Source: a phage
Length of the DNA stretch: 64,000 nt
Sequence record: NC_102531.1
Direction: 5' to 3' (one strand)
Both the position numbers and the translations under genes were made by a program. The notes beneath the pieces were generated by a model. The model was given only the letters and a program-made list of their open reading frames with translations, was not told the origin of the DNA and did no database searches. Shown in pieces: positions 1 to 64,000 of the stretch (position 1 is the first letter of the stretch; every line of letters begins with the position of its first letter).

Positions 1-100
1 AACAATCGTGGAATCCCCATTCAAAAGGTATGGTGGCCTCTTCGTCAAACACTTTCCACAATCTTTCTTGCCAATCCACTAAACGAGGGTGTGTGCTCAT
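1..100 (-). CDS. hypothetical protein, N-terminal part only (gene continues beyond window start)
   Basis: Minus-strand ATG at 98-100 preceded by GGAGG, overlapping the stop of the 100..666 gene (TAATG); reading frame open to window edge. Confidence 0.3.
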   Translation of the reverse strand, partial: MSTHPRLVDWQERLWKVFDEEATIPFEWGFHDC

Positions 101-666
101 TAAACCTCCCAAATGATCGGGCGGCTCGCCACCTGATCCACATATTTAAAAAATCTGTCGTTATCGTTTCTTGAACTGTGGCTTTCCTCCGTGTATCGAT
201 AAGGAAAACCTCTTAACCAGCTGTTGAAGATAGAAGAGATGGATATGGACAAAGCGCTATTCTCCCCTGTCTGAATAGCCATATCTGTTATAAGGCCGTC
301 AAACAAGCCATTAGTTGTAACAGGCAGACCATTCTCCATAGCGGTAATGTACAGTGTGGCACGACAACCAGAATACTCTGTCTTCAGCAGATCACCCACA
401 TACTTAGGATCAAACCCGTTCAATGTTGCTACCACAGATCCGAAGTTGGTGGCATCTTTCTCAGACACAGCAGTCAATGTTGCTGATCCACCTATCCCTA
501 TAAAATGTTGCCCCTCAATTACCACAACACCAGTGCCTGAGCACACCCTGACAGTTCCTGTCGGTAGCTCCAGCTTTGCAGCAATTAAGATCTCAACACC
601 ATCAAGCTCCAGCTTTTCAAGAAATAAATTATCTAATGGCGCTCTGATCATCTTAGAAATCCTCAA
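100..666 (-). CDS. hypothetical protein in tail-fibre region
   Basis: 188 aa ORF in tightly packed minus-strand operon downstream of the long fibre gene; no motif recognised. Confidence 0.35.
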   Translation of the reverse strand: MRISKMIRAPLDNLFLEKLELDGVEILIAAKLELPTGTVRVCSGTGVVVIEGQHFIGIGGSATLTAVSEKDATNFGSVVATLNGFDPKYVGDLLKTEYSGCRATLYITAMENGLPVTTNGLFDGLITDMAIQTGENSALSISISSIFNSWLRGFPYRYTEESHSSRNDNDRFFKYVDQVASRPIIWEV

Positions 667-678
667 AGAAGTTGATAA

Positions 679-1242
679 CTATATTATCACCTTTTTGCAT
701 AGCATCGACTTTTTGCTTAATTTTATAAATATCTCTGATATGAAACCTACCCTTTGGGGATTGGTTATTATCTTCATAGTATCCCCTGCGGCAATAGGTT
801 TTCTAAGTCTTGGAGATATGCTTATAACAGCAGACCCAACACCATCGCTGCGCACTGGAGCTGTTACCACTTTCAATTCATCATTGACAGATATTTTATC
901 TCCAGCTCTGGCTATGTCTCTGTTCGGCTCCCACCCGACCGTCTTCAAAAAATCGTCGTTACCAGTAGGCCCAAGGGCGATTGGCTCATTAGCTGTTACC
1001 GAGTGACCATAAGTTTTAATAAGAAAGATGTTTCCATCTTTATACACCTGATCAACAAAGCTCTTAAGCTCTAGCAACTGTGACTCGCTGATATTGGAGA
1101 CCGTCAAAGTGCCTTTCCAGTTAGGTGTGGCATAGGTTACTTTTTGCGTTTTACCTGTAAACGGACTTTTAAACGTAACAATATCTGCCAGCAGCTCCAA
1201 TCTAATATCTGGAAGGTATCTAGGCCTTTCCCATAAAAACAT
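679..1242 (-). CDS. hypothetical protein in tail-fibre region
   Basis: 187 aa ORF, same operon; no motif recognised. Confidence 0.35.
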   Translation of the reverse strand: MFLWERPRYLPDIRLELLADIVTFKSPFTGKTQKVTYATPNWKGTLTVSNISESQLLELKSFVDQVYKDGNIFLIKTYGHSVTANEPIALGPTGNDDFLKTVGWEPNRDIARAGDKISVNDELKVVTAPVRSDGVGSAVISISPRLRKPIAAGDTMKIITNPQRVGFISEIFIKLSKKSMLCKKVII

Positions 1243-1304
1243 TGTGCCTCCAGGTTAAACAATCATGATAGCTATTTTACCAGATTTTGAGTTAATACGC
1301 AATA

Positions 1305-1334
1305 CAAACAAAAAGCCCCCGCCGAAGCGAGGGC
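1305..1334 (-). terminator. rho-independent terminator (minus strand)
   Basis: GC-rich hairpin (minus strand GCCCTCGC-TTCG-GCGGGGGC) followed by TTTTTGTTTG, immediately after stop of 1341..1673 gene. Confidence 0.55.
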
Positions 1335-1340
1335 AATACT

Positions 1341-1673
1341 TTAAAGTGCTTCCAAGGTAGATACTGATTGGTCGAACATGTTCAACCTTATCGGATCTAC
1401 AACTTTTCCGCTTTTCGAGACGATGTTTTCTGCATTCTCGTCCAAGGCCAGAACGTTGACATAAAACAATTTACTTTTCTCGCAAACTGGATAGACAACC
1501 ATGTTGCCAAACTCATCCTCGGCCTCATAAGTGTCTTCAGTTTCTGTGTAAATGAACCCGACAACCTCTACAAGAAGGGTGTTTTGCAACACCTCATTCT
1601 CGTAAAAGCCAATTTCGTCCATGAAACCGTTAAAATCCTCCCTGTCAGTAAACCCAAGGGTAAAAGTATTCAT
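1341..1673 (-). CDS. hypothetical protein
   Basis: 110 aa ORF; start codon overlaps stop of the 1481 aa fibre gene. Confidence 0.35.
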   Translation of the reverse strand: MNTFTLGFTDREDFNGFMDEIGFYENEVLQNTLLVEVVGFIYTETEDTYEAEDEFGNMVVYPVCEKSKLFYVNVLALDENAENIVSKSGKVVDPIRLNMFDQSVSTLEAL

Positions 1674-4600
1674 TATTCAACACTCTCCATCATAAGCTGG
1701 GTATCTGTCAGTGCAGAGTTCCAAACTCTTATGTCCTTAATATGACCAAATAAGTGTCTTTCACCTGTCGCCGTTTGCCCACCAATGCGGATGAAAGCGC
1801 CTCCTGCTAGGAATTCCCAAGAAGACTGCGTTTCCGTGCTCACCAGTCCGTTAGCAAAAGAGCAGGTTTTACCGTCACCTTTTATCCTGAACCCGATTTT
1901 CAATTTACGGGCTTTAGCCATTTCGTAAACACGTCTGTTTGACCCTCCAATATCACAGTATGGATAGCCATCATCCGCAATATTTGTTGCAGAGCCAAAC
2001 CCCATGATAAATGCAGCACCAGATTGATGACCCTCTGTATCGATAACCCTAGGAGCTGCGTTAGGAGCTTTACCCCAACCTCTCCAGTTGGCATCCACCG
2101 TAGCAGCGATAGTGAATGGTCTAGGCGCTAAGTTATCCGTCATTGGGAATTTACAAAGATCTGCCGCCCTGGTTACAGATGAAGACCCTGTAGGGATAAA
2201 CGAGGACTCACAGGACCCTAACTCAAATTGAGGTATTGCAACATCAACCCAATCTCCTACGGCATGTTGAGCACCTTCTGGTGGAGCAATTTGGAACTGG
2301 CACCCGATCTTATTGTCAGAGGCCACTGCTTCAAACGTAGCAGCAATCCTTATCCAAGCAGGACCTGCTGTTTGCCATCTCTCAGCTTTTACTTTAATTC
2401 TCCCAGCTGCATCCCCTGTTGTTTTAACTTCAAGTGTTGACAGGTTAACATAAGCGTCACCTTGGAACACCGTGGTGGATCCATTGTACATGTCGAATCT
2501 TACACGCAGTCTCTGGTGGGCTTTACCACCTCTTGCAATAATAGACCCAGTACAGAATTTCTCAGCACCTGTCACATCGGCACCCCTAGTGGCTGGAACA
2601 GTGGCAAGGTTTAACGCTGTTGTTTCTACACCGGATGTGGTGTTTACTGTAAATCTTGCGCCTTTTGTGCCGTTAGTATTTGTTACAGTGCTACCGACAG
2701 TAATCGCTTGCTGTGCACCCCACTTGCTTGGGTCCTCACTGTTGAGCATGAGGTTTGTCCTTTGCCCCTCGATAAGCAACCCATCTCTTTCAAAACGTGG
2801 TTGGTTTGCTTGTGCAACAGCCATAACACCCCGCTTAGTGAAATAGGTTGCTGTGGAAGGTCTGGAGAAGACCATCTCACCTTCACCCAATGCAGGTTTT
2901 AGGTTAGAGGTTAAAGGCAACCACAAGTCAGGCATAACTGGAGCAGTTGTGTTTTCTGGGAAGCTTGTTCTCTTCCAAGGACTCCAAGCCATTCCGCTGC
3001 CAAGGTTATTGTAATACCTTTCCCATGTTCCACCAAGATACATTTTATATATCTGGATACAACCTGTTCCTTCATTAGCGGAGTTTCTAAGAACGATCAG
3101 CGTACCAGCCATCTGCTGTCCTGGTGGGTAATTTCTTTCCGCTGTGGCGTTGGCATTTGCCTCTTGATGGTAAATCCCTTCACGATCTGCCTTGTAGTCG
3201 TTAAGGTCATTAGTTCCCAACCCTTGACCACGGTGCTGAATAACTTTGTTCCACGCTCTGTGGTCTCCCTGCTCTATGGAACGAGTATACAGCTGGTCTA
3301 AACGACCTGCCATCTGGAAAGCGTAGTTTCCAGAAAATGCCACAGACAACCCGCCAACAACCATTGAACCTTCAGGTCCGTTGACGTTGCCAGCCAGTAT
3401 TTTGGATGGGTTGTTAGGCCCAAACTGGTTGTTCCAGTCTGCACCAGTATGACATACAAAACCACCCGGTGCTGAGAAAGTGCCATCTTTGTTGAAGTTG
3501 TAGAATCTATGAGCTGTGCCTACAACATCGCGAACGATAACTTGACCAGCTTCCGGAGTAGATCTGAACTCTGCCTGGCCTTGCAGTCTTGCACCATTAC
3601 CACATTTAGAGGTAAAGGTGTTGTTGATCAGATCCTCTGTTCCTTCCGATGCAGCTTGGAACCCTGCGTTAGAGAACAGTGCTTTTCTAGTGGTCTGACT
3701 ACCAGGACAAATGTAGTCAATACCGTCTGCCCAAAGCTCGACTTTGGGCATGTTCATTTTGCTCATCACTGCATAGCGTTCAGGAGTCCCCAGGTAGTGC
3801 CACATAGTTCCACCACCAGTGTAGAAACCTGATGTTCCTTTGAACTCAACCAGAGGTCTGGTGTTTGTTACATCATCACCTTTGATTGCAAGACTCAAAT
3901 CTGCAGATTCCAGAGGAGCACAGAACTTGACACCATCTTGGTTACCTGTCACGTTGCCTACCTGCCAATCAGCCTCCCTGGTTGACACTTCTATTACAGT
4001 AGCGCCAGCATATACTGTAACAGGGAATGCACGTGCCTCTACATAGAATGCAACATACTCCTGCTTACCTCTGGTTGGAGATACACATCCGAGGATTGCT
4101 TGCTCGTTTTGGTAGAAATTAATAACCCCTTGGAAAGAATCACCTCTGTCTGTCCAGCCACCAGTTCTGTAGTGACACTGTAGTGTAGCACAGTTCATTG
4201 GGTCGCCGCCAGAAGAAGATCTGGTGACAATGGTTAAATCTGTCCCGATAGTTGCTGCAAAGTTGGGGTCAGTTCTGACGATAATAGGATAATACTTACC
4301 GTCCTGCATAGCTGCAGTTCTAGGCAGGTTTACATATGGTCTAGCACCTGCTGCCAGAGGGATTCTGAATTGTGCTTGAGCATCCCCTACAGTCCTGGCA
4401 CTGGTACCACCACAAGCTATCGGTAGTGGTTCCCATTTGGCTTTCCGGTTGTTATAAACACCCCACTCAAGCGTTCCTTCACCTTGCTCGTCCATACCGC
4501 CATCCCAGATGACCATCTTGGCGGCTTTCTTGGACCCCCAGAAACCTCTTTCTGCCCCTGAACTACGGATCCACTCTCCAAGTCCCCAGTTTGTCAGCTG

Positions 4601-6118
4601 ACCAGTAAGATCCCCAACTTGCATATATTTAGGGCAGTCTAATACACCGTCTTCGCGGAAACCTAAATATCTATGAGTTTCAGATCCTTTTGCACCTTTG
4701 TGGAGGTGGATTGTCAACCAAGCCTTATTGTCGTTTCTTACCTCAGAGTAGATCCTATATCCATGCTCAAGGACACCGTCAGCGCTGTATTTGTCCCCGT
4801 TAACAATACCGGATGCTGACTTAACATCAGCAGAACTTTGAGACAGGTAAAGGTGCCCGAAGGTAGGAGAATTTCTAGACCCGAGACCGATGTGCGATCT
4901 AAAGGTATCATCGTTACGAGGTCTAACCATCGGCTGCCATGCAGTCCACTGATTTGTGTTGGCCTGATAGGTTCTCAAATACCAAACATCTACGTTAGAG
5001 AATGGGTAGTATTCCTGACGACAACCTGTACCGCCGTTAGCATTGTTCTGCCAAACAATCAAGTGACCAGCACCAGAACCTGCAGGGTAACCATTTGCCT
5101 CAGTTGCATAAGCAGTCATCGGCTGGTAGTATACACCATCCTGATTACCAGTCAAGTTATTGATATTGAAATTTGGCTCAAGGGCTGCACGTTGCTTATA
5201 GAAAGCACCGATATTGATACGGACTCCAGCGGCATCTCTAGCCCCTGTGCCGCCTTGCTCTATAGCAAGAGGTTGCCACGAAGCTGTTTGTTGGTTCCAC
5301 ATACCCCAACGGCCTGTTGCATCAAGCTGCAAGTACCCTGCCGTATTTAAATCATCTCCAGCACGGATAACTGTTCTTGTTGGGTTGTTTGCCTCTAGGC
5401 GTTTAAATTCATCACGAAGTGCTATTCTTTTCGTTGTTGCTACACCGTTGGTTACTGCAATGGTGTACATGGCTCCGGTGGTAGCGCCACGGAAAATACC
5501 ATCAACAGTTGTAGTATCACGGCGAGATACCACACCGTTCAGAAATTTTTCACCAGCTGCTACAGAAGGGTAGTTGGTGGTTCTTCCCTCTTCAATAACT
5601 GCAGGGCCAACAAAGTTATCAAGGTGAATAACATCGCCTACGGTGTGCACTGTACCAAAATCTACACGCTGTGCAAGTGCTTTAGCATCGTTAGCTGTCT
5701 GAACAGTAACATCCATTACATCCTGGACAGACTGCCCTTCGGCTGTCATGATCATAGATGCGCCAATGGTAGATTCCAGCTCCTCCCTTAGGGACGGGTC
5801 AGTATATACCATCCATGCAGCGTCAGTAATCCCACCATCAGCGTACGGTGAAGACAGTGCAGGAACAGTGTGCGGAAATTCGCCTTTCCAACGCAGGTAG
5901 AGGTCTTCCTCTTCGAAGTAGGCAAAATCCATTGGGCCGTTTAACTTACCACCTTCCTTAAAGGAGATTACATGAGAAACAGTCCCATCCACATGGACAA
6001 CATCGCCAATTTTTACACGACGGGTCAGGTCTGGTTGCTGAACAACCAGGTAATCATCCTCTGTCACTGCGGTAGTGGCAGGAAGAGATTCAATTCTGAC
6101 AACTTTAATATCAGCCAT
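1673..6118 (-). CDS. long tail fibre / receptor-binding protein with C-terminal LamG (concanavalin-like lectin) type domain
   Basis: 1481 aa; N-terminal ~45 aa motif shared with the 8754..9422 protein (LVVQQPDLTRRVKIGDVV vs LVVNQTDGTRKAKIDDVV); C-terminus ends ...IKDIRVWNSALTDTQL, typical of LamG domains; Gly/Thr/Asn-rich middle. Confidence 0.55.
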   Translation of the reverse strand: MADIKVVRIESLPATTAVTEDDYLVVQQPDLTRRVKIGDVVHVDGTVSHVISFKEGGKLNGPMDFAYFEEEDLYLRWKGEFPHTVPALSSPYADGGITDAAWMVYTDPSLREELESTIGASMIMTAEGQSVQDVMDVTVQTANDAKALAQRVDFGTVHTVGDVIHLDNFVGPAVIEEGRTTNYPSVAAGEKFLNGVVSRRDTTTVDGIFRGATTGAMYTIAVTNGVATTKRIALRDEFKRLEANNPTRTVIRAGDDLNTAGYLQLDATGRWGMWNQQTASWQPLAIEQGGTGARDAAGVRINIGAFYKQRAALEPNFNINNLTGNQDGVYYQPMTAYATEANGYPAGSGAGHLIVWQNNANGGTGCRQEYYPFSNVDVWYLRTYQANTNQWTAWQPMVRPRNDDTFRSHIGLGSRNSPTFGHLYLSQSSADVKSASGIVNGDKYSADGVLEHGYRIYSEVRNDNKAWLTIHLHKGAKGSETHRYLGFREDGVLDCPKYMQVGDLTGQLTNWGLGEWIRSSGAERGFWGSKKAAKMVIWDGGMDEQGEGTLEWGVYNNRKAKWEPLPIACGGTSARTVGDAQAQFRIPLAAGARPYVNLPRTAAMQDGKYYPIIVRTDPNFAATIGTDLTIVTRSSSGGDPMNCATLQCHYRTGGWTDRGDSFQGVINFYQNEQAILGCVSPTRGKQEYVAFYVEARAFPVTVYAGATVIEVSTREADWQVGNVTGNQDGVKFCAPLESADLSLAIKGDDVTNTRPLVEFKGTSGFYTGGGTMWHYLGTPERYAVMSKMNMPKVELWADGIDYICPGSQTTRKALFSNAGFQAASEGTEDLINNTFTSKCGNGARLQGQAEFRSTPEAGQVIVRDVVGTAHRFYNFNKDGTFSAPGGFVCHTGADWNNQFGPNNPSKILAGNVNGPEGSMVVGGLSVAFSGNYAFQMAGRLDQLYTRSIEQGDHRAWNKVIQHRGQGLGTNDLNDYKADREGIYHQEANANATAERNYPPGQQMAGTLIVLRNSANEGTGCIQIYKMYLGGTWERYYNNLGSGMAWSPWKRTSFPENTTAPVMPDLWLPLTSNLKPALGEGEMVFSRPSTATYFTKRGVMAVAQANQPRFERDGLLIEGQRTNLMLNSEDPSKWGAQQAITVGSTVTNTNGTKGARFTVNTTSGVETTALNLATVPATRGADVTGAEKFCTGSIIARGGKAHQRLRVRFDMYNGSTTVFQGDAYVNLSTLEVKTTGDAAGRIKVKAERWQTAGPAWIRIAATFEAVASDNKIGCQFQIAPPEGAQHAVGDWVDVAIPQFELGSCESSFIPTGSSSVTRAADLCKFPMTDNLAPRPFTIAATVDANWRGWGKAPNAAPRVIDTEGHQSGAAFIMGFGSATNIADDGYPYCDIGGSNRRVYEMAKARKLKIGFRIKGDGKTCSFANGLVSTETQSSWEFLAGGAFIRIGGQTATGERHLFGHIKDIRVWNSALTDTQLMMESVE

Positions 6119-6154
6119 TCTTTCTCCTGAAAGGGGGCAAACAGCCCCCCTATG

Positions 6155-8752
6155 TTAAAGGTACAATCCACGGTATTGAGCATAAAGGCCCAGACCGCGA
6201 AGGATTTCGCCAGAGTGATAGCCAACCGGATCAGAAACTGCCCAGCAGCCGTTTAAAATATTATCCCCATTAATGAAGTGGTGCTTTTGCAGTAGCTTCA
6301 CACAGGCTTCTACAACAATATCTATTTGAGGTATTGTCTCTGAATACCCGCACAGACCTAGCCAGCAGCAACCTGCAAGCCATTCACCTACCACCCACAT
6401 CCTGTCCCCTCTGTCTTGATAAGAGTATCCCCCAGAGGTGTTAAAGTCTGTAGGCAGATTTCCTGAATGAGATGACTGGAATCTGTTGAGGAACCATGCC
6501 CATTTCTGGCAGAACAGGAATAGTCTTTCATCAACAGGTTCTTTATGTTTCTTGAGCTCATATATTGTGCGGCACGCAGCAACAAAAGATCTTGACTGTA
6601 GTTTAGAGTTATCTACCATCTCCCACCAACCAGTCAACCCTTCATTGCCTCTCTGCCATACATAACGCGAGGCAACTGGACCTTCTGTCTTAAATGTATT
6701 GTTATACCAGACTTGAGCGTCATACAGAAAGCCTATTGTATTTGACAATCTATGGCGATCTATGTTTTCTGCACCCATGCAGTAGACTGCTGGGTATTGC
6801 ATGCCAGGGTAGGGCCAATTTGGCCTTTCCTCCAAGAGATAGTTTTCCTTATCTATCACCTTTCCGGCAGGGAACACACCGGGTGTGTGCCTGTATGCAC
6901 CTTGCTTGTAGTTTCTGACATAGCAATCGCCAACCTTAGCGGTTGATTCTGTCTTGCTTGCCATCCATACGCTAAACCAGATTAGATAAGCATCCCTATC
7001 TGCAATATAAAATTGCGGCAGTGTGTTGACGCAATACAGATCAAACAAGCCATTACCTATCTGCCTGTCGCTTAGGCTGAAATCTACAGAGGTGAGCCCC
7101 TTAGGATTAGCAAAGAAAGGTTTAATCTCTTCTTCGGCGTGATGAGGCTGTGTCGGATCTAGTTTGAAATCTCCTAGAGTAAGAGTTTCTGTTATCCATT
7201 GTCCATTAGTGGCATATAGATCAGCATACCATAACCACCTGTCTTTGTCAAGAAATTTGACCCTTACCATCTCATCATCTGATCGATAAGTTACTGAGTT
7301 TAAAGAAATCTCTCTTCCAAAATTGAAAGTTACTTTACCTCTTGCTATATTACAACGGGTGAAGTTGTCAGAGTGGTTGTAAATGTCGGTATCATACTGC
7401 ATACTAACACTAGCACCACCGCTTACGGCAATGTTTTCCTCTTTAGGTAAGAGATACGGATTACCGTCTTTACCAACTACCTCTACGAAATCAGTAACCT
7501 TGGCAACTATTTCTGTTACCTCTGCACCTCCAAAAGGGACACCTATCCTGTACTGTTTTTTGTTATTGTTGCCATCATTAAGGATGAAATGCGGCTGGAA
7601 CAGAACACCTTCTCCTCCGAAATTCATAACAATTTCAGCATCTCTGCCTATTTTGTATGTAGTCCCTTTTTGAATTATTTCGCAAGGCTGGCGTGCGTTC
7701 ATTCTAAAATTGATATACCCGTCACTGTCCCTGCTCATGACAGGAACTGTTCCTGCAACAAGACAAGTACCATCTGTGAACGGTGCCTTAATCAACGTGG
7801 TCTTTCTAAACAGTTTGTCGTAGGCGTTTATATCACTGAAATTAAGCAACTTGTTGTAAGACTGTTCAAACGCGGTGTAATACTTTTCCTCACCTGTCAA
7901 GGTGTAGAGTTGATAACAAGCGTCACACCACATCTCTTCCCCGTCCAACTCCGGGGCTTGATTATCTGCAATCACGTTTATAGGATTTACAATTACAGGG
8001 GATCCTGCAGGTATCACCGATCCACCCTGCTCTTGAGGTAATCTTACACAATAGGTCACCTTGTGGCTGCCTGTAACACCCTTATCTTGTAATTGGATTG
8101 TGCCGAACTCTACAGACGTATGACCACTGTCGGCTATGCTACCGTTAGCCCAATAGCGGTTACCATCCCATGCTATGTACCACTCAACCCACCAACTTAA
8201 TCCGGATGTTGTCCAATCTGGGTTAGCATCTGTGCCACCGTAAACATCAGAGTCTACAGTGTTTCTTCCTAACACACCGTTATACGCTTGGAATGCCTTG
8301 TCCAGATATTCCCCCCATGTCGGAGATCCGGCTGGGATTTTTCCTCTACCGTTGGTAAAAGACACCACCACATCTTTAAACCCACCGTGTGATGGAACCC
8401 CATCTGTGGATAGAGGGTAGTGGGACAATCTTTGCATTTTACTTTCTACGGCATATGCACCCAGAAGATGACTATTGTAAGCTTCCCAAGCATCTTTTGC
8501 CCTATCCAGATAGAAATCGCTTTTCGATGCCCTATATGCTTCAATGTATCCCAGAATCAACACAGCTTGGGACTCATGCATTGCCCAATCATTATTTATC
8601 TTATTACCTGCCCACCCTGCAGCTATAAGACCATCAGGGTTTACTAGCTTATTTTGTGTAGGGGTGTTGGTAATACCTGTGTTGTTATCGAGGCACTTCC
8701 TGTGCCCCTCAATCATCTGAAATACGTTATCAATGTTGTGTTGAATACGCAT
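6155..8752 (-). CDS. tail fibre/tailspike-associated protein, possible glycan-degrading domain
   Basis: 865 aa ORF between two fibre genes, Trp/Tyr/Asp-rich composition; function inferred from context only. Confidence 0.35.
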   Translation of the reverse strand: MRIQHNIDNVFQMIEGHRKCLDNNTGITNTPTQNKLVNPDGLIAAGWAGNKINNDWAMHESQAVLILGYIEAYRASKSDFYLDRAKDAWEAYNSHLLGAYAVESKMQRLSHYPLSTDGVPSHGGFKDVVVSFTNGRGKIPAGSPTWGEYLDKAFQAYNGVLGRNTVDSDVYGGTDANPDWTTSGLSWWVEWYIAWDGNRYWANGSIADSGHTSVEFGTIQLQDKGVTGSHKVTYCVRLPQEQGGSVIPAGSPVIVNPINVIADNQAPELDGEEMWCDACYQLYTLTGEEKYYTAFEQSYNKLLNFSDINAYDKLFRKTTLIKAPFTDGTCLVAGTVPVMSRDSDGYINFRMNARQPCEIIQKGTTYKIGRDAEIVMNFGGEGVLFQPHFILNDGNNNKKQYRIGVPFGGAEVTEIVAKVTDFVEVVGKDGNPYLLPKEENIAVSGGASVSMQYDTDIYNHSDNFTRCNIARGKVTFNFGREISLNSVTYRSDDEMVRVKFLDKDRWLWYADLYATNGQWITETLTLGDFKLDPTQPHHAEEEIKPFFANPKGLTSVDFSLSDRQIGNGLFDLYCVNTLPQFYIADRDAYLIWFSVWMASKTESTAKVGDCYVRNYKQGAYRHTPGVFPAGKVIDKENYLLEERPNWPYPGMQYPAVYCMGAENIDRHRLSNTIGFLYDAQVWYNNTFKTEGPVASRYVWQRGNEGLTGWWEMVDNSKLQSRSFVAACRTIYELKKHKEPVDERLFLFCQKWAWFLNRFQSSHSGNLPTDFNTSGGYSYQDRGDRMWVVGEWLAGCCWLGLCGYSETIPQIDIVVEACVKLLQKHHFINGDNILNGCWAVSDPVGYHSGEILRGLGLYAQYRGLYL

Positions 8753-8753
8753 C

Positions 8754-9422
8754 TTAGATAGCTCCTGCGATAATCAGTGCCCCGTACCAAGTTAACCCGT
8801 TGTCGTAGGTTTCCAACTTGAAAATGTCTGTTGCACCAGCTGTAAATGTTAGGATAGGATCTCTTCCGTAGGACCATTTAACATTACCAGGCCAATAGAC
8901 TTTGTTGCCGCCAGAGGTCTGAGTAATGCATACGGTTATAGTTCTCGCCACCCCTTCAAGACCTTCTGTTTGATTTTCAAAAGAGATTGTGGTATTTGAA
9001 GTTAGTCGAACCTTAAAGGTATCCGCAACTTCAAGATCCATATCAAGCTGACCACCGATAGATCCGTAATCAACTATTCTGCCAGAAGAAGTTGCAGCAA
9101 GCTCACCAAAAACAGACCAGGCATTTGCAGACACACCCCCAGCACCCTCTACAGTGGAGTCTGGGAGGATTATTTTAGGATAATCCCCGTTCCACGTGTA
9201 GTAGCGCTTAGTTTCTGGATCATAAGCAAAGTCCTTCTTGCTCTTAAGATAACCACCCTCTGTGAAATAGACTATTTTAGTAATGCTGAGATCGTTGACA
9301 ACATCATCAATCTTAGCCTTTCTTGTCCCATCAGTCTGGTTGACAACCAAGAAGTCATCACTCAGGACTGTTTCTGCATCTTCAAGATCTGGAATTGGTA
9401 TTGTAGGATAAGCTACAGCCAT
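8754..9422 (-). CDS. tail fibre protein / fibre adaptor (shares N-terminal attachment motif with the 1481 aa fibre)
   Basis: 222 aa; N-terminal homology to 1673..6118 product. Confidence 0.45.
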   Translation of the reverse strand: MAVAYPTIPIPDLEDAETVLSDDFLVVNQTDGTRKAKIDDVVNDLSITKIVYFTEGGYLKSKKDFAYDPETKRYYTWNGDYPKIILPDSTVEGAGGVSANAWSVFGELAATSSGRIVDYGSIGGQLDMDLEVADTFKVRLTSNTTISFENQTEGLEGVARTITVCITQTSGGNKVYWPGNVKWSYGRDPILTFTAGATDIFKLETYDNGLTWYGALIIAGAI

Positions 9423-9431
9423 GATTTCTCC

Positions 9432-10148
9432 TTAGTTAACATCAATAGCACGACCAGACTGGTTGGCAATAGCCTCATCATTGGAGGTAGCAATAACACC
9501 AGAGTATTCGCGCTCATCTGGAGCAAGCGTCCAGGTATTGCGGTTAATGGTTTGTTCTGCCTCAGTCATCAGCAGATCTTTATCCTGAGTCAACAGAGAG
9601 CCTACAGGGATCGGGTTTTCCATCTCAGGACCAGCATACTGGTTCCACCATGTGGCATCTCCGGTTCTAGGCAATCTGAAGTTGATCAGGTAGTACAGTT
9701 TATTAGCCCACTTAATCCAACCTTCATCATCACAGAGAGAGGTTGTCCCAGAATCAGGCTGTGGGTAGGTAAACTGATCAAGACCTACAAAAGCCAGCCT
9801 TACAATCTCGTTCTCTTTGGTAACAACCTCAAAGAACGCTTGGTATGTTCTCGATCTTCGATCCATGGTAGACTGGAAGTTTACGATGTTTAGTACATCC
9901 GGCTCTTGTCTTGCCACTTCCATAATCTTGTTATCAAGAACAGTCTTCATGACCTTCTTACTGAGAAAGTCCATATAAGGGAAGCCAAACAACTCGTCAA
10001 AGTACCAGCTCCCCTTCCACGTATTAAACCTCATCCACAAGCGCTGGCGTAGACTTACCTGGTTTGAATCTATCAACTCAAGACCTTTGTCTATCGCCAA
10101 ATCGCCTGTCTGTGGGTCCATCAATATATCACTATAAAGCGTAGCCAT
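9432..10148 (-). CDS. baseplate/tail protein (hypothetical)
   Basis: 238 aa ORF in baseplate-position gene block. Confidence 0.3.
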   Translation of the reverse strand: MATLYSDILMDPQTGDLAIDKGLELIDSNQVSLRQRLWMRFNTWKGSWYFDELFGFPYMDFLSKKVMKTVLDNKIMEVARQEPDVLNIVNFQSTMDRRSRTYQAFFEVVTKENEIVRLAFVGLDQFTYPQPDSGTTSLCDDEGWIKWANKLYYLINFRLPRTGDATWWNQYAGPEMENPIPVGSLLTQDKDLLMTEAEQTINRNTWTLAPDEREYSGVIATSNDEAIANQSGRAIDVN

Positions 10149-10160
10149 GAAAGCCCTCTA

Positions 10161-10838
10161 TTAGTGCGGTCCACTTGTCTCGCCATCAGGGCAAGAGTGG
10201 GTATGACCTTTATATTCTGCATAGAATGAATCCAAATCCACACCAGCAGCAGTTATAATTCTACCAGATGGGTCTATTGTGGCACCATTCATTCTGATAT
10301 TTCCATCCACAGCAGCTCGCAAATTGGCAGCACCGTTAGTGAAAGAAAACTCCCCGCTGCTGTCGCACCGTAATGTCCCACCCGGTGTTTGAAGCTCAAA
10401 ATCTCCAGAAGGTGTCAGTTTAAAATAGACCTTATCATTCCATAACTCTACGTTATCAGGATCGATCTGTAAAGCGTTTGAGTCTGAATGAACAGAGGTT
10501 ATTGCCCACCCAGGAAACAGGCCGTGAGTTTGTTGATCGTCGTTATTGTTTTCATTTCTCTCTGAAAACTGCAATCCTACAACATCACCAGCTTTAATAG
10601 GAAGTGTTAACCTTGCCTTTCCACTGTTTGCAGACATCACCTGAATTGGAACGTCATAGATAAGAGGGTATCTCTCCACATCTCCGTCATCAAACGTGGT
10701 TTCAGCTATTGGCTGCACGGCTGCAGAAGGGATACTGTAGTCTACACTGACAACTCTGGCCCTGATACTGGTGTGGTAGTCCCTCATTATTTTTTCTATA
10801 AAGGATCTTACAGCAGCATCTTTCCTATTTATTGCCAT
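10161..10838 (-). CDS. baseplate spike-like protein (hypothetical)
   Basis: 225 aa; position between tape measure and fibres; C-terminal GHTHSCPDGETSGPH reminiscent of baseplate spike tips; weak. Confidence 0.3.
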   Translation of the reverse strand: MAINRKDAAVRSFIEKIMRDYHTSIRARVVSVDYSIPSAAVQPIAETTFDDGDVERYPLIYDVPIQVMSANSGKARLTLPIKAGDVVGLQFSERNENNNDDQQTHGLFPGWAITSVHSDSNALQIDPDNVELWNDKVYFKLTPSGDFELQTPGGTLRCDSSGEFSFTNGAANLRAAVDGNIRMNGATIDPSGRIITAAGVDLDSFYAEYKGHTHSCPDGETSGPH

Positions 10839-11842
10839 TATACCTCCTCAGTTTTGTCAACAACCCCACCGACTGTTTCCCCAAGGCCAAGCTCTGTGAT
10901 GTAATCACCTCCTTCTATGGTTCCTTTATGATGCACCGTGATCACCTTATAGAAGCCTGTATATTGCTTGCTTTTAAGATAAATAGTGGACTCTGGGAGG
11001 ATAGCTCCGTTAAGGCATGTGGTTACAGTAAGGCCAACATCCTCTCTCGGGTTTTTCTTTTTCTTTTTAGATGTCGAACCACCTTTGGCAGCAGCTTTAG
11101 CTTTTCGTTTTTTAGCAGGTTCTGGATTTTTAGGGGTAGGAGATCCGTGCATCCCAGACTCTGCACTTATTTCAAACACAGAGTCTTTGAACCTTTTTCC
11201 AACCTTGGTCCAATACAAAGCCCCATCCTGAACGCTAAATGTGGAGTTGGTCAGCCTTGCAAACCTGCGGAGGTTCTCTGCAGTGTTTCCAGAGAAAGCC
11301 ATAGAGTATTGCAAAGTCTGGTTTCCAAAACCAACAACCCTACCTTTTGGCAAGTTCATATCCTTCAGCAGGTCATTAAGCACAGAGTTCAGAGGTGTGC
11401 CTTTCTGATAAGATCTTGTGCTTTGGCACTTAATGATGTTCTCAGTGCCATCCCCGAAGATGAACTTAGTTTTTCTGGTCGGACCTTCCCATCTGTCTTC
11501 AACAAACTCCACAGTTCCGGAGAATATTAACTGGTTCTCATTATCATAGCCAGCTTCAAACATAACTGCAAGGGCATCAGCCTGATGCATATCCAAATAG
11601 TTAACTGTATCGTCAGACAGGTTGTAAACTGTCACATAACCTTTGTTTGGCTCTTTGGTATTGTCCTTTTGTATGTCAAACTCTATATTGGCAGCACCAG
11701 TGTCCGAGCTAACTTCATAAACTCCGGAATCACTCTCCCCTTTCTTTTCAACAGATTTTGGGATATTGGTTTTTGATTTACCGCCATGTTCTACAGGACG
11801 ACCAAACAATAATCGCCATGTTCTACGTCTGTACTCTGCCAT
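10838..11842 (-). CDS. baseplate/tail protein (hypothetical) with basic low-complexity tail
   Basis: 334 aa; KKRKAKAAAKGGSTSKKKKK stretch; gene order. Confidence 0.3.
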   Translation of the reverse strand: MAEYRRRTWRLLFGRPVEHGGKSKTNIPKSVEKKGESDSGVYEVSSDTGAANIEFDIQKDNTKEPNKGYVTVYNLSDDTVNYLDMHQADALAVMFEAGYDNENQLIFSGTVEFVEDRWEGPTRKTKFIFGDGTENIIKCQSTRSYQKGTPLNSVLNDLLKDMNLPKGRVVGFGNQTLQYSMAFSGNTAENLRRFARLTNSTFSVQDGALYWTKVGKRFKDSVFEISAESGMHGSPTPKNPEPAKKRKAKAAAKGGSTSKKKKKNPREDVGLTVTTCLNGAILPESTIYLKSKQYTGFYKVITVHHKGTIEGGDYITELGLGETVGGVVDKTEEV

Positions 11843-12222
11843 TATTCTAACCCTTGCTGTTCCTTGTAAAGATCAACCGGGGTGCCGTATACAAGTTGTA
11901 GCTCAGATCTCGCCCCAAGGTTATATCTTCCAACCCTGCCCCAATATTGATCGTCTTTAAACGACAGCGCCATCAGTCTACCTTTCGGTAAATCATCTCG
12001 GTAATGCAGTCCGTCTAAAATATCTTGACAAGCTGTTACTTTTCTGGTTACTAAAGGGCTGTCACCTACTGGACCAAGAGATAACCACCAGGACTCATCC
12101 CTCTCATTCCATTGCATACGCATTTCATACGTTTCATTGTCTAAAACAACACGCATGGTTTGATCAGGAAAGCCGTCAATGTCCCACACAAAGGTAATTA
12201 TGCACCAATCTTTAAGCTCCAT
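11842..12222 (-). CDS. hypothetical tail protein
   Basis: 126 aa ORF, start/stop overlap with neighbours. Confidence 0.3.
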   Translation of the reverse strand: MELKDWCIITFVWDIDGFPDQTMRVVLDNETYEMRMQWNERDESWWLSLGPVGDSPLVTRKVTACQDILDGLHYRDDLPKGRLMALSFKDDQYWGRVGRYNLGARSELQLVYGTPVDLYKEQQGLE

Positions 12223-12234
12223 TATACGCTCTCC

Positions 12235-13146
12235 TTATTTCCCGTTAACTTTGTTGTAGTTTCCCTGCTCAGAGGGGACTATGGTAGAAGGTCTTCCATA
12301 TTCCTGATAATACCAATCCGCAGCCGATTTGGTAACACCGTTTTCATCTGTCCACATCATAGATTTGTATGGCTGCCACTCCTCTGCAGCGTTTGTGGAT
12401 GCAGTGTCTGCGAATGCTCCTGTGTCCCTCTTGTTACCCACGTTACTGCCATTCTTACAGTCGTTGACAGCACCTTTTTGCTGGGTTTTGCCTACTTTCT
12501 TAGGATTGCTGTATACAGTTGCATTAACAACCTTATTCAAGTAGAATGTGCGGAACTCTGTAAGCTCTACATCAAACACCATTGCAGCGCCTTCACCAAC
12601 AGACTTGTTGGCAGAAAGACTGGTTATGATGTAGTTCTCAAGAAGTCTCTCCTCGGTAACCAAAGAAACCAACTGTCGCTTATTGATAATCTCAGTCAAA
12701 GCCTCCAATGCAGCGCCTGGTCGCATAGATGCTGCAGGGTTTTTAGAGTCAGTATTCCTATCAATGTAGTTTTGCTCATAAATTATGTGTGGAGATGTAT
12801 TTACCCTACCAGTAAAAGAAAATACACCATCTTTAATTACAGCGTGGTCTGACAGGGTAGATTTATCTTCCACCGCAAACCCAGTCTTATCAACAGAATG
12901 TTTGAAAGAGTAATTCTCAACCTGATCGAAGATAATGGCAAGATCGTTAGTAAAGTTTTTACCCTTCATCTCCGTATTGCGACCGCCATAGTTAAGACCG
13001 CTGACAAACATAGTGTACTTTACATCGCTTTCAGTTTGCTGCTCTGCCTTTTCAGCCTTTGGAGATTTAACCTCTTGAGGCTTGTACAGGTCTTTTTCAT
13101 CAACTATATTGCTTGGCATAACCTCTCCAGGACACTCCGATACCAT
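12235..13146 (-). CDS. hypothetical tail protein
   Basis: 303 aa ORF directly downstream of tape measure gene. Confidence 0.3.
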   Translation of the reverse strand: MVSECPGEVMPSNIVDEKDLYKPQEVKSPKAEKAEQQTESDVKYTMFVSGLNYGGRNTEMKGKNFTNDLAIIFDQVENYSFKHSVDKTGFAVEDKSTLSDHAVIKDGVFSFTGRVNTSPHIIYEQNYIDRNTDSKNPAASMRPGAALEALTEIINKRQLVSLVTEERLLENYIITSLSANKSVGEGAAMVFDVELTEFRTFYLNKVVNATVYSNPKKVGKTQQKGAVNDCKNGSNVGNKRDTGAFADTASTNAAEEWQPYKSMMWTDENGVTKSAADWYYQEYGRPSTIVPSEQGNYNKVNGK

Positions 13147-13184
13147 CTAGATATTGTATCATAAAATAGCCGTTTTTACAACAC

Positions 13185-13214
13185 CGATAAAATAAAGGGG
13201 GGCCGGAGCCCCCC
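13185..13214 (-). terminator. rho-independent terminator (minus strand)
   Basis: Hairpin GGGGGGCTCCGGCCCCCC followed by TTTATTTTAT on minus strand, just after tape measure stop. Confidence 0.55.
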
Positions 13215-13225
13215 TGCACAGTTTA

Positions 13226-15562
13226 TTACCAAAGGTCGGTAGACATGAAGTTGATATCTTTATTGTTCTCCCACTCAAGTTTTGCATCAAATATTTTGTT
13301 AAACTCACCCTCATCTATTGAAATCGTGATTTTCCCATCACTGATCTCTAAAGGTAGCATTTCCATAGTTCTTAATTGAGAAGCAAAACCAGGTCCACCC
13401 GGCAACGGAAGAGTCCCGCCCGGTAAGGTGTCCAAAGGATTAACAAGCCCGTTACCTCCCGATATGATATCTTTGCGAATCATATCGCTGATAGTATCCA
13501 GCTGCTGATTTCTTTCACTTAGTGGGTTGTAACGGTCATTAAATAATTCCCCGGCGCTTAGTATTGTACCGATAATGCCCAGCTTACCGAGCAGACCAAC
13601 TTTGCCACCAGGTGTCTTGAGGCCACCTCCACCTTTTCCTGCCGGAGCTCCACCACCAGATCCTTCTGTAGTAGCGGCACCCGCTGCTCCAGCTGCACCC
13701 CTTAGAAAGTTAAGGAATTTAAAGGTTTTTACAAGCATAGATGCCATGACAAAACCTTTTGTTAGGGCGTTGACGACCAGCATGATGGCAGCAGCAAACC
13801 CTGCCCATTTAGCGTAGCTAAAGGTGTCATGAAGCTCTTCAGAATATTCCTTCGTCTTGGCTGTTATGAACCCCCATTTAATCCCCCATTCAAGGAAAAA
13901 CATGCGGATCTTGACTATAGTGTTGTTTAGTTCACCAACTACCCAGTTAAGGCCTCTCACAAACCCGCTAACAAAATCACCAGAGGCATCCCACACAAAT
14001 TGCAGAGTCTCACCAGTGCGGATTAGTGTATAATAGAACTCTGTTAGTTCGTCAGACCAACGGGTGAACAGTTTCTGACGAGTCAGTTCGATAAAGGTTT
14101 TCAGTCTGTTTTCTGCCAGCACGTTAGACTTCTGCATTCTTTCATAACCAGCTGCAGATGCCTCGTTCATGTACTTAGCCACATACTTCATGATCTTGGC
14201 TGTTTTAACCTCGCCTTTCTTCATCATATCCATGAACTGATCCATGGAGAGTTCAGAAAGACCAAAAGCCTCTTTGGTGGCCTTGATAAAAGGTTCGTAT
14301 GCACCAGGCAATGCTTCAGCAAGCTGTTGCTTCAGTTCCTCGGACATTACTTGTCCCTTGCCAAGCATCTGTTGGATTGCCATAATACCGCGCTGGTATT
14401 TTACCTCATCGGCACCATAAGCAGCAGCATACTGGGAGTATGCAGAAAACAGCTCATGCACTTCCTGATTTGTCATCTGGTTTTTGGCGTTTACCGACAT
14501 CTGGGCGTAACCTTGAAGACCAGATTTGAGATCAAAACCAAGACGCATAGCCTCTTGCTGGACAAACGCAACCTCACTGTTGGCTTTGTTTGGATCTCCA
14601 GTAACAGCAGTAAGAGCAGCACTTGCCCCCTCCATCATGTGACCGGATCTGTTAACCGCAGCAAATCCAGAAAAAGCTGTATACGCAGCTGTTGCATTAA
14701 TAACAGATCTACGTAAGTCTCTCATGGCATCGCCTAGTGTAAGCGTTTGGCTGGTGGCGCTTTTAAACCCAGACTGCAGCGCTGACAGGTGGGCGTTAAA
14801 GGTTGACTTCTTCATCTCCCCGCGAGCAAACCTGGACTCTAACTCTGAGTATCCTGGCAAGCTTCCACGGAATCCGGCCCCATACTTGGCAGAAAGTCTT
14901 ATCGCGGAGTTGTAGAGGTGGGTTCTCCTTGCCTCACGATCCGACATAAGCCTATTATCCATACCAGCTTTACTGTCTCTTCTTAGCTGTCTATGATAAC
15001 GATTCATAGCGGCTGTCTGAGCTTTCACAAGGTTAGGGTCGGAAGCCACACCACCCATATTAGGGTTACCGGGGATATATTTGAAAGATTTGGCATTAGC
15101 CAAAACTCTTGCCTTAGGTGCCTTATAACCACCGTAAGACACTGGTGCAGATTTGGCAGCCTTTTTGGCCTCTTTAGCTTGCTGCTGGTAGAACTTACGC
15201 ATCCTAGCCATTTCTGGATTTTTAGCGGTAAGATTACCTACAGCTTGTTTACGTCTCGCATTCTCCCTACGTTCTATTGCAGCCCTTACTGCAGCCTCTT
15301 TCTTGGCCTGTGCTACGCTCTCTCTGTGCAGTTTAGCATTTGCCTGAGATTGCTGTCTGGCAACCCTCTGCATTGTCTGCTGGGTTTTAACAGCTACCGC
15401 CTGCCATCTACTCATGGGGTTGGCTGAGTTAAAATCCTCGCCCAGTTTCCTGAACTCCCTCCCAATACTGCGAATTTTCTCTACAGCTTTTTTGTAGGAG
15501 GAGTTCTCTATCTCAAAGCCAATCTTGTTGACTGTTGTGGCAACTATTTTGTTTGTAGCCAT
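13226..15562 (-). CDS. tail tape measure protein
   Basis: 778 aa, Ala/Gln/Lys-rich helical composition, C-terminal Gly-rich block (GAAGAAGAATTEGSGGGAPAGKGGGG), located after two small chaperone-size ORFs. Confidence 0.55.
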   Translation of the reverse strand: MATNKIVATTVNKIGFEIENSSYKKAVEKIRSIGREFRKLGEDFNSANPMSRWQAVAVKTQQTMQRVARQQSQANAKLHRESVAQAKKEAAVRAAIERRENARRKQAVGNLTAKNPEMARMRKFYQQQAKEAKKAAKSAPVSYGGYKAPKARVLANAKSFKYIPGNPNMGGVASDPNLVKAQTAAMNRYHRQLRRDSKAGMDNRLMSDREARRTHLYNSAIRLSAKYGAGFRGSLPGYSELESRFARGEMKKSTFNAHLSALQSGFKSATSQTLTLGDAMRDLRRSVINATAAYTAFSGFAAVNRSGHMMEGASAALTAVTGDPNKANSEVAFVQQEAMRLGFDLKSGLQGYAQMSVNAKNQMTNQEVHELFSAYSQYAAAYGADEVKYQRGIMAIQQMLGKGQVMSEELKQQLAEALPGAYEPFIKATKEAFGLSELSMDQFMDMMKKGEVKTAKIMKYVAKYMNEASAAGYERMQKSNVLAENRLKTFIELTRQKLFTRWSDELTEFYYTLIRTGETLQFVWDASGDFVSGFVRGLNWVVGELNNTIVKIRMFFLEWGIKWGFITAKTKEYSEELHDTFSYAKWAGFAAAIMLVVNALTKGFVMASMLVKTFKFLNFLRGAAGAAGAATTEGSGGGAPAGKGGGGLKTPGGKVGLLGKLGIIGTILSAGELFNDRYNPLSERNQQLDTISDMIRKDIISGGNGLVNPLDTLPGGTLPLPGGPGFASQLRTMEMLPLEISDGKITISIDEGEFNKIFDAKLEWENNKDINFMSTDLW

Positions 15563-15570
15563 GGTTTCCT

Positions 15571-15611
15571 CATAATAAAAAGGGCCAGATCCCAGAAAAG
15601 GAATCCGGCCC
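15571..15611 (-). terminator. rho-independent terminator (minus strand)
   Basis: Imperfect hairpin GGGCCGGATTCC...GGGATCTGGCCC followed by TTTTTATTAT on minus strand. Confidence 0.45.
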
Positions 15612-15616
15612 TTAGA

Positions 15617-15865
15617 TTATCCTCTCCTGCGCTTAGCTTTCGCAGCAGCTGCGGCAGCCTTCTGCTCCCGCTCCATTTCCCTGTTTTGGACGGTATCTAG
15701 GAATTCTTCGATATCAAGATACTCACAGAGCTTCAGGAAATACGCCATATCTGCAAGATTTAGCGATTCAAAATTTTCCCCTTTGAAATTCTTGAGCACC
15801 CTGCACCAAAGAAAGTCGAACCAGTTGAGTGAACTGTTCTTGGCTGCCCACTCACTGGCCCTCAC
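15617..15865 (-). CDS. putative tail assembly chaperone
   Basis: 82 aa ORF immediately upstream of tape measure gene; positional inference. Confidence 0.3.
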   Translation of the reverse strand: MRASEWAAKNSSLNWFDFLWCRVLKNFKGENFESLNLADMAYFLKLCEYLDIEEFLDTVQNREMEREQKAAAAAAKAKRRRG

Positions 15866-15876
15866 AACAACCTTGC

Positions 15877-16350
15877 TTATTCCTGCTCTTCCGGAGTCTG
15901 ATCCAGGTTGTTCACCTGCTGAATCATACCCATCTGCTGTAACATCTCCAGAAGGCTTCCTAAACCGTCTTGTGTGAAAAAACAGCCGTAGTTAACCTCC
16001 AGAACCTTACCTGCCAGCTTAATCATCCCCAGCAGATGCCCTGCAAACACAACATCCGGGTTAAGCTTATCCACACCATCTACGGTAATATCTTCGAACA
16101 AGATTTTAAATAGCTCTTCAATAGAGTTATCATCAAGTTCTTGGAACAGGTAAGCCAGAGCTGTAGGAAGGACCTCTGCCATGTTCTGACCGCCTGAGAT
16201 AATAGATCCACCGATAGCACCTAGCGGGACAGCCACAATCTTACCGATTTTAGGCATGTTTTTCATTGCTTTCATCGGTCCCCAGTGGGTGATCACAAAG
16301 TTGTGCCCTGCTAAATCAATCTCTGTTGTAGGTCTAAAGTTTATAGCCAT
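15877..16350 (-). CDS. putative tail assembly chaperone
   Basis: 157 aa ORF between tube-size and tape measure genes. Confidence 0.3.
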   Translation of the reverse strand: MAINFRPTTEIDLAGHNFVITHWGPMKAMKNMPKIGKIVAVPLGAIGGSIISGGQNMAEVLPTALAYLFQELDDNSIEELFKILFEDITVDGVDKLNPDVVFAGHLLGMIKLAGKVLEVNYGCFFTQDGLGSLLEMLQQMGMIQQVNNLDQTPEEQE

Positions 16351-16461
16351 TTTATAGCATCCTTATTAGTCATGTTGTGCACCATATTTGTGTATTTTAC
16401 CATGATTATGGTGCATTGTCAATTTAACCTTTCAAGCAATTCAAGAACGTGTGTCAAAACC

Positions 16462-16494
16462 ATAAAAGCAAAAAGCCCCACCCGAAGGTGAGGC
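16462..16494 (-). terminator. rho-independent terminator (minus strand)
   Basis: Hairpin GCCTCACC-TTCG-GGTGGGGC followed by TTTTTGCTTTT on minus strand, after the 16513..16986 gene. Confidence 0.5.
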
Positions 16495-16512
16495 TTATGC
16501 TAAAGTGTGCCC

Positions 16513-16986
16513 TTAGATAATACCTGCAAGACCTGCGAGGCCAGTAAGAGCACCAGTGATGTTATCACGGTTGAGCCATGCATCCAGAATACCGATATCC
16601 CAGTCCAGCTGACCTACTTCGGTTCCGTAAGTCAGGTCAGGCTGTTTCTGGATCCAACCAATTGTGGAAATACCAGGGCCCTGGCTACCTTCCAGCAGAA
16701 CCGGGAAGAATACCAGGCCAGTAATCGATGCCTGTTTCTGCCAGTCAGAAAGGTAAGCGTTCCATACAGAAGTGTTCTGCAAAGATACAGTCATAACACC
16801 AGATTGGTTACGAGACAGGGCAGCAGACATTTCGCCATCCACACCAACGTGAGGGTAGATGTTGTCTTCGTTTCTTGAAACAACGATCTTGGTGTCAGCA
16901 GCGAAGCCAGTGACACGCTGCTGCATCAGATACAGTTTGACCTTTTTAGGGTCATACGCATAAGGAGTTAAAATTTGAGTTTCCAT
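16513..16986 (-). CDS. putative tail tube protein
   Basis: 157 aa ORF directly downstream of a 458 aa gene, followed by a terminator; sheath-tube-chaperone-tape measure order. Confidence 0.35.
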   Translation of the reverse strand: METQILTPYAYDPKKVKLYLMQQRVTGFAADTKIVVSRNEDNIYPHVGVDGEMSAALSRNQSGVMTVSLQNTSVWNAYLSDWQKQASITGLVFFPVLLEGSQGPGISTIGWIQKQPDLTYGTEVGQLDWDIGILDAWLNRDNITGALTGLAGLAGII

Positions 16987-16996
16987 CTAGTCTTCC

Positions 16997-18373
16997 TTAT
17001 TCAGTCATTGCAACAGCATTGGTGGATTTAGAACCAACTTTGTCCAGAAGAACGTTGATCCGGATACGAACGAAGTGCAGGGCGTTGTTATACACCAGTT
17101 CTACTTTCACACCTTCCAGAACACGAGCAGCCAACTGATTGGTTGGGATTTCTGCACGTTTAGGAACTGTGATGATCGGGTCGTAGAATACATTATTGTC
17201 TTCGTCGAAACCTGTCAGGATCGCACCATTCTTAATGCCAGTGTTGATTGGGTTGTTCATCAGGACAGACTTGATAACCGGAAGATCATCATCAGACATC
17301 TTCATGCTTAAACCCATGTTGGAGCGACGATGCATGTACCCAAACATAGATTCTTCAGATCTGAACTTGATCCAGTGTGCAAAACGAATAGCGTCTGCAT
17401 ACTGACCTGAAGCACACTTACCTTCCCAGAAAGCGCCAACACCGTTAATCATTCTGTAGAAGTTAACGTGGTTTTCCCAAATAGCCATACGCTGAGTTAA
17501 AGTCAGAGACGGTGCAATCACACCTGGCATCTGTTTTAAGTGCAAGCTGTCGCCGTAAGACGGATCGTTGGATGCCATAGCACCTATGATACCACCCTCC
17601 GGGAAGTCCTTATCTGCACGAGGATCGTACATGCCGACACTGTCATATTGTGCAGCTTTCAGTTTGGTGGCGATGTTATTATCTTTACCAGTCACATCTT
17701 CTGCAGTAGAGTAGACATGCAGCTTGTAGTTAGCCTGAGCCCACTTAGCACATGCTTCGATGTCGGTGTGGTCTTCATGGCACAGGAAGTACCAATTGTC
17801 ACGCTCAGCATTGATCTTATCAACTACTGTAGAAGGTTTTTCAGCATTGGCGATATTTTTGATTGTATAGTTACCAGTATGATAACCAACGGTACAGTCA
17901 CCAGTGATGGTGAGAACACCTTCAGCAGCCTCTACAGTGATATCGTTCAAGCTGTCATCTGCTTCAATTTTAGTCTTCATTGACTCTGCAATCTGAGTTG
18001 CACCTGTTCCACCAGAGATAGGCACTATCAAAGAAGTATTGTAGCTACCTTTTGCAATAGTCATTACGACATCGGTATCAGCTGCGGCAGCAATACCTTT
18101 AAAATCTACAGTGGTCTTTTCTTTGGCCTGTCTGCCGATCATAACGTATTGTGGAGGGAATACACCACCAAAAGCTTTTGCTGCAAACTCATACGCTGCA
18201 GAGCCTTGTGCGAAACCATCTTCCACCATCTGATCCAGCTCTGCATATACGCGAGCTCGCTCAGTAAAGTTGTTGTGGATAGCGATGAACAGGGGAGTTT
18301 CGAAACCTACAGTGTCAATAGGCTGGGTTCCGAGGTTAACTGTAACATCTACCACTTTATCTAAATATGGCAT
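16997..18373 (-). CDS. putative tail sheath (or major tail) protein
   Basis: 458 aa; position and size only. Confidence 0.35.
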   Translation of the reverse strand: MPYLDKVVDVTVNLGTQPIDTVGFETPLFIAIHNNFTERARVYAELDQMVEDGFAQGSAAYEFAAKAFGGVFPPQYVMIGRQAKEKTTVDFKGIAAAADTDVVMTIAKGSYNTSLIVPISGGTGATQIAESMKTKIEADDSLNDITVEAAEGVLTITGDCTVGYHTGNYTIKNIANAEKPSTVVDKINAERDNWYFLCHEDHTDIEACAKWAQANYKLHVYSTAEDVTGKDNNIATKLKAAQYDSVGMYDPRADKDFPEGGIIGAMASNDPSYGDSLHLKQMPGVIAPSLTLTQRMAIWENHVNFYRMINGVGAFWEGKCASGQYADAIRFAHWIKFRSEESMFGYMHRRSNMGLSMKMSDDDLPVIKSVLMNNPINTGIKNGAILTGFDEDNNVFYDPIITVPKRAEIPTNQLAARVLEGVKVELVYNNALHFVRIRINVLLDKVGSKSTNAVAMTE

Positions 18374-18445
18374 TTGTTTCCTCTTAATATCTGTGCACGG
18401 ATATCAAACACGCAGTGTAATCATTACACTACACAATTATAACGA

Positions 18446-18997
18446 TTACTGACCACTGTCTGTAACCGCTTTACCAGAATTGGGTGAAGGGAAGTGTGTG
18501 GTTATTTCAGCCTTAATTCCCTCAAGATCCTCAAAAGCCCCAATGTCTGTTTCAACAAACCTTACGTTAAATGTCAGCATCACAGTGGCTCTATTTTCAT
18601 ACGTCTGCTTATTCAACGGCACTCTTTGAGGTGAGATTGTTGAATTGTTAGAGTAGGCAAAGCACGATCCCAGAGGGAAATACTTGTCATAAAACATTGG
18701 AAGGTTTATTGCTTGCAATACTCTGCTAAGTGCAGCATATGCCCTGCCACGATAAGCTGTTAGCAGATAGGTAACAGTGTAGCTGTGGGTGACGTAAGCA
18801 TTACCCTCCGCATCTTGAAACTCATTATCTTCCCAAGTGGTGGGATTGATCGCCAAGGTTTGTAAGAGTACAAACTCACCTTCCGGCTTCGGTATGGTAG
18901 AGCTTTCTGCCAGAACTACAGTTCTTCCTGTGGCAACCTTGACAAGCTTAGCAATGGCTGTTTCAAGATCAGAAAAAACTTTTTCGAAAGCTTCCAT
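18446..18997 (-). CDS. hypothetical head-tail joining protein
   Basis: 183 aa ORF between capsid and tail modules. Confidence 0.3.
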   Translation of the reverse strand: MEAFEKVFSDLETAIAKLVKVATGRTVVLAESSTIPKPEGEFVLLQTLAINPTTWEDNEFQDAEGNAYVTHSYTVTYLLTAYRGRAYAALSRVLQAINLPMFYDKYFPLGSCFAYSNNSTISPQRVPLNKQTYENRATVMLTFNVRFVETDIGAFEDLEGIKAEITTHFPSPNSGKAVTDSGQ

Positions 18998-19422
18998 CAG
19001 TTTTCTCCTTCAGGCTCTTCTACCACAAAAAATCTATATCTCCCACCACCAGAGGTAACATATGCATCGCATTTTAAAACGGTAAACCATTTCAAGTCAC
19101 CACGGATGTTAGGAAGTTGAATTTGATCAGCCATTGCATATGTTCCTTCATCCGGACTATACAACTTGGTTGAGGAGTAAACTGTAAAAGCCTCGTACTG
19201 TCTGTCACCTTCAGGGTTTATTTGAGAGGAGTAATCTTTGGCTGCCCTTCCTGTCAACGGCTGCACAACACACTCTAAGACATCAAACTCTTCATACTCA
19301 AGTTCTAACCCCTCGTTGGCAAAAGGGCCACCAACTGTTTTGTTATACACTCTGTGGCGACCTTTGAATGTTTTACGAGGTATTAGTCTGTTCTTTCCTA
19401 TCAGCTTATAACCTGCTGCCAC
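18997..19422 (-). CDS. hypothetical head-tail joining protein
   Basis: 141 aa ORF, overlapping start/stop with neighbour. Confidence 0.3.
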   Translation of the reverse strand: MAAGYKLIGKNRLIPRKTFKGRHRVYNKTVGGPFANEGLELEYEEFDVLECVVQPLTGRAAKDYSSQINPEGDRQYEAFTVYSSTKLYSPDEGTYAMADQIQLPNIRGDLKWFTVLKCDAYVTSGGGRYRFFVVEEPEGEN

Positions 19423-19437
19423 TCAACCCCCTTATTT

Positions 19438-19908
19438 TTACTGTCCGATTTTAAAGGTTGCAGATTCAAGCAGCACATCGTAATGCCGCATAGCCTCGTT
19501 GAAGCCTTTCTCTTGTGCCCACTGCTCGCTAACAGTAGGATTACTAAACTGCCCAGCCTCAATAACAAACTGGATAGCTTTGGCCCCTGTGTCCCCCATC
19601 TGCTTAAGAATAGCCTCTGCACTTGATCCTCTAGCCATAGCTCTCAACAATTTTTCTGTCAAGGTCTGTAATTGAGTGCTGTGAAATGCAAAGGCTGTCT
19701 CCATGAAATTGCGAACAGGCAGCCCGTTCCAACCGAAGTTGTGAATGGCTGCCAATGTTGCCATATTTAAGCCTGACGGGTGAGGTTCGTCATAAAAGCC
19801 GTAGGTTATTGTTTTACTTTCAAGTCTCACAAGTTCTTTGTAGAAGCGATCTAAACGCTTTAGGTTGAACCTTGTTTGACATTTAACCTTTAGCATTATA
19901 TCCCTCAC
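19438..19908 (-). CDS. hypothetical head completion protein
   Basis: 156 aa ORF. Confidence 0.3.
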   Translation of the reverse strand: MRDIMLKVKCQTRFNLKRLDRFYKELVRLESKTITYGFYDEPHPSGLNMATLAAIHNFGWNGLPVRNFMETAFAFHSTQLQTLTEKLLRAMARGSSAEAILKQMGDTGAKAIQFVIEAGQFSNPTVSEQWAQEKGFNEAMRHYDVLLESATFKIGQ

Positions 19909-19949
19909 TAATGTATTTTACCACAAAGATACATCAAAAGCAACAATTT

Positions 19950-20627
19950 TTAAAAACTGCGTTTGCGTCTTGGGTGTCGAGGAGGTTGGTTATTTAGACC
20001 ACTGATAGGTGTAATCCCCTGGACATCGAACGGTCCGTTGCTGTTTTCATTAAATTTAACCCGAATTCCTTCGTCTACACGAACACCACCAATGATAATC
20101 ATTCTGCTGTAAGCATCTAGCTCAGAATCTACATAGTCTGGGTGTGCCAGCAGCCAATCAAGGAAATCCTTCCATTGGGCGTAGGAAGATCCACCACGAA
20201 TCTCTATGGTCTCATCACCTATTTTTTCCAGACGGGAAGTTATACTTGCATTACCACTGGACACTTCCTGCATCATCAGCCACCGCACAAGCTGCACAAG
20301 CACATTGTACTTAAGCAGAGGTAGCTTATCAGGGTCTGCTGGATAATTTAGTTTCAGCTTCTCCATGTCAAGGAATGTTTTAATTACCTCGTCAGGGAGG
20401 GTTTCCTCATCAACATTGCCAAGCAACAACCTCATAATATTAATAAGGGGTTGGTCTGGATCAGGTTCCGGAGGTACAGGGTCTTCTTTTGGTGGTTCTT
20501 CTGGGGTATCAACTACACCATCATGGTTAGGCGGGGACTGGATAATCTCTTCATCTTCATACCATGCCATTTGAAAATACCTCGTAAAAATAAAGCCCCA
20601 TTCCTGATTTGGAAGGGGCCTTAACAA
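19950..20627 (-). CDS. hypothetical structural protein with Pro/Glu-rich segment
   Basis: 225 aa; PEEPPKEDPVPPEPDPDQP stretch. Confidence 0.3.
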   Translation of the reverse strand: MLRPLPNQEWGFIFTRYFQMAWYEDEEIIQSPPNHDGVVDTPEEPPKEDPVPPEPDPDQPLINIMRLLLGNVDEETLPDEVIKTFLDMEKLKLNYPADPDKLPLLKYNVLVQLVRWLMMQEVSSGNASITSRLEKIGDETIEIRGGSSYAQWKDFLDWLLAHPDYVDSELDAYSRMIIIGGVRVDEGIRVKFNENSNGPFDVQGITPISGLNNQPPRHPRRKRSF

Positions 20628-20629
20628 AA

Positions 20630-21478
20630 TTATGCCAGTGCAGCCTCAAAATCTTTCATCATATTTTGGAAAGTTTTTGCCTTACTTAAGGTAACACCGT
20701 ACTCTTTGGCGAAGGTTTGGAGTGCATCTTTTGAACCACTTTTGTCATCTTCGTTGTTAAGAGCTGCGGCCTGCTGTAGTATGGCATCAACATCACTGCG
20801 AGAAGATCTTGATTCTTGTGCCTGTTCAGGATCCTGCTCAGTGCCTTCCTCCGGTGCAGTCGGGCCTTGGGATTCTTCACCACCACCACCAGGTTCAGTA
20901 GGACCTACAGGCGGCTCCGGCTCTGGTTCAGGCGGTGGAGCTATCGTAGAGACCAGTCCAAGATTTACAACCTGAGAACGTTTCTTAGGCCACTCAATGG
21001 TGAAAGTTTGGGTATCTTCTTCATAAACAATGCTGCATTGCTCATCGTTTATGGTCACTTTTTTAGGCATCCCTACAGGGTCCCATAGATGGCCCTCTGC
21101 CACGGAAACTTGGAAAGCCGCATCTACCTCTTTAAACACTGACGGGGTGAGTGTGATATTGACATCCCCGCTTTGCAGTGTTAAAGTGCTTTCATCAAGG
21201 TTCTCTGTGAAGAACAGAAGAATAACACCCATACGGATAGTTGAAATACCAGTATCAATTGGCAGTCCTGTATGTTTTGCAATCTTCTCGAAGAAGTCTA
21301 CAATCGTTCTGCACGGATAGTGAACACTGCCGATAACGAATTCTGTTGGTGGCAGAAGGGCTGATAAGCCAACATTGATTTCTGGGTTATATTGTGCTAA
21401 AAATTGATAAAAACTTAACTGATTGTTGAAAACTCTTAATAGAGGATCATACTCAACTGGGTAGACGGTTCGCTTCAC
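20630..21478 (-). CDS. hypothetical structural protein with Pro/Glu/Gly-rich linker
   Basis: 282 aa; PPPEPEPEPPVGPTEPGGGGEESQGPTAPEEGTEQDPEQ low-complexity region. Confidence 0.3.
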   Translation of the reverse strand: MKRTVYPVEYDPLLRVFNNQLSFYQFLAQYNPEINVGLSALLPPTEFVIGSVHYPCRTIVDFFEKIAKHTGLPIDTGISTIRMGVILLFFTENLDESTLTLQSGDVNITLTPSVFKEVDAAFQVSVAEGHLWDPVGMPKKVTINDEQCSIVYEEDTQTFTIEWPKKRSQVVNLGLVSTIAPPPEPEPEPPVGPTEPGGGGEESQGPTAPEEGTEQDPEQAQESRSSRSDVDAILQQAAALNNEDDKSGSKDALQTFAKEYGVTLSKAKTFQNMMKDFEAALA

Positions 21479-21499
21479 GGGACACTCCTGTTAAACCCT

Positions 21500-21535
21500 A
21501 ATAAATAAAAAGGGGAGGGGGAGAACCCCCTCCCC
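21500..21535 (-). terminator. rho-independent terminator (minus strand)
   Basis: Perfect hairpin GGGGAGGGGG-TTCT-CCCCCTCCCC followed by TTTTTATTTATT on minus strand, after major capsid gene. Confidence 0.6.
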
Positions 21536-21559
21536 ATATGGGATGAATCACCGTAGTGA

Positions 21560-22573
21560 TTATTCACTTTTCAGAGTTGCTTTAACAACCAGCTCTGGAC
21601 GGGTGTTAACTGCCAGCATAGAGGTTTCAGATTCGATTTTCTGTTCTCTCAGGTAGGCAGAGTGTTTATACCACATATACAGTTCTTGTGCTGGGGTATT
21701 TGCATCTTCCACAGTGTCAGCTGGAGCAAAGTGCAGCTGGAACATCTGATCGATACCCATAGGCATCAGGCGAGCCTCACCGTCCGGAATGTTACCAGAG
21801 ATGTCTTCGATGAAGGTCATGCCTTTGTGTTCGAACACACGGTAAATGCTCTGTTCGCCACCTGCACCCAGACGACGACGCAGCGGTTCCTGAGAAGAGC
21901 TGTAGTAGGTGTAAGCCAGCTCTACCAGCGGATGATGAACCAGTGCAGAGAAGAATTTCGGAGAGCACAGCGCGATGATGTTGTAAGCACCAGCGTTGTC
22001 GCCAGCCTGAAGAGCAATGTGCAGACGTGCATCTTCGATTACTTCCATCGGGTCCTGTGCTGCATTTTTAGGATCGATTTCGATAGATTTCTGGGAAACG
22101 CCCCACAGTTTGTAATAGTCATACTGACAGGTTGCATCACCAGGTGCATAGGATTTACCCAGAACTGCAGCAAAAAGAGCTTTTTCACGTAGGGTTTCGT
22201 GGCTCAGACGAATACGACGAACTACACGAGTAACCACGTCTTGCACAGTTTTCGGTGCATCCGGAGTGAAGTAGCGACGGAAGTTCTGAACGTCCGCAGC
22301 AGTGATTCCCTTATCCAGCGGGAAGAACGGGATGTTCAGGTTTTTGATCTGTGCACGTTCGCTATCAACGTAGTTACGTTCACCACCACGACGACGAGCG
22401 GCGATATCACCAACCACTTCATCAACACGTTCGATCTGTGCGATTGTTGAGGTGCCAAGATGGGTTTCAAACAGATCCATACCAGTGATCAGGCGATATT
22501 GGCGCGGAACCAGTTCAAGAGTAGCACCTAAATCAACAATACCAAAATCATCTTTACGCATTATTTTCTCCAA
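21560..22573 (-). CDS. major capsid protein (candidate, lambda gpE-like size)
   Basis: 337 aa, preceded by decoration-size and scaffold-like genes and followed by a strong terminator. Confidence 0.45.
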   Translation of the reverse strand: MEKIMRKDDFGIVDLGATLELVPRQYRLITGMDLFETHLGTSTIAQIERVDEVVGDIAARRRGGERNYVDSERAQIKNLNIPFFPLDKGITAADVQNFRRYFTPDAPKTVQDVVTRVVRRIRLSHETLREKALFAAVLGKSYAPGDATCQYDYYKLWGVSQKSIEIDPKNAAQDPMEVIEDARLHIALQAGDNAGAYNIIALCSPKFFSALVHHPLVELAYTYYSSSQEPLRRRLGAGGEQSIYRVFEHKGMTFIEDISGNIPDGEARLMPMGIDQMFQLHFAPADTVEDANTPAQELYMWYKHSAYLREQKIESETSMLAVNTRPELVVKATLKSE

Positions 22574-22608
22574 ATAACTTTAAAATTTTGTTTCCCAAAG
22601 ATCTAGGA

Positions 22609-22983
22609 TTATTCCTGAACTTTGTTGCCTTTGGCTTCGAGAGCTTCCAGAACTGCAGCAGGTGCAGCCGTGCCGCCAGCCACTTTAAGATGTTTTTTAG
22701 CGAAAGTAACGCCACGAACAGCAACAACCAGTTTATACTTCTCGCCAACTTTCAGAGGCTCTGCCAGATTAACTTTACCAGAATCGTCAGGCAGAAGAGC
22801 GCGGTCAACCAGTACACCAAAGGTATCTGAGCCATCTTGATTAGCCAGAGTGCCAGTTTTGGTAACTACTGCGCCAGCAACGTGATCAGCAGTAAGGGTA
22901 ATTTCAATCTCTTTAAAGTTGAAACCTGCATCGCTTGCATCTACTTTGCCGAGCACGATATCAGAATATTGAGTGGTGATCAT
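22609..22983 (-). CDS. head decoration protein (candidate)
   Basis: 124 aa Ala/Gly/Val-rich protein immediately upstream of capsid gene. Confidence 0.4.
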   Translation of the reverse strand: MITTQYSDIVLGKVDASDAGFNFKEIEITLTADHVAGAVVTKTGTLANQDGSDTFGVLVDRALLPDDSGKVNLAEPLKVGEKYKLVVAVRGVTFAKKHLKVAGGTAAPAAVLEALEAKGNKVQE

Positions 22984-23004
22984 TATTTTCCCCTATTACG
23001 CAAA

Positions 23005-23985
23005 TTATTTATTAGATTCTTTACGTGCACGAGCCAGAGCTTTAGCGACGTTTTCAGCAATAATATCTTCAGCAGATTTAGCAATGTCATCTACTACGAC
23101 ATCACCATCTTTGCCTTGCTCGGTAGTTGCGAACTCATCTTTAGCTTTTTCAACCTCAGCTTCCAGTTCAGCAATACGAGCTTGGGCTTTTTCCAGCAAT
23201 GCAACAACAGAAGCATTAGCTTTGTCCAGCATGAATTCGACCAGAGTTGTGTGATCTTCTTCAGTAGCGAAGCTTAACGCTTGAGCTTTTTCCAGCATTT
23301 TAGCTTTTTCAACTTCTACCTGAGCCTTGATGATTTCTTCAGCTTTTTCATTGGTAGCCTTCAGTTCTTCGAACTGTTTCAGCAGGTCCAGGTACTCTTG
23401 AGACTTGGTTACGTCTTCCACCGGATTCTCCTCGGTATTTGCGGATTTATCAACATTGTCCACAGCATCAGTAACAACCTCTTCTGTGGTTTCCTGTGCC
23501 GCTTTAATAAGTTTCCCTTCTTCATCGAAGAGATCAGCGGTCATCTGCTCAAAAACTTGTTGGGTTTTTAACAGGGTGTATTGGTCAACAATACTTAAAT
23601 CTTTACCTTCTTTAGCAGCTTTGTGAATGGTTACGTTGTCACAACGTTCTTCTAACCACCGCACACAAGCCTCTGCATCAGCCTGCGCCCACTCCCAATC
23701 TGGGTGTTCTTTTGCCCAAGCTTCTTCTTCAATCTCGAACCCGAGCAGGTGAGCCAGTGCCTTAGCATCGTCATACCACATATCGAAGAAACGACGAAGG
23801 TATTCTTCAAAGCTAAGTTCAACAGTAACTTGGCGAAGAGCCTTAACAATATCCTCTGTCAACTGCTCAGGCTGAAGATCGCTCTTCATTAAAAGAGATA
23901 CAGGTCGATTGTTAGCGCTATAGCCTTGCGCCTTATGGCACAGGGCAATCCCTTTCTCTTTAATAGTGATTGTTTTTTCAGACAT
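23005..23985 (-). CDS. scaffolding protein (candidate)
   Basis: 326 aa, highly acidic, Glu/Lys/Ala-rich heptad-like repeats; between portal and capsid. Confidence 0.4.
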   Translation of the reverse strand: MSEKTITIKEKGIALCHKAQGYSANNRPVSLLMKSDLQPEQLTEDIVKALRQVTVELSFEEYLRRFFDMWYDDAKALAHLLGFEIEEEAWAKEHPDWEWAQADAEACVRWLEERCDNVTIHKAAKEGKDLSIVDQYTLLKTQQVFEQMTADLFDEEGKLIKAAQETTEEVVTDAVDNVDKSANTEENPVEDVTKSQEYLDLLKQFEELKATNEKAEEIIKAQVEVEKAKMLEKAQALSFATEEDHTTLVEFMLDKANASVVALLEKAQARIAELEAEVEKAKDEFATTEQGKDGDVVVDDIAKSAEDIIAENVAKALARARKESNK

Positions 23986-24419
23986 TACTCATTGCCCTCT
24001 TCTACAACACTGATCCCGAAGTTTACGTTGGTGATCTCTCCAGTTTCTTCATCAACATTACCAGTTGCCTGAATGCTTAGGCCACCAACAATGCCAGCCT
24101 TCTTAGCTTCCCATAACTCAGGATTATTGTATTTAACTTTAGCAACCCAAGAGCCAGCCTTGATGACCTGCTCAGTGCCAATTACTACAACATCAAACTC
24201 TTCTTGAATCCACGTCTTTTCAATAGTGAAAGCATCTGTAGAGGTCAAGTGAAAAAGGTTTTCAGAAACTAGGCCTGCGGCGTATGCTGCGTCCCAGTTA
24301 TCTTTAGCCTTTTTGATGGTGTCTTTACTCATCCACTCACCGTGAGCATCTTTAGTGTCAGGTTCGTAGATGATTTCGTAGGAAATCATTTCTTCCTGTG
24401 GCATCTTATTCCCCATGTG
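23985..24419 (-). CDS. putative head morphogenesis protein / prohead protease candidate
   Basis: ORF track gives 23985..24560, but its N-terminus overlaps the portal gene; likely start at internal Met (MGNKMPQEE); position between portal and scaffold. Confidence 0.25.
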   Translation of the reverse strand, partial: HMGNKMPQEEMISYEIIYEPDTKDAHGEWMSKDTIKKAKDNWDAAYAAGLVSENLFHLTSTDAFTIEKTWIQEEFDVVVIGTEQVIKAGSWVAKVKYNNPELWEAKKAGIVGGLSIQATGNVDEETGEITNVNFGISVVEEGNE

Positions 24420-24471
24420 GATTATTTTATCACGCCAAAGGAGGTTTTGCAACCCCCTGTGTTGATAATTT

Positions 24472-26028
24472 TTAATTTTCCATGTTGGATATGGAATTAT
24501 CTCTGGTTGATGACATCTTAGAAGTGCCGTTGCCAGTGGATCCTGCAGCCATTCCATCACCAGCCCTACTAATGTCCTGGCCCAAGAGCTTCATCAGCTC
24601 TTCCTGATCCATGTCCTCGTCAAATCTTTCATCAAACCCGCCTACTTCAAGAATCTTATTAATTACCGCAGGAGTTTTTGGCAAGTAACCTACAGCACCG
24701 ATCCTCTGGACAAACTTGGAGAAGCTCTCCATATCCACTTCTTCAATCAGACCAGGTTTCAGTTTAGGCATATCATCATCTTCAAGGATGATACCATTCA
24801 ATGCCAGAAGCTGTGGAATAAGATCTTTATTGAAGGCCTCAGTGATAATATCTATATCACGCTGAACAAAATGACCATGGATAGACTGTTTTGACTCAGA
24901 CAGAGAGAAGGATCCAACGTTATCGTTACCGAGGTTAATAAAGCCAGCACCGAAACGGTCAAGAATCGCCTTCTTACGGGCATCAATCAAATCTTTAGTG
25001 GAATACTGCTTACCCATACCGTCAACCCCCTTCAGGGTCATGGAGTAAAGCTCTTTACCAGACTTATCTCTATCAGACGGAAGTATAAAGAAACTTTGCT
25101 CACCACTATGGGCGTTTGCTGCGTCAAGCATAAGGTCTGCAACCATCCTCCCTTCCATTGAATTCGGGTCAATGCTGGCCTTGTTCAAAATATTGGAAGG
25201 AATTTTCAGCTCAAGCACACCACCAAGGTCTTTGGAACAGCCAACAACCTCAAGGTTTTCAATCAGAACTTTCTCACGGAAAGATCTGTAGCAACCTATC
25301 ATCGGTGACACACCTGCGGGGTTAGATTCTGTTCCTGACAGGGTCATGAGCATAAGCTTTTTAGCAGGGATGAAAATTTCAGGCTCATTAAAGCCTTTTG
25401 AAGGCATTGCAGCAAGAGGTCCAGCCCAGCGTGCATTCTGAGTGTTTAGAAATGCATTAGGTGATTGATAAATACCTGTCAGTGTTCTACTATTCTTGTC
25501 AAAGACAAACGGCTCTGATCTGGACAAACTGGCCTGAGGTCGGAATGCAATTTTATCAATAAGAAGCATCCCGGCATATTTACCTTCTTTCTCTCTGCGG
25601 TATACTTTCTCAAACAGTGAAAAACCATACTCGTTAAAGGTAGCCGCGCTTCTTGCAATATCTCGAAGAGTTTGTTGGTTTGCCAAATTACGCAAAGAAT
25701 ACTCTATAAGCTCGGCAGCTTTCTTAGAGTCTTCACTTTTAACATTATAAAGGATCTTAAAATCATTGAATGCTTTCGTGATGAAAACATATTTTGTATC
25801 TAAGGCAGTAGCAACTGTGGAATCACATTTCATAGTCTCCACTGTAGCAATCAGTTGAGGCCAACGCAATTCCTCAACCATCATAGATTGCGATTCTGCC
25901 ATAATTTGGGAAAGTGCGCCAGAACCGATCTCACTCATACGAACATTATGAGTTGGTGCGCCTGCGTTCCCAGATTTATTCACAGTTTTGGCTGTGGCGT
26001 TGTGTTTCCTGCGGTTCTTTTTGGACAC
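24472..26028 (-). CDS. portal protein (candidate)
   Basis: 518 aa ORF directly downstream of terminase; size and position. Confidence 0.45.
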   Translation of the reverse strand: MSKKNRRKHNATAKTVNKSGNAGAPTHNVRMSEIGSGALSQIMAESQSMMVEELRWPQLIATVETMKCDSTVATALDTKYVFITKAFNDFKILYNVKSEDSKKAAELIEYSLRNLANQQTLRDIARSAATFNEYGFSLFEKVYRREKEGKYAGMLLIDKIAFRPQASLSRSEPFVFDKNSRTLTGIYQSPNAFLNTQNARWAGPLAAMPSKGFNEPEIFIPAKKLMLMTLSGTESNPAGVSPMIGCYRSFREKVLIENLEVVGCSKDLGGVLELKIPSNILNKASIDPNSMEGRMVADLMLDAANAHSGEQSFFILPSDRDKSGKELYSMTLKGVDGMGKQYSTKDLIDARKKAILDRFGAGFINLGNDNVGSFSLSESKQSIHGHFVQRDIDIITEAFNKDLIPQLLALNGIILEDDDMPKLKPGLIEEVDMESFSKFVQRIGAVGYLPKTPAVINKILEVGGFDERFDEDMDQEELMKLLGQDISRAGDGMAAGSTGNGTSKMSSTRDNSISNMEN

Positions 26029-26130
26029 AAGCTTTACCCCTCAAAACAGTATAACAAAATAGCCCTCGTGTTAGAGGGCTAGTATCTCCGATTACTCTAT
26101 TCTACCACATCTAATTAAGATTGGCAACAC

Positions 26131-27252
26131 TTAGATAAAACGCTTGAACATAGAAGGTGATGAGATTGATGGAATCACACAAGGAAGTGCTACCTCCTCT
26201 TTCTCCAGGAAATTAATCGCAGAAGCTACACAGTCAGCCCAGTCGTCTTTTCTGTTAAATGTTGATCTTTCCCCGTTGAATTTTTCAAGTTCGGTCAGAA
26301 ATGCTTCCAGAGTATCAGGATGGAAACTGGATTTTACAATCCTTACCATTCCTTGTTGGGCAAGATTGGCAAAAGGTGAGAACCTTGTCAGTTTAGACTT
26401 GTTGGAAGGCATTGGGTCTTCTTCAACCCTAAACCCTTCGGCAAGCAAGGATCTGGAGGAGGTTAAGAACTCACTCTTACCTGCCTGACCGGGGTCCACA
26501 GAGAATACGATTATACAATCATCACCATCAAACTGCGCCTGTTTCCTGATGATCACATCTCGTTCACCAGCCTTTTTACAGAACTTACCTTCCAGACCTG
26601 TGGAATACCTCCCGTCATCCACGTTCTCAGGACAATAATCCCCGGACAGGTAATAAAAGCCGTCGCTATCTTTACTTACCTTAACACTGGCGGTAAAGTC
26701 AGGAAATTTATTACCGGAAGTTCTCTCGGTTCCTGCTTTATCCCATGCCCTGCAAGACACTGATCCAAGGGGTACTCTATCGGCATCACGAAGGAAAGAT
26801 CTTTGAAAATAGTTTGCACCCTCAGGCTTTGCAAACCAGTTACCATGGAGAAGCTGAGCTTTTTCAAGCTCGGGCAGACCTTCAAGGAAAGCAAGGTATT
26901 CTGGGTTGTCTCTCAAGCAGACAGGATTATCGAATATTGTTGCGCCTATAAACGAGAATGACAACGGTCTCGGCTTGATCTCTACACCCAGTCCGTTAAC
27001 AGTGGTGTATTTCTCTATCAACTCTTCTTTAGAGTCTCCCCAGATAAATTCACCGTCGCGTCGGATAAAATATCTTTTCTTACCGCATTTCTCCGGATCT
27101 GGATACCCCTCATCGTCCAACCACCACCTAACCAGTTTGGCAAGCATGTGTTCTGAATCGGGGTTACAGCTGATAACCATTCTTGATGGATACTTTGACT
27201 GAGATCGCAGACGAGACATCAGGTAGTCTATCTGCTCCCATTCGAATTGTGT
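26131..27252 (-). CDS. terL: terminase large subunit, exon 2 (nuclease domain)
   Basis: Reading frame open upstream of the annotated Met back to the predicted 3' splice site; joins in frame to exon 1 (…MVCFDEG|TQFEWEQIDYLMSRL…). Confidence 0.6.
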   Translation of the reverse strand, partial: TQFEWEQIDYLMSRLRSQSKYPSRMVISCNPDSEHMLAKLVRWWLDDEGYPDPEKCGKKRYFIRRDGEFIWGDSKEELIEKYTTVNGLGVEIKPRPLSFSFIGATIFDNPVCLRDNPEYLAFLEGLPELEKAQLLHGNWFAKPEGANYFQRSFLRDADRVPLGSVSCRAWDKAGTERTSGNKFPDFTASVKVSKDSDGFYYLSGDYCPENVDDGRYSTGLEGKFCKKAGERDVIIRKQAQFDGDDCIIVFSVDPGQAGKSEFLTSSRSLLAEGFRVEEDPMPSNKSKLTRFSPFANLAQQGMVRIVKSSFHPDTLEAFLTELEKFNGERSTFNRKDDWADCVASAINFLEKEEVALPCVIPSISSPSMFKRFI

Positions 27253-28134
27253 CGTTTATGTTCGGGCAAGGTCGCTAGTCTTGCCCCGCCATTTTCAGGC
27301 AGCTGCATGTCTCCATGCAGACCAGACTATATCTTATGAATGTGTAAATACTCTGCCGCTCTAAGAATAGTTTCCTCATCTTCTTGGAAGAAACCTAAAG
27401 CTCTGTTGCATTTATCACAAAGCAACCCTCTTACAGCACCAGTTTTATGGTCATGATCAACACAAAAGAAATCTCTGTACCCTTGCATCCTATACTCATT
27501 AAGAGATATTCTACAAATGGCACACTTATGATCTTGATCTGAGAGTAGACGATAGTATTCATCTTTTGTTATGTGAAATTTCTTCTCAATCTGATAAAAC
27601 TTTTCACACATCTTACACCTGTTCGTAACCAGATATACTTTACCATAGTCACGTTTTGTGTAAAAACTATCAGCGAGCATACTTTCATGACAAGATTTGC
27701 ATTCAAAAAGTTCACCTTTCTTCAGCAAGTCTTGAATAAACAATGCTGCGTCATCTCTCTTAACCATATTTTTATTTTTACGAGATCCACCCTTCCTGTA
27801 GTACATATAGCATTCCTTGCATGTACCTGAGTATCCATCCTTGCTCTTAGATGATAAAAAGAAATCATCAATAGGCAGAACTCTTTGGCAATCCATACAT
27901 TTTTAGTATTACACATTCACCCTCCCGTTTCGAATCGCTTGATTCTACGTCTTTCGACTAGTCGTTGAACGTTCATCCTCTCGGATGCTTCGCTGCGGAT
28001 TATCTAAATTAACACACTGTTACCCTACCTTCGATCTCTCTTCGAAGCCTCTATTATGTTACCATAACAGGTTGGTGGTGTCAATAATAAAGATTTCCCC
28101 GCAATTAGGGAGGTTTTACGAGAGCTACAAATTA
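27253..28134 (-). mobile_element. group I self-splicing intron carrying an HNH homing endonuclease gene, inserted in the terminase large subunit gene
   Basis: Exon 1 ends GGU followed by in-frame UAA; minus strand contains UAAUUGCGGGGAAA (P4-like), GUUCAACGACUAGUC (R/P7 5' strand) and AAGAUAUAGUC (S/P7 3' strand) with GACUA/UAGUC complementarity; internal ORF 27327..27896. Confidence 0.7.
27327..27896 (-). CDS. intron-encoded HNH / Endonuclease VII-like homing endonuclease
   Basis: 189 aa; Cys-rich N-terminus with CxxC pairs; C-terminal CVDHDHKTGAVRGLLCDKCNRALG matches the T4 EndoVII-type His-Me finger; stop codon lies inside the intron S element. Confidence 0.7.
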   Translation of the reverse strand: MDCQRVLPIDDFFLSSKSKDGYSGTCKECYMYYRKGGSRKNKNMVKRDDAALFIQDLLKKGELFECKSCHESMLADSFYTKRDYGKVYLVTNRCKMCEKFYQIEKKFHITKDEYYRLLSDQDHKCAICRISLNEYRMQGYRDFFCVDHDHKTGAVRGLLCDKCNRALGFFQEDEETILRAAEYLHIHKI

Positions 28135-28560
28135 ACCCTCATCGAAGCAAACCATGGTGTACTCAAGACCCTGATGGTTAAGCTTATCTTGCACATACTC
28201 CATATGGCAGTATTTTACAACAGCTCCCTTTTTGCTTCTATCCCACTTACCAGTGTTCGGATCAAACCGTGGAAAAATGAACTTATGATCCTTCTCTCTG
28301 AACTTTGGCTTAATGTTTTCAGGCAGATCACTATAAATAGCTACTGCTTTAGGCCATAGTCCACCCTCACCTTCCAACTGTGGGGTTGTTCTTCGGAACA
28401 TAACCACAGAGCTGTGTGGGTCATCAATAATTTTAAGTGGCATCAACTGCAAGAGGAACGACTTGCCAGACCCTGCGGCACCGCCGATTACCAAGATATC
28501 TGCATCGTTTTCGAGGATCATCTTCTGCTTTTCAGAACACGGTCCGTAAATCTTAGACAT
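28135..28560 (-). CDS. terL: terminase large subunit, exon 1 (ATPase domain)
   Basis: Walker A VIGGAAGSGKS, Walker B MVCFDE; ORF ends with stop right after the predicted 5' splice site. Confidence 0.8.
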
Positions 28561-28847
28561 TAACCTCTCTCCTTTGGAAACAGTGTTCTAATATAGTCTT
28601 GCAAAATGATCAATTTAGCTCTATCATTGCTACAAGACAGATTATTATCCCTCATAATGCCAGAATTCACTGCATCTGGCGCACCTTTCTTCAAAGGCAT
28701 AGCTTTAGCAGGTGGTTTCATGGCACCTTCTGGGGGTTTAACAATCAACCTTCCTACATCCGGAGGGTCAATCTTGTATTCTCTCTCAACGCTGGTTGCA
28801 CACCCACATAATAACAAGCACGCAATAAACAGTGTGGCAACTCTCAT
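28560..28847 (-). CDS. outer-membrane spanin (Rz1-like lipoprotein) candidate
   Basis: 95 aa; N-terminal signal with Cys (LLLCGCATS), proline-rich mature part; overlaps end of upstream coiled-coil membrane protein. Confidence 0.45.
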   Translation of the reverse strand: MRVATLFIACLLLCGCATSVEREYKIDPPDVGRLIVKPPEGAMKPPAKAMPLKKGAPDAVNSGIMRDNNLSCSNDRAKLIILQDYIRTLFPKERG

Positions 28848-29242
28848 CGATCCTCCTGATTGATACTCTCATTATAAATATCTATAAGCTGATCAGGAAG
28901 TGTTGACTTCTTACCTTCAGGTGATTGGAGGTAGATAATCTGCTTTTCTCTACCTGCCCTCTCAGCTATATTTAATTTATCCTGTAGATCAGAAAGGGAT
29001 TTTTCAAGGTTTTTAACCTCCTCTGCGTGGCCCATTTTAATTTTGTCGGCCTGCTTTTGTTGATGATCAAGGATCCGTTCCCACTTCAACTCTGTTGCTA
29101 ACACACCTTCTTGGTAGGCTTCATTAAGCTTAGAGTTAAACCAATACACGGCCCCAAGATAAGCTGTACCTATAGCCGCTGCAAAAACTAAACCTTTTAT
29201 GATCCCTCTATACCTACTCAGCCATGTTAAACCTGAAATCAT
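28844..29242 (-). CDS. inner-membrane spanin (Rz-like) candidate
   Basis: 132 aa; N-terminal hydrophobic helix (LVFAAAIGTAYLGAVYWF) then charged coiled-coil-like region. Confidence 0.45.
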   Translation of the reverse strand: MISGLTWLSRYRGIIKGLVFAAAIGTAYLGAVYWFNSKLNEAYQEGVLATELKWERILDHQQKQADKIKMGHAEEVKNLEKSLSDLQDKLNIAERAGREKQIIYLQSPEGKKSTLPDQLIDIYNESINQEDR

Positions 29243-29254
29243 TTTAAGGCTCCA

Positions 29255-29295
29255 GAAACGAAAAAACCCCGCAGCTATACAGCTAACGGGGCGGG
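29255..29295 (-). terminator. putative terminator (minus strand)
   Basis: Hairpin CCCCG...CGGGG with internal AGCTGTATAGCT palindrome followed by TTTTTTCG on minus strand. Confidence 0.4.
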
Positions 29296-29347
29296 TTAAA
29301 ATTTAGTAACCTAAATAGATCGAAACTAACTAAAAGGAGACTAATAC

Positions 29348-29617
29348 TTATCGAGGCACTCGGTGGATGATTCTAACAGTAACTGCGTTTTCATTCATCA
29401 AGTATGCATCTACATCTCTGTAAATATAAAACTTCTGCTCACTATCAACAACACAAGCTACCGCCCCTTCAGAGTTGTCTTCAAAAAAGACCACCACTGC
29501 ATCGCAGCTGAGTTCATGATATGACTCTCGAAGATTTACAGACAGAGGATTGAAATCGTCACGAAAATCTACGGTATGGGTTGGATTTACACGCTCTACA
29601 ATTTTAAGTGTATACAT
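29348..29617 (-). CDS. hypothetical protein
   Basis: 89 aa ORF between tRNA array and spanins. Confidence 0.3.
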   Translation of the reverse strand: MYTLKIVERVNPTHTVDFRDDFNPLSVNLRESYHELSCDAVVVFFEDNSEGAVACVVDSEQKFYIYRDVDAYLMNENAVTVRIIHRVPR

Positions 29618-29663
29618 TTTAAAGGTTCCTTTTGTTTATATATGTTTAAAGTATAACTGAAAG

Positions 29664-29740
29664 TGGTCTCCACGGAGTGATTCGAACACTCGACCTCCTG
29701 ATCCCAAATCAGGCGCTCTACCAAGCTGAGCTACGCGGAG
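29664..29740 (-). tRNA. tRNA-Pro (anticodon UGG)
   Basis: Manual fold: 7 bp acceptor, D arm, anticodon stem CCUGA/UCAGG with loop UUUGGGA, T loop GTTCGAATC, encoded CCA. Confidence 0.75.
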
Positions 29741-29751
29741 TATTTACTATT

Positions 29752-29826
29752 TGGTGGCCCTGGGTGGAATTGAACCACCGTCTGGCGATTATGAGTCGCT
29801 TGCTTGAACCTTCCAGCTACAGGGCC
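29752..29826 (-). tRNA. tRNA-Met (anticodon CAU; initiator/elongator/Ile2 not distinguished)
   Basis: Manual fold: acceptor GGCCCUG/CAGGGCC, anticodon loop CUCAUAA, T loop GGTTCAATTCC, encoded CCA. Confidence 0.7.
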
Positions 29827-29827
29827 T

Positions 29828-29903
29828 TGGTGCTGATGGCAGGACTTGAACCTACAACCTATTGATTACAAATCAATTGCACTACCGATTGTGCTACATC
29901 AGC
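29828..29903 (-). tRNA. tRNA-Thr (anticodon UGU)
   Basis: Manual fold: acceptor GCUGAUG/CAUCAGC, D arm GCAC/GUGC, anticodon stem AUUGA/UCAAU with loop UUUGUAA, encoded CCA. Confidence 0.75.
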
Positions 29904-29908
29904 AAAAA

Positions 29909-30007
29909 GGTGCTAGGTGATGGAATCGAACCACCTATGTATTCAACGACTACCTCGTCTATTTTCAGGATTAAAAATCCTCGCCCTTGCCAAAGGGCTT
30001 ACCTAGC
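29909..30007 (-). tRNA. aberrant tRNA-like element (anticodon unresolved; possible UUU loop)
   Basis: Perfect 7 bp acceptor (GCUAGGU/ACCUAGC), D arm GCCC/GGGC and T arm GGUGG-UUCGAUU-CCAUC, but ~99 nt long, anticodon region is a palindrome GGAUUUUUAAUCC, ~30 nt extra arm, 3' end ACCU rather than CCA. Confidence 0.35.
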
Positions 30008-30105
30008 TCAGTATGTTGACCATGTTGCTAGTCGGCGATGACGACTGTAACATTTGATAATCCGGTTCTGCTTCCGGCTTTCGCTTAATTACAAGGTCAA
30101 CAATG

Positions 30106-30196
30106 TGGCGGAGAGTAATGGAATCGAACCATCATCGAGTCATACCCAACGGGACGGTTTTCAAGACCGCTTGAGCACCATTGCTCCCTACCCTCC
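30106..30196 (-). tRNA. tRNA-Ser (anticodon UGA)
   Basis: Manual fold: type II tRNA, acceptor GGAGGGU/ACUCUCC, anticodon stem GCGGU/ACCGU with loop CUUGAAA, long variable arm, encoded GCCA. Confidence 0.75.
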
Positions 30197-30310
30197 TTTA
30201 TAAATTATACTGATAATGACACTGATTTTCGAGCAGTTAGTGACTAGTATAAACGACGATAAATATCAATGCCATTATCTGTATTATTTATGCATCTAAA
30301 AATATAAATT

Positions 30311-30397
30311 TGGTGGGGAGTGGTGGAGTCGAACCACCCGAGTCGCAATGACAATAGATTTACAGTCTACACCGCTACCTCTACGGGATAACTCCCC
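30311..30397 (-). tRNA. tRNA-Tyr (anticodon GUA)
   Basis: Manual fold: type II tRNA, acceptor GGGGAGU/ACUCCCC, anticodon stem GUAGA/UCUAU with loop CUGUAAA, T arm GGUGG-UUCGACU-CCACC, encoded CCA. Confidence 0.75.
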
Positions 30398-30401
30398 AAT
30401 T

Positions 30402-30476
30402 TGGCACCCCGTACTGGACTCGAACCAGTGTCAACGGCTTAGAAGGCCGCTGCTTTATCCACTAAGCTAACAGGGC
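30402..30476 (-). tRNA. tRNA-Arg (anticodon UCU)
   Basis: Manual fold: acceptor GCCCUGU/ACGGGGU (two G-U pairs), D arm GCUU/AAGC, anticodon stem GCGGC/GCCGU with loop CUUCUAA, encoded CCA. Confidence 0.7.
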
Positions 30477-30572
30477 ACTGGGTGGCTTTCTTTTACACCT
30501 TAGCCGCCAGAAAAGGTGGGAGACCATGTTTACAATATTACACTGTTAAGCAAAGTTTGTCAAGAAAATATT

Positions 30573-30913
30573 TTAGCTATTGCCAACAGGCTGTATTTCT
30601 GTAGTAAATGGCATAAAAGGTGCTGGTTTTTCAGCCTCTTCCACTACCACCTCTTCCTCTTCACCAAACATCTCATCATATTCTTCCTGCATTCGGTCTG
30701 CCTTATCAAGAACATACTCTGCAATGCTTTGACGAATATTTTGTTTGGTTTTCGGGTCCAACATCAGCTCTCTTAAAACTTTGTGAGCTTCTGGAACCAT
30801 CGCTATAAAAGATTCCTTCATATCAAGGATGTTCTTCTCTAGCTGAATGGCGTTGGACTCCTCTTTCAGAGGTCTGCCTCTACGGCGACGCTTTTTAGTT
30901 GTATCCGCCATGT
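30573..30913 (-). CDS. hypothetical DNA-binding-like protein (basic N-terminus, acidic C-terminus)
   Basis: Likely start MADTTKKRRRRGRP preceded by GGAGG; ORF track extends it to 31031 via alternative start. Confidence 0.35.
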
Positions 30914-31257
30914 TTCCTCCATTATCACGTGATAGGTGGATTTTATCATAGCAAATACTGATTGTCAAGTTCGCCGCAGGGTGGTATTCCCTGCGACTTG
31001 TCCAGCGTCCTGGACCAGCAAGACCCAACAAGTGGGTTACCAGAGGCCTATTACCCGCGCTTCGGCTCGACCTTGTTACAGGTTGGCTGGGGTCACATCG
31101 TCATGTGCTGGCTGCCCCTACCATTTTAAGTGTGGTGCACTATCAAGCCCTCTAAGGGGAACTCAGTCTTCTCTGAACCCTGTTTCAAAGCATCCAGAGA
31201 TAAAGCCATCAAATTCATCTTTAAATTGGATATTCATCATGATACACGAAAACAACC

Positions 31258-31500
31258 TCATTGTAAAGCACAAATAAATAAAACATACTTAATTTGTTTG
31301 TTATCAGGCTCAGGGTAGAAGTAGAAGATCTTGCTATCACCGATCTGAACACCACCATCCCAACAACATAGCCCATAACCTGTATTCATACAAGCTAAGT
31401 CGTTGGCAAAATCTATTGCATCATCCAGTGCACGAAATTCACCTTCATCTTCTAAATAATCCTCATTCATGGAACGAAAAACGAGCTTAACCTTAAACAT
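31258..31500 (-). CDS. hypothetical protein
   Basis: 80 aa ORF. Confidence 0.3.
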   Translation of the reverse strand: MFKVKLVFRSMNEDYLEDEGEFRALDDAIDFANDLACMNTGYGLCCWDGGVQIGDSKIFYFYPEPDNKQIKYVLFICALQ

Positions 31501-31576
31501 AGCATTACCTGTAGACCTCGTAAGTTAAAATTGTATAACATCATATTGCAGATCTTATCAGGTAACATTATTTTTG

Positions 31577-31765
31577 TCAACAGATTCCGGCCTTATCTCG
31601 CCTGTCTGCGTATTCTTTAATCGCAACCTCATCTGCATTAGTGACTAAATCTTCAAAGTAATTCTCAAGCTCCTCGTCAATGTCAGGAGACCAGCTCTTT
31701 TTCCTGTCAGTGTGAATCGCAGACTTGTTAAACTTATTACAGTTCTTTGCTACCGGATTGTTCAT
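31577..31765 (-). CDS. hypothetical protein
   Basis: 62 aa ORF. Confidence 0.25.
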   Translation of the reverse strand: MNNPVAKNCNKFNKSAIHTDRKKSWSPDIDEELENYFEDLVTNADEVAIKEYADRRDKAGIC

Positions 31766-31776
31766 TAATCACCCCC

Positions 31777-32355
31777 TCATCGTTCACAGTAAATCTTATT
31801 TAACATTACCTCATCATTTGCAGAAAGGATATCTAGATATGCATCACCAAATCTACCTGCAACAACCTCTGCATGATACATCACTTCGTTAATATCGTCA
31901 AGAGTGATAACCGGATGACCGTATCTCTCTGAGTATTGTCTCAGAGTGCGATGTAGAGAGTCGTCATCATAGGAAGACTTTTTAATATCACAAACACGAC
32001 GAATAGCCTTGATGTCGAAAAACCCTGTACGATACCAACCAAGAAAAAGGTTTCGTACAGTGTCAACACCTACATCAACACTATCAAGAACCTTATCTAC
32101 AAGATAGCTGTCATCCTTTGGACCTGCTTCCTTAGTGCGAATGTAGTTGCCATCTTTTCCAGGCGACATCTCCTTCTCATCCCCAACCTGCATGCCATCA
32201 TTTGGCGGTGTTAGCCACTTATCCGGATGCTTACGATCACGAGCGTTAGAATGATTACGCTGGAAACCGGGCTTCCACTTGAAAGTTTTCTCCATCTGTT
32301 CTTCATTCTGATAACGTTTTGCAATCTTTTCACGGTCATCTTTGCGTGAACCCAT
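31777..32355 (-). CDS. hypothetical protein
   Basis: 192 aa ORF downstream of the long intergenic region. Confidence 0.35.
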   Translation of the reverse strand: MGSRKDDREKIAKRYQNEEQMEKTFKWKPGFQRNHSNARDRKHPDKWLTPPNDGMQVGDEKEMSPGKDGNYIRTKEAGPKDDSYLVDKVLDSVDVGVDTVRNLFLGWYRTGFFDIKAIRRVCDIKKSSYDDDSLHRTLRQYSERYGHPVITLDDINEVMYHAEVVAGRFGDAYLDILSANDEVMLNKIYCER

Positions 32356-32858
32356 AGCTGCCTCCTCTTCAAGTTATAGAAAAACTCACTGTATCGCTTT
32401 GTAACGAGCTTTTCTATCAAACTGGTGCGATTGCATTACCTGGTATAGTTTATATAGCTGTGGAGCGATTTAGGGGCCTTCTTGTCAGTTTCCACACATA
32501 AACTTCATCCAAGCTCGCGCGGGAGACTCTCAACCGACTCCTTACGGCGCTGGCAAGCTTTCGTCGGTGGTCCACATCAGTGCTAGGCCTTTGGCCTGCG
32601 CTATCGCTTCGCTCCCACACATGTTAACAGACCTGCATGTATGAACTTCTGTTATTGTGTGCACCAAGGAGGCCCGGCATCTCGCCCCTCGTAGGCGAGT
32701 GCCAATGAAGGGCCGACACTGCCCATAGTAAGTAATAAATTTAAAACATGGTACTTAGGATCTAGTATATTCTACATAAGTTAAGTATATGTACTTAGTA
32801 CCATAAGTACTAGATCTTTTATTTTTTATTATTTAGTTATTTTAGTTATATTCTTTAT

Positions 32859-32941
32859 GTGTCCGTATCACGGACAGTTAGTGTCCGTATTACGGGCAGA
32901 TGTGTCCGCGTGACGGACAGTAGTGTCCGTATCACGGACAG
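32859..32941. repeat. four tandem palindromic 19-mers (iteron/operator-like array)
   Basis: GTGTCCGTATCACGGACAG x4 (variants ...TATTACGGGCAG, ...GCGTGACGGACAG) at 21-22 bp spacing; each unit is an inverted repeat TGTCCGT-N3-ACGGACA; AT-rich tract immediately upstream. Confidence 0.7.
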
Positions 32942-33015
32942 TTAATAGTATCCGTTCCATGGCGAACATAAAACATACGAATCCTTATAGTACAGATATT
33001 TAAGTTTTTACTGGT

Positions 33016-33366
33016 CTAACCAGTTGTTGACATCCGAATAACTTCTTCTGGTGGCAAAACTTTGGAAAATGTGCATCTTTTACCTCTCCCTTGTGTGGAT
33101 GTTTCAACCACTCCTGCACATTCTAAAGTTTTAACGCACGCTGCTGCTTTTGTTTTCTTTATCCCAACATCTGCTGCAATTTTCCTTGTGCTTGGTGTGA
33201 AGCGTGAATTTCCTCCAAGCTTATACCAGTTGTGCAGGTAGCAGTATACGATCTTGTCATACAAGTCAAGAACAACAACCTCCCCAGTTGTGTCATTCAA
33301 AACTTTTGACATAGATAGTATTTCAAGGGGGACTTTAAGATATAGCAGCTTATCCCCATCTTTCAT
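33016..33366 (-). CDS. putative helix-turn-helix DNA-binding protein
   Basis: 116 aa; C-terminal segment STRKIAADVGIKKTKAAACVKTLECAGVV resembles an HTH; sits next to the iteron-like array. Confidence 0.35.
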   Translation of the reverse strand: MKDGDKLLYLKVPLEILSMSKVLNDTTGEVVVLDLYDKIVYCYLHNWYKLGGNSRFTPSTRKIAADVGIKKTKAAACVKTLECAGVVETSTQGRGKRCTFSKVLPPEEVIRMSTTG

Positions 33367-33413
33367 ATCTCCTGATTCTCCTTGTGTGGCAATTTTCTTT
33401 AAAATAGCAGGGA

Positions 33414-33968
33414 TTACTCCCTGCTGTCAATATCAAAACTCATTGCAATACGGTATGCCTCTTCTAATGGTAAGAGTCTCCCCCACACATCCCAACCGAC
33501 ATCAAGCTGCCTGCCAAACAACTGTTGTGTGGTTCCGTGAGCATGACCGAACAGTTGGACTGATCCGTGAGGCTTTCTGTTCCACTTTGCAAACTGGTAA
33601 TGGCTCATACAGATCAAATTCTTGTTGTGGCGAAGCTCGTAATAATCTACAACCTCATGACCGAACTCTTTCATAATTCTGACAGTCGTCCTTGTGTCAT
33701 GGTTGCCACGAACAAGAATAATATGTCCGTTCAACATATTTAGAATATCTGGAAGTAAGTTGTTGATATTCTTATCATTAGTGCACGCAATATCTCCCAA
33801 GTGGAACACAGTGTCTGCAGGTGACACAACAGAGTTCCACTCGGCGATGATTCCTGCATTCATACTGTCAAGATTACGATTATACTGAGATCTGTGTTTT
33901 TGACATGAATCAAACTCCATGACCCGCTGGTGGAGAAAGTGTGTGTCGCTTGTTACAAAGTATTTCAT
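33414..33968 (-). CDS. calcineurin-like metallophosphoesterase (candidate RNA 3'-phosphatase, Pnkp-like)
   Basis: Signature motifs SDTH, GDIA, GNHD, GHAH in order; likely start at MKYFVTSDTHF (ORF track 33414..34073 extends into the kinase gene). Confidence 0.6.
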   Translation of the reverse strand: MKYFVTSDTHFLHQRVMEFDSCQKHRSQYNRNLDSMNAGIIAEWNSVVSPADTVFHLGDIACTNDKNINNLLPDILNMLNGHIILVRGNHDTRTTVRIMKEFGHEVVDYYELRHNKNLICMSHYQFAKWNRKPHGSVQLFGHAHGTTQQLFGRQLDVGWDVWGRLLPLEEAYRIAMSFDIDSRE

Positions 33969-33975
33969 ACATTCC

Positions 33976-34386
33976 TCATTTAAGTTTAATGCAGTTTTTA
34001 AGCTGGCGTTCCATACGATCCACAACCCTGTCTGGAACATCATGAATGCTTTTATTACCGTGGCGGTTTTCAACCACGATCACGGTATAACTATACCCAT
34101 TACTGATTGCCATGTCAATATATTCTTGCACATGTTTTTCTTTTGTAAACGTATTACTTACCACGATACGGTCGTATCCCATACGCATCATATCTTCTAC
34201 GTTATCTTTGCACCATTTTGCTGCAAGTGTTACTTTACTTGCATCCCAGTTGTAATTTCCGTCATCGTCGTACCAGAACATGTCGTTCTCAAAATGTGGA
34301 TACAGACCTTCTAAAGATAGCGCATTTGCCAGTGTTGATTTGCCAGACCCTGGTAGACCACGCACGATATATAGCATTTTAGACAT
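33976..34386 (-). CDS. P-loop polynucleotide kinase-like protein (candidate 5'-OH kinase)
   Basis: Walker A GLPGSGKST close to N-terminus, T4 Pnk kinase-domain-like; likely start MSKMLYIV preceded by GGAGG. Confidence 0.5.
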   Translation of the reverse strand: MSKMLYIVRGLPGSGKSTLANALSLEGLYPHFENDMFWYDDDGNYNWDASKVTLAAKWCKDNVEDMMRMGYDRIVVSNTFTKEKHVQEYIDMAISNGYSYTVIVVENRHGNKSIHDVPDRVVDRMERQLKNCIKLK

Positions 34387-34486
34387 AGTAATCCTCCGTT
34401 TTAATTTTAATGATAGTATACCTAACTGTTTTGTTAATTTCAAGTGTTGACACTAGGTTATTTGTGTGGCAGGATAGACTGACAAA

Positions 34487-35422
34487 ATGACAAATGAGGA
34501 ACGTATGATGAAGTATTTTAATGCAGACGACTTGGTTGACAAAGGTCTTGTAACCAGTAGATATTACCCAGATCTTGGGTTAAAGATCTATAAATATGCC
34601 AGAAAAGTATTTTACAACAATTTATGGCATTTGTCCCCTCGTTTACTAGAGTGCCGAGGCATTGTTGTCGGTAATGAAGGAAATGTTGTGGCATGGCCCT
34701 TCACAAAAGTGTTTAACTTGGGAGAAAACTCCACCAACCTGCCTGACAATAAGCTTGTGACGGCGGTAGAGAAAAAGAACGGATTCCTTGGTGTGGTATC
34801 ATCTCATAAAGGTGAACTATTGTTCTCAACAACCGGATCTATTGATTCTCCATATTGTAACCTCGCAAAGGAAACCATCCAGGAGCAATGTGGTAATTTA
34901 GATCTTATCAAGAAGGTTATGGGTAATGAAAACATGACATTCATGTTTGAAATTTGTCACCCTTCAGATCCGCATATTGTTCAGGAAGATCATGGCGCAT
35001 ATTTGATAGGTTGCAGATATAATGATTCTGGAATAATGCTACCAGAGGCAGCTTTAGATGGGATTGCCAAATACCTTGGTGCAAAACGTCCTCACACTGT
35101 GCGTGAAATTCCGTTCAGCTATGCAAAAGAATTAGCTGCAGAAACAAGAGGCGAAGGGTATATGATCCGTAAGCCTTACTACCCTTATGACCTGCAGCTG
35201 AAGATCAAGTCTCCATACTATCTGGCACGGAAGGCCGTAATGAGGTGTAAAGCTTGGAAGATTTGGGATGATGATATCTTTAAACGTGTTGACGAAGAGT
35301 TTTACGGCATGGTAAACTTCATTCGTAGCAATTACACAGAAGATGTGTGGAACTGTCTCCTGGAGCAGGAACGCCGCGAGATACTTGACTGCTATTTCCA
35401 CAACGAGGACTATATGCAATGA
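34487..35422 (+). CDS. RNA ligase, T4 Rnl1 (RnlA)-like
   Basis: Recognisable similarity to T4 Rnl1 N-terminal region (LECRGIVV, KVFNLGEN, adenylation motif EKKNGFLG, STTGSIDS). Confidence 0.6.
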   Translation: MTNEERMMKYFNADDLVDKGLVTSRYYPDLGLKIYKYARKVFYNNLWHLSPRLLECRGIVVGNEGNVVAWPFTKVFNLGENSTNLPDNKLVTAVEKKNGFLGVVSSHKGELLFSTTGSIDSPYCNLAKETIQEQCGNLDLIKKVMGNENMTFMFEICHPSDPHIVQEDHGAYLIGCRYNDSGIMLPEAALDGIAKYLGAKRPHTVREIPFSYAKELAAETRGEGYMIRKPYYPYDLQLKIKSPYYLARKAVMRCKAWKIWDDDIFKRVDEEFYGMVNFIRSNYTEDVWNCLLEQERREILDCYFHNEDYMQ

Positions 35423-35769
35423 AGAAGTTGATTGTGTGGCTGGATGACTTGAGAGATCCGTCAAATTATGGGCTCCCAGACGCTATTTGGCTAAAGAATT
35501 CCTCCGAGTTTATGGATTTTATTGACGATAATAGAAAGCTCTACAGACGCGTTTCTGAGTGGCATATGGACAACGACCTTGGAGAGGTATTCGAAGGGTA
35601 CGATTGCCTATCTATGTTGGAGGAAAAATTTGTATTTGGTAAGCCTCCTGTAGTTGACAACGTGAAGATTTTCGTGCATACTTCTAACCCATCAGCTGCT
35701 CGTAAATTCATGCTTGCAGCTGACTCGTTTAAAAAGTTCGGAATAGAGATTAAACAAAACATCTACTGA
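35419..35769 (+). CDS. hypothetical protein (partner of Sir2 gene)
   Basis: 116 aa ORF overlapping the Rnl stop and ending 9 nt before the Sir2 start. Confidence 0.35.
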   Translation: MKKLIVWLDDLRDPSNYGLPDAIWLKNSSEFMDFIDDNRKLYRRVSEWHMDNDLGEVFEGYDCLSMLEEKFVFGKPPVVDNVKIFVHTSNPSAARKFMLAADSFKKFGIEIKQNIY

Positions 35770-35777
35770 GGACACTT

Positions 35778-36539
35778 ATGCGACGACTGATCATTATCTC
35801 CGGTGCTGGTTTGAGCGCTGAATCTGGTATCCCCACTTTCCGGTCTGGTGGCACTGCAATGTGGGAGAATTTCAGCATCAATGAGGTGTGTAACATCCAC
35901 ACCTTCGCCAAGAACTACTATAAGGTGCATGACTTTTACAATGCACGACGTGTAGCTCTGGGCAGTGTTGATCCTAACCTTGCACATCTCCGGATCGCTG
36001 AGTGGTATTCCCGCTGGTCTGGTCGTGTGATCAACATTACCACCAATGTGGATGATTTGCTGGAGCGTGCTGGTGTAAAACATGAAGATATTTTACATGT
36101 CCACGGGTATTTGCCAGAAATAGTCTATGAGGACGATGAAGGAAGTAACGTTATTAAGGACATTGGATACTCTGAGGTAGATGCAGGAAAGTATACCTGG
36201 GTTAAGCCTAATGTAGTGTTCTTCGGAGAAGTAGCTCCGAAGTATACAGACATGTACGACCTGTTGACTTCCCTTACGAGTAATGATATGGTTATCCTTG
36301 TAGGGTGTTCCAACACAGTTATCAATTTTAACTGGGAGCTATTCCCTGCCTGCAATAAGGGAACCAAACTACTGATCGTTAACAAATACGACTCACAGCA
36401 TCTAGAGGAGAATGGCATTTCACGTAGTGATATTTACCAATATGAGGATCGCGGCATCCCAGTTTGGTTTAACGGGGCGGTTGATGCTTTCTCTGATAAA
36501 ACATTCATTGAGATCGTAGAAAACTTTATGGAACTTTAA
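35778..36539 (+). CDS. Sir2 (sirtuin) family NAD-dependent deacylase/NADase-like protein
   Basis: N-terminal GAGLSAESGIPTFRS (NAD-binding), TNVDDLL and HVHG motifs; no CxxC zinc module seen. Confidence 0.65.
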   Translation: MRRLIIISGAGLSAESGIPTFRSGGTAMWENFSINEVCNIHTFAKNYYKVHDFYNARRVALGSVDPNLAHLRIAEWYSRWSGRVINITTNVDDLLERAGVKHEDILHVHGYLPEIVYEDDEGSNVIKDIGYSEVDAGKYTWVKPNVVFFGEVAPKYTDMYDLLTSLTSNDMVILVGCSNTVINFNWELFPACNKGTKLLIVNKYDSQHLEENGISRSDIYQYEDRGIPVWFNGAVDAFSDKTFIEIVENFMEL

Positions 36540-36552
36540 AAGGAGACCTTTA

Positions 36553-37266
36553 ATGCTGAATACCAAATTGATTGACAACCTGGAAAAACTGTCCCAACCT
36601 GAAAACTACCTTTGGTCTGCTAACTGGGTGGAAAACTGGAACCGTGTGGCAGCTAAAGTGAAAAAATCATACACACCGTTCGAATTACAGCTTAGCTTCA
36701 TTGAGGAAGAGTTCAATGAAGTTTTGGAAGAGCTGGAGAAAGGTGATGGTGGAGATCACCTGCTAAAAGAGGCCTGCGATCTTCACGTTGTCACAAGTTA
36801 TGCCGCTTATCTTGTTAATGACAATCACGAAAAGTGGTCAAGCCTGTTTGATAATCCACGAGGCCTTAAGTTCAAGATCGGTGAGTTCTATGATACCCTG
36901 ATCGCTGCGAAAAACACACCTAAGCAAAGAGCGTCAGCTTACCGCTTAGCGGAGTTGTCAACAGCTTTGCTGTTCCAGCTTCGCGGCGATGTGTGCGGGA
37001 TGATGCGTAAGGTTCTCAAATCGAATGACAGCAAGTTTGCAAAGATTAACCATCTACGGTATTCACACGGTGCCAGTGCAGATATGCCTGCTGAACAACT
37101 CGTAGAGTTGGAGATTAAAGATCTTGAGCGACGCTTTGATGGTCGATATGAAGGTTTTGTTGCTAAGGAAGAATTCTACAACGGTAATAAAGTTATCATA
37201 TTCCTTGACAGTAAAGGTAAGATCATGAAGCCTTCAAGCTTCAAGGATGTAACAGAGTATATTTAA
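36553..37266 (+). CDS. hypothetical protein, possible MazG-like nucleotide pyrophosphohydrolase
   Basis: EEEFNEVLEELEKGDGGDHLLKEACDL resembles the MazG EExxE...D helix pair; weak. Confidence 0.25.
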   Translation: MLNTKLIDNLEKLSQPENYLWSANWVENWNRVAAKVKKSYTPFELQLSFIEEEFNEVLEELEKGDGGDHLLKEACDLHVVTSYAAYLVNDNHEKWSSLFDNPRGLKFKIGEFYDTLIAAKNTPKQRASAYRLAELSTALLFQLRGDVCGMMRKVLKSNDSKFAKINHLRYSHGASADMPAEQLVELEIKDLERRFDGRYEGFVAKEEFYNGNKVIIFLDSKGKIMKPSSFKDVTEYI

Positions 37267-37299
37267 CAACATAGCCGGGATCACCCGGCTTTACTTGTT

Positions 37300-37638
37300 G
37301 TGGAAAGTATGCAAGTGAGGCAGATAGTTATGTACAAGCACTCCAGAGATCTTGAAAACGATGCTGTGTTTGGGGATCAGATGAAAGAGTTGGTTAAACT
37401 CATAGGCAGAATAGAGGATAAGTTTGACACTAAGATCTACATCGACAGCAAAGTATTCAACCACAAAATATGGACAAATCTGTGTGTTGGACTACATGGA
37501 GATAAAGATGTGGTAAATTTAGTTGTAATTAAGTTCATAGTGTGGCAGAATAAAACTATAAATTATTACGATCCACACCTGCTGGTTTACCCGATAAAAG
37601 ACCTATTAGATAAGGAGGACTGCAATGCCGTTATTTAA
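37300..37638 (+). CDS. hypothetical protein
   Basis: 112 aa ORF. Confidence 0.3.
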   Translation: MESMQVRQIVMYKHSRDLENDAVFGDQMKELVKLIGRIEDKFDTKIYIDSKVFNHKIWTNLCVGLHGDKDVVNLVVIKFIVWQNKTINYYDPHLLVYPIKDLLDKEDCNAVI

Positions 37639-37894
37639 TCTTGCTAAACCTGTAGAAGCACACCAGTTTGACGGAAGCTCTTCATCAGTATCTGATCTGC
37701 AACGGTGGATTGATACAGGTGTGTTTACATCGTCACCTGTTCGGACCAGAGATCTTCGTCGCATGTGTGAGCTTGTAGAGCCGTTTGGTAACCTAGTCTT
37801 GTACCATGGAGATTGGTTAGTTGACTTTATGGGAGACTGGTTGGTAATGAGTAAAGAAGAGATGTTTAAAATTTTTAAGGAAGAGGCCGAGTAA
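37625..37894 (+). CDS. hypothetical protein
   Basis: 89 aa ORF, overlapping neighbours. Confidence 0.3.
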   Translation: MPLFNLAKPVEAHQFDGSSSSVSDLQRWIDTGVFTSSPVRTRDLRRMCELVEPFGNLVLYHGDWLVDFMGDWLVMSKEEMFKIFKEEAE

Positions 37895-39177
37895 TGCATC
37901 AAATCAAAACAACACTGTACGCACTGAATAAAGATGGCAGCTACCAACAGTGGAAAGTATTCACGGATGGTGATAAGGTTATCGTAGAGTTTGGCAAGCT
38001 TGATGGTAAACTGCAATACAAAGAGACGATCTGCACACCTAAGAACGTGGGTCGCGCCAATGAAACTACAGCTGAGCAACAGGCCGAGCTGGAAGCGATC
38101 AGTAAGTGGGAAAAACAGGTCCGACTTGGGTACGTGGAGAGTATGGAAGATTGTGAGCAAGGTGTTGATCTTCTACCCATGTTGGTGCATGACTACCTGA
38201 AGCGTGGCAAGGCACTTAAATTACCTTGCTGGATCTTGCGTAAGTTAGATGGCCTTCGTCTACTTGTTGTTTTCCAGAATGGTGAGCCTAAATTTATTTC
38301 CCGTGGTAATAAGTCCTACCCTATTCAAGGGAAGCTTCTGGAGCAACTTCGCTCTTTCCACCTAACCACCGGGATTAAACAGCTCGACGGAGAGCTCTAT
38401 ATTCATGGTCTGCCTCTGCAGAAAATAGTATCTCTTGCTAAACGGTGGCGCACACAGGAAGAAATTCAGGCCGAGATCGATAAAGACTACGAGGCAGATA
38501 AAAAACGCCGTCAGGCTGCGATTAAAGCAGGTTTAGCAACATACAAAAACTTCAACAAGATGGACATTCCTGTTGATGTTGAGCCTGTTCGTGATGATTT
38601 GCGTTACGGAGGGTACTGCAGCTACGACTTAGAGTATCATATTTTCGATATTCCTAGCGATAAGGTGTGGTGGGATCCTGAAACAGAGTCTGGACGCTGT
38701 AAGGATCTTATGGAGGCAAATGGTGCTATTGCTTCTTTGATGCTTGATCATATTAAGGTTGTTGATGCAGAGCTTGCATACACAGTTGATCGGTGCGAAG
38801 AGTCTGTTGGTATATTTATGTCTGAGGGATATGAAGGTACCATTATGCGTAACTTCTGTGGTAAATATGAGTATGGTCAGCGAACATCTGAAGCATTGAA
38901 ATGGAAAAAGTTCAACGACGCAGAGGTGAAAGTTATTGACGTTGAGAAAGATAAGAATGATGAAGGTGTTCTTATCTGTGTTGACAAGGAAGGTGTTGTT
39001 GTTAAAATGAAGATGAAAGGCACGCACGAGGAGCGTAGCTATGACAGGATGCAGGAAATGATCGGCAAGTTTATCACCTTCAAATACCAAGCAAGGACAG
39101 AAGACAACAACTACCAATTCCCTGTCGGTATCTGCGTTCGAAATGTTAACCCAGACACTTGGGAGGTGCTGGAATGA
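37894..39177 (+). CDS. DNA ligase (KxDG nucleotidyltransferase; cofactor class unresolved)
   Basis: 427 aa; motif I LRKLDGLRLLVVF (KxDGxR) and downstream nucleotidyltransferase-like organisation. Confidence 0.55.
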   Translation: MHQIKTTLYALNKDGSYQQWKVFTDGDKVIVEFGKLDGKLQYKETICTPKNVGRANETTAEQQAELEAISKWEKQVRLGYVESMEDCEQGVDLLPMLVHDYLKRGKALKLPCWILRKLDGLRLLVVFQNGEPKFISRGNKSYPIQGKLLEQLRSFHLTTGIKQLDGELYIHGLPLQKIVSLAKRWRTQEEIQAEIDKDYEADKKRRQAAIKAGLATYKNFNKMDIPVDVEPVRDDLRYGGYCSYDLEYHIFDIPSDKVWWDPETESGRCKDLMEANGAIASLMLDHIKVVDAELAYTVDRCEESVGIFMSEGYEGTIMRNFCGKYEYGQRTSEALKWKKFNDAEVKVIDVEKDKNDEGVLICVDKEGVVVKMKMKGTHEERSYDRMQEMIGKFITFKYQARTEDNNYQFPVGICVRNVNPDTWEVLE

Positions 39178-39301
39178 TGTAGGAAGGTTCAGTAGGTAAC
39201 GGTAGCCAATTGAATGATGGTTTTTCAATTGGAACCTACATAACCACACCATGCAGTGTTGTTGATCGGGTTAGTTATGAGTAAACTGGAGAGTATGAAA
39301 A

Positions 39302-39772
39302 ATGAAACTTGATAAAAATGTTCAACGAAAAGCTTTCTTGGATATGATCGCATATTCGGAAGGCACAGATAATGGTAGACAACCTACCAAGGATCGGGGA
39401 TACGATGTCATAGTCGGAGGCAAGCTGTTCAGCGATTACAGCAAGCATCCCGGTGTTTACGTTAAGCTAAATGCTAAACTTACCTCCTCCGCTGCTGGGC
39501 GTTACCAGGTTTTGGAGAAGTTTGCTAAGCACTACATGAAACAGTTAGGATTACCAGATTTTGGCCCTGCCAGTCAGGACAAGATTGCGTTGCAACTGAT
39601 TCGTGAGTGCAAGGCTCTCGTCGACATTGACGAAGGGCGTATCCACGAAGCTATCCGCAAATGCCGTTCCCGCTGGGCTTCGTTACCCGGTGCCGGATAT
39701 GGTCAGCATGAACAGAAGATCGAGAAGTTGATCGAGGTGTTTAAAAAGGCAGGCGGCATTGTCCTGGATTGA
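39302..39772 (+). CDS. endolysin, lambda R-type lytic transglycosylase
   Basis: Near-collinear similarity to lambda R (QRKAFLDMIAYSEGTDNGRQ, GYDVIVGG, AAGRYQ, WASLPGAGYGQ). Confidence 0.85.
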   Translation: MKLDKNVQRKAFLDMIAYSEGTDNGRQPTKDRGYDVIVGGKLFSDYSKHPGVYVKLNAKLTSSAAGRYQVLEKFAKHYMKQLGLPDFGPASQDKIALQLIRECKALVDIDEGRIHEAIRKCRSRWASLPGAGYGQHEQKIEKLIEVFKKAGGIVLD

Positions 39773-39775
39773 TCA

Positions 39776-39804
39776 TTGACATAACCACACGGACGTGGTA
39801 TTGT
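39776..39804 (+). promoter_or_regulatory. sigma70-like promoter
   Basis: TTGACA - 17 nt - TATTGT upstream of the 39836 gene. Confidence 0.45.
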
Positions 39805-39835
39805 TGCCTTATGAAATGTTCAGTAGGGTTTAACC

Positions 39836-40042
39836 ATGAAAGATTTTCTGTTGGCAATTTTGTTCATGGCAGCATGTCTGGCCTGTGGTGTTGTGTTTGC
39901 AGGTGAAACAGCGTATCTTGTCGATGTATATCGGGACAATGGTAAACGTATTTGCCTTTATGAGACAAGTCAAGGTGAGCTATACGAGCTTGTGAAACAA
40001 GGCGAGGCTGGATCTTGTCCTCGGACTCACTTCTTCGAATAA
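39836..40042 (+). CDS. small secreted/lipoprotein-like protein
   Basis: 68 aa with N-terminal hydrophobic signal (LLAILFMAACLACGVVFA). Confidence 0.35.
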   Translation: MKDFLLAILFMAACLACGVVFAGETAYLVDVYRDNGKRICLYETSQGELYELVKQGEAGSCPRTHFFE

Positions 40043-40052
40043 GGTTGGTAAT

Positions 40053-40271
40053 ATGGCTTTAGAAGGCACCGATTATATTCACGATTACCGTGGGAGTGCA
40101 GTGTATGTAGGTGATACTGTTGCAGTATACTACGGTTATGGTTCCCTGGAAACAGCGAAGGTCATACAGATCAAGAATGACCGTGCTAGGCTTGAAGTTT
40201 ATTACTCTAATGGCGAAAGATCGATTTCTAAGTGGAAAGATGGTCATTGTATGGTCAAATTGGAGGACTGA
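40053..40271 (+). CDS. hypothetical protein
   Basis: 72 aa ORF. Confidence 0.3.
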   Translation: MALEGTDYIHDYRGSAVYVGDTVAVYYGYGSLETAKVIQIKNDRARLEVYYSNGERSISKWKDGHCMVKLED

Positions 40272-40735
40272 TGGAAGACGGACGTTTAATGAAGTCTGAA
40301 CGCAGGCTTATTGTGCAACTGATCCCAGAAACAGCTTGGTATAATAACCTCCGAAACGCTGTGAAGAAGAGTGAGTGGGATAAGATCCGTAAGAAGTGCT
40401 ACAGAGAAGCCAACTACACTTGTGAGGTGTGCGGCGGTAAAGGCAGCAAACATCCAGTGGAGTGTCATGAACTTTACACTTTCGAAGAGGGAGTGATCCG
40501 GCTTGTAGGACTGATAGCGTTGTGCCCAGATTGTCACACATCGGTACATCCTGGGTTAGCAAATATCCGTGGAAAGTATGCTCAGGCAGTTAGTCAGTTA
40601 GCTAAGGTGAATAAGATCACCAAGGGTATGGCAGAGGCGTATTACCGAGACTGCTTTGCAGAGTGGCGTGAGCTTAGTAAAGTTCCAGAATGGAAGACTG
40701 ACTTTTCGTGGATAGAGGGTTACCTTGATGGCTAA
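40271..40735 (+). CDS. HNH-type nuclease-like protein
   Basis: CEVCGGKGSKHPVECHE...LCPDCHTSVH (CxxC...H...CxxCH); likely start at internal Met MEDGRL after GGAGG. Confidence 0.4.
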   Translation: MEDGRLMKSERRLIVQLIPETAWYNNLRNAVKKSEWDKIRKKCYREANYTCEVCGGKGSKHPVECHELYTFEEGVIRLVGLIALCPDCHTSVHPGLANIRGKYAQAVSQLAKVNKITKGMAEAYYRDCFAEWRELSKVPEWKTDFSWIEGYLDG

Positions 40736-41018
40736 GAGACCTGTAAAAGAGAAATTCGATAAGACAGCTTTTGTATTCGATACACCTCTGGACGATATCA
40801 TCAGAGGTATGCAAGCCTTGTATCGGAAGGCTGAATCTGAGCAGTTGTCTGAATCAGAACTTTACTGGCTTAGTTGGTGGGAGTTAAACCTGCCTAAAGC
40901 TGAAAGTTCTTGTCTGAGAACTGTTAAAACGTGCGCCCAAGAAAACGCTGCACTTGGAATCTACCACAAAAGGAAAAGATCAACAAAAAGCTCTCCAAGA
41001 AAGACTAAAAAGTCTTGA
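40725..41018 (+). CDS. hypothetical protein
   Basis: 97 aa ORF. Confidence 0.3.
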   Translation: MMAKRPVKEKFDKTAFVFDTPLDDIIRGMQALYRKAESEQLSESELYWLSWWELNLPKAESSCLRTVKTCAQENAALGIYHKRKRSTKSSPRKTKKS

Positions 41019-41044
41019 CAAAAGTGTTATTAATCTGATATTAT
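41015..41044 (+). promoter_or_regulatory. sigma70-like promoter
   Basis: TTGACA - 18 nt - TATTAT upstream of the 41078 gene. Confidence 0.5.
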
Positions 41045-41077
41045 CGGTCAGATATCTATAAACTAGGAGAACTAGAT

Positions 41078-41386
41078 ATGCTTAAAATTTTTATTGTTGA
41101 AGATAAAGATATTGTCCAGTTGTATGCAAACGAGAATCATAAAGGTATGATTCTGAAGAAGGCAAGCAACCTTCATGAAAACACAATTCAACCTGGCGAT
41201 GTAATTAAGATCTGTGGTTATATGATACCAGACTCCTTGATGAAAATAACCCACCACTGGGGGTCTAATCCGTTCCTTTTTGAAAAGTATTGGGATGTTG
41301 AGTCACTTATTGCAGAGAGTGATGATGCATTCCATTACAGCATCCAACCATCTTGCAGAATAACTAACAGGAGGGTCTTTGAGTAG
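41078..41386 (+). CDS. hypothetical protein
   Basis: 102 aa ORF with RBS AGGAGA. Confidence 0.35.
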   Translation: MLKIFIVEDKDIVQLYANENHKGMILKKASNLHENTIQPGDVIKICGYMIPDSLMKITHHWGSNPFLFEKYWDVESLIAESDDAFHYSIQPSCRITNRRVFE

Positions 41387-42518
41387 AGAATATCCACTTA
41401 TTGAGTCCATAGATTGTCTGGCTGATCTTCTTGAACCTGACGCTATAGTTTATTATGACTTCGATCAGGTTGCATATCAAGCTGCAGCAAGTTGTGAAAA
41501 AAGGACAATTGAGGTAACACACAAAGCCTCCGGACGTAAGAAGATGTTTAAAACACGAACAGAGTTCTGGGGGCGGCAGAAGAACACCGTTGGTGGTTGG
41601 TTAAAAGCTGAGAATACCAACCGTGAAGCTGCATGTAAAAAGGCTGGCAAGGAGTTTATTCCGTGGACACGAGAAGATTTCGATGTCTTGGATATCCAAA
41701 CCCCTGATCCTGTAGAGAACTGCTTGCACACAATTAAGTGTAAAGCTAATGCAGTCCTTAATTATCTCGGTATTCCGGAAGATCGGTGCGTGGGGGTACT
41801 TGGAGGCACAGGTAATTTCAGACTAGATCTTCCCATGCCGGAAAGATATAAAGCCAACCGTAACAATACTCTTCGACCACTGCTGCTTGGAGATGCAAGA
41901 CAGTATCTCCAAAAGCAGTATAATGCTCAAGTGATCAACGGTATCGAGGCTGACGACTGGTTAGCTATCCAGCAATTTGAAGGTTGGAATCACTACCAAA
42001 AAACAGGTAAGTTCAACAAGTTTATTATCTCTATTGATAAGGACCAAAGAACACTACCGGGGCTTGTGTTCGATCCTATGCGAAACGATAAGGGGGATTT
42101 TGTAAGGGAAACCCCTATGCTGATCGATAACGGTATGGGGAACATCTTCATGAAGCCTAATGGAGAGGTTGGTGGTTACGGAATGCTGTTCTTCGGATAC
42201 CAAATGCTGTGTGGTGACTCTGCTGACAACATCAAGCCGTATCAAGGACTTATCGGTAAGGGTAAGTTCGGAGATGCCTCAGCATTCTACCTACTGTCTC
42301 AGTGCAGCACTCCAAAGGAGATGTGGGTGGCTATTATTGATCAGTACAAGAAGTGGTTCCCGAAAGGTGTTGTTAAGTATACTGACTTCAATGGTATTGA
42401 TCGTAGAATTTCCGTAGGTCAATGGATGAGTATAATTTTTGACTGTTTGTATATGAAGCGAACATTCAATGATCAAACAAAACTTGTTAACGTTCTTAGA
42501 AATGTTGGAGCAATTTGA
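41379..42518 (+). CDS. 5'-3' exonuclease / flap endonuclease (FEN, T5 D15 / RNase H-like)
   Basis: LCGDSADNIKPYQGLIGKGKF matches the GDxSDNIPG...GxGxKTA helix-hairpin-helix signature; acidic ISIDKDQ motif. Confidence 0.65.
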   Translation: MSREYPLIESIDCLADLLEPDAIVYYDFDQVAYQAAASCEKRTIEVTHKASGRKKMFKTRTEFWGRQKNTVGGWLKAENTNREAACKKAGKEFIPWTREDFDVLDIQTPDPVENCLHTIKCKANAVLNYLGIPEDRCVGVLGGTGNFRLDLPMPERYKANRNNTLRPLLLGDARQYLQKQYNAQVINGIEADDWLAIQQFEGWNHYQKTGKFNKFIISIDKDQRTLPGLVFDPMRNDKGDFVRETPMLIDNGMGNIFMKPNGEVGGYGMLFFGYQMLCGDSADNIKPYQGLIGKGKFGDASAFYLLSQCSTPKEMWVAIIDQYKKWFPKGVVKYTDFNGIDRRISVGQWMSIIFDCLYMKRTFNDQTKLVNVLRNVGAI

Positions 42519-42850
42519 TGACTAAAAATTCTGTAGATAACGCAATTATGGAAGCTGTTTTTGAGGATGATCACACAACAGGGACACTTAAAACAAAAAA
42601 TACATTCGTTGTTGCCACAGGTATGTGGCGGTTGTACGAAGATGACACCATTTCATACATCCTGTACACGGATGATTACGCAGATGACCGTGTATGGTCT
42701 GCTGTTTTAAAAGAGGATTGTGAGCTGATTGAGGGCGAGCGGTTATGCATGTTCACCAGTGTGGAAACAGATGTTAAGCTTTGCTCTCTCGTCTTGTTCA
42801 AAGATAAGGCTTATGCTCCTGATGAAGGAGAGGAGGATGAGGAAGCATGA
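42515..42850 (+). CDS. hypothetical acidic protein
   Basis: 111 aa ORF, C-terminal EGEEDEEA. Confidence 0.3.
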   Translation: MMTKNSVDNAIMEAVFEDDHTTGTLKTKNTFVVATGMWRLYEDDTISYILYTDDYADDRVWSAVLKEDCELIEGERLCMFTSVETDVKLCSLVLFKDKAYAPDEGEEDEEA

Positions 42851-43476
42851 GAGAGCGTCTATTATCCATAGACCAGTCGTTGACACACACAGCTTGCGTT
42901 GTATGGGACGATGGAAAGCCTGTTCATAAGGTTGTGTTACGAACTCAAAGCTCATCTGCAAAAGAGAAGAAACCAGGGACGGTTTCTTTTGCAACAGCTG
43001 CTGAGCGTATTGACTGGATCTGCAAACAGGTCAGATATTATATCCACACGCACGGCGTTGACACCGTAGTTATGGAAGGGCTTTCCTTTGGATCACGCGG
43101 GGATGCCACACGTGAACTGGCCGGGTTGTTTTACGGTCTTGAAATTATGCTTTGGGATGCCTTAGCTGATTGTGCAAATGACGGCCTGTTTAAGGTCCAC
43201 ACAGTGACACCAACAACCGCCAAAAAGTTTGCTCGCAGTCATCTTCCTGAAGAACTTGCTTTTGAGGAGAAGAAAAAGCTTGACAAAAAGACAGGTAAAG
43301 AGCATACTGTGAAGAAACCTGTTACAATGGATAAAAAGTTGATGGTTAAGGCCTGCGAAGTATCTGAACCTGGGTTCCTAGACGGAATCAATTTGGTACA
43401 AGGTAAGGCCGATCTCGCAGATGCTTATTGGATAGGCAGGGCTCATCTGGAGGGATTATCGCAAAGCGTAAAATAA
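42847..43476 (+). CDS. RuvC-like Holliday junction resolvase
   Basis: N-terminal LLSIDQSLTHTACVVWD and VVMEGLSFGSRGDATRELAGL match the RuvC-fold catalytic motifs. Confidence 0.5.
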   Translation: MRERLLSIDQSLTHTACVVWDDGKPVHKVVLRTQSSSAKEKKPGTVSFATAAERIDWICKQVRYYIHTHGVDTVVMEGLSFGSRGDATRELAGLFYGLEIMLWDALADCANDGLFKVHTVTPTTAKKFARSHLPEELAFEEKKKLDKKTGKEHTVKKPVTMDKKLMVKACEVSEPGFLDGINLVQGKADLADAYWIGRAHLEGLSQSVK

Positions 43477-44033
43477 GAAAGAAAGCTGTCAAAGCCCCAG
43501 TTCATAACGGGTGGTTAAAAGATTCTAAGGACATAGCCAACTTTCGAAAAGAATTGTCAGAGGAGCAGGATGGTCTTGATCCGATCTTGTGCGAGCCACT
43601 TCGTAAGCCTTGTTTAGATCATGATCATCTGACTGGTCGTTGCAGGGGTGTTTTGTCTCAATGCACTAATACCTTTGAGGGGTATGTGCTTAAATACTGG
43701 ATGAAATACTGTAACGAGTATACAGATTGCAGTTTATCAGAGGCGTTGCGCCGGATGGCTGACTATTTGGAGAAAGACTACAGCGACTTCCCGCTCCACA
43801 AAAACTACAGAGATGATATGACAAAGTTCTTGAGGAGATGCTCTAAAGCTACGATTATTGCACGAGCAGAATCTGATCTCAATCTTGTCATTAATCCAGA
43901 GTGCACCAAGCATGAGGCTATTGAGTTCTACATGCAGGAGTTTATAAAGAAAACTGAGGAGAGAGATTTCTATGGGGATGAAAAAGGTATTCAATCCTTG
44001 CGACTCAGTCCTGATCAGGATGAAATACCGTAA
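43428..44033 (+). CDS. Endonuclease VII-like HNH endonuclease (free-standing)
   Basis: PCLDHDHLTGRCRGVLSQCTN matches the EndoVII His-Me finger; start uncertain (overlaps RuvC-like gene end). Confidence 0.5.
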   Translation: MDRQGSSGGIIAKRKIRKKAVKAPVHNGWLKDSKDIANFRKELSEEQDGLDPILCEPLRKPCLDHDHLTGRCRGVLSQCTNTFEGYVLKYWMKYCNEYTDCSLSEALRRMADYLEKDYSDFPLHKNYRDDMTKFLRRCSKATIIARAESDLNLVINPECTKHEAIEFYMQEFIKKTEERDFYGDEKGIQSLRLSPDQDEIP

Positions 44034-44193
44034 CTGGAAAGGTGTTGTTGCAGATCGCTGCGTTACTGAGCCTAATTTATGGTTTGGCTCTACAGAGTAT
44101 CATAAAGAAGAGCAGTGGTTGATGCATGCCTTTGATGTAGACAAGGGCGAATATCGTGACTTCGCTTTAAAAGACATTCTTCAGTTTTACTAA
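43972..44193 (+). CDS. hypothetical protein
   Basis: 73 aa ORF overlapping the previous gene; may be spurious. Confidence 0.2.
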   Translation: MGMKKVFNPCDSVLIRMKYRNWKGVVADRCVTEPNLWFGSTEYHKEEQWLMHAFDVDKGEYRDFALKDILQFY

Positions 44194-44199
44194 GGAATC

Positions 44200-45189
44200 T
44201 TGACGATGATGACAAAGTTAACTCTTGAGCAAATTTTAACACTAAAGCAACAGGGATACACTAATAGACAAATTGCTCGTGAATTTTTAGGCCGTGAGTC
44301 ACGTGAGAGCTGGATCCGACTACAGCTTAAACGTGCACAAGAGAATATGTCAGAGATTGTAGGAGAAGCAACGGAGCGCTTCCTTGAAGAGCACAAAGGT
44401 GCTAAAGTTTGGGTGTATGATACAGAAACATCCCCAACAAACGGCTGGTTCTTTGGGCACTATAAGACCAACATTCAAACCTGTGGTATTGAAGTTATGC
44501 CCTATATGCTAACTTTCGCAGGTAAGTGGTTAGACAGCCCTAGTGTGGTTGACTGCGCTCTTCCCGATTACAAAATGTGGGATGAGGATATTCACAATGA
44601 TCTCGAATTGATTCAGGATTTGTGGTATTATCTGGATAAATGTGATGTCGCAGTAGCCCACAATTCAGGTTTTGACTGCGGGTGGGCCAACCAACGATTT
44701 GCATTTCACGGGTTGCCTCCAACAAGCCCCTACAAAGAGGTTGACACCCTTAAAATGATCAAGAAGGCATTCCGTTTGAATGCAAACACTTTGGAGTATG
44801 CATGCAAATACTTCCAACTTGCCCGACAGAAACTGATTGACCACACATTTGAAATGTGGATCAAGTGTGTTCACGGTGACCTTGAGGCGTTTAAACAGAT
44901 GCGGGAGTACAATGTTGGTGATATCTTGTCTCTGGAAGGCCTGTATTTGCTGGCTCGCCCGTTTACTAAGCAGCACCCAAATATGTCATTGTACTATCAA
45001 GACGAGGAGCCAAAAGTTCGTTGTCCACGCTGTGGTGGAGAACACCTTCACGAGGAAGAAGCTTTGGCGTATACTCAACTGAGCGCATTTAAAACATACC
45101 GCTGCGAAGGTTGTGGATCTGTTGTTCGTGATCGTAACAACATCCGTACCAGAGAAGAAATGAAAAACACCCTGATTCAGATAATCTAA
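44200..45189 (+). CDS. DEDDh 3'-5' exonuclease with C-terminal zinc ribbon
   Basis: VYDTETS (Exo I), AHNSGFD (Exo III, DEDDh type), C-terminal CPRCGG...CEGCG. Confidence 0.5.
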   Translation: MTMMTKLTLEQILTLKQQGYTNRQIAREFLGRESRESWIRLQLKRAQENMSEIVGEATERFLEEHKGAKVWVYDTETSPTNGWFFGHYKTNIQTCGIEVMPYMLTFAGKWLDSPSVVDCALPDYKMWDEDIHNDLELIQDLWYYLDKCDVAVAHNSGFDCGWANQRFAFHGLPPTSPYKEVDTLKMIKKAFRLNANTLEYACKYFQLARQKLIDHTFEMWIKCVHGDLEAFKQMREYNVGDILSLEGLYLLARPFTKQHPNMSLYYQDEEPKVRCPRCGGEHLHEEEALAYTQLSAFKTYRCEGCGSVVRDRNNIRTREEMKNTLIQII

Positions 45190-45197
45190 CAATTATA

Positions 45198-45225
45198 GGG
45201 AGGCTTGTGCCTCCCTTTTCCTTTT
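45198..45225 (+). terminator. rho-independent terminator (plus strand)
   Basis: Hairpin GGGAGGC-TTGT-GCCTCCC followed by TTTTCCTTTT right after exonuclease stop. Confidence 0.6.
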
Positions 45226-45234
45226 GGAGGCACT

Positions 45235-46053
45235 TTGAGCAAGAAAGAGTCCAACGACAAATATTACACAAACCCTGAGTATGCAGAATATCTTGTTGAT
45301 AAAGTAAAAGATAAGTATGGGAATTGTGCATACGTTGAGCCTTCTGCTGGAAGGGGTTCTTTTTCAAAACTATTTTCAGAGATACTGTCGTACGATTTAG
45401 TACCAGATCCTGAATTTGAAGGACCAACACCATGCATTCAGGCAAACTTCTTGGAGGTGCATCCCAAGGCAGATGTCTTCATAGGTAACCCACCATTTGG
45501 CAAGAATTCATCCTTAGCTTGCAAATTCTTTAACCATTGTGCATCATTGCTAGAGCTTGGAGGGGCTATAGCCTTCATCTTGCCACGGACATTTGAAAAA
45601 ATATTTTTTGCAAACAAACTGGACATGTCGATGCACCTTGTCTACAGTGAAAGGTGCCCTAAGAACTCGTTTTTACTTAATGGCAAACCTTATGACGTGC
45701 CATGTGTTTTCCAAATTTGGGAGAAAAAGGCGTGCAATAGGGATCCTGTAGAGATTGGAGAGAATAAGTTATTTTCTTTTAGCACACCAGATGACTACGA
45801 CTTCTGTGTAAGACGTGTTGGGTATAATGCTGGAAAAGTATTGGGGGAGGATGATCCAAAATCTGAAGAATCTACATATTTCATAAAATCTTTAGTTGAC
45901 GGTGTTGACAGAGTGTTTGCTGAATGCTATTCTTCTTTTCAAGAAGAAGCAGGTAAGACTGCTGGAATGAAGAGTATAGGCAAGAAAGAACTACAATACA
46001 TTTTGGAGACCCGGTATGATCAAAAGCATAGACTTGACCAAAGAACTTACTGA
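45235..46053 (+). CDS. DNA N6-adenine methyltransferase
   Basis: VEPSAGRGSF (AdoMet-binding) and IGNPPFG (catalytic NPPF); start set at TTG after GGAGG because the ORF-track start lies inside the terminator hairpin. Confidence 0.55.
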   Translation: MSKKESNDKYYTNPEYAEYLVDKVKDKYGNCAYVEPSAGRGSFSKLFSEILSYDLVPDPEFEGPTPCIQANFLEVHPKADVFIGNPPFGKNSSLACKFFNHCASLLELGGAIAFILPRTFEKIFFANKLDMSMHLVYSERCPKNSFLLNGKPYDVPCVFQIWEKKACNRDPVEIGENKLFSFSTPDDYDFCVRRVGYNAGKVLGEDDPKSEESTYFIKSLVDGVDRVFAECYSSFQEEAGKTAGMKSIGKKELQYILETRYDQKHRLDQRTY

Positions 46054-46474
46054 TGCAAAAGCTTTTGGTGAGACAGCGGTACAAAGGGGGCAGGCGATGG
46101 GACTGGCACTACCTTTCGTCTTAAAAGAGCACTTTACAGATTTTCAACTTATCAAAGGTGATAAGGGAATTCTTATCCTGGAGCATAAGTTGAGTAAGAA
46201 ACGCTATAAAGTCGTTTTTAATTCTAAAGCTCCAACAAAACTGGGATTCAGAACTTACAATCTTAACCCATCCTACACTAAGGGTGTTGGAAGGGTAGAA
46301 CAACAGCATTTCAGTGCCAGAGCTTCTTTAGCTCCTTTGATGCTAAATTTCTCAGGGGTGGCTTTAGGATACCTTGATAAGAAAAGAGTTCTTCATGTTC
46401 GTTTCACAGACTTTGTAACGCTTTTAGCTAACAATGAGGTTGATGAAAAGGGACGTGTAAAAACAAACTTCTAA
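46016..46474 (+). CDS. hypothetical protein
   Basis: 152 aa ORF. Confidence 0.3.
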   Translation: MIKSIDLTKELTDAKAFGETAVQRGQAMGLALPFVLKEHFTDFQLIKGDKGILILEHKLSKKRYKVVFNSKAPTKLGFRTYNLNPSYTKGVGRVEQQHFSARASLAPLMLNFSGVALGYLDKKRVLHVRFTDFVTLLANNEVDEKGRVKTNF

Positions 46475-46489
46475 TAACGCATAGTATGA

Positions 46490-46693
46490 TTGGAGACCGA
46501 AATGACACTAGAGTTAACAATTCCAGACAGCTTTTCAGAAAACTTTATCCCAGAAATGATGAGTAAGATGCGATCATTGCTTGATCAGATTGAGGAAGCT
46601 GTTTGGGAAGACGATGCTGTAGTGGCTAACGAGCTGGTAGATAAGTGTAAAAGTATTATTGATGCAGTTGAAGAATACCACGGAGGTTTTTGA
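46490..46693 (+). CDS. hypothetical acidic protein
   Basis: 67 aa ORF. Confidence 0.3.
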   Translation: METEMTLELTIPDSFSENFIPEMMSKMRSLLDQIEEAVWEDDAVVANELVDKCKSIIDAVEEYHGGF

Positions 46694-47307
46694 TGGATAT
46701 TATTGTTCTTAACGCCCCACCTAGCAGTGGCAAGGATCACATTGCAGATCTCTTGTTGGAAGCTATTCCTAACTCACACCACCGTGAGGTTAAGGAAATG
46801 CTCTTCAGTGTGGCAATTAAGGCAGCTGGTGTAACCCCTCAACTCTGGAATGCACTTTATGACCGCCACTACAAGGAAGAGCCTTGCCCTTTCTTAATGA
46901 TAGACGGCAAGCATGTTTCTCCGCGAGAATGGATGATCCATTGTAGTGAAAATCTGATTAAACCTATCTTTGGTGAAGATGCTTTCGGTAAAGCCGCAGT
47001 CGCATCTTTGAAGAAAGATTTCCCTGAAGGTAAAGGGGTTGTTGTTTACTCCGATGGTGGATTCAAAGAGGAGCTGGCATGCCTTAGTGAGTACGCATAC
47101 AGCACAGGTGGAGATCTGTTGTTGTTCCGTATTCACCGTGTAGGATATGACTGGGGAAATGATTCCAGAACCTATCTAAGTCTGGAAAAGAACGGAATAA
47201 AAGGGGTTGAGTTTGATGTTGTAAACCCTGAAGGTGCACCTTGGGAATGTGCATCGGAGATTGTGTGCAAGTATATTGATGCTAAAGAGGCCCAAGCAGA
47301 ATGTTAA
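46690..47307 (+). CDS. deoxynucleoside monophosphate kinase-like P-loop protein
   Basis: N-terminal IIVLNAPPSSGKDHIADLL resembles the T4 gp1-type dNMP kinase P-loop. Confidence 0.4.
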   Translation: MMDIIVLNAPPSSGKDHIADLLLEAIPNSHHREVKEMLFSVAIKAAGVTPQLWNALYDRHYKEEPCPFLMIDGKHVSPREWMIHCSENLIKPIFGEDAFGKAAVASLKKDFPEGKGVVVYSDGGFKEELACLSEYAYSTGGDLLLFRIHRVGYDWGNDSRTYLSLEKNGIKGVEFDVVNPEGAPWECASEIVCKYIDAKEAQAEC

Positions 47308-47894
47308 TCGGAATTGATGTAGATTTGACACTGGTAGATTCAGGAACAGCATGGTGGGAGTGGTTGGAGCGTTTGTATGGTCCAGCCAGTAAGACAGTCG
47401 CTAAACCTTCTAACGGGCTGATGTATTACGATCTGTCAAAGTATTGGCCTGATCGCCCAAAAGAAAACATCATAGGGCCTTTTGATTTTTGGAGTGACCC
47501 GTTCCTCTACGACTTTCTTAAGCCTGAAGGGGGGGCTATTGAGGTTATGAAAGATTTGGTGGCTCGTGGTCACAAGCTTGCATTTATCTCGGTATGCAAG
47601 AAAGGTCACCTTGCATCTAAATCAAGGTTCTTAAAGCGTTGGACCAGTGATTTTATGGATCTGGACGATCACACCCAGGGCCACGGCTTCTACGCCACAC
47701 ATTTCAAAGGAAATGTGGCTGTAGATGTTATAATTGACGACAGGCATGAATACCTGAACCAATTCGCTTCACGACCTGAAGTTATTAAAATCCTAAAAGA
47801 TACGCCTTATGAGCAATTCGAGGAGTTAAAGGTCAGTGTTGACTATACCGCTAATAGCTGGTATAAAATAGGAAAGTTTTTAGAAGGTATTTGA
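47301..47894 (+). CDS. HAD-superfamily hydrolase (putative 5'-deoxynucleotidase)
   Basis: N-terminal IGIDVDLTL (HAD motif I DxDxT). Confidence 0.4.
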   Translation: MLIGIDVDLTLVDSGTAWWEWLERLYGPASKTVAKPSNGLMYYDLSKYWPDRPKENIIGPFDFWSDPFLYDFLKPEGGAIEVMKDLVARGHKLAFISVCKKGHLASKSRFLKRWTSDFMDLDDHTQGHGFYATHFKGNVAVDVIIDDRHEYLNQFASRPEVIKILKDTPYEQFEELKVSVDYTANSWYKIGKFLEGI

Positions 47895-47895
47895 A

Positions 47896-48096
47896 ATGGG
47901 TAGATGTTCTAAAGGTGGCGATCCTGTAGTCAGATATGGAGACTGGCTAGAGGTATATAATCTGGAGGGGAAGCTGGTGTATGCTTCCAGGATCACCCAG
48001 GATATGTGCTCTGATATGTTTAACAGGTACCTTGCATTTAAGGCCAACATAAACCCAGACGAAATTTCCAAAATTAAAACAAGGAGAGCTAAATAA
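47896..48096 (+). CDS. hypothetical protein
   Basis: 66 aa ORF. Confidence 0.3.
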   Translation: MGRCSKGGDPVVRYGDWLEVYNLEGKLVYASRITQDMCSDMFNRYLAFKANINPDEISKIKTRRAK

Positions 48097-49079
48097 TGCT
48101 AAAACTGTGCACTGCAAAGATTATTGCTGACAGCATTTCCGAGAAAGGTAAGCGTATAACCACTTTTGAGCTAGAGTATCCTAGAATCATTCACTCTGAA
48201 CTCATGACACACCGAGTTTTCAGCAGAAACGCCATGTCCTCTCGTGCAGTACCTGTTAACAAAATGCTGCAGCAGGTTGTGGAAAATCCTGCAATGCCAG
48301 TTCGTTTTGGTGTAAACCAGCGAGGTATGGAGGATGGTGGCGATCACGATCAGAAGATCCGTGTCGAGTATACTGATCTTGAGTTCTCTCCTGAAGAGTT
48401 CTGGAAAGAAGCTGCCAAAAATGCAGCCTGGCATGCTGAGAAGTTTGCTCTTGCTGGATACCATAAGCAGGTGTGTAACCGCTTAGTAGAGCCGTTTCAG
48501 CGCATGAAAACAGTTGTAACAAGCACCGAGTGGAATAATTTTTTCCACCTCCGTTGCTGGCACGATGCGGATCCTACGATTCAGATGTTGGCTAATTGTA
48601 TGTGGGAGGCTATGGCTAATAGCACTCCTGAAATCCTTAAACCCGGTCAATGGCACACCCCATATGTAGAGCACATTTATTTGGACGGTGAGTTTAACTA
48701 TGCTGTACGGGATGCAGAAGGAAAGCTCTGCGTTCTCAATACTGAAGAAGCTCTGTCTATTAGTGCAAGCTGTTGTGCACAAGTATCTTATCGCAATATT
48801 GACAGCACGTTTGAAAAGGCAGACAATGTGGCTAAAAAATTGATTGGTGGGGATCGTATTCATGCAAGCCCTTACGAGCACCAGGCAACACCTATGGATC
48901 ACGATAATGCAATGGAACGTTTAAACTACTATCTGTCTTCATGTGAAATCACACAAGACAGTTGTGTTTGGCAGGAAGGTGTAACCCATCAAGACCGTGA
49001 TGGTAAATTCTGGTCTGCCAACTTTTGTGGGTGGGTTCAGCACAGACAACTGCTTAATAACCACTTCATGAAAGGTTAA
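48096..49079 (+). CDS. thyX: flavin-dependent thymidylate synthase ThyX
   Basis: ThyX signature ELMTHRVFSRNAMSSRA (RHRxxSxxxxSxR). Confidence 0.75.
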   Translation: MLKLCTAKIIADSISEKGKRITTFELEYPRIIHSELMTHRVFSRNAMSSRAVPVNKMLQQVVENPAMPVRFGVNQRGMEDGGDHDQKIRVEYTDLEFSPEEFWKEAAKNAAWHAEKFALAGYHKQVCNRLVEPFQRMKTVVTSTEWNNFFHLRCWHDADPTIQMLANCMWEAMANSTPEILKPGQWHTPYVEHIYLDGEFNYAVRDAEGKLCVLNTEEALSISASCCAQVSYRNIDSTFEKADNVAKKLIGGDRIHASPYEHQATPMDHDNAMERLNYYLSSCEITQDSCVWQEGVTHQDRDGKFWSANFCGWVQHRQLLNNHFMKG

Positions 49080-49108
49080 TCCTATCACAGTGATAGGTAA
49101 CTTTTGTG

Positions 49109-49137
49109 TTGACTAATAGTATCAGATAATCTATAAT
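49109..49137 (+). promoter_or_regulatory. sigma70-like promoter with adjacent palindrome
   Basis: TTGACT - 17 nt - TATAAT; perfect palindrome CCTATCACAGTGATAGG just upstream (49081..49097). Confidence 0.5.
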
Positions 49138-49138
49138 A

Positions 49139-49639
49139 ATGGCTCACTTTGTTGGTGAGCCAGAAATGGAGACAGATATGAGTAATGTTATGATTCCTAA
49201 AAAGACATTTATTTCAGTTACTTTAGATTTCCTAGCTACCGTCCCTGGGTTTAACGTTCGCACACGAAACGGTCTCCGAGCTGCACTCTTCGCCGTAGGG
49301 TTTGATTTAAAAAATATTGATGTTCTTCGTGGAAAAAACGTTCGATGCAAAAATAAGCCAACCCATTATCGAAAGGCAGATGTATTTGCTGGTGTCATGC
49401 GTGCAGACTTTAGATACCCACAAATGTATAACGGTGTAGATATTTTAGATGTAGATAAAGCACCTGGTGAGGCAATGCTTGTTCAAGATCTCCCGTATGA
49501 TATCCCCGTAGAGGATCGTGTTAATGTAAGAAAGTATACAAAACAATCTGAAAAGGCTGAAGATATTCATATTGTTGATGAACCTTTCAATTTTGAAGAT
49601 CTGCATCGCCTGGAAAAATTATTCGGTATTGAAAGCTAA
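49139..49639 (+). CDS. hypothetical protein
   Basis: 166 aa ORF; first ATG is only 2 nt after the -10 box, so true start may be a downstream Met (about 49178). Confidence 0.3.
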   Translation: MAHFVGEPEMETDMSNVMIPKKTFISVTLDFLATVPGFNVRTRNGLRAALFAVGFDLKNIDVLRGKNVRCKNKPTHYRKADVFAGVMRADFRYPQMYNGVDILDVDKAPGEAMLVQDLPYDIPVEDRVNVRKYTKQSEKAEDIHIVDEPFNFEDLHRLEKLFGIES

Positions 49640-49649
49640 GGTGGTGAAG

Positions 49650-49880
49650 ATGAGTCATAACTCCAAGTGGAAGGATCTTGGTTTTGCAAGTCGGGCAGAA
49701 TATGTTGGTTGGCTTTGGTTCAACGGCCTGACAAACGATATTAAAATGTATGATGATGTTTATTATGACGAGTATACAGGTAAGATTATAAATATCTCTG
49801 TAGAAGAGGATACCTTTATCCAGCAAGATACTGATACCTGCCTTGATAAATACGTTAATGAAGTGGAGGAAGCAAATTGA
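49650..49880 (+). CDS. hypothetical protein
   Basis: Start at ATG (MSHNSKW) after AAGGTGG; ORF track begins earlier at an alternative start. Confidence 0.3.
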   Translation: MSHNSKWKDLGFASRAEYVGWLWFNGLTNDIKMYDDVYYDEYTGKIINISVEEDTFIQQDTDTCLDKYVNEVEEAN

Positions 49881-52192
49881 TCACCAAGGTAATTAAAAGC
49901 AACGGATGTGAAGTGGCATTCGATCCAGAACGTTTAAATAAGGCAGCTATTTTCGGTGACGACGGTAACGGCAATTGGTCACATATTGCACTGGATGCAT
50001 ACAAACGACTGTATGATGGATGTACAACCAAAGAAGTTAACCAAGCTATTATAGACTCCTGTGTTAGCCGTAAAGACGAAGCACATTCCCGTATGGCTGG
50101 TCGTGTTCTTATTGGTCAGATTTATAAAGAGGCTTTTGGAGGGTTTACAAAGATCCCTTCCTTACCATCATTTTACAACGACATGGTTGAGAAAGGGTAT
50201 TGGGAGGATATGGGTTACAGCTTTACCGAGTTAAACACTTTAGGCACTGTTATTGATCACAGTAAAGATCTCGGTTATGGCTATGCAGTCCTTAAACAGT
50301 TTCGCGACAAATACGGGATCAAGGATACTCTTAAAGACACCTTGTTTGAATCTCCCCAGATGATGTTTATGGGGATAGCAATGGCTGTCATGAAGAATAT
50401 GCCGAAAGAACGTCGTATCAACGATGTTGTAAAATTATACACTTATCTGTCCGACTTAAAGATCAATGCCCCGACACCGTACTTAAACGGGCTGCGCACA
50501 GGTAAGACAGGATATGCATCTTGTTGTGTAATAAAAGCTGACGATACAGCAAAATCTATTGGTGTGGCACGTGAAGTTGCGTACACAATGACGGTTAACC
50601 AAGCAGGCATCGGCTACTACTTATCCTCAAGATCTGCAGGCGATGGTGTTCGTGGTAACACTATTAAACATATGGGTAAGATTCCATATTATCGAGGTAT
50701 TGATGCTGGTGTTAAGGAGAACAGACAACAATCACGTGGCGGTTCTGCAACAGTATCATTCCTTGCACTGGACCCGCAGATTGATGAGCTAATCCGTTTG
50801 AGAAACCCTATGACTGTTGCTTCAAAAAGAATCAACACCATGGACTACTCCATCGGTATTAATAGGTCGTTTATCAACCGTGTGGCTAAGAATTTGGATT
50901 GGATGCTTGTTTCTTATAAGCACGCACCTCAACTGCATGAGGGTATCTTCACCATGTCTATGGAGGAGTTTGATGCAGAGGTTGATCGTATTGCTAAAGA
51001 TGACAGTATTCCTAAAACATGGATCCGAGCCAGAGATCTTGCTGTTGAACTGATCACGCAGCGTACTGAGGTGGGAAGGCTGTATGTATACTGGACAGAT
51101 GAGATGAATAGGCATACACCTTTTAAAGATGTGATCTATTCAAGCAACCTGTGTGCAGAAATAGCCCTCCCGACAAAAGGCTATTCAGACATGCGTAATA
51201 TCTTCAAGTACGATGTTGATGATGGTGAGGTTGCATTGTGCTTCCTGTCATCTCTTGTAGCTGGAAGGGTTACCCCAGAGGAGTATGAGGATGTTGCATA
51301 CTACACGGTGCTTATGATTGACAATGTTATGGAAATCATGACATATCCGTATGAAAATATGGAGAGCACTGTTAAAAAACGCAGATCCATCGGGGTTGGC
51401 CTTACCAATGTTGCACATTTTATTGCCAGCCACAAGGTTACTTACGGATCTCCTGAAAGTAAACAGCTTGTTCACGATCTTGCAGAACTTCACAGCTACA
51501 GCTTGCATAAGGCAAGTTTACGGTTGGCAAAAGAGCGTGGTGTCTGCGAGTGGATGTATAAAACAAAATATCCAGAAGGCTGGTTACCAATCGACACTTA
51601 TAACAAAGAGGTCGATAGTGTGGTGAAAGATCCTTCTCTTAAACAGGATTGGGAAGGGTTACGTAAAGAAATCATTGAAAATGGTGGGCTACGTAATAGC
51701 GTTCTTGAAGCATATATGCCTAATGAAAGCTCTTCGCTGGCAACAAACACCACTAACGGGGTTTATCCTGTCCGTGAGCACATTATCTTTAAAAAGTCGC
51801 CACAAGGGCAGGTGCTGTTTATCGTTCCTGACTATGATGAGTTGAAAGAGTATTACACTTCGGCTTGGGACGTTGATACTAACGACATGATCGATATGTA
51901 TGCTGTGATTCAAAAATTCACAGGTCAGGCAATCAGCGCGGATTTATACATAGACTACACCAAGTTGAAAGATGGTAAAATTTCAATGAAGGAGCAGCTA
52001 GGGTACCTTATCCGTGCCACTAAATTCGGGATGAAGACATGGTATTATTTAAACTCTAGGGTTGGTGCTGGTGACTCCTTGGCAGAGGAACTTCATGCCA
52101 AGAAACAGGCTGAAGATGAAACCAGAAAGAACTATCCTTTGATTGCAGATAGTTCAGTTGAAGATCCGTATTGCGAAAGTTGTGCACTATAA
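49877..52192 (+). CDS. nrdA: ribonucleotide reductase class Ia large subunit NrdA
   Basis: N-terminal ATP-cone (VIKSNGCEVAFDPERL), active-site SNLCAEI, C-terminal Cys pair (CESC). Confidence 0.85.
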   Translation: MITKVIKSNGCEVAFDPERLNKAAIFGDDGNGNWSHIALDAYKRLYDGCTTKEVNQAIIDSCVSRKDEAHSRMAGRVLIGQIYKEAFGGFTKIPSLPSFYNDMVEKGYWEDMGYSFTELNTLGTVIDHSKDLGYGYAVLKQFRDKYGIKDTLKDTLFESPQMMFMGIAMAVMKNMPKERRINDVVKLYTYLSDLKINAPTPYLNGLRTGKTGYASCCVIKADDTAKSIGVAREVAYTMTVNQAGIGYYLSSRSAGDGVRGNTIKHMGKIPYYRGIDAGVKENRQQSRGGSATVSFLALDPQIDELIRLRNPMTVASKRINTMDYSIGINRSFINRVAKNLDWMLVSYKHAPQLHEGIFTMSMEEFDAEVDRIAKDDSIPKTWIRARDLAVELITQRTEVGRLYVYWTDEMNRHTPFKDVIYSSNLCAEIALPTKGYSDMRNIFKYDVDDGEVALCFLSSLVAGRVTPEEYEDVAYYTVLMIDNVMEIMTYPYENMESTVKKRRSIGVGLTNVAHFIASHKVTYGSPESKQLVHDLAELHSYSLHKASLRLAKERGVCEWMYKTKYPEGWLPIDTYNKEVDSVVKDPSLKQDWEGLRKEIIENGGLRNSVLEAYMPNESSSLATNTTNGVYPVREHIIFKKSPQGQVLFIVPDYDELKEYYTSAWDVDTNDMIDMYAVIQKFTGQAISADLYIDYTKLKDGKISMKEQLGYLIRATKFGMKTWYYLNSRVGAGDSLAEELHAKKQAEDETRKNYPLIADSSVEDPYCESCAL

Positions 52193-52199
52193 TTTTAAA

Positions 52200-52219
52200 G
52201 GGGCTTCGGCCCCATTTTA
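52200..52219 (+). terminator. hairpin/attenuator between nrdA and nrdB
   Basis: GGGGC-TTCG-GCCCC followed by ATTTTAG. Confidence 0.4.
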
Positions 52220-52231
52220 GAGGTTAGAATA

Positions 52232-53320
52232 ATGGCTGTATTTAATGCTGAGAACACCGCTCATAAAACTGGTGACTATCCGCTGTTTCTGGGACAGCAA
52301 ATGGGTATGTACGACTCTATCAACAAAAAATATCCACAACTGTTTGAACTGTACAAAAAACAAAAAGAACAAGATTGGGCAGAGGATGAAGTGGATTTGT
52401 CGCAATCTATTTCAGATTTTGTAACATGCTCAAAGTCAACTTATGACGTGATGGTGCAGACCTTGATGTGGCAATGGGAGGCTGATAGCGTTGCGGCAAG
52501 ATCGATCATCTGCCTCTTTTCACCATTCATCACTAATAGTGAGCTTTTCACTCTATTGATGAAACAGTCAGAGATTGAAGTTCTTCACGCACTAACCTAC
52601 TCAGAGATTGTTAGACAATGCCTCCCTAATGCTCGTGAGATCATAGAAGAGATTCAGGAAAACCAAAACGTTCTGAGCAGATCCGGCGTTATTGTCAAAT
52701 ACATGCAGGAACTCGAGGTTATTGGTGCAAAATACCGACTGGATCCTTCTAGTGTTGAAGAAGATATTGTGCGGAAATGCATTCTTAGGGCGCTTTTTGC
52801 ACTTTTAGCTCTGGAAAGTATTGAGTTTATTGCAAGTTTTGCATGCACTTTCGCAGTAGCTGAACAGGGTATTTTTGTTCAGGTGGCGCAGCTTGTTCAA
52901 AAAATCATGCTTGACGAAATGCTGCATTCGAAAGGTGATTTTGCCATCATTGATATCCTGCTTAATGATCCCGCATGGGAGAAAAGCTTCCTTGAGATAA
53001 AGGGAGAGTTAAAAGAGATTCTTGATGAAGTACGAACCAAGGAGTACGGTTGGAGCGACTATATTTTCAGCGAAGGAAGAGCGATTATAGGTCTTAATTC
53101 ACCATTGCTTAAAGAATGGGTTGACTATAACTGTTCACCGATTTATGATTACTACGACATCGACAAAGACTTTGTGCCGCCAACAAAGGACCCGCTACCG
53201 TTTATGCAGGTGTGGATGAAACCTTCATTGCAACAGACGGCGAACCAAGAAATGTCGAACACTGACTACCGCGTCAACACAACTGTTAACGACGCTGAAG
53301 AAGAAATTTGGGAGTTTTAA
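52232..53320 (+). CDS. nrdB: ribonucleotide reductase class Ia small subunit NrdB
   Basis: R2-type ferritin-like composition; C-terminal ...AEEEIWEF tail typical of R2. Confidence 0.75.
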   Translation: MAVFNAENTAHKTGDYPLFLGQQMGMYDSINKKYPQLFELYKKQKEQDWAEDEVDLSQSISDFVTCSKSTYDVMVQTLMWQWEADSVAARSIICLFSPFITNSELFTLLMKQSEIEVLHALTYSEIVRQCLPNAREIIEEIQENQNVLSRSGVIVKYMQELEVIGAKYRLDPSSVEEDIVRKCILRALFALLALESIEFIASFACTFAVAEQGIFVQVAQLVQKIMLDEMLHSKGDFAIIDILLNDPAWEKSFLEIKGELKEILDEVRTKEYGWSDYIFSEGRAIIGLNSPLLKEWVDYNCSPIYDYYDIDKDFVPPTKDPLPFMQVWMKPSLQQTANQEMSNTDYRVNTTVNDAEEEIWEF

Positions 53321-53323
53321 TAT

Positions 53324-53602
53324 ATGAGCTGTGAAAAATCTTTTTTCTTTATTATTTACGGTAAAGATAACTGCCCACATTGTGTAAGAGCAAAAGAATT
53401 TGCAGTCAGTAAAGGTCTGCCTTTTGTATATAAGACACTTGGCGAGGGTTACACAAAAGAAGAGCTTATTGAGAAGTGTAGTCCAATCGTGCCCAGAACG
53501 TTGCCGCAGATCTTCTTAGAAAGCAATCTTGAAAGTGTCCATATAGGCGGTGCCGACGATTTCATCTCTTTTGTTAAGAATGGTTTTGGAGAGAAAAAGT
53601 GA
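53324..53602 (+). CDS. glutaredoxin/thioredoxin-like redoxin
   Basis: 92 aa with CPHC active site near N-terminus, between nrdB and nrdD. Confidence 0.6.
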   Translation: MSCEKSFFFIIYGKDNCPHCVRAKEFAVSKGLPFVYKTLGEGYTKEELIEKCSPIVPRTLPQIFLESNLESVHIGGADDFISFVKNGFGEKK

Positions 53603-55722
53603 AAGTTGTAAAACGGGACGGTAGAGAAGAGTTCTATAACGGAATTAAGGTGATCAAGGCGGCAGAGTCCGCCTTACTTGAGTCTGGACATACTGAAGAA
53701 GAGGCTTACCGGATCGCCTGTGCGGTTAATGAAGTTGTTGCTAACAATCTACCAACCGACCAGTGCACGATCTCTGTAAAAAATATCCATATCCTTGTTG
53801 AAGACGCTCTTATGGATATGGGTTTAAAATGTGCAGCCAGAGAATACATCCAGTATAGACAGACAAGAGATAATAACAGAGAGGCAGGTGGAAAACTGCT
53901 TGCAGATATTAGTGGCTTCTTGGATCGCACTTGTGATGAATTTACAAAAGAAAACGCAAATAAGCCCACCAATCATGTACACACTCATCGTGACCTGCTT
54001 GCAGGCATCCTTAGCAAACACCTTGCATCAACACAGATCCTGCCAGACCGTGTCTCAGAAGAGCACAATAAAGGCTTCATCCATGTGCATGATCTTGACT
54101 ACCTGATTAGTCCGTTAACAAACTGTTGTTTGGTAAATTATCCAGATATGTTGGAAAACGGATTCAACATTGGTAACGCCCATGTCAGTAAGCCGAAGTC
54201 AATAGGGGTTGCAACAACAATCCTTAGCCAAATCTCTAGTGCAGTAGCTAGTGCTCAATATGGTGGTCAGACTATGAGCCATATTGATCATTATCTGGCA
54301 CAGTATGCTGAGGCGACTTATGAGAAGAACCTTAAATTTTGCCAGGAACATTGGTTGCCAGATGCTGAGACTGTTGCAATGCAAATGACAGATAAAGACG
54401 TATTTGACAGCATGCAGACTTTGCTCTATCAAATCAATACGTTAACTTCTGTCAACGGGCAAACTCCATTTATCACATTAAGTTTAGGGCTGGATACCTC
54501 GGTCTTTGGTAGAATGATTACCAAAAACTACTTGAAAGTCCACAAAATGGGTCTTGGTGAAGAACGTATCACACCTGTGTTCCCTAAAGTGCTGTTCTTC
54601 CTGGAAGAGGGTGTCAACATGAACCCTGGGGATCCTAACTATGATTTGAAACGATTAGCTCTGGAGTGCTGTGCAGAACGTATCTACCCTGACTTCGTAT
54701 CTGTACCACTAAATAGAAAAGTGACAGGCTCGACAGATGGCAAAGTAACGAGCATGGGTTGCCGGAGTTTTCTTAGCAAATACAACGACTTGGAAACAGG
54801 TGAGGAGAAATACCTAGGCAGATTCAACTTGGGTGTTGTTAGTCTTAACCTGCCAATGATTGCGGCAAAAGCTAAGACGGAAGGTGTTGATTTCTTTGCC
54901 GTTATTGACGAGTATCTGGATTTGGCATATGAAGCTCACCTTGTAAGGGTTAACCGTCTGAAAGGCACTAAGGCAGGGCAGAACCCTATCATGTGGTGTG
55001 AAGGCGCTCTTGCTCGCCTGGATCCTGAAGAGAGTATTGATAAACTCTTCTATGACGGGTACGCTTCCATCAGTATTGGGTATATTGGTGTGTATGAAAC
55101 CTGTCAGATTTTGGGTAGAGAGGGTGACAAGGCTTTAGCTCTTGGAATCCTTCAGCACATGAGAGATGCTTGTGAGCGATACAAGAAGGAAAGTAGACTA
55201 GCGTTTAGCTTGTACGGCACTCCTTCTGAGAGTCTATGCTATAAAGCTGCAACCTGTCTGGATCGTGAATATCCGGAAGTGTTGAAGCACGAGCATGAAT
55301 ATCTCACCAACAGTTTCCATCAGCCAGTATGGATAAATAGCTCTCCTTTTGATAAGTGGAAGTATGAGGAAGGTTTTGCTATGATCTCCTCTGGTGGCAA
55401 CATCGGATACGTAGAGACACCTAACCTGAAAAACAACTTGGATGCTTTAGAGGCTCTTGTTGACTTCGGGTATAAACACATTATGTATTTTGGTATTAAT
55501 CAACCTGTGGATAAATGTCTCAAGTGTGGTTTCTCTGGTGAGTTCAGTGCAACAGCTAAAGGGTTCTGCTGCCCTGCGTGCGGATGCCACGATGAACAAT
55601 ATATCTCAGTGATCCGAAGAGTGTCTGGATACCTTTCCAGTCCTAACTCCCGTCCTTACAATAAAGGTAAGCAAGCGGAAGTTATCGAGCGAGTTAAGCA
55701 CTATGGAAGTTGTAGTTGCTGA
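53599..55722 (+). CDS. nrdD: anaerobic ribonucleotide reductase NrdD (class III)
   Basis: N-terminal ATP-cone (VVKRDGREEFYNGIKV), C-terminal Cys cluster (CLKCG...CCPACGC) and glycyl-radical-type motif RRVSGYL. Confidence 0.8.
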   Translation: MKVVKRDGREEFYNGIKVIKAAESALLESGHTEEEAYRIACAVNEVVANNLPTDQCTISVKNIHILVEDALMDMGLKCAAREYIQYRQTRDNNREAGGKLLADISGFLDRTCDEFTKENANKPTNHVHTHRDLLAGILSKHLASTQILPDRVSEEHNKGFIHVHDLDYLISPLTNCCLVNYPDMLENGFNIGNAHVSKPKSIGVATTILSQISSAVASAQYGGQTMSHIDHYLAQYAEATYEKNLKFCQEHWLPDAETVAMQMTDKDVFDSMQTLLYQINTLTSVNGQTPFITLSLGLDTSVFGRMITKNYLKVHKMGLGEERITPVFPKVLFFLEEGVNMNPGDPNYDLKRLALECCAERIYPDFVSVPLNRKVTGSTDGKVTSMGCRSFLSKYNDLETGEEKYLGRFNLGVVSLNLPMIAAKAKTEGVDFFAVIDEYLDLAYEAHLVRVNRLKGTKAGQNPIMWCEGALARLDPEESIDKLFYDGYASISIGYIGVYETCQILGREGDKALALGILQHMRDACERYKKESRLAFSLYGTPSESLCYKAATCLDREYPEVLKHEHEYLTNSFHQPVWINSSPFDKWKYEEGFAMISSGGNIGYVETPNLKNNLDALEALVDFGYKHIMYFGINQPVDKCLKCGFSGEFSATAKGFCCPACGCHDEQYISVIRRVSGYLSSPNSRPYNKGKQAEVIERVKHYGSCSC

Positions 55723-55785
55723 TACTTGACAAAAGCCACAAGGATGTGGCATATTATTGACACACCGTGAGTTAGGAGGTGCAGT

Positions 55786-55902
55786 ATGTCATCAGGTATT
55801 TATAAAATTTGCAAGTGCGGCTGTAGTTGCAATCTTCGTTGGTGCAAGGCACTAGACGATTTTATTTGGCATTGCCCTAAATGTGATGCGGAGTATCTAT
55901 GA
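55786..55902 (+). CDS. small Cys-rich zinc-ribbon-like protein (38 aa)
   Basis: MSSGIYKICKCGCSCNLRWCKALDDFIWHCPKCDAEYL; RBS AGGAGG 6 nt upstream; stop overlaps nrdG start (ATGA); below ORF-track size cut-off. Confidence 0.4.
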   Translation: MSSGIYKICKCGCSCNLRWCKALDDFIWHCPKCDAEYL

Positions 55903-56372
55903 ACATTGTCGGATACACAGAAATATCTTACACCGAAGGGCCAGGTATTAGAACTGCCTTGTGGGTATCTGGGTGCCCACACGCTTGCCATGGTTGCTTT
56001 AATCAGGCATTTTGGTCAAAAGATAAGGGGAGAGAGTTCACTGAAGAAGACTTGCAAAAAATCTTGTCAGATCTAGATAACCCGTCTGTGTGCGGTATCT
56101 CTCTGCTGGGTGGAGAACCCTTAGCATACTATAATGAGCCAGGTATTATTAGCCTGATGGAGAAAATTAAGGAAAAATTTGGTGACAAGAAAACCATTCT
56201 TGTATATACTGGGTTCACATTTGACCATATCTCTAGTGATGTTCTTAAACTGGCTGATATCATCATTGACGGTAAGTATGTAAAAGATTTACCAACCAAG
56301 AAACCGTTCCGAGGCAGCGATAACCAAAGAATGTTTAAAAAAGTAGCAGGCGGTTGGGTTCAGGTAGACTAG
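55899..56372 (+). CDS. nrdG: anaerobic ribonucleotide reductase activating protein NrdG
   Basis: Radical-SAM cluster motif GCPHACHGCFN. Confidence 0.8.
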   Translation: MNIVGYTEISYTEGPGIRTALWVSGCPHACHGCFNQAFWSKDKGREFTEEDLQKILSDLDNPSVCGISLLGGEPLAYYNEPGIISLMEKIKEKFGDKKTILVYTGFTFDHISSDVLKLADIIIDGKYVKDLPTKKPFRGSDNQRMFKKVAGGWVQVD

Positions 56373-56375
56373 TTG

Positions 56376-56405
56376 TTGACAAAGCTTGGTGTAGATAGGT
56401 ATAAT
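56376..56405 (+). promoter_or_regulatory. sigma70-like promoter
   Basis: TTGACA - 18 nt - TATAAT immediately after nrdG. Confidence 0.55.
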
Positions 56406-56436
56406 TATCGTAAAATGAAAGCAGAGGAGGTGCCAA

Positions 56437-56550
56437 ATGGCTAAAAAAGCCTTGAATAAGGCGTACAAGAAAGAGATTGCGCTTGAGCTTAAGAAAAAAC
56501 ACAAGCGTGAAAAGAAACATCATGAAGATGAAGAGGGGGTGCAACAGTGA
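56437..56550 (+). CDS. small basic protein (37 aa)
   Basis: MAKKALNKAYKKEIALELKKKHKREKKHHEDEEGVQQ; RBS AGGAGG; downstream of a consensus promoter; not in ORF track. Confidence 0.3.
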   Translation: MAKKALNKAYKKEIALELKKKHKREKKHHEDEEGVQQ

Positions 56551-56897
56551 CACAAGAACGTATCGATTTGGCTAATAAGTTTGTAGATCTCATTTTGCCA
56601 CGGTTAGTTACTCAACATGCAGATGCTATTTCTACTAATCTTGATGGCTTACGCCTAATGCTGAATCGCACAGATGACCCTCGTATTCGGGCTGATTTAG
56701 AAGCCTCTGCCAACAAACTGGAAAAGTTCTTGCAAGTAGACACGCAAGAAGCCTTGCACAAGATTATGGTGGAAGGTTTCTCTAAAGAATTTACCATTAA
56801 AGAGCTTAAGGAGCTGATCCACCAAGAAGAGATGAATATCCGAGTTCAGGCTGTTGCAAGCAGCATGGAAGCGGCTATTGAAAAACTGTTGCAGTAA
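56547..56897 (+). CDS. hypothetical protein
   Basis: 116 aa ORF. Confidence 0.3.
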   Translation: MTQERIDLANKFVDLILPRLVTQHADAISTNLDGLRLMLNRTDDPRIRADLEASANKLEKFLQVDTQEALHKIMVEGFSKEFTIKELKELIHQEEMNIRVQAVASSMEAAIEKLLQ

Positions 56898-56935
56898 AAG
56901 TACTTGGCACATCTAAATCTGAAAGGAGTCCCAAC

Positions 56936-57724
56936 ATGGGTCGAGCTAAAGAAACAAAACGCATGCGTGATGAAGCTAGAGAGGCTCGAAAATCTGATCG
57001 CCTGCGTAAGGCTGCTGAGAAATTTGCTGACGAAAGAGAGCACACCGCTCCAGCTCTCCGACCAATGAATAAGAAGCAGCAAAAGTATCTTGATTATCTA
57101 GGGTCACGTAAGATTATTATTGTAAACGGTGTGTTTGGATCCGGTAAGACATTCATGGCATCTGCATATGCAGGTGATCTTCTGCGTAAGAACGAGATTG
57201 ATAAGATCATTGTTGCACGTCCTTACGTCCAGACAGGAAAGACTTCAGGATTTAAACCCGGAAATGCAATGCAGAAACTGTGGCCCTATCTTCGAAGCAT
57301 GATGGACACGATTTGTCGTCGTGTTGGCAAAGGTGCTTTTGCCGCAATGCTGGGAGACGGTCAGAACAGTCGTATCGAGATTTGTGAGGTTGAAAGCATT
57401 CGTGGTCGTAGTTTCGATGAGCGATGCTTTGTCCTGATTGACGAGGCACAGCAAACTAACCCTGAAGAAATGTTGTCAATTATCACAAGGATCTCTGATC
57501 AAGCCACCCTTGTAATTATGGGTGATAATAGCCAACGTGACATCCCTGGTAAATCTGGCCTTGCGTGGGTGACGGATTTCTTTACTCGTCATCCAGATCC
57601 TGAGGTTGGAATGATCAGCTTTGATAGTCCAGACGATGTCGTTCGTTCCGGGTTGGGCCGTCAGATCGCACTCAATCTTATTGAGGATCGTGCAAATCAT
57701 GTTTGGACCCCTGTTTCCGAGTAA
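56936..57724 (+). CDS. phoH: PhoH-like ATPase
   Basis: Walker A IVNGVFGSGKTF and Walker B VLIDEAQ in PhoH-like arrangement. Confidence 0.75.
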   Translation: MGRAKETKRMRDEAREARKSDRLRKAAEKFADEREHTAPALRPMNKKQQKYLDYLGSRKIIIVNGVFGSGKTFMASAYAGDLLRKNEIDKIIVARPYVQTGKTSGFKPGNAMQKLWPYLRSMMDTICRRVGKGAFAAMLGDGQNSRIEICEVESIRGRSFDERCFVLIDEAQQTNPEEMLSIITRISDQATLVIMGDNSQRDIPGKSGLAWVTDFFTRHPDPEVGMISFDSPDDVVRSGLGRQIALNLIEDRANHVWTPVSE

Positions 57725-57768
57725 TACAGAAGGGTGGTTATTCCACCCTTAAATATCTAAAACAGTTG

Positions 57769-57797
57769 TTGACAAATAGGTAAGCTTTAGATATTAT
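57769..57797 (+). promoter_or_regulatory. sigma70-like promoter
   Basis: TTGACA - 17 nt - TATTAT, preceded by hairpin AAGGGTGG-TTAT-TCCACCCTT. Confidence 0.55.
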
Positions 57798-57825
57798 TAT
57801 CGGACAAAACAGAGAGAAGGACAGT

Positions 57826-58137
57826 ATGGCTACAATACAAGAGAAACTGAATAAAATATACTGCCTGTTTGTCTATAACGGCGAGACAATTTTGGCAAAT
57901 AAAGGATCCAAGAATGTGTGGACCAAGGACAGCGGTGGTAATATAATTAACTTAGCGTTGCTACGTGAGCGCCGACACAGATTCTTTATCGAGTCTCGAA
58001 TTATTGAAAGCAGCACTTGCTACAGAACAGGCGATAAAGTAATTGTTGACAATGATACGTGGTATGTGGTAGACTGGCAATCATTGAGTTGTGATGCTTC
58101 TGACAATCGTAAGTATTCCATAGTGATTGCTAAATAA
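57826..58137 (+). CDS. hypothetical protein
   Basis: 103 aa ORF. Confidence 0.3.
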   Translation: MATIQEKLNKIYCLFVYNGETILANKGSKNVWTKDSGGNIINLALLRERRHRFFIESRIIESSTCYRTGDKVIVDNDTWYVVDWQSLSCDASDNRKYSIVIAK

Positions 58138-58197
58138 AGGTAAATGTGAATCAGGTTTAAATAAATAGCTTTCAACTTCCAATATTAAGGATTTCTC

Positions 58198-59247
58198 ATG
58201 AATTTAACACCTCGCAGCACCATGGTACACGGCATGAAAGAGAAACAGAACGGTTTCGAACCTATGAGTAATAAAATGTTTGGTATGCCGGGCGGTATCA
58301 TGGAAACATACAGCTACCCAACACCTGTTGTTGACCACGTTCTTTATATCGACGATTTGGAAGACCTGCAGGATCATATGTCTCGCCTGCAGACGATCCG
58401 TATGGCTCAGCCTGAAGAAAGCATTCGAGTGATCATTAACAGCCCTGGTGGTTGCGTGCACATTGCGATGGCTTATCTGCAGGCATTCCGCGAGTCTCAG
58501 GCAAGCGTTGTTGCACATGCGGAAGGGATGTGCTGCTCTGCTGGAACAATCTTATGGCTGGGTTGCAAAGAACGTACTGTGGCTCCGGACACAGAATTTA
58601 TGTTCCACTACTATCAAGGTGGCACTTATGGTAACGGTGTGAACATGAATACTCAGGTCAGCTACTGGAAAAAGCGTTTCGAACGCCTGATCGAAAAATA
58701 CTACGGTTGGGTGCTGACAGAAGATGAGATCGCATCCATCACAGCTGGTGGTGAAGTGTGGTTGGACGGAGAGGAGCTGGCAGCTCGAACTGGAGCTATC
58801 ATTCTGGATGAAGGTAACATACAACGCATCCAGAACGGACAAAAACCGAAAAAGCTTCTGGCAAAAGGTGATGAAGAAGGTGTGCTAGGTGAAGCAGGTC
58901 TCCCGGAGATTCACCAGTGTACCTCTTTAGATGAGTTAGTTCATGCTGTTGAATCTGCAAAAGCTGGTGGTTCGAAAGGTGATGTTCACACTGTGTTCCT
59001 GAACCTGCAGATGGAAAGTGGTGAGACCGTTAAGATTGCCTTAGGTGAGATTACCTCAGAAGATCTGCAGCGATTCTCTGTCGTTGAACTTCAAGACATT
59101 TTGTCCCAATTGAAGACAACCCTAAACGGCGGTGAAGAGGTTAAGGTAAAAGATAAGACTCGCAAGCGTCTGGTGGACAATATTATTAAAACAGCAAAAG
59201 AGCTCAATGAAAAAATCCTGGGTGCAGGAATTGTCGAAGAAGCTTAA
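58198..59247 (+). CDS. ClpP-like serine protease (S14 family) with C-terminal extension
   Basis: VIINSPGG, GMCCSAG (catalytic Ser region), EFMFH (His) in ClpP order; about 140 aa acidic C-terminal extension. Confidence 0.6.
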   Translation: MNLTPRSTMVHGMKEKQNGFEPMSNKMFGMPGGIMETYSYPTPVVDHVLYIDDLEDLQDHMSRLQTIRMAQPEESIRVIINSPGGCVHIAMAYLQAFRESQASVVAHAEGMCCSAGTILWLGCKERTVAPDTEFMFHYYQGGTYGNGVNMNTQVSYWKKRFERLIEKYYGWVLTEDEIASITAGGEVWLDGEELAARTGAIILDEGNIQRIQNGQKPKKLLAKGDEEGVLGEAGLPEIHQCTSLDELVHAVESAKAGGSKGDVHTVFLNLQMESGETVKIALGEITSEDLQRFSVVELQDILSQLKTTLNGGEEVKVKDKTRKRLVDNIIKTAKELNEKILGAGIVEEA

Positions 59248-59257
59248 ACATTAATTC

Positions 59258-59283
59258 TAAAGCCCTCTTCGGAGGGCTTTTAT
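59258..59283 (+). terminator. rho-independent terminator (plus strand)
   Basis: Hairpin AGCCCTC-TTCG-GAGGGCT followed by TTTTAT. Confidence 0.6.
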
Positions 59284-59298
59284 GATCTGGAGATTTGC

Positions 59299-59832
59299 AT
59301 GACTTGTGCTCGAAAACCTGATGAACAACGTAACGCCTACGATGAGTATGTGACACCGGAGTGGTGTGCAGAAGGGCTGTATGACCTTATTCCGTTCCCA
59401 GAAGACTGGACCTACTTAGAGCCTTGCAGGAATAGTGCCTCAGGTGTGTTCTACTCCCGTATGCCGTTAGGATCTGCATGGGGAGAAATACAAGAAGGTG
59501 TTGACTATCTGAATACAGAATACAACCATGTTGACTGTATTATCACCAACCCACCATACAGCCTGGCTCGTGAGTTTGTAGACAAGGCGTTGAAAGATGC
59601 TGACGTAGTTATTATGCTTTTGCGTCTTAATTTTCTGGAAAGCAAAGCCAGATTTGAATGGTGGCTTGATAATGCACCTACTACTGTGATCACAATATCT
59701 AAGCGTCCATCATTTCAATCAAACGGCAGAACTGACGGGCAAGCATATGCATATTTTGTGTGGGATAAGAAAAACCGTTTAGACTTGCCGCCGTTTATGT
59801 GGTTGGCACCCCCAGAGGTAGACCTGAAATGA
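59299..59832 (+). CDS. DNA N6-adenine methyltransferase (small phage Dam-like)
   Basis: 177 aa with catalytic TNPPYS motif; start uncertain. Confidence 0.5.
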   Translation: MTCARKPDEQRNAYDEYVTPEWCAEGLYDLIPFPEDWTYLEPCRNSASGVFYSRMPLGSAWGEIQEGVDYLNTEYNHVDCIITNPPYSLAREFVDKALKDADVVIMLLRLNFLESKARFEWWLDNAPTTVITISKRPSFQSNGRTDGQAYAYFVWDKKNRLDLPPFMWLAPPEVDLK

Positions 59833-60113
59833 AAATGAGTGCTAAGGACAAATTACACCAGTTAGCGCTAAAACGTCCTGTAACGCTTCCTGACGAGCTT
59901 AACTCCATTTATGATGCGATTGTAGGAGAGATACAAAATAAAGCGTTAGCAGGCTTTCTGGGGTGCGGATTTTCGATAAATCTACCCTCGCATCTCTCAG
60001 ATTACTTCCCGCACATTGTTGGAGATTTAAGGGCAGGAGGTCTGCAGGTAGATGTTGTTGGCATCTCCCCAGAGAAAAATAATACGGTTGCCTACTTGAC
60101 AGTAACCTGGTAG
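59828..60113 (+). CDS. hypothetical protein
   Basis: Start at ATG (MKMSAKD) overlapping methyltransferase stop. Confidence 0.3.
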
Positions 60114-60149
60114 TTGTGTATTGTTGTTTTCAACAAGAGGGGGTCATTT

Positions 60150-60389
60150 ATGTACAAGTCATTTTCAATCTACTCAAGACAGGCGAAACACTACACAGAG
60201 ATCCTGATCACTCAGAAAAAATCTGTGGAAGGTGAGTGGGAATATCACCATAAAATGTTGCGTCCAGACTGGGTTTTTGATAGACTTATTGCTATGATCC
60301 CTCTCGGAGAAGTATACCCTCTGACAGCCCATCGCGATGTTTGGGATTTAATTGATTACATAGATTCATTTAAGGAGCCTAGATTATGA
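60150..60389 (+). CDS. hypothetical protein
   Basis: Start MYKSFSIY preceded by AGAGGGGG. Confidence 0.3.
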   Translation: MYKSFSIYSRQAKHYTEILITQKKSVEGEWEYHHKMLRPDWVFDRLIAMIPLGEVYPLTAHRDVWDLIDYIDSFKEPRL

Positions 60390-60787
60390 AGATTGAGATT
60401 ACTAAAGAAGGTAAGAAAGTGTCCGGCAACTATGCAACAGTAATTCGGGATTTAATGTTTGAAGCCACTAAGATCGGTACATCTAAAGTTGGTCAAACTG
60501 TTAGTGTGCAAAGTAATATCGCCACAGGAGAGAAGGTATTCATTGTGGTCAAAGGGCAGGATCCTGTGGAAGGAACAGTGGGCCGAGGAGGTTACCTGTG
60601 CATTTCTGAAGAGCCTCGTATGTTAGTGGCTGACTCCGCTACTATAGGTGGGAAACGTGTGGGCGAGGCGGATGAGGTAATGATTATCCAGCCTGTTGAC
60701 CCAGATGATCCAGCAACTTGGGTGGTAGGAAATGAAATCTTCTCTTTAGAAGAGTTATCCTTCCCAGCCCCGCGCTCTGTTCAGTAA
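60386..60787 (+). CDS. hypothetical protein
   Basis: 133 aa ORF with RBS AAGGAG. Confidence 0.35.
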   Translation: MKIEITKEGKKVSGNYATVIRDLMFEATKIGTSKVGQTVSVQSNIATGEKVFIVVKGQDPVEGTVGRGGYLCISEEPRMLVADSATIGGKRVGEADEVMIIQPVDPDDPATWVVGNEIFSLEELSFPAPRSVQ

Positions 60788-60826
60788 TAATTTATCTTAC
60801 CAGGGACGGTAGAAGCAGGAGGTAGC

Positions 60827-61060
60827 ATGAAAGTTAAATTTCTTACAGATTTAGGGTACCCTTCCTTGGTTGACTGTGTTGGTAAAATTGTGGAAGCAAA
60901 ACGGCTATCTGCAAACGAGAATGTTGTCCTGGTTAAAGGGAAGGATTTACTAGCTGCAGGTGCAGAGTCTGGCAGGATCTCTCCTGATTATATGTATTAC
61001 CTATCTTTAAGTAATCTGCCAGAGCGAGGCGGTAAAGGCCTTGAAGTTGTGGAGGAGTGA
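60827..61060 (+). CDS. hypothetical protein
   Basis: 77 aa ORF with RBS AGGAGG. Confidence 0.35.
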   Translation: MKVKFLTDLGYPSLVDCVGKIVEAKRLSANENVVLVKGKDLLAAGAESGRISPDYMYYLSLSNLPERGGKGLEVVEE

Positions 61061-61590
61061 CAGGTATGCTTCTGATTAACTGGGAAGACCTCTATGGGGA
61101 CAAAGACCCTGTTGCGTTTGTTGATCGTAGGTGGAGATACACTGAAGAACAACTGGCGGCAAAAAATTTAACTGCAAAACGCAGAAAGATCATCCAGTGC
61201 AAGTACAAATACGCACAGTTTGCTGCAAAAGTGTCTCCACAAATCGAGAGCTTTGTGCTTAAATTGTATGACGAGTACCTCAAATTCAAATTGGATTTTG
61301 TACAGATATACCGTGCACAGATACGCCCAGATACCAGCATTTGTAGATGGAAGGTTGTTTGTGACGGTAAAGATTTGCCACTCAGCTTGACAATTGAGCA
61401 GCGTTGGGGGTATCATGAGTGCGGTCTGTATGAGACTTGGGATGTCATTGCAGATCCTGCTAAGTACCTGAACACAGAGGAGCTGGAATATATCAATAAG
61501 GTTATTCTAGACATGTTTTTCAGCTACACTCGTGAAAACTCTGAGAAAGAACGGGATAATTTTCTTAACACCATCAGCAACCATCCGTAG
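61057..61590 (+). CDS. hypothetical protein
   Basis: 177 aa ORF. Confidence 0.35.
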   Translation: MTGMLLINWEDLYGDKDPVAFVDRRWRYTEEQLAAKNLTAKRRKIIQCKYKYAQFAAKVSPQIESFVLKLYDEYLKFKLDFVQIYRAQIRPDTSICRWKVVCDGKDLPLSLTIEQRWGYHECGLYETWDVIADPAKYLNTEELEYINKVILDMFFSYTRENSEKERDNFLNTISNHP

Positions 61591-61620
61591 TATACAATTT
61601 AACCTACAAAGGGAGGACCA

Positions 61621-61857
61621 ATGAGTATAAATGTTGTGCTAATAGGTTACCTGGTAATGTCCGTTATAACAGCGGTATTCTTGACAGGTGTATGCATCGT
61701 GTCCAGACGAAGGGTGAAGTTTGATGATTTTATCACCATCATCACTGCTGCACCTTTTTGGCCTGTTGTTATCTTCATCGTGATAATGTGCCTGGTTGAT
61801 TACTACAAGAATATCCGTAAGGAGAAAAAGGAGGGTAGGGATGGAGACCGCACCTAA
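61621..61857 (+). CDS. small membrane protein with two predicted transmembrane helices (holin-like candidate)
   Basis: 78 aa; two hydrophobic segments and charged C-terminus (KNIRKEKKEGRDGDRT); RBS AAGGGAGGA. Confidence 0.35.
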   Translation: MSINVVLIGYLVMSVITAVFLTGVCIVSRRRVKFDDFITIITAAPFWPVVIFIVIMCLVDYYKNIRKEKKEGRDGDRT

Positions 61858-62076
61858 AACTGTTTATACTGTTCTTAAAGAGATTGCGTTCTACGCAGAT
61901 CTTAGCCAGGCACCTTTATGGGAAAAGAGCATGTATTTAAAATGGTGCGTTAATTTAGGGAGGCCTTCCAGTGTTTCAAGCCATGTTTATTGAGATGCTA
62001 TCTGGGGTATTGTTACTGGTAGCCATCTTAGGTGGTGCAGTTCTGATGTATAACTATCTTGAAAAAGGAGACAGCA

Positions 62077-62262
62077 ATGGTAAAAAATAAATCTTTAGAG
62101 CAGGCTGAAAACCTTCTCCACGAGCTGGTAAAGGAGTGGAAAGTTGAATACTCAGATTTTAATGCACGAGAGGGTGAAGATTATTGGCCTACGGAGCGCT
62201 CAGAGGGAGAATGGTATCAAGATTTTATAGAGTGGTTATATCAGACGTGCGATGAGGGGTGA
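62077..62262 (+). CDS. hypothetical protein
   Basis: Start MVKNKSLEQ preceded by AAGGAGA. Confidence 0.3.
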   Translation: MVKNKSLEQAENLLHELVKEWKVEYSDFNAREGEDYWPTERSEGEWYQDFIEWLYQTCDEG

Positions 62263-62729
62263 CGATGTTTGTTAAATATGTAAAAACGTGCCTCAACAGT
62301 CTTGGCAGAGAGCATTGGTACACCTTGCTTGAAAAAGGGGAAATTTTAACAAAATCTGGAAAGATAACTTTGATACCTCTTGATAGTAAAGGTAAAGACC
62401 CGTCACGACTTGTTATAGATGATTACGTTACAGGTGTGACGTTCGAGGTCTCTGTGGAGAGGTTAATACGCAGAGCTGGCGGCCCTTATGACCGAAGAGA
62501 GTATGTTTTCGATTCCGTTACAGAGATGGGGGAGCATCCGTCTTTAATGTTCAGGATGGTAATCAGGGATATGAGGTCATCTATAGATAGGATCGTAAAG
62601 GACATTAAGGAACCTTTTAGAGTAAAAGTTAAGAAGTTTTTCGATTCTAAGATTAACATACTCGCCGTTGCACTAGGTGTAGTTCAACTTCTGTTAATTT
62701 TGCACTATTTTGAACTACCATTTAAGTAG
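62259..62729 (+). CDS. hypothetical protein with C-terminal hydrophobic helix
   Basis: 156 aa ORF; C-terminal ILAVALGVVQLLLILHYF. Confidence 0.3.
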   Translation: MTMFVKYVKTCLNSLGREHWYTLLEKGEILTKSGKITLIPLDSKGKDPSRLVIDDYVTGVTFEVSVERLIRRAGGPYDRREYVFDSVTEMGEHPSLMFRMVIRDMRSSIDRIVKDIKEPFRVKVKKFFDSKINILAVALGVVQLLLILHYFELPFK

Positions 62730-62791
62730 TAGTTGAGATATGGCACAAAGGATGTGCCATAGTGAAATAAACTAAGAAAGAGGTAGAGAGA

Positions 62792-63139
62792 ATGCCAAAG
62801 ATTAAAACGTTATTACTGTGGGTAGCTGTTTTAGCTTTTATAGGGTACTGGACTTGGGAAACTGAATTAAAAGATATCGGATATACCAGTCTTGAGAGCA
62901 AGGCGTGCATTGGCATAACCGATGCGTTCAGGCAAAATGCTATGGATCACGAATGTGTTGATGCAGATATAGATGAGAAACTGTCTAAGGACAAAGATTT
63001 TTACCATGGGCATGCTTTACTTGATAGTGGTGACACTGTAGAGTTCTGGTCGTGGTTTCGTGAAGATGGAACAATAAAAACAGCAGTAAAGATCTCTAAC
63101 AAAGAGTTAATGCTGTTGCAGCAAAAGGAGGCTCAATGA
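62792..63139 (+). CDS. hypothetical membrane-anchored/secreted protein
   Basis: 115 aa; N-terminal hydrophobic segment TLLLWVAVLAFIGYW; RBS AAGAGG. Confidence 0.35.
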   Translation: MPKIKTLLLWVAVLAFIGYWTWETELKDIGYTSLESKACIGITDAFRQNAMDHECVDADIDEKLSKDKDFYHGHALLDSGDTVEFWSWFREDGTIKTAVKISNKELMLLQQKEAQ

Positions 63140-63423
63140 TCTGGATATCCTATGCTGATGGCACCATGCTGTATACTGCAGGTACCAGATATGAAGTTCA
63201 GGAGAACGATAAAAAATTTATCGTAAAAACATTTGACAAGGACGACAACCTTTTGCTAGAATTGACTTACAAAGTTGGAGAGGTATCCAATATCCAGTTG
63301 GATTGTGGTCATAAAGATAATCCACTCAAAAAACCTGGAGTAGGTAAGGCTTCAGAAGAACGTCTGTCTCGTATTGCAGAAAGCGTTTCTCCCCAAAAAT
63401 CTAAGAAGAGGACTAGAAAATGA
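63136..63423 (+). CDS. hypothetical protein
   Basis: 95 aa ORF. Confidence 0.3.
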   Translation: MIWISYADGTMLYTAGTRYEVQENDKKFIVKTFDKDDNLLLELTYKVGEVSNIQLDCGHKDNPLKKPGVGKASEERLSRIAESVSPQKSKKRTRK

Positions 63424-63614
63424 AAAACTTACATTTTAACACTTATTACTACAACACATTGAATGATTTGTATTATATTGTTCGAAGTAAAAGTCCTGAA
63501 ACAGTCCTATTCTGCCGCGAACCTTTCAAAGGGGAGGAAGTAGAGTCTGAGATGAATGTTAGCCAGATCACCTCTTTGTTGCTCTCAGGCGCAATGGAAG
63601 AAGCAATATTCTAA
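63420..63614 (+). CDS. hypothetical protein
   Basis: 64 aa ORF. Confidence 0.3.
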   Translation: MKNLHFNTYYYNTLNDLYYIVRSKSPETVLFCREPFKGEEVESEMNVSQITSLLLSGAMEEAIF

Positions 63615-63632
63615 ACCAGGCGGGAGGGTTTT

Positions 63633-63818
63633 ATGAAGCACTATTGCCTGTCTGGTAGAATGGGTGCAGATTGTGATTGGGTTTTCTTAAAACTTGTCAG
63701 CATTCGAGAGTTCATCCCAGAGGAAGAGCAAGAAAGCGAGCTGATGTCATGGATCAACCATTACGGTAACACTTTTCGGCATGTTAAGGTAGAAGAGTTG
63801 CCAAGCGAGGCTGATTGA
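63633..63818 (+). CDS. hypothetical protein
   Basis: 61 aa ORF with RBS GGGAGGG. Confidence 0.3.
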   Translation: MKHYCLSGRMGADCDWVFLKLVSIREFIPEEEQESELMSWINHYGNTFRHVKVEELPSEAD

Positions 63819-63819
63819 C

Positions 63820-63909
63820 TATGATTGCATCAATATTAACGTTTATGGGTGGCGTGGCATTCGGATTCATTGTTTGCCTGTTTATAGTGATTATGTCTAT
63901 GCGAGGCTG
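63820..63909 (+). CDS. possible small single-pass membrane peptide (29 aa)
   Basis: MIASILTFMGGVAFGFIVCLFIVIMSMRG; tiny ORF, speculative. Confidence 0.15.
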
Positions 63910-63912
63910 AAT

Positions 63913-64000
63913 TATGAAACTTTTTGAGTGGTTTAAAAAGTTTAAATATAAAGCTGTAGCCATCGTGCCGTGGTCCATTCAGTGGGTTGATGAAGGTGGT
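63913..64000 (+). CDS. hypothetical protein, N-terminal part only (runs off window end)
   Basis: ATG (MKLFEWFKKFKYKAVAIVPWSIQWVDEG) with open frame to the window edge. Confidence 0.25.

Follow-up and report, generated by a model that had tools for sequence, protein, structure and literature searches.

A conserved tRNA-shaped RNA gene of Vequintavirinae tRNA clusters and its non-canonical anticodon arm

Known tRNA-like RNAs and the phage locus

The stable RNAs C and D of phage T4 ('species 1 and 2') lie in the T4 tRNA cluster, are transcribed and processed together with the tRNAs and are dispensable in the laboratory. The tRNA-Other of Bacillus cereus is tRNA-shaped and under selection and is not a standard decoder. 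Phage tRNAs themselves have been shown to counter tRNA-cleaving defences (PMC10264068, PMC11464382, PMC11555353), the first of these being a hypothesis paper on phage tRNAs that escape anticodon nucleases. For example, T5 tRNA-Lys, with its altered anticodon stem-loop, escapes the nuclease AriB of PARIS (PMC11464382), and T5 tRNA-Tyr is directed against retron Eco7 (PMC11555353). In addition, the Y-RNA-like tRNA mimics known as YrlA (RF02553) are also found beside tRNAs in some phages (PMC4201824).

Here we describe X, our working name for a 99-nt tRNA-like gene of an rV5-like Vequintavirus (a coliphage). The DNA that was analysed, referred to below as the window, is a 64-kb stretch with 99.7% identity to phage rV5. 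A literature search, which included work on tRNA-targeting defences, found no description of this gene.

X resembles the nuclease-escaping phage tRNAs in lying in the tRNA cluster of a lytic phage that encodes RNA-repair enzymes, in having a tRNA body and in changes focused in the anticodon stem-loop. However, the nuclease-escaping tRNAs, like all documented phage anti-defence tRNAs, are otherwise canonical decoders with point substitutions, whereas X has a loop of 5-6 nt that usually lacks U33, an extra region of 31-43 nt with invariant linkers, a variable discriminator and no conserved anticodon. Compared by description only, X and the T4 RNAs C and D are all small, dispensable RNAs of a phage tRNA cluster, and X is a full cloverleaf. 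With tRNA-Other and YrlA it shares a tRNA shape under selection without standard decoding. The ends of YrlA sit in the Ro-binding stem, whereas those of X form a normal acceptor stem, and the annotation of the complete genome of AlexBoehm, a close relative, contains no Ro/Rsr gene. Rfam returned no YrlA match on X, and a weak 25-bit match on tRNA-Pro/Met instead.

X has a long extra arm in common with tRNA-Sec, class II tRNAs (Ser, Leu, Tyr) and allo-tRNAs, its D arm may close as 6 bp around a 4-nt loop, and the Erwinia-phage copies of X also share UCA with tRNA-Sec. Members of the X family score 27-39 bits against the tRNA-Sec model RF01852 (gathering score 47), which is the best model for most of them; the window copy scores best as tRNA in Rfam, and with the tRNA-Sec model ordinary tRNA-Ser and tRNA-Tyr of phages reach scores equal to those of X. 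Unlike these classes, X has 7/5 acceptor/T geometry in place of the 8/5 (13-bp) helix of tRNA-Sec, G73 in no member, long single-stranded linkers on both sides of its extra hairpin and no 7-nt anticodon loop.

Sequence, fold and neighbourhood of X

X lies at positions 29909-30007 on the minus strand, reading from 30007 to 29909, and is 99 nt long as called by ARAGORN; Rfam and R1, the covariance model of the family, also detect it. The coordinates given in the first-pass annotation of this DNA proved correct, the minus strand being the 5' to 3' direction of the gene. In this direction, and divided by structural element, X reads GCUAGGU AA GCCC UUUGGCAA GGGC G AGGAU UUUUA AUCCU GAAAAUAG ACGAGGUAGUCGU UGAAUACAUA GGUGG UUCGAUU CCAUC ACCUAGC A CC(U). 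The features listed in that annotation were all found, namely a 7-bp acceptor stem, a D arm, a T arm, a palindrome, a hairpin-bearing extra region and an ACCU end. Its description of X as tRNA-like, with an unusually long extra arm and an anticodon arm that is not canonical, also holds, and standard tools give X no conventional identity.

ARAGORN reports X as a 99-nt 'tRNA-???' with the 4-base anticodon 'atcc'. An alternative ARAGORN fold (AUUUU/AAAAU, with the 8-nt loop UAAUCCUG and anticodon AUCC) was rejected since its stem is missing in the Seunavirus, Mydovirus and Erwinia orthologues. The Rfam tRNA model RF00005 matches positions 29911-30007 with 35.5 bits (gathering score 29; E=9.5e-4 in a search of all families with the whole window), a match that is reached only by inserting 26 nt and deleting one position of a stem. 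None of the prediction tools used on X assigned a conventional tRNA at other boundaries. The minimum-free-energy fold is a cloverleaf of -34.2 kcal/mol (z = -3.66), and none of 200 shuffled sequences folded as well. GenBank labels for X differ, being Lys, Stop, Asp|Gly, OTHER or absent, and the BASEL records annotate it as tRNA-Lys with codon AAA. The annotation 'tRNA-Stop(tta)' was rejected because its stem would need U-C and A-C mismatches. The X family explains these contradictory pipeline labels, and its covariance model can be used for consistent annotation.

The body of X has several features of a canonical tRNA, namely a 7-bp acceptor stem, a D arm with G18 G19, a T arm with UUCRA and the elbow pair G19:C56. 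The 5' strand of the acceptor stem, GCUAGGU (30001..30007, minus strand), forms a perfect 7-bp helix with 29912-29918, and compensatory changes are found at five of its seven pairs across the family. A8 and A9 follow, and then the D arm GCCC-UUUGGCAA-GGGC (together 29983..30000, minus strand), whose stem covaries as GCCC/GGGC, GACC/GGUC and GCGG/CCGC. X carries A8 and U14, a swap of the near-universal U8/A14 (a reverse-Hoogsteen pair) of canonical tRNAs, and A8, U14-U16 and G18 are invariant family-wide. Folding predictions also form an alternative D arm, a 6-bp stem with the 4-nt loop UGGC (GCCCUU-UGGC-AAGGGC); its two extra U-A pairs never vary across the family and give no covariation signal. 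The T arm GGUGG-UUCGAUU-CCAUC (29919..29935, minus strand) is supported by the cloverleaf fit and by covariation of D-loop G19 with T-loop C56, which are GC in 20 and UA in nine of the 29 family sequences, without a mismatch.

The extra region, hairpin included, is 31 nt long in the window and 31-43 nt across the family. It opens with the single-stranded 5' linker GAAAAUAG (29959..29966, minus strand), whose G..AAA is invariant where the flanking helices change. The extra, variable-arm hairpin GACGA-GGUAG-UCGUU (29945..29959, minus strand) shows A-U to G-C changes in TH18 and Av-05 (ACGG..CCGU), and in other genera gives way to longer hairpins or to a short stem that closes the conserved 14-nt loop GAACUAACAGUAC. 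In the 3' linker GAAUACAUA (29936..29944, minus strand), also single-stranded, the AUACAUA before the T stem is invariant in 29 of 29 members. A freely evolving hairpin lies between two invariant linkers, GAAAA and AUACAUA. The stretch AAAAUAG of the 5' linker resembles what precedes the resume codon of tmRNA.

The 3' strand of the acceptor stem, ACCUAGC, with the discriminator A and CC, occupies 29909..29918 (minus strand; pairing with 30001-30007). CCA is not encoded in X, because the base after CC is U. It is encoded in all six other tRNAs of the cluster, and an encoded CCA is absent from X in the clade of rV5, TH18 and Av-05. Mature X probably runs from 30007 to 29911, where the discriminator A lies, with CCA completed post-transcriptionally. 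Family members carry A, C or U as the discriminator, which varies even inside clades.

ARAGORN and Rfam place seven co-oriented genes at 29664..30476 on the minus strand, in the order Arg(UCU)-Tyr(GUA)-Ser(UGA)-X-Thr(UGU)-Met(CAU)-Pro(UGG). X stands fourth, with 5 nt between its end and tRNA-Thr. Throughout the family it is packed 2-7 nt from a neighbouring tRNA, with the junction CCA-AU-G in most genera. A predicted sigma-70-type promoter (TTGACA-17-TAATAT; 30535..30563, minus strand) lies upstream of tRNA-Arg, at the site annotated P(tRNA) in rV5 NC_011041. The same promoter scan gave, by consensus match only, a second promoter-like site (TCGAAA-17-TATAAT; 30204..30232, minus strand) upstream of tRNA-Ser and X.

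As part of the genomic context we also found an RNA-repair module, assigned by Pfam domains, at 33414..35769 (mixed strands), 3.4-5.8 kb upstream of X. This module includes a metallophosphoesterase (33414-34073, minus strand; PF12850/PF00149), a P-loop kinase (33976-34443, minus strand; PF13671) and a T4 Rnl1-family RNA ligase (34487-35422, plus strand; PF09511, 56 bits), which lie 3.4-5.4 kb upstream, and a protein with a cREC_REC cyclic-phosphate-processing domain (35419-35769, plus strand; PF20274). At this locus the BASEL phage AlexBoehm is annotated with 'RNA ligase', 'polynucleotide kinase' and 'phosphoresterase'.

Conservation across the Vequintavirinae

We identified 29 distinct orthologues of X across the Vequintavirinae, in phages of Escherichia, Salmonella, Klebsiella, Cronobacter and Erwinia and in metagenomes. 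They belong to the genera Vequintavirus, Avunavirus, Seunavirus, Mydovirus and Henunavirus and to metagenomic contigs of 130-150 kb. When 15 sequences were aligned with MAFFT, 99.4% of the cells were paired, compared with 32-45% in slid-partner controls, and double changes were found in 10 of the 22 pairs. For the 29 distinct sequences, 99.2% of the cells were paired and 13 of the 22 pairs showed compensatory double changes, counts that include shared ancestry, the independent events being fewer than the cells. RNAalifold independently predicted the same cloverleaf. Identity between genera ranges from 0.67 to 0.93 for X, against 0.60 to 1.0 for the adjacent tRNA-Thr.

The family covariance model R1 scores the window copy at 106 bits and, at E<=1e-12, hits nothing else in the 64 kb. 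The family signature consists of A8, the D loop UUUG(G/U)CAA, G26 and G44 around a 14-16-nt hairpin, the GAAAA linker, the extra hairpin, the AUACAUA linker and the T loop UU(C/A)GAUU, all of which are present in the window copy. A scan of viral contigs with the D-arm pattern returned mostly chance hits and one new member. Judged by these sequence comparisons, X is a genuine gene for a tRNA-shaped RNA, conserved in evolution, and represents a Vequintavirinae-wide family. The family keeps a selected tRNA body and a tertiary pair in at least five genera, without a normal loop or a fixed discriminator and, in one clade, without an encoded CCA; it is a natural test of what portion of a tRNA is required for processing and for recognition by proteins.

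Natural deletion has removed X from two lineages, V18 and O157 typing phage 4, and the gene is therefore dispensable. No copy of X occurs in 5,426 E. coli genomes, bacterial genome contigs, lambda or P7, and a host or prophage origin was rejected as these E. coli genomes, one genome for each of 185,579 species, lambda and P7 gave no match. In a three-sequence MAFFT alignment of a lambda-like spacer element, the outer helix was misaligned.

Several known RNA classes and functions were compared with X. A tRNA-Lys(UUU) would carry UUU at positions 34-36 of a conserved 7-nt loop, A73 and a class I variable loop; X has no such conserved loop, its position 73 is A in rV5 and C or U in close relatives, and its variable region is 31 nt long. 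The Erwinia copies carry the UCA of a suppressor tRNA, but with A33 and a 4-bp stem. A tmRNA was rejected because ARAGORN makes no such call, pair 3:70 is U:A and not G3:U70, and no conserved frame runs through the extra region. An intron-containing tRNA was rejected since the insertion of about 26-36 nt is far too small for a group I intron. We also rejected a frameshift suppressor for the three-piece terminase gene, whose pieces are parted by introns with an HNH endonuclease, and a helper of the tail-chaperone -1 frameshift, whose slippery T_TTT_TTC at 15982 uses Phe codons that are unrelated to the X loop.

Possible roles of X

After G26, X carries the anticodon-like hairpin AGGAU-UUUUA-AUCCU (together 29967..29982, minus strand), which is supported by the predicted fold and by covariation. 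This is the 15-nt palindrome GGAUUUUUAAUCC noticed in the first-pass annotation, with the exact form AGGAUU-UUU-AAUCCU. The arm is 14-16 nt long in 29 of 29 members and has the canonical 17 nt in none. With a 5-bp stem its loops are 5-6 nt, U33 is missing in most members, and the canonical arrangement of 5 bp, a 7-nt loop, U33 and a purine at 37 is not seen. The stem pairs 27:43, 30:40 and 31:39 covary, the closing pair 31:39 being C-G in 14 members, U-A in 10 and mismatched in five. All 16-nt arms retain C31-G39 without exception, and their loop is thereby fixed at 6 nt. The loop is conserved within a clade and differs between clades (UUUUA in rV5, UUAUA in its close relatives, and AUCAA, CAUCCA, CAGCCA and similar in other genera); the tRNA-Thr loop YUUGUAA is invariant. 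Because the anticodon arm is too short for a normal arm, X is probably a tRNA look-alike, and ordinary decoding is probably the less likely of the two roles.

Our main reading, to which we give about even chances, is that the X gene yields a functional non-coding RNA of tRNA shape; its most likely mode of action, which is speculative, would be to mimic tRNA and so occupy a tRNA-recognising protein. X would be co-transcribed with its cluster neighbours, cut by RNase P at its 5' end and trimmed by 3' exonucleases or RNase BN at its 3' end, and the host CCA-adding enzyme would turn its ACC into ACCA. The RNA would then fold into an L shape with no normal anticodon presentation on the ribosome. 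In the version we prefer, which is speculative, X may act as a decoy or competitive inhibitor in host-phage tRNA conflict, directed at anticodon nucleases or related defences, and the clade-specific hairpin loop together with the invariant A-rich linkers may form the recognition surface. This decoy step is a speculation from genomic context and analogy, with no particular nuclease tied to X.

More specifically, X might be an anti-defence RNA that traps or blocks PrrC, RloC, PARIS AriB or retron effectors alongside the RNA-repair enzymes, with the neighbouring non-canonical tRNA-like genes of the subfamily, namely an Ile-like gene with loops of 6-8 nt and one with an insertion of roughly 100 nt, following the same strategy; we put this forward as an unlikely, tentative proposal. 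The repair module is not adjacent to X, and such modules are common in large phages. In addition, CCA and the discriminator should be preserved in a decoy for enzymes working on the acceptor end, and X keeps neither. If the mimic or decoy reading is true, well-studied therapeutic and model coliphages (rV5, BASEL Vequintavirinae and PVP-SE1-like) would possess a newly designed type of anti-defence tool at the RNA level.

It is possible, though doubtful, that X is a translationally active tRNA whose altered arm resists anticodon nucleases and whose decoding identity depends on the clade: Lys (UUU) in rV5-like phages, Ile (UAU) in TH18 and Av-05, Gly (UCC/GCC) in Seunavirus and Mydovirus, and UGA (UCA) in Erwinia phages. 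The rV5-clade arm can be drawn in two ways, with 5 bp and a 5-nt loop or with 4 bp and the loop UUUUUAA. The second drawing has U33, UUU and A37 in place, and the loop has UUUUAAUC in common with the anticodon arm of E. coli tRNA-Lys; on this drawing, and in line with the BASEL label, X may decode Lys codons in the rV5 clade. The idea in the first-pass annotation of a Lys-like molecule related to PrrC may draw support from this shared sequence and from the nearby RNA ligase, kinase and phosphoesterase. UUU reaches positions 34-36 only if the U31-A39 pair is opened, and it is not conserved in the orthologues, so Lys mimicry cannot be the general function of the family. Furthermore, E. coli already has about six tRNA-Lys genes.

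The 6-nt loops of other members can be read as two bases, a triplet and A (C-A-UCC-A, C-A-GCC-A), and C35 and C36 are kept along with U73, G1:C72 and C2:G71, a set that we take to match the GlyRS identity elements. The neighbouring Ile(GAU)-like gene likewise keeps GAU despite loops of 6, 7 or 8 nt, and nuclease evasion through changes in phage tRNA anticodon loops has been published (PMC10264068, PMC11464382). However, an active tRNA is difficult to reconcile with the absence of a 5-bp, 7-nt-loop arm from every member, the usual loss of U33 and the strict C31-G39 pair. Amino-acid identity would also have to switch between close relatives with the same body, the discriminator changes even within clades, and an opal suppressor would be harmful to phages that use the standard code.

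A cis-acting processing module seems to us quite improbable. In such a role the tRNA-like fold would attract RNase P, RNase E and 3' exonucleases and so punctuate a polycistronic transcript of tRNAs, and X would be functionless once released. This role would fit the constant position of X a few nucleotides from a neighbouring tRNA, the free variation of the anticodon end and the fact that conservation is highest in the parts recognised by RNase P (acceptor stem, T arm and elbow). Yet the neighbouring tRNAs are RNase P substrates themselves and need no helper, and the D stem, the anticodon-like stem and the two linkers are conserved or covarying though RNase P needs none of them. The conservation of the loop inside each clade also argues against such a module.

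It is very unlikely that X is charged, with Gly or Ser as candidates, and used off the ribosome as an aminoacyl-transferase donor or regulator, in the manner of the staphylococcal non-proteinogenic tRNA-Gly or the B. cereus tRNA-Other. Most members have U73, G1:C72, C2:G71, C35 and C36, with a UCCA end like that of tRNA-Gly genes, but the rV5 clade, including the window copy, has lost U73, the loop CC and the encoded CCA, and pair 3:70 is not G:C. In its long extra arm, and in the 6-bp D stem and 4-nt D loop that may form, X recalls the Ser/Sec class, and the phage's own tRNA-Ser(UGA) also has A8 and an extended D stem; the G73 and G2:C71 expected by SerRS are nevertheless absent. No transferase candidate was found among the annotated genes of the genome.

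Finally, a relic, that is, a decaying tRNA pseudogene carried in the cluster, would suit the aberrant arm, the missing CCA of the rV5 clade, the inconsistent annotation and the non-lethal losses in V18 and O157 typing phage 4, but is scarcely credible, since the stems covary. The first-pass option of a degenerate pseudo-tRNA fails for the same reason: four stems and G19:C56 are kept by compensatory changes, with double changes in 13 of 22 pairs including the tertiary pair and 99% of cells paired over at least five genera, the single-stranded linkers are invariant, and conservation equals that of a genuine tRNA, the neighbouring tRNA-Thr.

The tRNA-like gene and its annotation

The window comes from an rV5-like coliphage (genus Vequintavirus), and the 1-kb region round the tRNA-like gene shares 99.7% identity with Escherichia phage V5/rV5 and many relatives. 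The gene (30007 to 29909, minus strand) is the fourth of a co-oriented tRNA cluster, in the order tRNA-Arg(UCU), Tyr(GUA), Ser(UGA), the tRNA-like gene, Thr(UGU), Met(CAU) and Pro(UGG), and its 3' end lies 5 nt from tRNA-Thr. On the minus strand, tRNA-Arg is preceded by a sigma-70 promoter annotated in rV5 (30563-30535), and tRNA-Ser by a second, promoter-like site (30232-30204). Inspection of the sequence confirmed the anatomy described in the first-pass annotation, namely a perfect acceptor stem, the T arm GGUGG-UUCGAUU-CCAUC, a palindrome at the anticodon position, an extra region of 31 nt with a hairpin, and the 3' end ACCU; CCA is encoded in all six other tRNAs of the cluster. ARAGORN also picked out the gene, as 'tRNA-???' with the four-base anticodon 'atcc'. 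With the Rfam tRNA model it scored 35.5 bits (gathering score, 29), a match that needs 26 nt as an insertion and one stem position deleted. Its minimum-free-energy structure, at -34.2 kcal/mol (z = -3.66), is a cloverleaf, and none of 200 shuffled sequences was equally stable.

Existing records disagree about this stretch. The rV5 paper gives six tRNAs and leaves it blank (PMC3606486), as does the rV5 reference record. In the BASEL phages the gene is labelled tRNA-Lys (codon AAA), further records call it tRNA-Stop(tta), tRNA-OTHER (Asp|Gly) or tRNA-???(atcc), and the orthologue in Erwinia phages is labelled a suppressor, 'sup(tca)'. Full-text searches of the literature found no description of the gene. 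Based on these conflicting or blank annotations, it has been picked up by software, yet never understood.

Conservation of the family and its fold

Using BLAST, two motif scans and a covariance model built for the family (R1), we identified 29 distinct sequences. They come from Vequintavirus, Avunavirus (Av-05), the genus-unassigned TH18, Seunavirus (NINP13076, GE_vB_MG, EspYZU14, SPLA5a, LNA4 and 4MG), Mydovirus (KB57 and DP), Henunavirus (Erwinia phages pEp_SNUABM_01 and Hena1) and metagenomic contigs, the longest of 130-150 kb. Outside the rV5-like phages, a tRNA usually lies just 5' of the gene, with a spacer of 2 nt (CCA-AU-G).

Aligned plainly with MAFFT, 15 sequences had standard pairs in 99.4% of stem cells and two-sided changes in 10 of 22 pairs; as a control, sliding the partners by 1-3 columns reduced pairing to 32-45%. 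With all 29 sequences, 99.2% of stem cells were paired and two-sided changes were found in 13/22 pairs, the D stem, for example, being GCCC/GGGC, GACC/GGUC or GCGG/CCGC; RNAalifold on its own returned the same cloverleaf. Positions 19 (D loop) and 56 (T loop), the tertiary pair that builds the tRNA elbow, are G:C in 20 members and U:A in nine, with no mismatch. This joint switching indicates that evolution has preserved the L-shaped fold itself. Identity between genera (0.67-0.93) is comparable to that of the adjoining genuine tRNA-Thr (0.60-1.0). Covariation, the 19:56 pair and this tRNA-Thr-like conservation exclude a decaying pseudogene for practical purposes, and the degenerate pseudo-tRNA, one of the options in the first-pass annotation, can be set aside. 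This is a real, conserved gene under structural constraint.

The family departs from the tRNA norm at several points. Positions 8 and 14 are always A and U, the reverse of the usual U8/A14. The discriminator can be A, C or U, with differences even among close relatives (C in TH18 versus U in Av-05; U in EspYZU14 versus C in SPLA5a), and CCA is unencoded in the rV5, TH18 and Av-05 clade (ACCU, ACAU, CACA, UACA). The extra hairpin evolves freely. Its stem has 5 bp in rV5, where TH18 and Av-05 carry G-C in place of A-U; those of Seunavirus have 6-7 bp, and in the Erwinia, Klebsiella and several metagenomic copies 3-4 bp enclose a conserved loop of 14 nt (GAACUAACAGUAC). On either side of this hairpin, the single-stranded linkers GAAAA and AUACAUA are invariant, which points to a possible tertiary contact or recognition site.

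In a canonical tRNA, 17 nt separate G26 from G44 (5 bp, a 7-nt loop, 5 bp). Both residues are invariant in the family, which has 15 nt between them in genes of the rV5, TH18, Av-05 and Erwinia types; the Seunavirus and Mydovirus types have 16 nt, and a single metagenomic copy 14 nt. If the stem is drawn with 5 bp, the loops have 5 nt (UUUUA, UUAUA, AUCAA) or 6 nt (CAUCCA, CUUCCA, CCUCCA, CAGCCA, CCUCAA), and the closing pair 31:39 is C-G in 14 members, U-A in ten and mismatched in five. All 16-nt arms retain the C-G closure while the enclosed loop changes, an argument that this pair does form and that their loop is truly 6 nt. Redrawing as 4 bp and a 7-nt loop is possible for the 15-nt arms only, giving CAUCAAA in the Erwinia type, with A where U33 is expected, and UUUUUAA in rV5, the source of the Lys call. 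The anticodon loop of the neighbouring tRNA-Thr, YUUGUAA, is invariant in all genera. These comparisons show a conserved tRNA-shaped gene in a tRNA operon, whose anticodon-like hairpin is shortened and clade-variable.

Possible roles

The gene failed the defining tests of every known class compared: canonical tRNA on its anticodon arm and U8/A14, tRNA-Sec with a sub-threshold score, 7/5 geometry and no G73, and likewise suppressor tRNA, tmRNA and YrlA. A Lys-like UUU anticodon, suggested in the first-pass annotation, can be drawn in rV5, but the anticodon is not conserved in the family and the extra arm is class II-like, so that tRNA-Lys also fails. Overall, the first-pass observation is confirmed and its interpretation is partly supported. 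We therefore place the gene in its own well-defined family of non-canonical phage tRNA-like RNAs. It would work most like phage tRNAs of counter-defence, a growing class, and bacterial pseudo-tRNAs and tRNA mimics.

By analogy with established E. coli tRNA biogenesis, the RNA would be co-transcribed with the cluster, cut at its 5' end by RNase P and trimmed at its 3' end, and the CCA-adding enzyme would extend ACC to ACCA, as this enzyme completes T4 tRNAs that lack CCA. Its anatomy suggests an L-shaped RNA unable to present an anticodon normally. We speculate that its target is a tRNA-binding protein, which it would engage by mimicking tRNA; in the version that we prefer, equally speculative, it would serve as a decoy for, or an inhibitor of, tRNA-targeting defence.

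In the main alternative, the RNA would still decode (Lys in rV5) via a nuclease-proof arm. The 4-bp stem and 7-nt loop drawable in the rV5 clade are consistent with this, the 6-nt loops match the pattern two bases, triplet, A, and an Ile-like neighbour holds GAU in loops of 6, 7 or 8 nt. However, the conserved C-G closure fixes the loop at 6 nt, most members are without U33, the discriminator drifts, and close relatives would differ in implied identity. We rate a cis-processing role, an off-ribosome aminoacyl donor and a relic as less likely.

An RNA-repair and NAD-related module lies at the transcription-direction switch (33414-36539), 3.4-6.5 kb upstream of the gene and 2.9-6.1 kb from the tRNA cluster. 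It encodes a metallophosphoesterase, a P-loop kinase, a T4 Rnl1-family RNA ligase and a cREC_REC ('cyclic-phosphate processing') domain protein, these four repair genes being 3.4-5.8 kb upstream, followed by a SIR2-family protein; phage AlexBoehm is annotated likewise. In T4, such a set of enzymes mends tRNA cut by anticodon nucleases (PMC10264068, PMC7824862), and thus the phage is equipped for tRNA conflict. Experiments on the tRNA-like gene in model phages would be cheap, and it touches a topic under active study, tRNA-centred phage defence and counter-defence.

Loss, origin and neighbouring elements

In phages V18 and O157 typing phage 4 (species JES2013), deletions have removed tRNA-Ser, the lambda-like spacer and most of the gene, joining the 5' part of tRNA-Tyr to its 3' part (L142:655-745 and L143:640-728, respectively); the acceptor stems of these chimeras are mismatched. 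Natural deletion in two Vequintavirus lineages indicates that the gene is accessory. Searches for it in 5,426 complete E. coli genomes, in 185,579 prokaryotic species (one genome each), and in lambda and P7 gave no match.

The atypical tRNA-Ser(UGA) (30106-30196, minus strand) combines A8 with an extended D stem, whose loop is the 4-nt AUGG. Since the tRNA-like gene also has A8 and can form such a D stem, it may have descended from a class II phage tRNA. The Rfam tRNA model did not report tRNA-Ser(UGA), which gave a sub-threshold tRNA-Sec match only (41.6 bits), and the rV5 authors found it by ARAGORN alone (PMC3606486); P7 carries a near-identical, unannotated copy. The Seunavirus and Mydovirus type of the tRNA-like gene has U73, G1:C72, C2:G71, C35 and C36, which match glycine identity elements.

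The spacer of about 90 nt between tRNA-Ser and the gene (30008-30100, minus strand) has three kinds of non-coding, unannotated counterpart, at 83-90% identity: lambda 44866-44952, which lies between orf-64 and S; a P7 stretch downstream of the tRNA-Ser(UGA) that only ARAGORN calls; and copies carried by lambdoid prophages or P1-like plasmids in 426/5,426 E. coli genomes. It has no Rfam match. Two internal hairpins are conserved, and the enclosing helix differs in sequence yet stays complementary (rV5 UGUUGACC/GGUCAACA, lambda GUUGUGCUG/CAGCACAAC, P7 AAGAGUAUUUGGCU/AGCCAAGUGCUCUU), which suggests an undescribed structured RNA.

Directly upstream of the gene in Seunavirus and Mydovirus is an Ile(GAU)-like gene, a second non-canonical tRNA-like gene (L010:324-400, L018:325-400, L016:311-385, L017:251-325, L006:1419-1494 and L009:325-400, outside the window). 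Its GAU triplet is conserved in anticodon loops of 6 nt (ACGAUA), 7 nt without U33 (ACGAUUC, AAGAUUC) or 8 nt (ACAGAUCC). In TH18, NINP13076, 4MG and LNA4, a conserved stretch of about 175 nt 3' of the gene (L005:1612-1788, L006:1618-1792), with no homologue within the window, resembles a tRNA split by a D-loop insertion of about 100 nt (GUGCAUUAGCUCAG ... GUAGAGCGCC ...). Its anticodon-like stem of 6 bp is capped by a 5-nt loop, and its fold z-scores are weak (-0.3 and -1.4).

Elsewhere in the window, the large terminase gene is in three pieces (about 26131-28560, minus strand); it is uninterrupted in AlexBoehm and similar close relatives. An HNH homing endonuclease is among the interruptions in the rV5 record and suggests group I introns. 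T_TTT_TTC (15976-15982, minus strand) is a candidate -1 frameshift site in the tail assembly chaperone gene (15877-16350), with the -1 frame open into a downstream small ORF. Several GenBank 'Campylobacter phage' records (MG0656xx) have about 99.5% identity with rV5-like coliphages over the region of the tRNA-like gene, and these genomes are probably mislabelled or contaminant.

Follow-up and report, generated by a model that had tools for sequence, protein, structure and literature searches.

A conserved structured non-coding element beside an origin-like cassette in a Vequintavirus, with a core shared by satellite-like plasmids

Introduction

Several kinds of structured nucleic acid signal have been described in phages, plasmids and their bacterial hosts. 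The ssi signals, such as RSF1010 ssiA and ssiB and the G4-type origins, are strand-specific single hairpins of about 40–100 nt in which the stems are important and the loop or foot is recognized by primase. The CsrB/RsmZ-type sRNAs are modular, titrate a protein and carry a GGA motif. The P4 CI RNA and the P1 c4 antisense RNA (Rfam C4, RF01695), HK022 put and lambda nut act on transcription of the same or a partner genome, and some of them are processed from transcripts. Sharing of cos or pac with a helper is the classical satellite case (P4/P2). Type III antitoxin RNAs consist of tandem direct repeats of about 36 nt, and a pseudo-ToxI is present in PhiTE, a phage related to rV5. Among origins of the iteron type, the GC-rich stretches of RK2 oriV and pPS10 are short, and we know of no covarying hairpins in them.

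The rV5-like phages have been widely isolated and are candidates for therapy and biocontrol. We have analyzed a 64-kb stretch of DNA, here called the window, from a Vequintavirus (rV5-like coliphage); its positions 32350–33020 are 99.9% identical to Escherichia phage JLBYU08. Our search of the literature found no paper on an rV5 satellite, origin or non-coding RNA. The subject of this article is a conserved, structured non-coding element on the minus strand (32505–32719), delimited by the limits of homology and by evolutionary constraint. It is made up of a hairpin (H1), a variable arm, a conserved middle segment and a region that we call Domain B.

Composition, Conservation and Coding Potential

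A first-pass annotation of the window had singled out a GC-rich island within an AT-rich intergenic region. The island is real: GC amounts to 54.1% in 32460–32740. The window as a whole has 43.5%, the left flank 44.0% and the AT-rich tract on the right (32741–32858) 20.3%. Only 0.04% of 281-nt windows reach the level of the island, and those elsewhere are all within the capsid gene. Sharp boundaries had also been claimed. The right one, on the AT-rich side, stands, but on the left the outer 60–90 nt (about 32440–32505) evolve at a neutral-like rate. This variable spacer (32440–32504, minus strand) contains a third copy of the repeat that punctuates the element (AUGUGUGG, 32492–32499).

Variable sites amount to 12% in 32530–32720, compared with about 34% at third codon positions and in spacers and 34% in 32440–32529. 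The core, 32505–32719, evolves about three times more slowly than neutral sites and is under purifying selection. Homology with the divergent phages L029 and L032 and with the satellite L030 begins exactly at G[T/G]GTCGGCCC, position 32719 of the window; upstream of H1 the sequences of the three lineages are unrelated. The early reading of the island as an embedded RNA gene or acquired element has to be divided. It is conserved, non-coding and structured, and neither a plain promoter region nor a decayed gene. It does not behave as an acquisition, for it is found in every one of the 118 Vequintavirus records with the flanking genes and stays in place when the neighboring initiator/iteron cassette is exchanged.

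In 50,697 phage records, homologues of the flanking proteins were confined to the genus, and a search of 5.8 billion proteins for distant relatives returned only contigs of the L028 and L029 types. When IMG/VR, the JGI metagenomes and GTDB genomes were scanned for patterns, Vequintavirus contigs and two satellite contigs were recovered; all other matches were due to chance (at most 21 bits with R1, the covariance model of Domain B). Host origin was rejected on finding no match in E. coli chromosomes. A genome-wide repeat or mobile element was also rejected, as the H1 pattern and R1 each occur once in the window and 10-mers are shared only at chance level. The same applies to a dispersed repeat or phage promoter motif: 8- and 10-mers do not recur, and the TGTGTGGG copies are scattered.

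The element is not protein-coding. As first reported, the island has no ORF of 60 aa or more, the longest being 56 aa. Minus-strand ORFs of 56, 41 and 31 aa do occur and are entered as "hypothetical proteins" in some records; the best known are rV5 ORF78 (56 aa) and a 31-aa ORF annotated in BASEL phages. An 18-nt indel within the element is divisible by three, which suits a small protein. That these are small protein genes, or the remnant of a decayed one, is nevertheless very improbable. By codon phase, variable sites number 7/9/7 in the core compared with 10/11/42 and 23/15/63 in the flanking genes. The three annotated small-ORF frames give 11/14/12, 6/3/3 and 5/7/8, so that periodicity, and with it any third-position excess, is missing from all three; the same lack of three-periodicity speaks against the degraded protein gene that had been named at the outset as a possible identity. 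The ORF78 frame is lost in the Aya lineage, L029 and L018, and neither Pfam nor PHROG has a family match for the small ORFs of the island. Between phage and satellite, nine of nine nucleotide differences in Domain B would change an amino acid in the ORF78 frame, and they fall in compensatory pairs. Long open frames arise by chance in GC-rich DNA of an AT-rich genome.

Structure of the Element

Read in the minus sense, the element starts with an unpaired G[U/G]GUC (32715–32719), defined by alignment, at the 5′ foot of H1. Its G1, G3, U4 and C5 are invariant in all lineages, and the bases immediately upstream are hypervariable. We take this foot to resemble the sites of T7-type primases (GTGTC/GGGTC). 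H1 itself (32671–32714, minus strand) is a 15-bp hairpin, recognized by compensatory changes and by its folding energy. It has a GGCCC/GGGCC outer stem, a 6-nt bulge (UUCAWU), a 10-bp inner stem with one bulged A, and a loop of 7–8 nt (UAYRARG). In the alignment 99.2% of cells are paired. In satellite L030 two of the 15 pairs have both bases changed, each time from G-C to U-A; the remaining substitutions are confined to the loop or bulge. MFE z-scores are -2.9 (minus strand) and -3.7 (plus strand), and none of 200 shuffles was equally stable.

The perfect stem-loops and repeats listed in the first-pass annotation were located: AGGCCTTTGGCCT at 32585–32597, CTCGCCCCTCGTAGGCGAG at 32681–32699, and the CCACACAT repeats at 32492–32499 and 32615–32622, which are the module-delimiting repeats of a modular array (UGUGUGG on the minus strand). 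The three perfect stem-loops are present, but their number is not above chance (1.55 ± 1.39 in dinucleotide shuffles, with three or more in 211 of 1000). Folding of the whole island is likewise unremarkable (z -1.4 on the minus strand, -1.0 on the plus strand). Of the hairpins listed, only CTCGCC is individually significant, and this within the larger H1, with the z-scores given above. In the AGGCC hairpin the fifth pair exists only in the window and one relative, and in the others it is an A-G mismatch.

H1 is followed by H2 (32611–32663, minus strand; from the alignment), a variable arm, CACACA...UGUGUG, that ends in the first UGUGUGGG repeat (32614–32621). The 18-nt deletion (32641–32658) is in register, occurs in rV5 and three other relatives, and keeps the base of the hairpin; L029 and L032 have a different 5′ arm. 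The conserved middle segment (32579–32610, minus strand), AGCGAAGCGAUAGCGCAGGCCAAAGGCCKAGCAC, includes a GGCC-AAA-GGCC hairpin. It is near-invariant in the phage lineages, and in satellites other hairpin cassettes take its place.

Domain B (32513–32578, minus strand) is defined by a covarying stem, S1, and by R1. The 6 bp of S1 (32563–32568 with 32533–32538) surround 25 invariant nucleotides (32538–32562, GAAAGCUUGCCAGCGCCG[U/G]AAGGAG), a degenerate repeat, UGUGGACC, comes before the stem, and CCCGCGCG (32516–32523) comes after it. Across 14 distinct sequences S1 is 100% paired, and three of its six pairs are changed on both sides (A-U in 7, G-U in 4 and G-C in 3; C-G in 11 and U-A in 3; A-U in 11 and C-G in 3). 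The covariation score of S1 exceeds 500 of 500 shuffles and all slid controls, and the compensation in H1 also exceeds shuffled and slid controls. Each phage or satellite unit has a single R1 match, of 91–96 bits, with none anywhere else. The comparative alignment for covariation proposed with the first reading has therefore borne out structure: two helices, H1 and S1, carry compensatory changes and represent conserved secondary structure. Thermodynamic folding alone does not recover S1 (z +0.9), and RNAalifold found no compensatory pair in the phage lineages alone. Every double change thus traces to the satellite lineage, and few evolutionary events may lie behind them. A long-range pairing suggested by the MFE fold, GGGAGCG/CGCUCC, was discarded because it is not kept in L029, L032, L038 and L039.

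The bases within the helices bear on which strand folds. Pair 11-46 of S1 is A-U in seven sequences, G-U in four and G-C in three; on the plus strand the midway state would be a C-A mismatch. The leader hairpin of the 192-aa gene described below likewise needs a G-U pair on the minus strand, and all repeat copies have the same orientation. Counting against minus-sense folding, position 8-53 of A2 is A-C in five sequences, which would be G-U on the plus strand. Taken together, the substitutions indicate that the minus-sense strand is the one that folds. This is also the sense of the neighboring genes, all of which lie on the minus strand.

Whether the folded molecule is RNA or DNA is a separate matter, since compensatory changes require a single-stranded state but do not require RNA. 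In CC-G[U/G]AA-GG the sole variable loop base is the N of a GNRA tetraloop, and a C-UUCG-G loop is present in satellites. In many hairpins of the satellites the loop is of 3 nt and, on the opposite strand, reads C-GTA-G; loops of this type are stable in DNA.

Known Families and Signals

With Rfam 15 at the gathering threshold, the whole window gave only six tRNAs, at 29.7–30.5 kb. At E ≤ 10, 32300–33050 gave only three spurious sub-threshold matches, none centered on the island, and satellites L030 and L033 had no Rfam match. ARAGORN located seven tRNA genes, all in 29664–30476, and no tRNA or tmRNA in the island. The two programs thus uphold the earlier statement that the island lacks intron and tRNA features.

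Neither strand of the intergenic region has a sigma-70-like promoter by the scan, and intrinsic terminators are absent there and throughout 31700–33500; the hairpins listed in the first reading are not followed by a T run. A standalone sRNA gene was rejected, the scan having found neither a sigma-70-type promoter nor an intrinsic terminator for one. An extended -10 seen by eye on the plus strand (TGgTATAGT, 32441–32449) is not conserved in the Aya and L029 lineages. Candidate motifs judged by eye against alignments were a tetraloop receptor (CCUAAG/UAUGG), a hammerhead core (CUGAUGA...GAAA), an RfaH ops site, a mimic of the CRISPR I-E repeat, a likeness to SRP domain IV and enrichment of the CsrA GGA; all were dropped as unconserved or misarranged. 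No direct or tandem repeat longer than 8 nt was found inside the island, and type III antitoxin-like repeats were rejected on this ground.

The Neighboring Gene and the Origin-Like Cassette

Downstream of the element lies the gene for a 192-aa protein (phrog_12226; 31777–32355, minus strand). The protein has no sequence match in the PDB at E < 0.5, and its AlphaFold model (pLDDT 57) gave no fold match at E < 0.1. Its leader (32371–32439, minus strand) is conserved, with 8.7% variable sites, and forms a 12-bp hairpin just before the ribosome-binding site. The arms of this hairpin (32376–32387 and 32406–32417) include the G-U pair mentioned above and a U-rich 3′ arm, and its z-score is -3.1. The leader is common to L029 and L032 and absent from satellites.

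On the other side of the element is the AT-rich tract (32741–32858; 118 bp, 20% GC), a candidate DNA unwinding element by its composition, its conservation and a 13-mer. It has interleaved palindromes and two GATC sites, and 8.5% of its sites are variable. The 13-mer, GATCTTTTATTTT at 32813–32825, is of the oriC type and is the only perfect match to GATCTNTTNTTTT on both strands of the 64 kb. Beyond the tract are four iterons of 21–22 bp (32859–32944), each with the dyad TGTCCGTATCACGGACA; relatives have three or four copies, and L029 has a different repeat set. A 116-aa winged-helix protein follows (33016–33366, minus strand), annotated as a transcriptional regulator or replication initiation protein. 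It matches phrog_12838, "replication initiation protein" (E 5e-80), has weaker matches to O-like initiators, and falls slightly below the cut-offs for Pfam HTH_36 and DUF6945. In L029 an allelic protein and repeat cassette stands in place of the initiator and iterons.

An initiator-family protein by at least three direct repeats, with an adjacent AT-rich tract, is the arrangement of an iteron-type origin. The order from iterons to AT-rich tract to element, in the same orientation, is found in the phage, in L029 and L032 and in satellites, which between them have at least four iteron types. DnaA-box-like motifs are not enriched. The cumulative GC skew has its minimum at about 34 kb, about 1.5 kb from the cassette, a position that coincides with a switch in the direction of transcription and is therefore confounded with it (PMC3606486). 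The element probably adjoins the phage's replication origin.

Satellite-Like Plasmids

Domain B recurs in 13-kb E. coli plasmids with 84–85% identity to the phage and with the 25 nt invariant, in surroundings that lack the 192-aa gene; pE275a_13 and plasmids of the CP020521 type are examples. The capsid and tail proteins of these plasmids are only 25–50% identical to those of the phage. The plasmids encode capsid, neck, baseplate-like and tape-measure proteins; terminase and portal were not found. They have a Rep-like gene and iterons, and polymerase, helicase and primase are absent among the 13 proteins scanned. At the nucleotide level phage and satellites share only the non-coding element and two blocks of 35–36 nt elsewhere. 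In the plasmids, Domain B comes at the end of a variable series of hairpin cassettes with UGUGUGGG repeats between them. H1 and the G[T/G]GTC site are missing from most satellites, which keep Domain B alone.

It is possible, at well below an even chance, that the element is a "handshake" module between rV5-like phages and these undescribed plasmid satellites. It would then be a structured RNA or ssDNA signal for a helper-encoded factor, which the satellites have copied behind shuffling UGUGUGGG-delimited cassettes so as to capture or out-compete helper replication, packaging or regulation.

Possible Functions

Hairpins kept by compensating mutations, with a core shared with plasmids, indicate a functional RNA or single-stranded DNA signal. 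Our preferred reading, which we put somewhat short of an even chance, is a co-transcribed structured RNA of an undescribed family that is recognized by a factor acting in trans. We infer three things here: the RNA nature of the folded molecule, as against single-stranded DNA, its binding by a factor in trans, and the effect of that binding. A role as single-stranded DNA at the origin-like cassette would account for the observations almost as well as an RNA gene.

The element is a short array of stem-loop modules (H1, H2 and the middle hairpin) with co-directional (U)GUGUGG(G) repeats between them, ending in Domain B, where the covarying stem displays the 25 invariant nucleotides. Having neither a sigma-70-type promoter nor an intrinsic terminator of its own, and oriented like the leftward operon, it would be co-transcribed as RNA and fold inside the operon transcript; the order of the operon is PNK, phosphoesterase, winged-helix protein, element, 192-aa gene, and further on tRNAs and terminase. 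The invariant loops and the repeats may form a sequence-specific platform for a phage or host factor, with processing, regulation or titration as the outcome. Such an action would be independent of which gene lies downstream, and the satellite-like plasmids would keep Domain B and a variable cassette array in order to engage the same factor.

The main competing possibility, at the origin, is that the winged-helix protein, iterons and AT-rich tract make up a lambda-like origin, where the minus-sense DNA strand would fold H1 and Domain B once the AT-rich tract has opened and helicase has entered the island. The hairpins and G[T/G]GTC would recruit or position the T7-gp4-like primase-helicase of the phage, gp230 in rV5, as ssi signals do in plasmids and small phages. 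The satellites, which encode no replisome, would retain the signal behind their own iterons in order to be copied by the replisome of the helper. We consider this a tentative explanation, less likely to be right than wrong. In its favor are the initiator-like protein (phrog_12838, with its O-like matches), the 21–22-bp spacing of the four dyad-symmetric iterons, the conserved low-GC tract with its 13-mer and GATC sites, and the nearby skew minimum. It explains more directly than the RNA the order that persists although initiator and iteron cassettes are swapped, and it suits satellites that have a Rep-like gene and iterons but none of the replisome components sought. Compensatory changes are compatible with ssDNA, and a gp4-like primase/helicase was reported in rV5, the origin of which was stated to be undefined (PMC3606486). 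Against this, the skew minimum is confounded, DnaA boxes are not enriched, and the iterons could equally be repressor operators. Most satellites are without H1 and its foot. Priming calls for only one or two hairpins, whereas the array is variable and runs to about ten. Loops of the GNRA and UUCG kinds are typical of RNA, and a folding strand that is also the transcribed sense is explained by RNA with no extra assumption.

Two further explanations assign the element to its surroundings in other ways. As a cis-regulatory leader of the riboswitch or attenuator kind, it would sense a ligand or protein and control read-through or translation of the 192-aa gene via the hairpin before the ribosome-binding site. 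The element and the gene do stay together when the upstream cassette is exchanged in L029 and L032, the leader hairpin is conserved and significantly stable with its U-rich 3′ arm directly ahead of the ribosome-binding site, and aptamers typically have invariant junction nucleotides surrounded by stems that covary. We regard it as unlikely all the same. In satellites Domain B lies upstream of unrelated genes with consensus-like promoters between (judged by eye), and L028, in another phage context, has a 51%-identical 192-aa homologue with no island upstream. Moreover, between the element and the leader hairpin lie 60–90 nt that evolve at a neutral-like rate; the hairpin is not terminator-like in the scan, and there is no match to an Rfam riboswitch or leader. 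Still more doubtful is a pac- or cosB-like packaging site, at which the small terminase would bind the TGTGTGGG repeats and Domain B on dsDNA and which terminase-less satellites would copy. It would suit satellites that have structural genes, no terminase or portal and little else in common with the phage, and the gene for the large terminase follows on the same strand, some 4 kb further downstream. Compensatory stem changes, however, are unexpected in a dsDNA binding site, the repeats are spaced 36–103 bp apart with no helical phasing, and nothing places the genome ends at the element. The repeat is not otherwise special, with six copies in the window compared with 2.0 ± 1.3 expected.

The element, a strongly constrained non-coding structure with precise limits, adjoins the best origin candidate. 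Its core, shared with the plasmids, suggests that a virulent myophage may be the helper in a satellite system, in which the element would be the common recognition signal. Should this be confirmed, the gain would be a new family of structured RNA or DNA and an experimental way into how satellites exploit their helper, and ORF78-type "hypothetical proteins" could be re-annotated in more than 100 phage records.

Comparison with Known Systems

By description, the element resembles the ssi signals in its GC-rich hairpins, its strand specificity and its position past the iterons and AT-rich tract. It differs in being a modular array with a 25-nt invariant multiloop, whereas the ssi signals are single hairpins. 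The cassette as a whole is like oriLambda, RK2 oriV and pPS10 in the succession of winged-helix initiator, iterons, AT-rich tract with a 13-mer and then a GC-rich segment. Unlike the initiators of iteron origins, the initiator-like protein of the phage, at 116 aa, is roughly as large as a DNA-binding domain by itself.

With the CsrB/RsmZ-type sRNAs the element has in common a variable number of unconserved hairpins, a short motif in one orientation and a copy number that differs between close relatives. The phage motif, however, is (U)GUGUGG(G) and not GGA, which by eye occurs at about the frequency expected from composition; several of the repeat copies are predicted to be paired with an upstream CCCACA, and there is no Rfam match.

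The C4, put and nut RNAs are structured RNAs in the promoter-proximal part of a phage or satellite operon, as the element would be under the RNA reading. They are of another size and architecture; the element has no match to them in Rfam at E ≤ 10, and complementary targets or terminators were not found. Finally, the cos and pac sites of P4/P2 and of cos-type PICIs offer the parallel of a non-coding block far better conserved than the proteins of helper and satellite. Those known sites act as dsDNA and show no compensatory stem changes, in contrast to the helices of the element described here.

Genomic Setting of the Island

The island flagged at 32460-32740 lies in the genome of a Vequintavirus. 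The surrounding segment, 32350-33020, matches 118 phage records at 90-99.9% identity, including Escherichia phage JLBYU08 at 99.9%, and all 118 belong to this genus of rV5-like myophages. Eighteen of them carry the name 'Campylobacter phage' (MG0656xx) and are 91-99% identical to this E. coli phage; the three that were opened are all marked UNVERIFIED, and these records are probably mislabelled Vequintavirus genomes or contaminants.

In annotated relatives the local genes, all on the minus strand, run in the order polynucleotide kinase, metallophosphoesterase, 116-aa protein, a 660-bp gap, 192-aa protein, small genes and a tRNA cluster. The island is inside the gap between the 116-aa gene, annotated in relatives as 'transcriptional regulator / replication initiation protein', and the 192-aa gene. 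Beyond the tRNA cluster the same strand carries the split large terminase, portal and capsid genes. The terminase gene is in two pieces (26131-27219 and 28132-28560) separated by an insert that encodes an HNH/endonuclease VII-like ORF (27327-27896), consistent with the report of introns in the rV5 terminase (PMC3606486). One gene that ARAGORN detected within the tRNA cluster (29909-30007) is tRNA-like, 99 nt long, and has atcc as a four-base anticodon; it scores 35.5 bits with Rfam and appears as 'tRNA-OTHER' in the annotation of relatives.

Composition, Coding Potential and Constraint

The first-pass annotation described a GC-rich, hairpin-dense island with no ORF of 60 aa or more. The interval is 54.1% GC compared to 43.5% for the window, placing it in the top 0.04% of 281-nt windows and making it the richest outside the capsid gene; its right edge adjoins a tract of 20% GC. 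No ORF of that length is present, and both quoted hairpins and both copies of CCACACAT were found where they had been placed. The claim of hairpin density did not hold for the single sequence, in which three perfect hairpins, against 1.55 ± 1.39 in shuffled sequences, are within chance, and folding of the whole island gave z values of -1.4 and -1.0. As had been noted for intron core and tRNA motifs, neither Rfam (at the gathering threshold and at E ≤ 10) nor ARAGORN found a known RNA family in the island.

ORF78, a 56-aa frame annotated in rV5 and BASEL phages, was rejected as a gene: the frame is interrupted in the Aya lineage and in the divergent phage contig L029, and a deletion of 1 nt breaks it in phage 206. 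Pfam and PHROG gave no matches for the island ORFs. In an alignment of 19 relatives over 1.6 kb, the flanking genes show the expected third-position excess of changes (10/11/42 and 23/15/63 by codon position), as against 7/9/7 in the island core, and none of the three annotated small frames displays codon periodicity. Variable sites make up 12% of the core (32530-32720); for two spacers and for third codon positions the figure is about 34%. Constraint is stronger still in the AT-rich tract (8.5%) and in the leader before the 192-aa gene (8.7%). In the left part of the flagged interval (32440-32529) 34% of sites vary, a neutral rate. The element (32505-32719, minus strand) is thus strongly constrained and non-coding; that the island encodes small proteins or is a gene remnant is extremely improbable.

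Satellite-Like Plasmids and the Modular Array

When E. coli genomes and plasmids were searched with blastn, two island blocks turned up, about 85% identical, in circular 'plasmids' of 13.2-13.7 kb and in a 39.6-kb trimer. They include L030 (NZ_CP020521.1; 13,689 bp, circular), L031 (NZ_CP043822.1; 39,610 bp, three tandem copies) and L073-L075; metagenome contigs, L033 and L036, yielded further copies. Such a plasmid occurs in four of 5,426 complete E. coli genomes. The plasmids encode major capsid, neck, baseplate-like, tape-measure, Rep-like winged-helix and HTH proteins; the capsid protein is of the same PHROG family as that of the phage, and four proteins (baseplate-like, neck, tape-measure and an 86-aa ORF) match those of the window phage at 25-50% identity. 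No terminase, portal or replisome genes, including polymerase, were found in them. The shared blocks lie within a non-coding region of roughly 2.9 kb, downstream of the plasmids' own iterons. Their gene content suggests a plasmid-borne satellite of Vequintavirus, or a mini phage-plasmid, of a kind not described before.

In the plasmids (L030 2560-2628) there is also a consensus sigma-70 promoter, TTGACA-17-TATAAT, with 35 nt directly behind it that match the plus strand of the window (20780-20814) at 88% identity. This block is antisense to a 282-aa gene of the head-assembly region (20630-21478, minus strand), beside the capsid gene, and is found in all three copies within L031. It may specify an antisense RNA by which the satellite targets a head gene of its helper.

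Upstream of Domain B, the conserved domain at 32513-32578, the plasmids have hairpin cassettes of 37-90 nt, each terminating in a co-directional TGTGTG(T)GGG. Whole cassettes are present or absent among otherwise similar plasmids (L030, L031, L033, L036, L073-L075), and the upstream iteron sets differ and are unrelated, a pattern that suggests that recombination at the short repeats is frequent and that Rep specificity is exchanged. The phage island follows the same layout: H1, a bulged hairpin; a variable arm to UGUGUGGG (32614-32621); a middle hairpin segment to UGUGGACC; Domain B; and AUGUGUGG (32492-32499). Comparison with the plasmid cassettes identifies the previously noted CCACACAT repeats as delimiters of this array. 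In rV5 and three relatives, the variable arm has lost its tip through an 18-nt deletion and keeps its base. The repeats are spaced 36-103 nt apart, with no inverted copy and no helical phasing.

Folding of the Minus-Sense Strand

RNAalifold found no compensatory pairs among the phages alone; compensatory changes were supplied by comparison with the plasmids. H1 (32671-32714, minus strand) is a 15-bp bulged hairpin that is significantly stable on its own (z -2.9). Two of its G-C pairs are U-A pairs in L030, and all other substitutions, in any lineage, are confined to the loop or bulge, with 99% of cells paired. The stem of Domain B (S1, minus strand) is ACCGAC/GUCGGU in the phage versus GCUGCC/GGCAGC, with both sides changed in three of six pairs and 100% of cells paired in 14 distinct sequences. 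Its covariation score exceeds those of all 500 shuffles and all slid controls, with the double changes all coming from the plasmid lineage and the covariation resting on few lineages. Thermodynamic folding alone does not pick S1. The stem surrounds GAAAGCUUGCCAGCGCCG[U/G]AAGGAG, which is invariant across every phage and plasmid except for the N of a GNRA-type loop.

One pair of S1 is A-U in seven sequences, G-U in four and G-C in three. This path is normal on the minus-sense strand, whereas on the plus strand its middle state would be a C-A mismatch, so the strand that folds has the same sense as the genes around it. The Domain B covariance model (R1) scores 91-96 bits once per phage or plasmid unit and nowhere else; in IMG/VR and GTDB genomes, scans with looser patterns produced nothing beyond chance matches (≤ 21 bits). 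The element must fold single-stranded on the minus-sense strand, displaying an invariant unpaired sequence.

An Origin-Like Cassette and a Conserved Leader

Directly 5′ of the element, in the minus sense, are an AT-rich tract, iterons and the initiator-like gene. The conserved tract (20% GC) contains two GATC sites and an oriC-type 13-mer, GATCTTTTATTTT (32813-32825), the sole perfect match in 64 kb to the consensus GATCTNTTNTTTT; at the corresponding position the plasmids carry three 12-mers of the type AATAGAT(C). Four dyad-symmetric iterons of 21-22 bp occupy 32859-32944, and close relatives have three or four through clean 21-22-bp deletions. There is no enrichment of DnaA boxes. Cumulative GC skew reaches its minimum for the window at about 34 kb, where it coincides with a switch in transcription direction, as also noted for rV5, for which the origin was left undefined and a T7-gp4-like primase/helicase was reported (PMC3606486). 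The cassette is a probable lambda-like origin; it could alternatively be a repressor with its operators.

Homologues of the flanking proteins outside the genus were absent from 50,697 phage records. A large protein database yielded L029, whose 192-aa protein is 83% identical. Homology with the window (81%) starts exactly at GGGTCGGCCC (window 32719-32710) and continues to the 192-aa gene, whereas the upstream cassette differs in its winged-helix initiator-like protein, palindromic repeats and AT-rich tract. Phages of the L029/L032 type have an allelic cassette with a 143-aa initiator-like protein and different 23-bp palindromic repeats (L029 2234-2394), which resembles a specificity swap.

The strongly conserved leader of the 192-aa gene (32371-32439) forms a 12-bp hairpin (z -3.1) with a U-rich 3′ arm ending 12 nt ahead of the ribosome-binding site; it could serve translational or attenuation control, separate from the island. 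Within the leader is a 22-nt motif, CTGGTGCGATTGCATTACCTGG (32422-32443, plus strand), found in the plasmids at 18/20 identity (L030, about 12290-12311) and inverted relative to Domain B. Since it is asymmetric and used in either orientation, the sequence suggests a double-stranded DNA binding site.

Possible Functions and Relation to Known Systems

The element is common to the phage and to related plasmids without terminase or replisome genes. We tentatively favor an RNA, a reading to which we give a little less than an even chance. The element has the transcribed sense of its operon, in which no terminator precedes it; GNRA and UUCG loops occur among its hairpins; and a short motif repeated on variable hairpins is the design of protein-binding RNAs. 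Nor is its presence tied to the downstream gene: the plasmids have the element without the 192-aa gene, and L028 has a homologue of that gene without the element. The RNA would offer a factor of the phage or host a platform to bind, which the plasmids exploit. The main rival, somewhat unlikely but the strongest of the alternatives, is that the element serves the adjacent origin as a single-stranded DNA signal, similar to ssi, in which the conserved G[T/G]GTC at the base of H1 might be a primase site. It accounts more directly for the constant order of iterons, AT tract and element and for retention in plasmids without a replisome, but fits less well with the size of the array and with most plasmids, which are without H1. 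Control of the 192-aa gene by the element as its leader is improbable, and a pac site shared by phage and plasmids is slightly less probable again.

No paper was found on a non-coding RNA, origin or satellite of rV5. With no Rfam match and no describing paper, we class it among phage structured non-coding elements, as a new family; its possible link to a satellite, proposed from gene content, is its most novel aspect. Its nearest analogues are functional, not homologous: ssi signals and the GC-rich flank of iteron origins; modular RNAs of the CsrB type; the P4 CI, P1 c4 and put/nut RNAs; and the sharing of cos or pac sites between satellites and their helpers.

Follow-up and report, generated by a model that had tools for sequence, protein, structure and literature searches.

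The window, by which we mean the whole stretch of 64,000 nucleotides that was analysed (NC_102531.1), belongs to an rV5-like phage of E. coli (Vequintavirus) and shares 97% identity with the phages naam and RudolfGeigy; the phage origin assumed in the preliminary description is correct. That description singled out two open reading frames, of 116 and 253 amino acids, and both lie where it placed them. Both are real genes, since homologs of the larger protein, a sirtuin called Sir2 below, occur in 980 of 50,697 phage records, and homologs of the smaller one, called cREC after its domain, in 347. Table 1 gives their coordinates together with those of the neighbouring features.

Table 1. Genes and features of the sirtuin locus, in positions of the window.
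Feature	Positions	Strand	Basis
Calcineurin-like metallophosphoesterase, 184 aa from ATG	33414..33968	-	Pfam, PDB match
P-loop polynucleotide-kinase-like protein, 136 aa from ATG	33976..34386	-	Pfam AAA_33
Divergent intergenic region	34387..34504	.	Sequence and consensus promoter scan
T4 Rnl1-family RNA ligase, 305 aa from GAGGA-preceded ATG	34505..35422	+	Pfam, phrog_562
cREC protein, 116 aa, divergent receiver-like Rossmannoid domain	35419..35769	+	Pfam PF20274, phrog_1479, AF2
Sir2, zinc-less class III (CobB/SIRT5-like) sirtuin, 253 aa	35778..36539	+	Pfam SIR2, phrog_2162, fold
MazG-superfamily-like pyrophosphohydrolase candidate, 237 aa	36553..37266	+	phrog_671
GC-rich hairpin, 7 bp (6 G-C), then T-rich tail	37273..37290	+	Consensus terminator scan

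Judging from their spacing, the RNA ligase, cREC, Sir2 and MazG-like genes appear to form one transcription unit. The ATG of cREC overlaps the stop codon of the ligase gene in an ATGA at 35419-35422, as first described, and a GAGGA stands 9 nt 5' of it. The gap between cREC and Sir2 is 8 nt, one less than was reported, and the GAGGA of Sir2 overlaps the stop codon of cREC. Another 13 nt separate Sir2 from the MazG-like gene, which has an AGGAG 7 nt 5' of it: every gene of the run has its own Shine-Dalgarno sequence. The hairpin that follows is likely the terminator of the unit, and it scores as a terminator in both orientations. In the divergent region, inspection of the sequence finds a TTGACA (34447-34452) oriented towards the RNA ligase gene, and on the minus strand the consensus scan gives two putative pairs of promoter-like hexamers, 34443-34415 and 34437-34410, directed towards the kinase gene; the kinase and metallophosphoesterase genes are divergent from the unit of four. 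What stands of the two-gene operon proposed earlier is the tight linkage of the sirtuin to the small reading frame and to the RNA ligase; an operon dedicated to Sir2 and one partner is ruled out, the unit having four genes. A cluster of tRNA genes lies about 3.5 kb from these genes.

The phosphoesterase matches Pfam Metallophos_2 (4.1e-07) and Metallophos (7e-07) and the PDB entry 1xm7 (1.9e-10). Its counterpart in phage RudolfGeigy is labelled 'putative phosphoesterase', and the gene accompanies the cluster in Mydo-like phages, in phi92-like phages and in a group of phages of about 150 kb; it is a candidate for an end-healing enzyme acting on RNA 2'/3'-phosphates or cyclic phosphates. The kinase gene, 7 nt 5' of it on the minus strand, encodes a protein that matches AAA_33 (1.6e-09) and Zeta_toxin (4.7e-06); it is labelled 'polynucleotide kinase' in RudolfGeigy and is conserved beside the ligase and cREC genes in related phages. 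The RNA ligase matches RNA_lig_T4_1 (4.9e-15) and phrog_562 (1e-65), as well as TIGR02308 under its cutoff (1.4e-10); its translation carries a motif-I-like EKKNG, and its relatives are annotated as RNA ligases. For these three genes the reading frames called by the program are longer than those of Table 1, reaching 34073 for the phosphoesterase and 34443 for the kinase, and beginning at 34487 for the ligase.

The assignment of the 237-residue protein to MazG is weak on sequence grounds. It matches phrog_671 'nucleotide pyrophosphohydrolase' at 4.3e-22, has an EExxE...D motif in its N-terminal region, with E52, E53, E56 and D76 invariant, and its C-terminal half is conserved; its likeness to PRA-PH is marginal, at 0.087 both in Pfam under a permissive threshold and for PDB 1yvw with a family profile. 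A sequence search of the PDB gave no solved relatives of the ligase, the kinase or this protein. Iyer et al. (2022) assigned its family to the MazG superfamily (PMC9503650).

The 253-residue protein is a sirtuin, as the preliminary description held: it matches Pfam SIR2 (PF02146) with E = 5.9e-27 and 95.2 bits, where the cutoff is 24 bits, over positions 1-178 of the 180 of the profile, it matches phrog_2162 at 3e-109, and the motifs GAGLSAESGIPTFRS and LHVHG are both found. Among proteins of known structure, CobB, SIRT5 and Sir2Af1 come closest to it, both in sequence and in fold. A profile of 28 homologs matches E. coli CobB (1s5p) at 8.3e-29, and the three proteins are at the top of the Foldseek matches (1e-18 and TM 0.76-0.86 for CobB and SIRT5) to the AF2 model, whose pLDDT is 89.3. 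The residues invariant in the 28 homologs are G9-A10-G11, S16, F21, R22, Y54, R57, R58, N90, D92, H109, G110 and F149-G150-E151. Among them, the NAD-binding and catalytic set (GAGxS, TFR, N90, D92, HG, FGE) aligns to SIRT5 and CobB, and Y54/R57 align to Y102/R105 of SIRT5, the Tyr/Arg pair of class III.

The absence of a CxxC zinc ribbon, first noticed in the window, extends to the whole clade. Between HG (109-110) and KPNVVFFGE (143-151) the query has no cysteine, nor has any of the 28 aligned members, and seven further homologs lack the CxxC motif, the one from phage Muenster having a single lone cysteine; zinc-ribbon cysteines are thus absent from the query and all 34 homologs surveyed. The insert of the small domain has the same length as the zinc module of CobB, with the cysteine positions substituted, and in the AF2 model the region persists as three beta-strands.

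These missing cysteines had suggested a likeness to the Sir2 NADases of bacterial defence systems, and they are the one argument for a zinc-less effector that would deplete host NAD+, for superinfection exclusion or host shut-off, with the 116-residue protein as its regulator. The likeness did not survive the comparison of profiles and structures that the preliminary description had suggested, in which the protein is of CobB/SIRT5 type. ThsA, DSR1/2, Sir2-HerA and SPARSA have in common with it the Sir2 superfamily and the use of NAD+, but they are SIR2_2 proteins, whereas Pfam returns only the canonical PF02146 for the phage protein and does not report SIR2_2. The sole PADLOC match is at chance level (0.0075, 13.6 bits, no passing stretch), and no defence Sir2 is among the top 50 Foldseek matches. 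The protein is a single domain of 253 residues, with no fused or adjacent sensor or regulatory domain (SLOG, HerA, pAgo, TIR, long DSR repeats), and the invariant Asp, His, Thr and Lys of its supposed regulator resemble those of an enzyme. Moreover, the depletion of NAD+ would harm a lytic phage. We reject a Sir2 of the defence type on the grounds of Pfam, PADLOC, NCBIfam and fold, and regard the effector as a most improbable explanation of the locus; a part for Sir2 in NAD-linked conflict is possible.

A rival reading makes the protein a CobB-like lysine deacylase, deacetylase or desuccinylase, which early in infection would remodel proteins of the host or of the phage; on this reading, cREC and the MazG-like protein would be neighbours with no functional tie to it, or would clear away O-acyl-ADP-ribose. 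CobB and SIRT5 are indeed the nearest proteins by sequence, profile and fold, the gene is annotated as a deacetylase in databases, and, on the aligned residues and the equal length of the insert, Sir2 keeps everything that a CobB-type lysine deacylase needs. However, identity to CobB and SIRT5 is only 24-28%, and although the best NCBIfam models are CobB-type deacylases, all remain well under their cutoffs: NF001753, the best, reaches 122 bits where 243 are required, and prot_deacyl_CobB 103 where 320 are. Besides having lost the zinc cysteines, the clade has invariants of its own (W29, C38, G130-Y131), the CobB loop GTSxxVYP has become GCSNxVIN, and R57 is replaced by Leu in homologs from jumbo phages, where R58 is invariant. 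The context of CobB is acetyl-CoA metabolism, and that of the phage protein is RNA end-healing. A Macro or esterase partner is absent, no Macro domain being found among the eight proteins of the locus scanned with Pfam. Finally, a deacylase leaves unexplained the repeated linkage, in four phage lineages, to cREC and a pyrophosphatase and to genes of RNA end-healing. We consider a deacylase with such neighbours unlikely.

The 116-residue protein, first given an unknown fold, matches PF20274 cREC_REC with E = 1.9e-14 and 54.5 bits (cutoff 27 bits), and phrog_1479 at 6e-35; the Pfam domain is present in 54 of the 56 homologs found. Its AF2 model (pLDDT 93) has five beta/alpha units, and the best PDB folds are receiver domains (TM 0.55-0.60, E = 2.7e-3). 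Residues R12, D51, D53, H87, T88, S89, N90 and K96 are invariant, D9 and D10 nearly so, and no two-component-type kinase is found in the neighbourhood of the gene in this window. The domain was defined in PMC7824862, and both defining papers (PMC7824862, PMC9503650) call it experimentally uncharacterised; a full-text search of the literature found no experimental work on phage sirtuins or cREC. The protein is predicted to be a metal-independent phosphoesterase acting on cyclic phosphates.

The neighbourhood recurs in other phages with variations. In Mydo-like phages, the genes for phosphoesterase, Rnl, cREC, PNK, Sir2, DNA ligase and MazG-like protein are contiguous and co-directional, with identities of 43-64%; the PNK gene lies between cREC and Sir2, and a dedicated pair of these two is ruled out. 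The phi92-like loci keep the other genes of the cluster, with no cREC match within 7 kb, and in the phages of about 150 kb the cluster is split, Sir2 being some 32 kb from cREC and the repair genes. Most T5-like phages have Sir2 with no cREC detected nearby, and within 7 kb of their Sir2 loci there is no RNA ligase, kinase or cREC. In T5 itself, the Sir2 homolog T5.102 and the gene T5.105 lie together in one unit annotated from promoter to terminator; T5.105 is a phosphatase of the HAD_SAK_2 'Swiss-army-knife RNA repair' family (E = 4e-20), which ties Sir2 to RNA repair independently. Distant cREC genes, for their part, also occur with no Sir2 within 7 kb. A replacement of Sir2 by KptA beside such genes was looked for at 20 loci, with 150 neighbouring reading frames: neither PTS_2-RNA/KptA nor RNA ligase belongs to the 25 commonest families there, an outcome that by itself speaks neither for nor against such complementarity. 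Sir2 therefore has in cREC no obligate or dedicated partner; that most phages with Sir2 do without cREC also counts against its being the regulator of an NAD+-depleting effector.

Three genera of jumbo phages have the gene order Sir2, Nudix, cREC. In jumbo phages these genes follow directly 3' of the NAD+ salvage genes NadM/NadV; the presence of Sir2 beside genes of NAD+ synthesis is another argument against depletion. Nudix and cREC are separate genes in phages JP4 and Muenster, and fused in an Eneladusvirus BF-type phage, where a 2H/Acb1-like gene and one for PIN-PhoH also lie in the vicinity. Sir2 and cREC together with a pyrophosphatase, MazG-like in the window and Nudix in the three jumbo-phage genera, are thus confirmed as a recurring trio. 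MazG-like and Nudix proteins therefore look like non-homologous substitutes for each other in a single pathway. Taken together, the context points to NAD-dependent repair of RNA ends or to the clean-up of ADP-ribose products, and not to the depletion of NAD.

The locus is of a type that has been described. Iyer, Burroughs, Anantharaman and Aravind (2022, Viruses 14:1977, section 3.7.3; PMC9503650) define a sirtuin-centred RNA-repair neighbourhood of phages. Its type 2, for which Escherichia phage V5 and Proteus phage Mydo serve as models, combines the sirtuin and cREC with a T4-like tRNA ligase, a nucleotide kinase and a MazG pyrophosphatase; a calcineurin-like phosphoesterase is occasionally present, a Macro partner is not. 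They predict that the sirtuin strips RNA 2'-phosphates in the fashion of KptA/Tpt1 (PMC9503650). Every component of type 2 is present within 33414-37266 of the window; nothing substantive differs, and the Sir2 module is already known as a computational prediction. As the outcome of a genome scan, the locus thus brings little gain over the 2022 description, to which we add the clade-wide census of zinc cysteines, the structure models, the boundaries of the operon and the counts that show cREC to be non-obligate.

Our preferred reading is tentative, with a chance that we put a little short of even: Sir2 and cREC are members of a cluster for NAD+-dependent healing and sealing of RNA ends in this rV5-like phage. 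The analysis directly establishes the identities of the domains, the layout of the operon, the trio and the fact that the cluster is conserved; all catalytic steps of Sir2, cREC and the MazG-like protein are ones that we infer. In the pathway, for which we follow Iyer et al. (2022), cleavage by metal-independent RNases of the host, such as anticodon nucleases, would produce RNA ends with a 2',3'-cyclic phosphate and a 5'-OH. The kinase would phosphorylate the 5' end, cREC, the metallophosphoesterase or both would open or remove the cyclic phosphate, and the Rnl1-type ligase would seal the break. The sirtuin would then carry off a leftover RNA 2'-phosphate at the expense of NAD+, yielding a product that cREC would linearise and that the MazG-like pyrophosphatase would split.

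A comparable sequence is known in fungal tRNA splicing, where the RNA 2'-phosphotransferase KptA/Tpt1 is followed by the clean-up enzymes Cpd1 (2H) and Poa1 (Macro). The common logic would be the acceptance of an RNA 2'-phosphate by NAD+, after which an ADP-ribose cyclic phosphate would be opened and then degraded in both; a further common trait is the linkage with an RNA ligase and a kinase. The chemistry is also related: sirtuin deacylation and the Tpt1 reaction both start with the attack of a substrate oxygen on C1'' of NAD+, and both go via attack by the ribose 2''-OH. However, the folds are unrelated, ART-like against sirtuin Rossmann and 2H against cREC, and Sir2, a sirtuin by Pfam and fold, is outside the KptA/Tpt1 family PF01885: this is an analogy and not a membership.

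The second comparison is with phage T4, whose Pnkp and Rnl1 repair tRNA and counter the anticodon nuclease PrrC. Like T4, the phage of the window is a lytic coliphage that encodes a 5'-kinase and a phosphoesterase alongside a ligase of the Rnl1 family. In the window, however, kinase and phosphatase are separate proteins, the phosphatase is calcineurin-like where that of T4 is HAD, and cREC, Sir2 and the MazG-like gene have no T4 counterpart. A repair in the style of T4, without a 2'-phosphate intermediate, could be carried out by Rnl1, kinase and phosphoesterase alone. Moreover, the argument for RNA repair is partly circular, because the cyclic-phosphate activity of cREC is itself predicted from context, and the reading is weakened by the separation of about 32 kb in the 150-kb phages, by the T5-like loci with no ligase, kinase or cREC inside 7 kb, by the weak assignment to MazG, by the distant cREC loci, where KptA and RNA ligase are missing from the 25 commonest neighbouring families and two related loci have a NARP1-like pair 3' of cREC, and by the retention in Sir2 of all that a CobB-type lysine deacylase requires.

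Some of the distant loci lend themselves to another explanation, in which Sir2, cREC and the pyrophosphatase form a module of NAD+ and ADP-ribose metabolism, independent of RNA, that would serve counter-defence or detoxification: signals derived from NAD, or toxic phosphates of ADP-ribose, would be turned into products that are harmless or can be recycled. The jumbo-phage trio, beside NadM/NadV and an Acb1-like 2H phosphodiesterase, fits this, as do phages L088 and L094, in which cREC is immediately 5' of a PRPS-like and NAMPT-like pair of NARP1 type; a NAMPT gene also adjoins Sir2 at one locus. Accessory enzymes in such operons have a precedent in Adpp, a Macro-domain ADPR-1''P phosphatase of NARP1 operons (bioRxiv 10.64898/2026.01.28.702374). 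However, a canonical sirtuin uses up NAD+ and does not restore it, L088 and L094 are related and count as one observation, and no tblastn match to a NARP1-like pair, or to the T5-type partners HAD_SAK_2 and DUF7415, is found in this window. Nor does the metabolic module explain why, in rV5-like and Mydo-like phages, the genes are tightly embedded among those for RNA ligase, kinase and phosphoesterase, or why T5 has the link to HAD_SAK_2. In our judgment, it is improbable.

A proposal centred on the trio is possible but doubtful. The conserved core would be a unit of three enzymes, the third being an NDP-X pyrophosphatase, either MazG-like or Nudix; the zinc-less sirtuin would transfer ADP-ribose from NAD+ to a phosphate, and cREC would be a new cyclic phosphodiesterase of the receiver fold and an accessory of NAD+ reconstitution, as the order cREC-Adps-Namat of L088 and L094 would suggest. 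Possible acceptors are the 2'-phosphate of an RNA and a terminal phosphate. We know of no sirtuin for which the transfer of ADP-ribose onto phosphate has been demonstrated.

If the prediction is true, sirtuins gain a nucleic-acid substrate, as analogues of the 2'-phosphotransferase Tpt1, and the cyclic phosphodiesterases gain a new class, that of a receiver-fold protein; the module sits where two active fields meet, tRNA-targeting defences and the arms race over NAD+. The Sir2 family is widespread, with members in the model phage T5, and in rV5-like and Klebsiella phages that are therapeutic candidates, and its proteins are almost always labelled merely 'NAD-dependent deacetylase'.

ORF calls confirm the two genes of the preliminary description, coding for proteins of 116 and 253 amino acids, and the sequence around them is tightly packed. 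The start codon of the first overlaps, in the motif ATGA at 35419-35422, the TGA stop of the upstream T4 Rnl1-family RNA ligase gene (Rnl), with a GAGGA 9 nt upstream of the ORF. Its own stop codon, overlapped by another GAGGA, lies 8 nt ahead of the second gene, a sirtuin (Sir2), and a gap of 13 nt containing AGGAG leads to a MazG-like gene. Since the latter ends in front of a GC-rich hairpin with a T-rich tail, Rnl, the 116-aa gene, Sir2 and the MazG-like gene likely form one transcription unit. A tRNA cluster lies about 3.5 kb from this RNA-repair cluster. The window belongs to an rV5-like Vequintavirus. Escherichia phages naam, RudolfGeigy, rV5_ev147 and others match the region at 96-97% identity; their annotations already call the 253-aa gene a Sir2-like or NAD-dependent deacetylase and leave the 116-aa gene hypothetical.

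Features of the Sir2 locus and its surroundings
Feature	Position	Strand	Remark
tRNA-like gene, 97-99 nt	29909-30007	-	inside tRNA cluster 29664-30476
Calcineurin-like phosphoesterase gene	33414-33968	opposite	divergent from the Rnl unit
P-loop polynucleotide-kinase-like gene (PNK)	33976-34386	opposite	divergent from the Rnl unit
cREC ORF, 116 aa	35419-35769	+	ORF call on the window sequence
Sir2 ORF, 253 aa	35778-36539	+	ORF call on the window sequence
MazG-like protein, 237 aa	36553-37266	+	phrog_671 match
GC-rich hairpin with T-rich tail	37273-37290		3' of the MazG-like gene; terminator scan
Two small conserved ORFs, 112 and 89 aa	37300-37894		without Pfam matches
ATP-dependent DNA ligase	37894-39177		just downstream of the RNA-repair cluster

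The module is not new: a neighbourhood of exactly this kind has been described in silico, with the rV5-like group as prototype and with jumbo-phage and T5-like (SP15) variants (Iyer, Burroughs, Anantharaman and Aravind, Viruses 2022, section 3.7.3, PMC9503650). These authors propose that this distinct sirtuin clade acts like the RNA 2'-phosphotransferase KptA on the 2'-phosphates that remain once 2',3'-cyclic phosphate ends are opened. A full-text literature search found no experimental work on any phage sirtuin or on cREC, the domain of the 116-aa protein.

The 253-aa protein covers the whole Pfam SIR2 domain (PF02146, E = 5.9e-27), with no SIR2_2 match reported in that search, and matches phrog_2162 with E = 3e-109. 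Its top NCBIfam models are CobB-type deacylases, all scoring far under their cutoffs. Sequence searches give SIRT5 and E. coli CobB as the nearest solved relatives, and the profile of 28 phage homologs (51-61% identity) ranks CobB first (1s5p, 8.3e-29). The best PDB matches of its AlphaFold2 model (pLDDT 89.3) in Foldseek are CobB, Sir2Af1 and SIRT5 (E ~1e-18, TM 0.76-0.86); the top 50 include no defence-type Sir2, and the match to PADLOC models is at chance level. A NADase effector comparable to ThsA, DSR or Sir2-HerA, as first suggested for this protein, thus finds no support in domain family, defence models or fold, and we regard it as highly improbable. The missing zinc-ribbon cysteines, noted at the same time, are real: all 28 aligned homologs lack cysteines between HG and KPNVVFFGE, and the CxxC motif is absent from 7 further homologs, including 4 jumbo-phage proteins at 32-44% identity; that of phage Muenster has one lone cysteine in this stretch. 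The insert itself is retained, at the length of the CobB zinc module, with the cysteine positions substituted in the profile alignment and three beta-strands predicted in the model.

The NAD-binding and catalytic residues G9-A10-G11, S16, F21-R22, N90, D92 and H109-G110 are invariant in the alignment of 28, as are Y54 and R57, the counterparts of SIRT5 Tyr102 and Arg105. The protein keeps all features of a CobB-type deacylase, which counts against an RNA substrate and for a plain protein deacylase, a reading we consider unlikely. The CobB loop GTSGHVYP, known from the literature to contribute to the surface that binds NAD and peptide, becomes GCSNxVIN in the phage clade, a change compatible with, rather than proof of, an altered substrate. 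Tpt1 and sirtuin reactions open alike: an oxygen of the substrate attacks C1'' of NAD+, then the ribose 2''-OH attacks. Removal of a 2'-phosphate by a sirtuin is therefore chemically reasonable.

The 116-aa partner, previously left as a protein of unknown fold, belongs to a known family: it matches the cyclic-phosphate processing receiver domain, cREC (PF20274, 54.5 bits for a cutoff of 27), also found in its homologs. Its AlphaFold2 model (pLDDT 93) has five beta/alpha units, and its best PDB matches, which are weak, are two-component receiver domains (E = 2.7e-3, TM 0.55-0.60); sequence and fold searches of the PDB found no close solved relative. Invariant residues include R12, D51, D53, H87, T88, S89, N90 and K96, with D9 and D10 almost so, a pattern that looks like an enzyme active site. 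The domain received its name in a 2021 jumbo-phage paper of the Iyer et al. group (PMC7824862), and both papers describe it as experimentally uncharacterised (PMC9503650, PMC7824862).

The 237-aa protein matches phrog_671, "nucleotide pyrophosphohydrolase", with E = 4e-22. Its likeness to PRA-PH/MazG is weak, marginal both in Pfam (PRA-PH, E = 0.087) and for the family profile against the PDB (PRA-PH, E = 0.087), and confined to the N-terminal region of the motif EExxE...D, invariant in the family. The C-terminal half is strongly conserved, with no match in Pfam families or PDB sequences; its invariants are V154, L155, S157, N158, S160, K161, E187, R194, G197, Y199, G222-K223-I224 and K226-P227.

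The Sir2 clade occurs in 980 of 50,697 phage records and cREC in 347. We compared 58 IMG/VR loci with a Sir2 homolog and 45 with a cREC homolog. In Mydo-like phages of about 145 kb, phosphoesterase, Rnl, cREC, PNK, Sir2, DNA ligase and MazG-like genes follow in this order, contiguous and co-directional. Loci of the phi92-like type keep most cluster genes, with no cREC match within 7 kb. Phages of about 150 kb have a cluster of cREC, phosphoesterase, Rnl, PNK, ligase and MazG-like genes, from which the Sir2 of that genome is about 32 kb distant; in T5-like phages, Sir2 has none of these neighbours within 7 kb. cREC is thus a frequent but not obligate companion of Sir2. In T5 itself (NC_005859), the annotation places the Sir2 homolog T5.102 and T5.105 between one promoter and its terminator; T5.105 is a phosphatase of the HAD_SAK_2 type, "Swiss-army-knife RNA repair" (E = 4e-20). 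In this locus (L060 7589-8928), RefSeq names T5.105 'Sir2 (NAD-dependent deacetylase)', the real Sir2 being T5.102; T5.106 and T5.107, in the same operon, are tandem DUF7415 paralogs that recur in T5-like loci.

Three jumbo-phage genera provide a third context, a syntenic block. JP4 (Escherichia, L106 4465-7894) and Muenster (Klebsiella, L109 740-8430) have Sir2, Nudix and cREC in that order, overlapping or abutting, and a PhoH-like ATPase; an Eneladusvirus BF-type phage (Erwinia phage pEa_SNUABM_49, L108 812-8500) encodes Nudix and cREC as one fused protein after Sir2, and in addition a PIN-PhoH protein and a phosphodiesterase of the 2H/Acb1-like kind. Sir2 comes after NAD+ salvage genes, NadM-like and NadV-like, in both Muenster and the Erwinia phage. 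All these genes are labelled 'hypothetical protein' in the Erwinia phage record. Taking the rV5/Mydo-type and jumbo contexts together, the recurrent core is therefore Sir2, cREC and a pyrophosphatase, a role in which MazG-like and Nudix proteins seem to replace each other without being homologous.

The NadM/NadV adjacency favours an RNA-independent module, acting on NAD+/ADP-ribose metabolites or in counter-defence. So does cREC (E = 6e-24 and 2e-23) directly upstream of a PRPS-like and NAMPT-like pair, resembling the NAD+ reconstitution operon NARP1 (Adps + Namat), in two IMG/VR metagenomic phages (L088 6950-9771 and L094 1191-3932), effectively one observation, since the two loci are related (81% nucleotide identity for part of their length). 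A recent preprint shows that accessory enzymes for ADPR processing can occur in NARP1 operons, there a Macro-domain phosphatase, and does not mention cREC (bioRxiv 10.64898/2026.01.28.702374). We give such a module only a small chance. The RNA end-repair model is preferred because no other reading covers both of the linkages that recur: one to genes for healing and sealing RNA ends (Rnl, kinase, phosphoesterase, HAD_SAK_2, PIN-PhoH, 2H), the other to cREC with MazG-like or Nudix proteins, sometimes near NAD+ salvage genes. The sirtuin would remove the RNA 2'-phosphate in KptA style, using NAD+, and cREC with the MazG-like or Nudix protein would dismantle the phosphorylated ADP-ribose product. 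However, kinase, phosphoesterase and Rnl1 could be enough for repair, some lineages have Sir2 apart from the repair genes, and the functional label of cREC itself comes from genomic context. With all its catalytic steps inferred, we hold the model tentatively, as the best explanation and an attractive biochemical hypothesis for genes that are widespread in phages, the model phage T5 among them.

In both rV5-like and Mydo-like phages, the RNA-repair cluster is accompanied by the 112-aa and 89-aa ORFs and the DNA ligase, so that the block conserved here may be an island for healing and sealing nucleic-acid ends in general. Eighteen records named 'Campylobacter phage', with C. jejuni as host, share 92-96% identity with positions 34400-37300 of this E. 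coli rV5-like sequence, a T5-like Sir2 is found in the 2,682-bp record 'Listeria phage LM 4-11-1', and one Klebsiella phage homolog is labelled 'tail assembly protein'; mislabelled hosts, contamination or wrong annotation in public records are the apparent causes.

Finally, ARAGORN is unable to assign the tRNA-like gene of the table, calling a four-base 'atcc' anticodon, and its Rfam tRNA score is weak (35.5 bits). Its anticodon loop TTTTTAA fits a tRNA-Lys(UUU) with an unusually long extra arm, and the RudolfGeigy annotation is tRNA-Lys. As tRNA-Lys is a classic target of anticodon nucleases, this gene, which lies about 4 kb from the repair genes, could supply a substitute tRNA that resists such cleavage.
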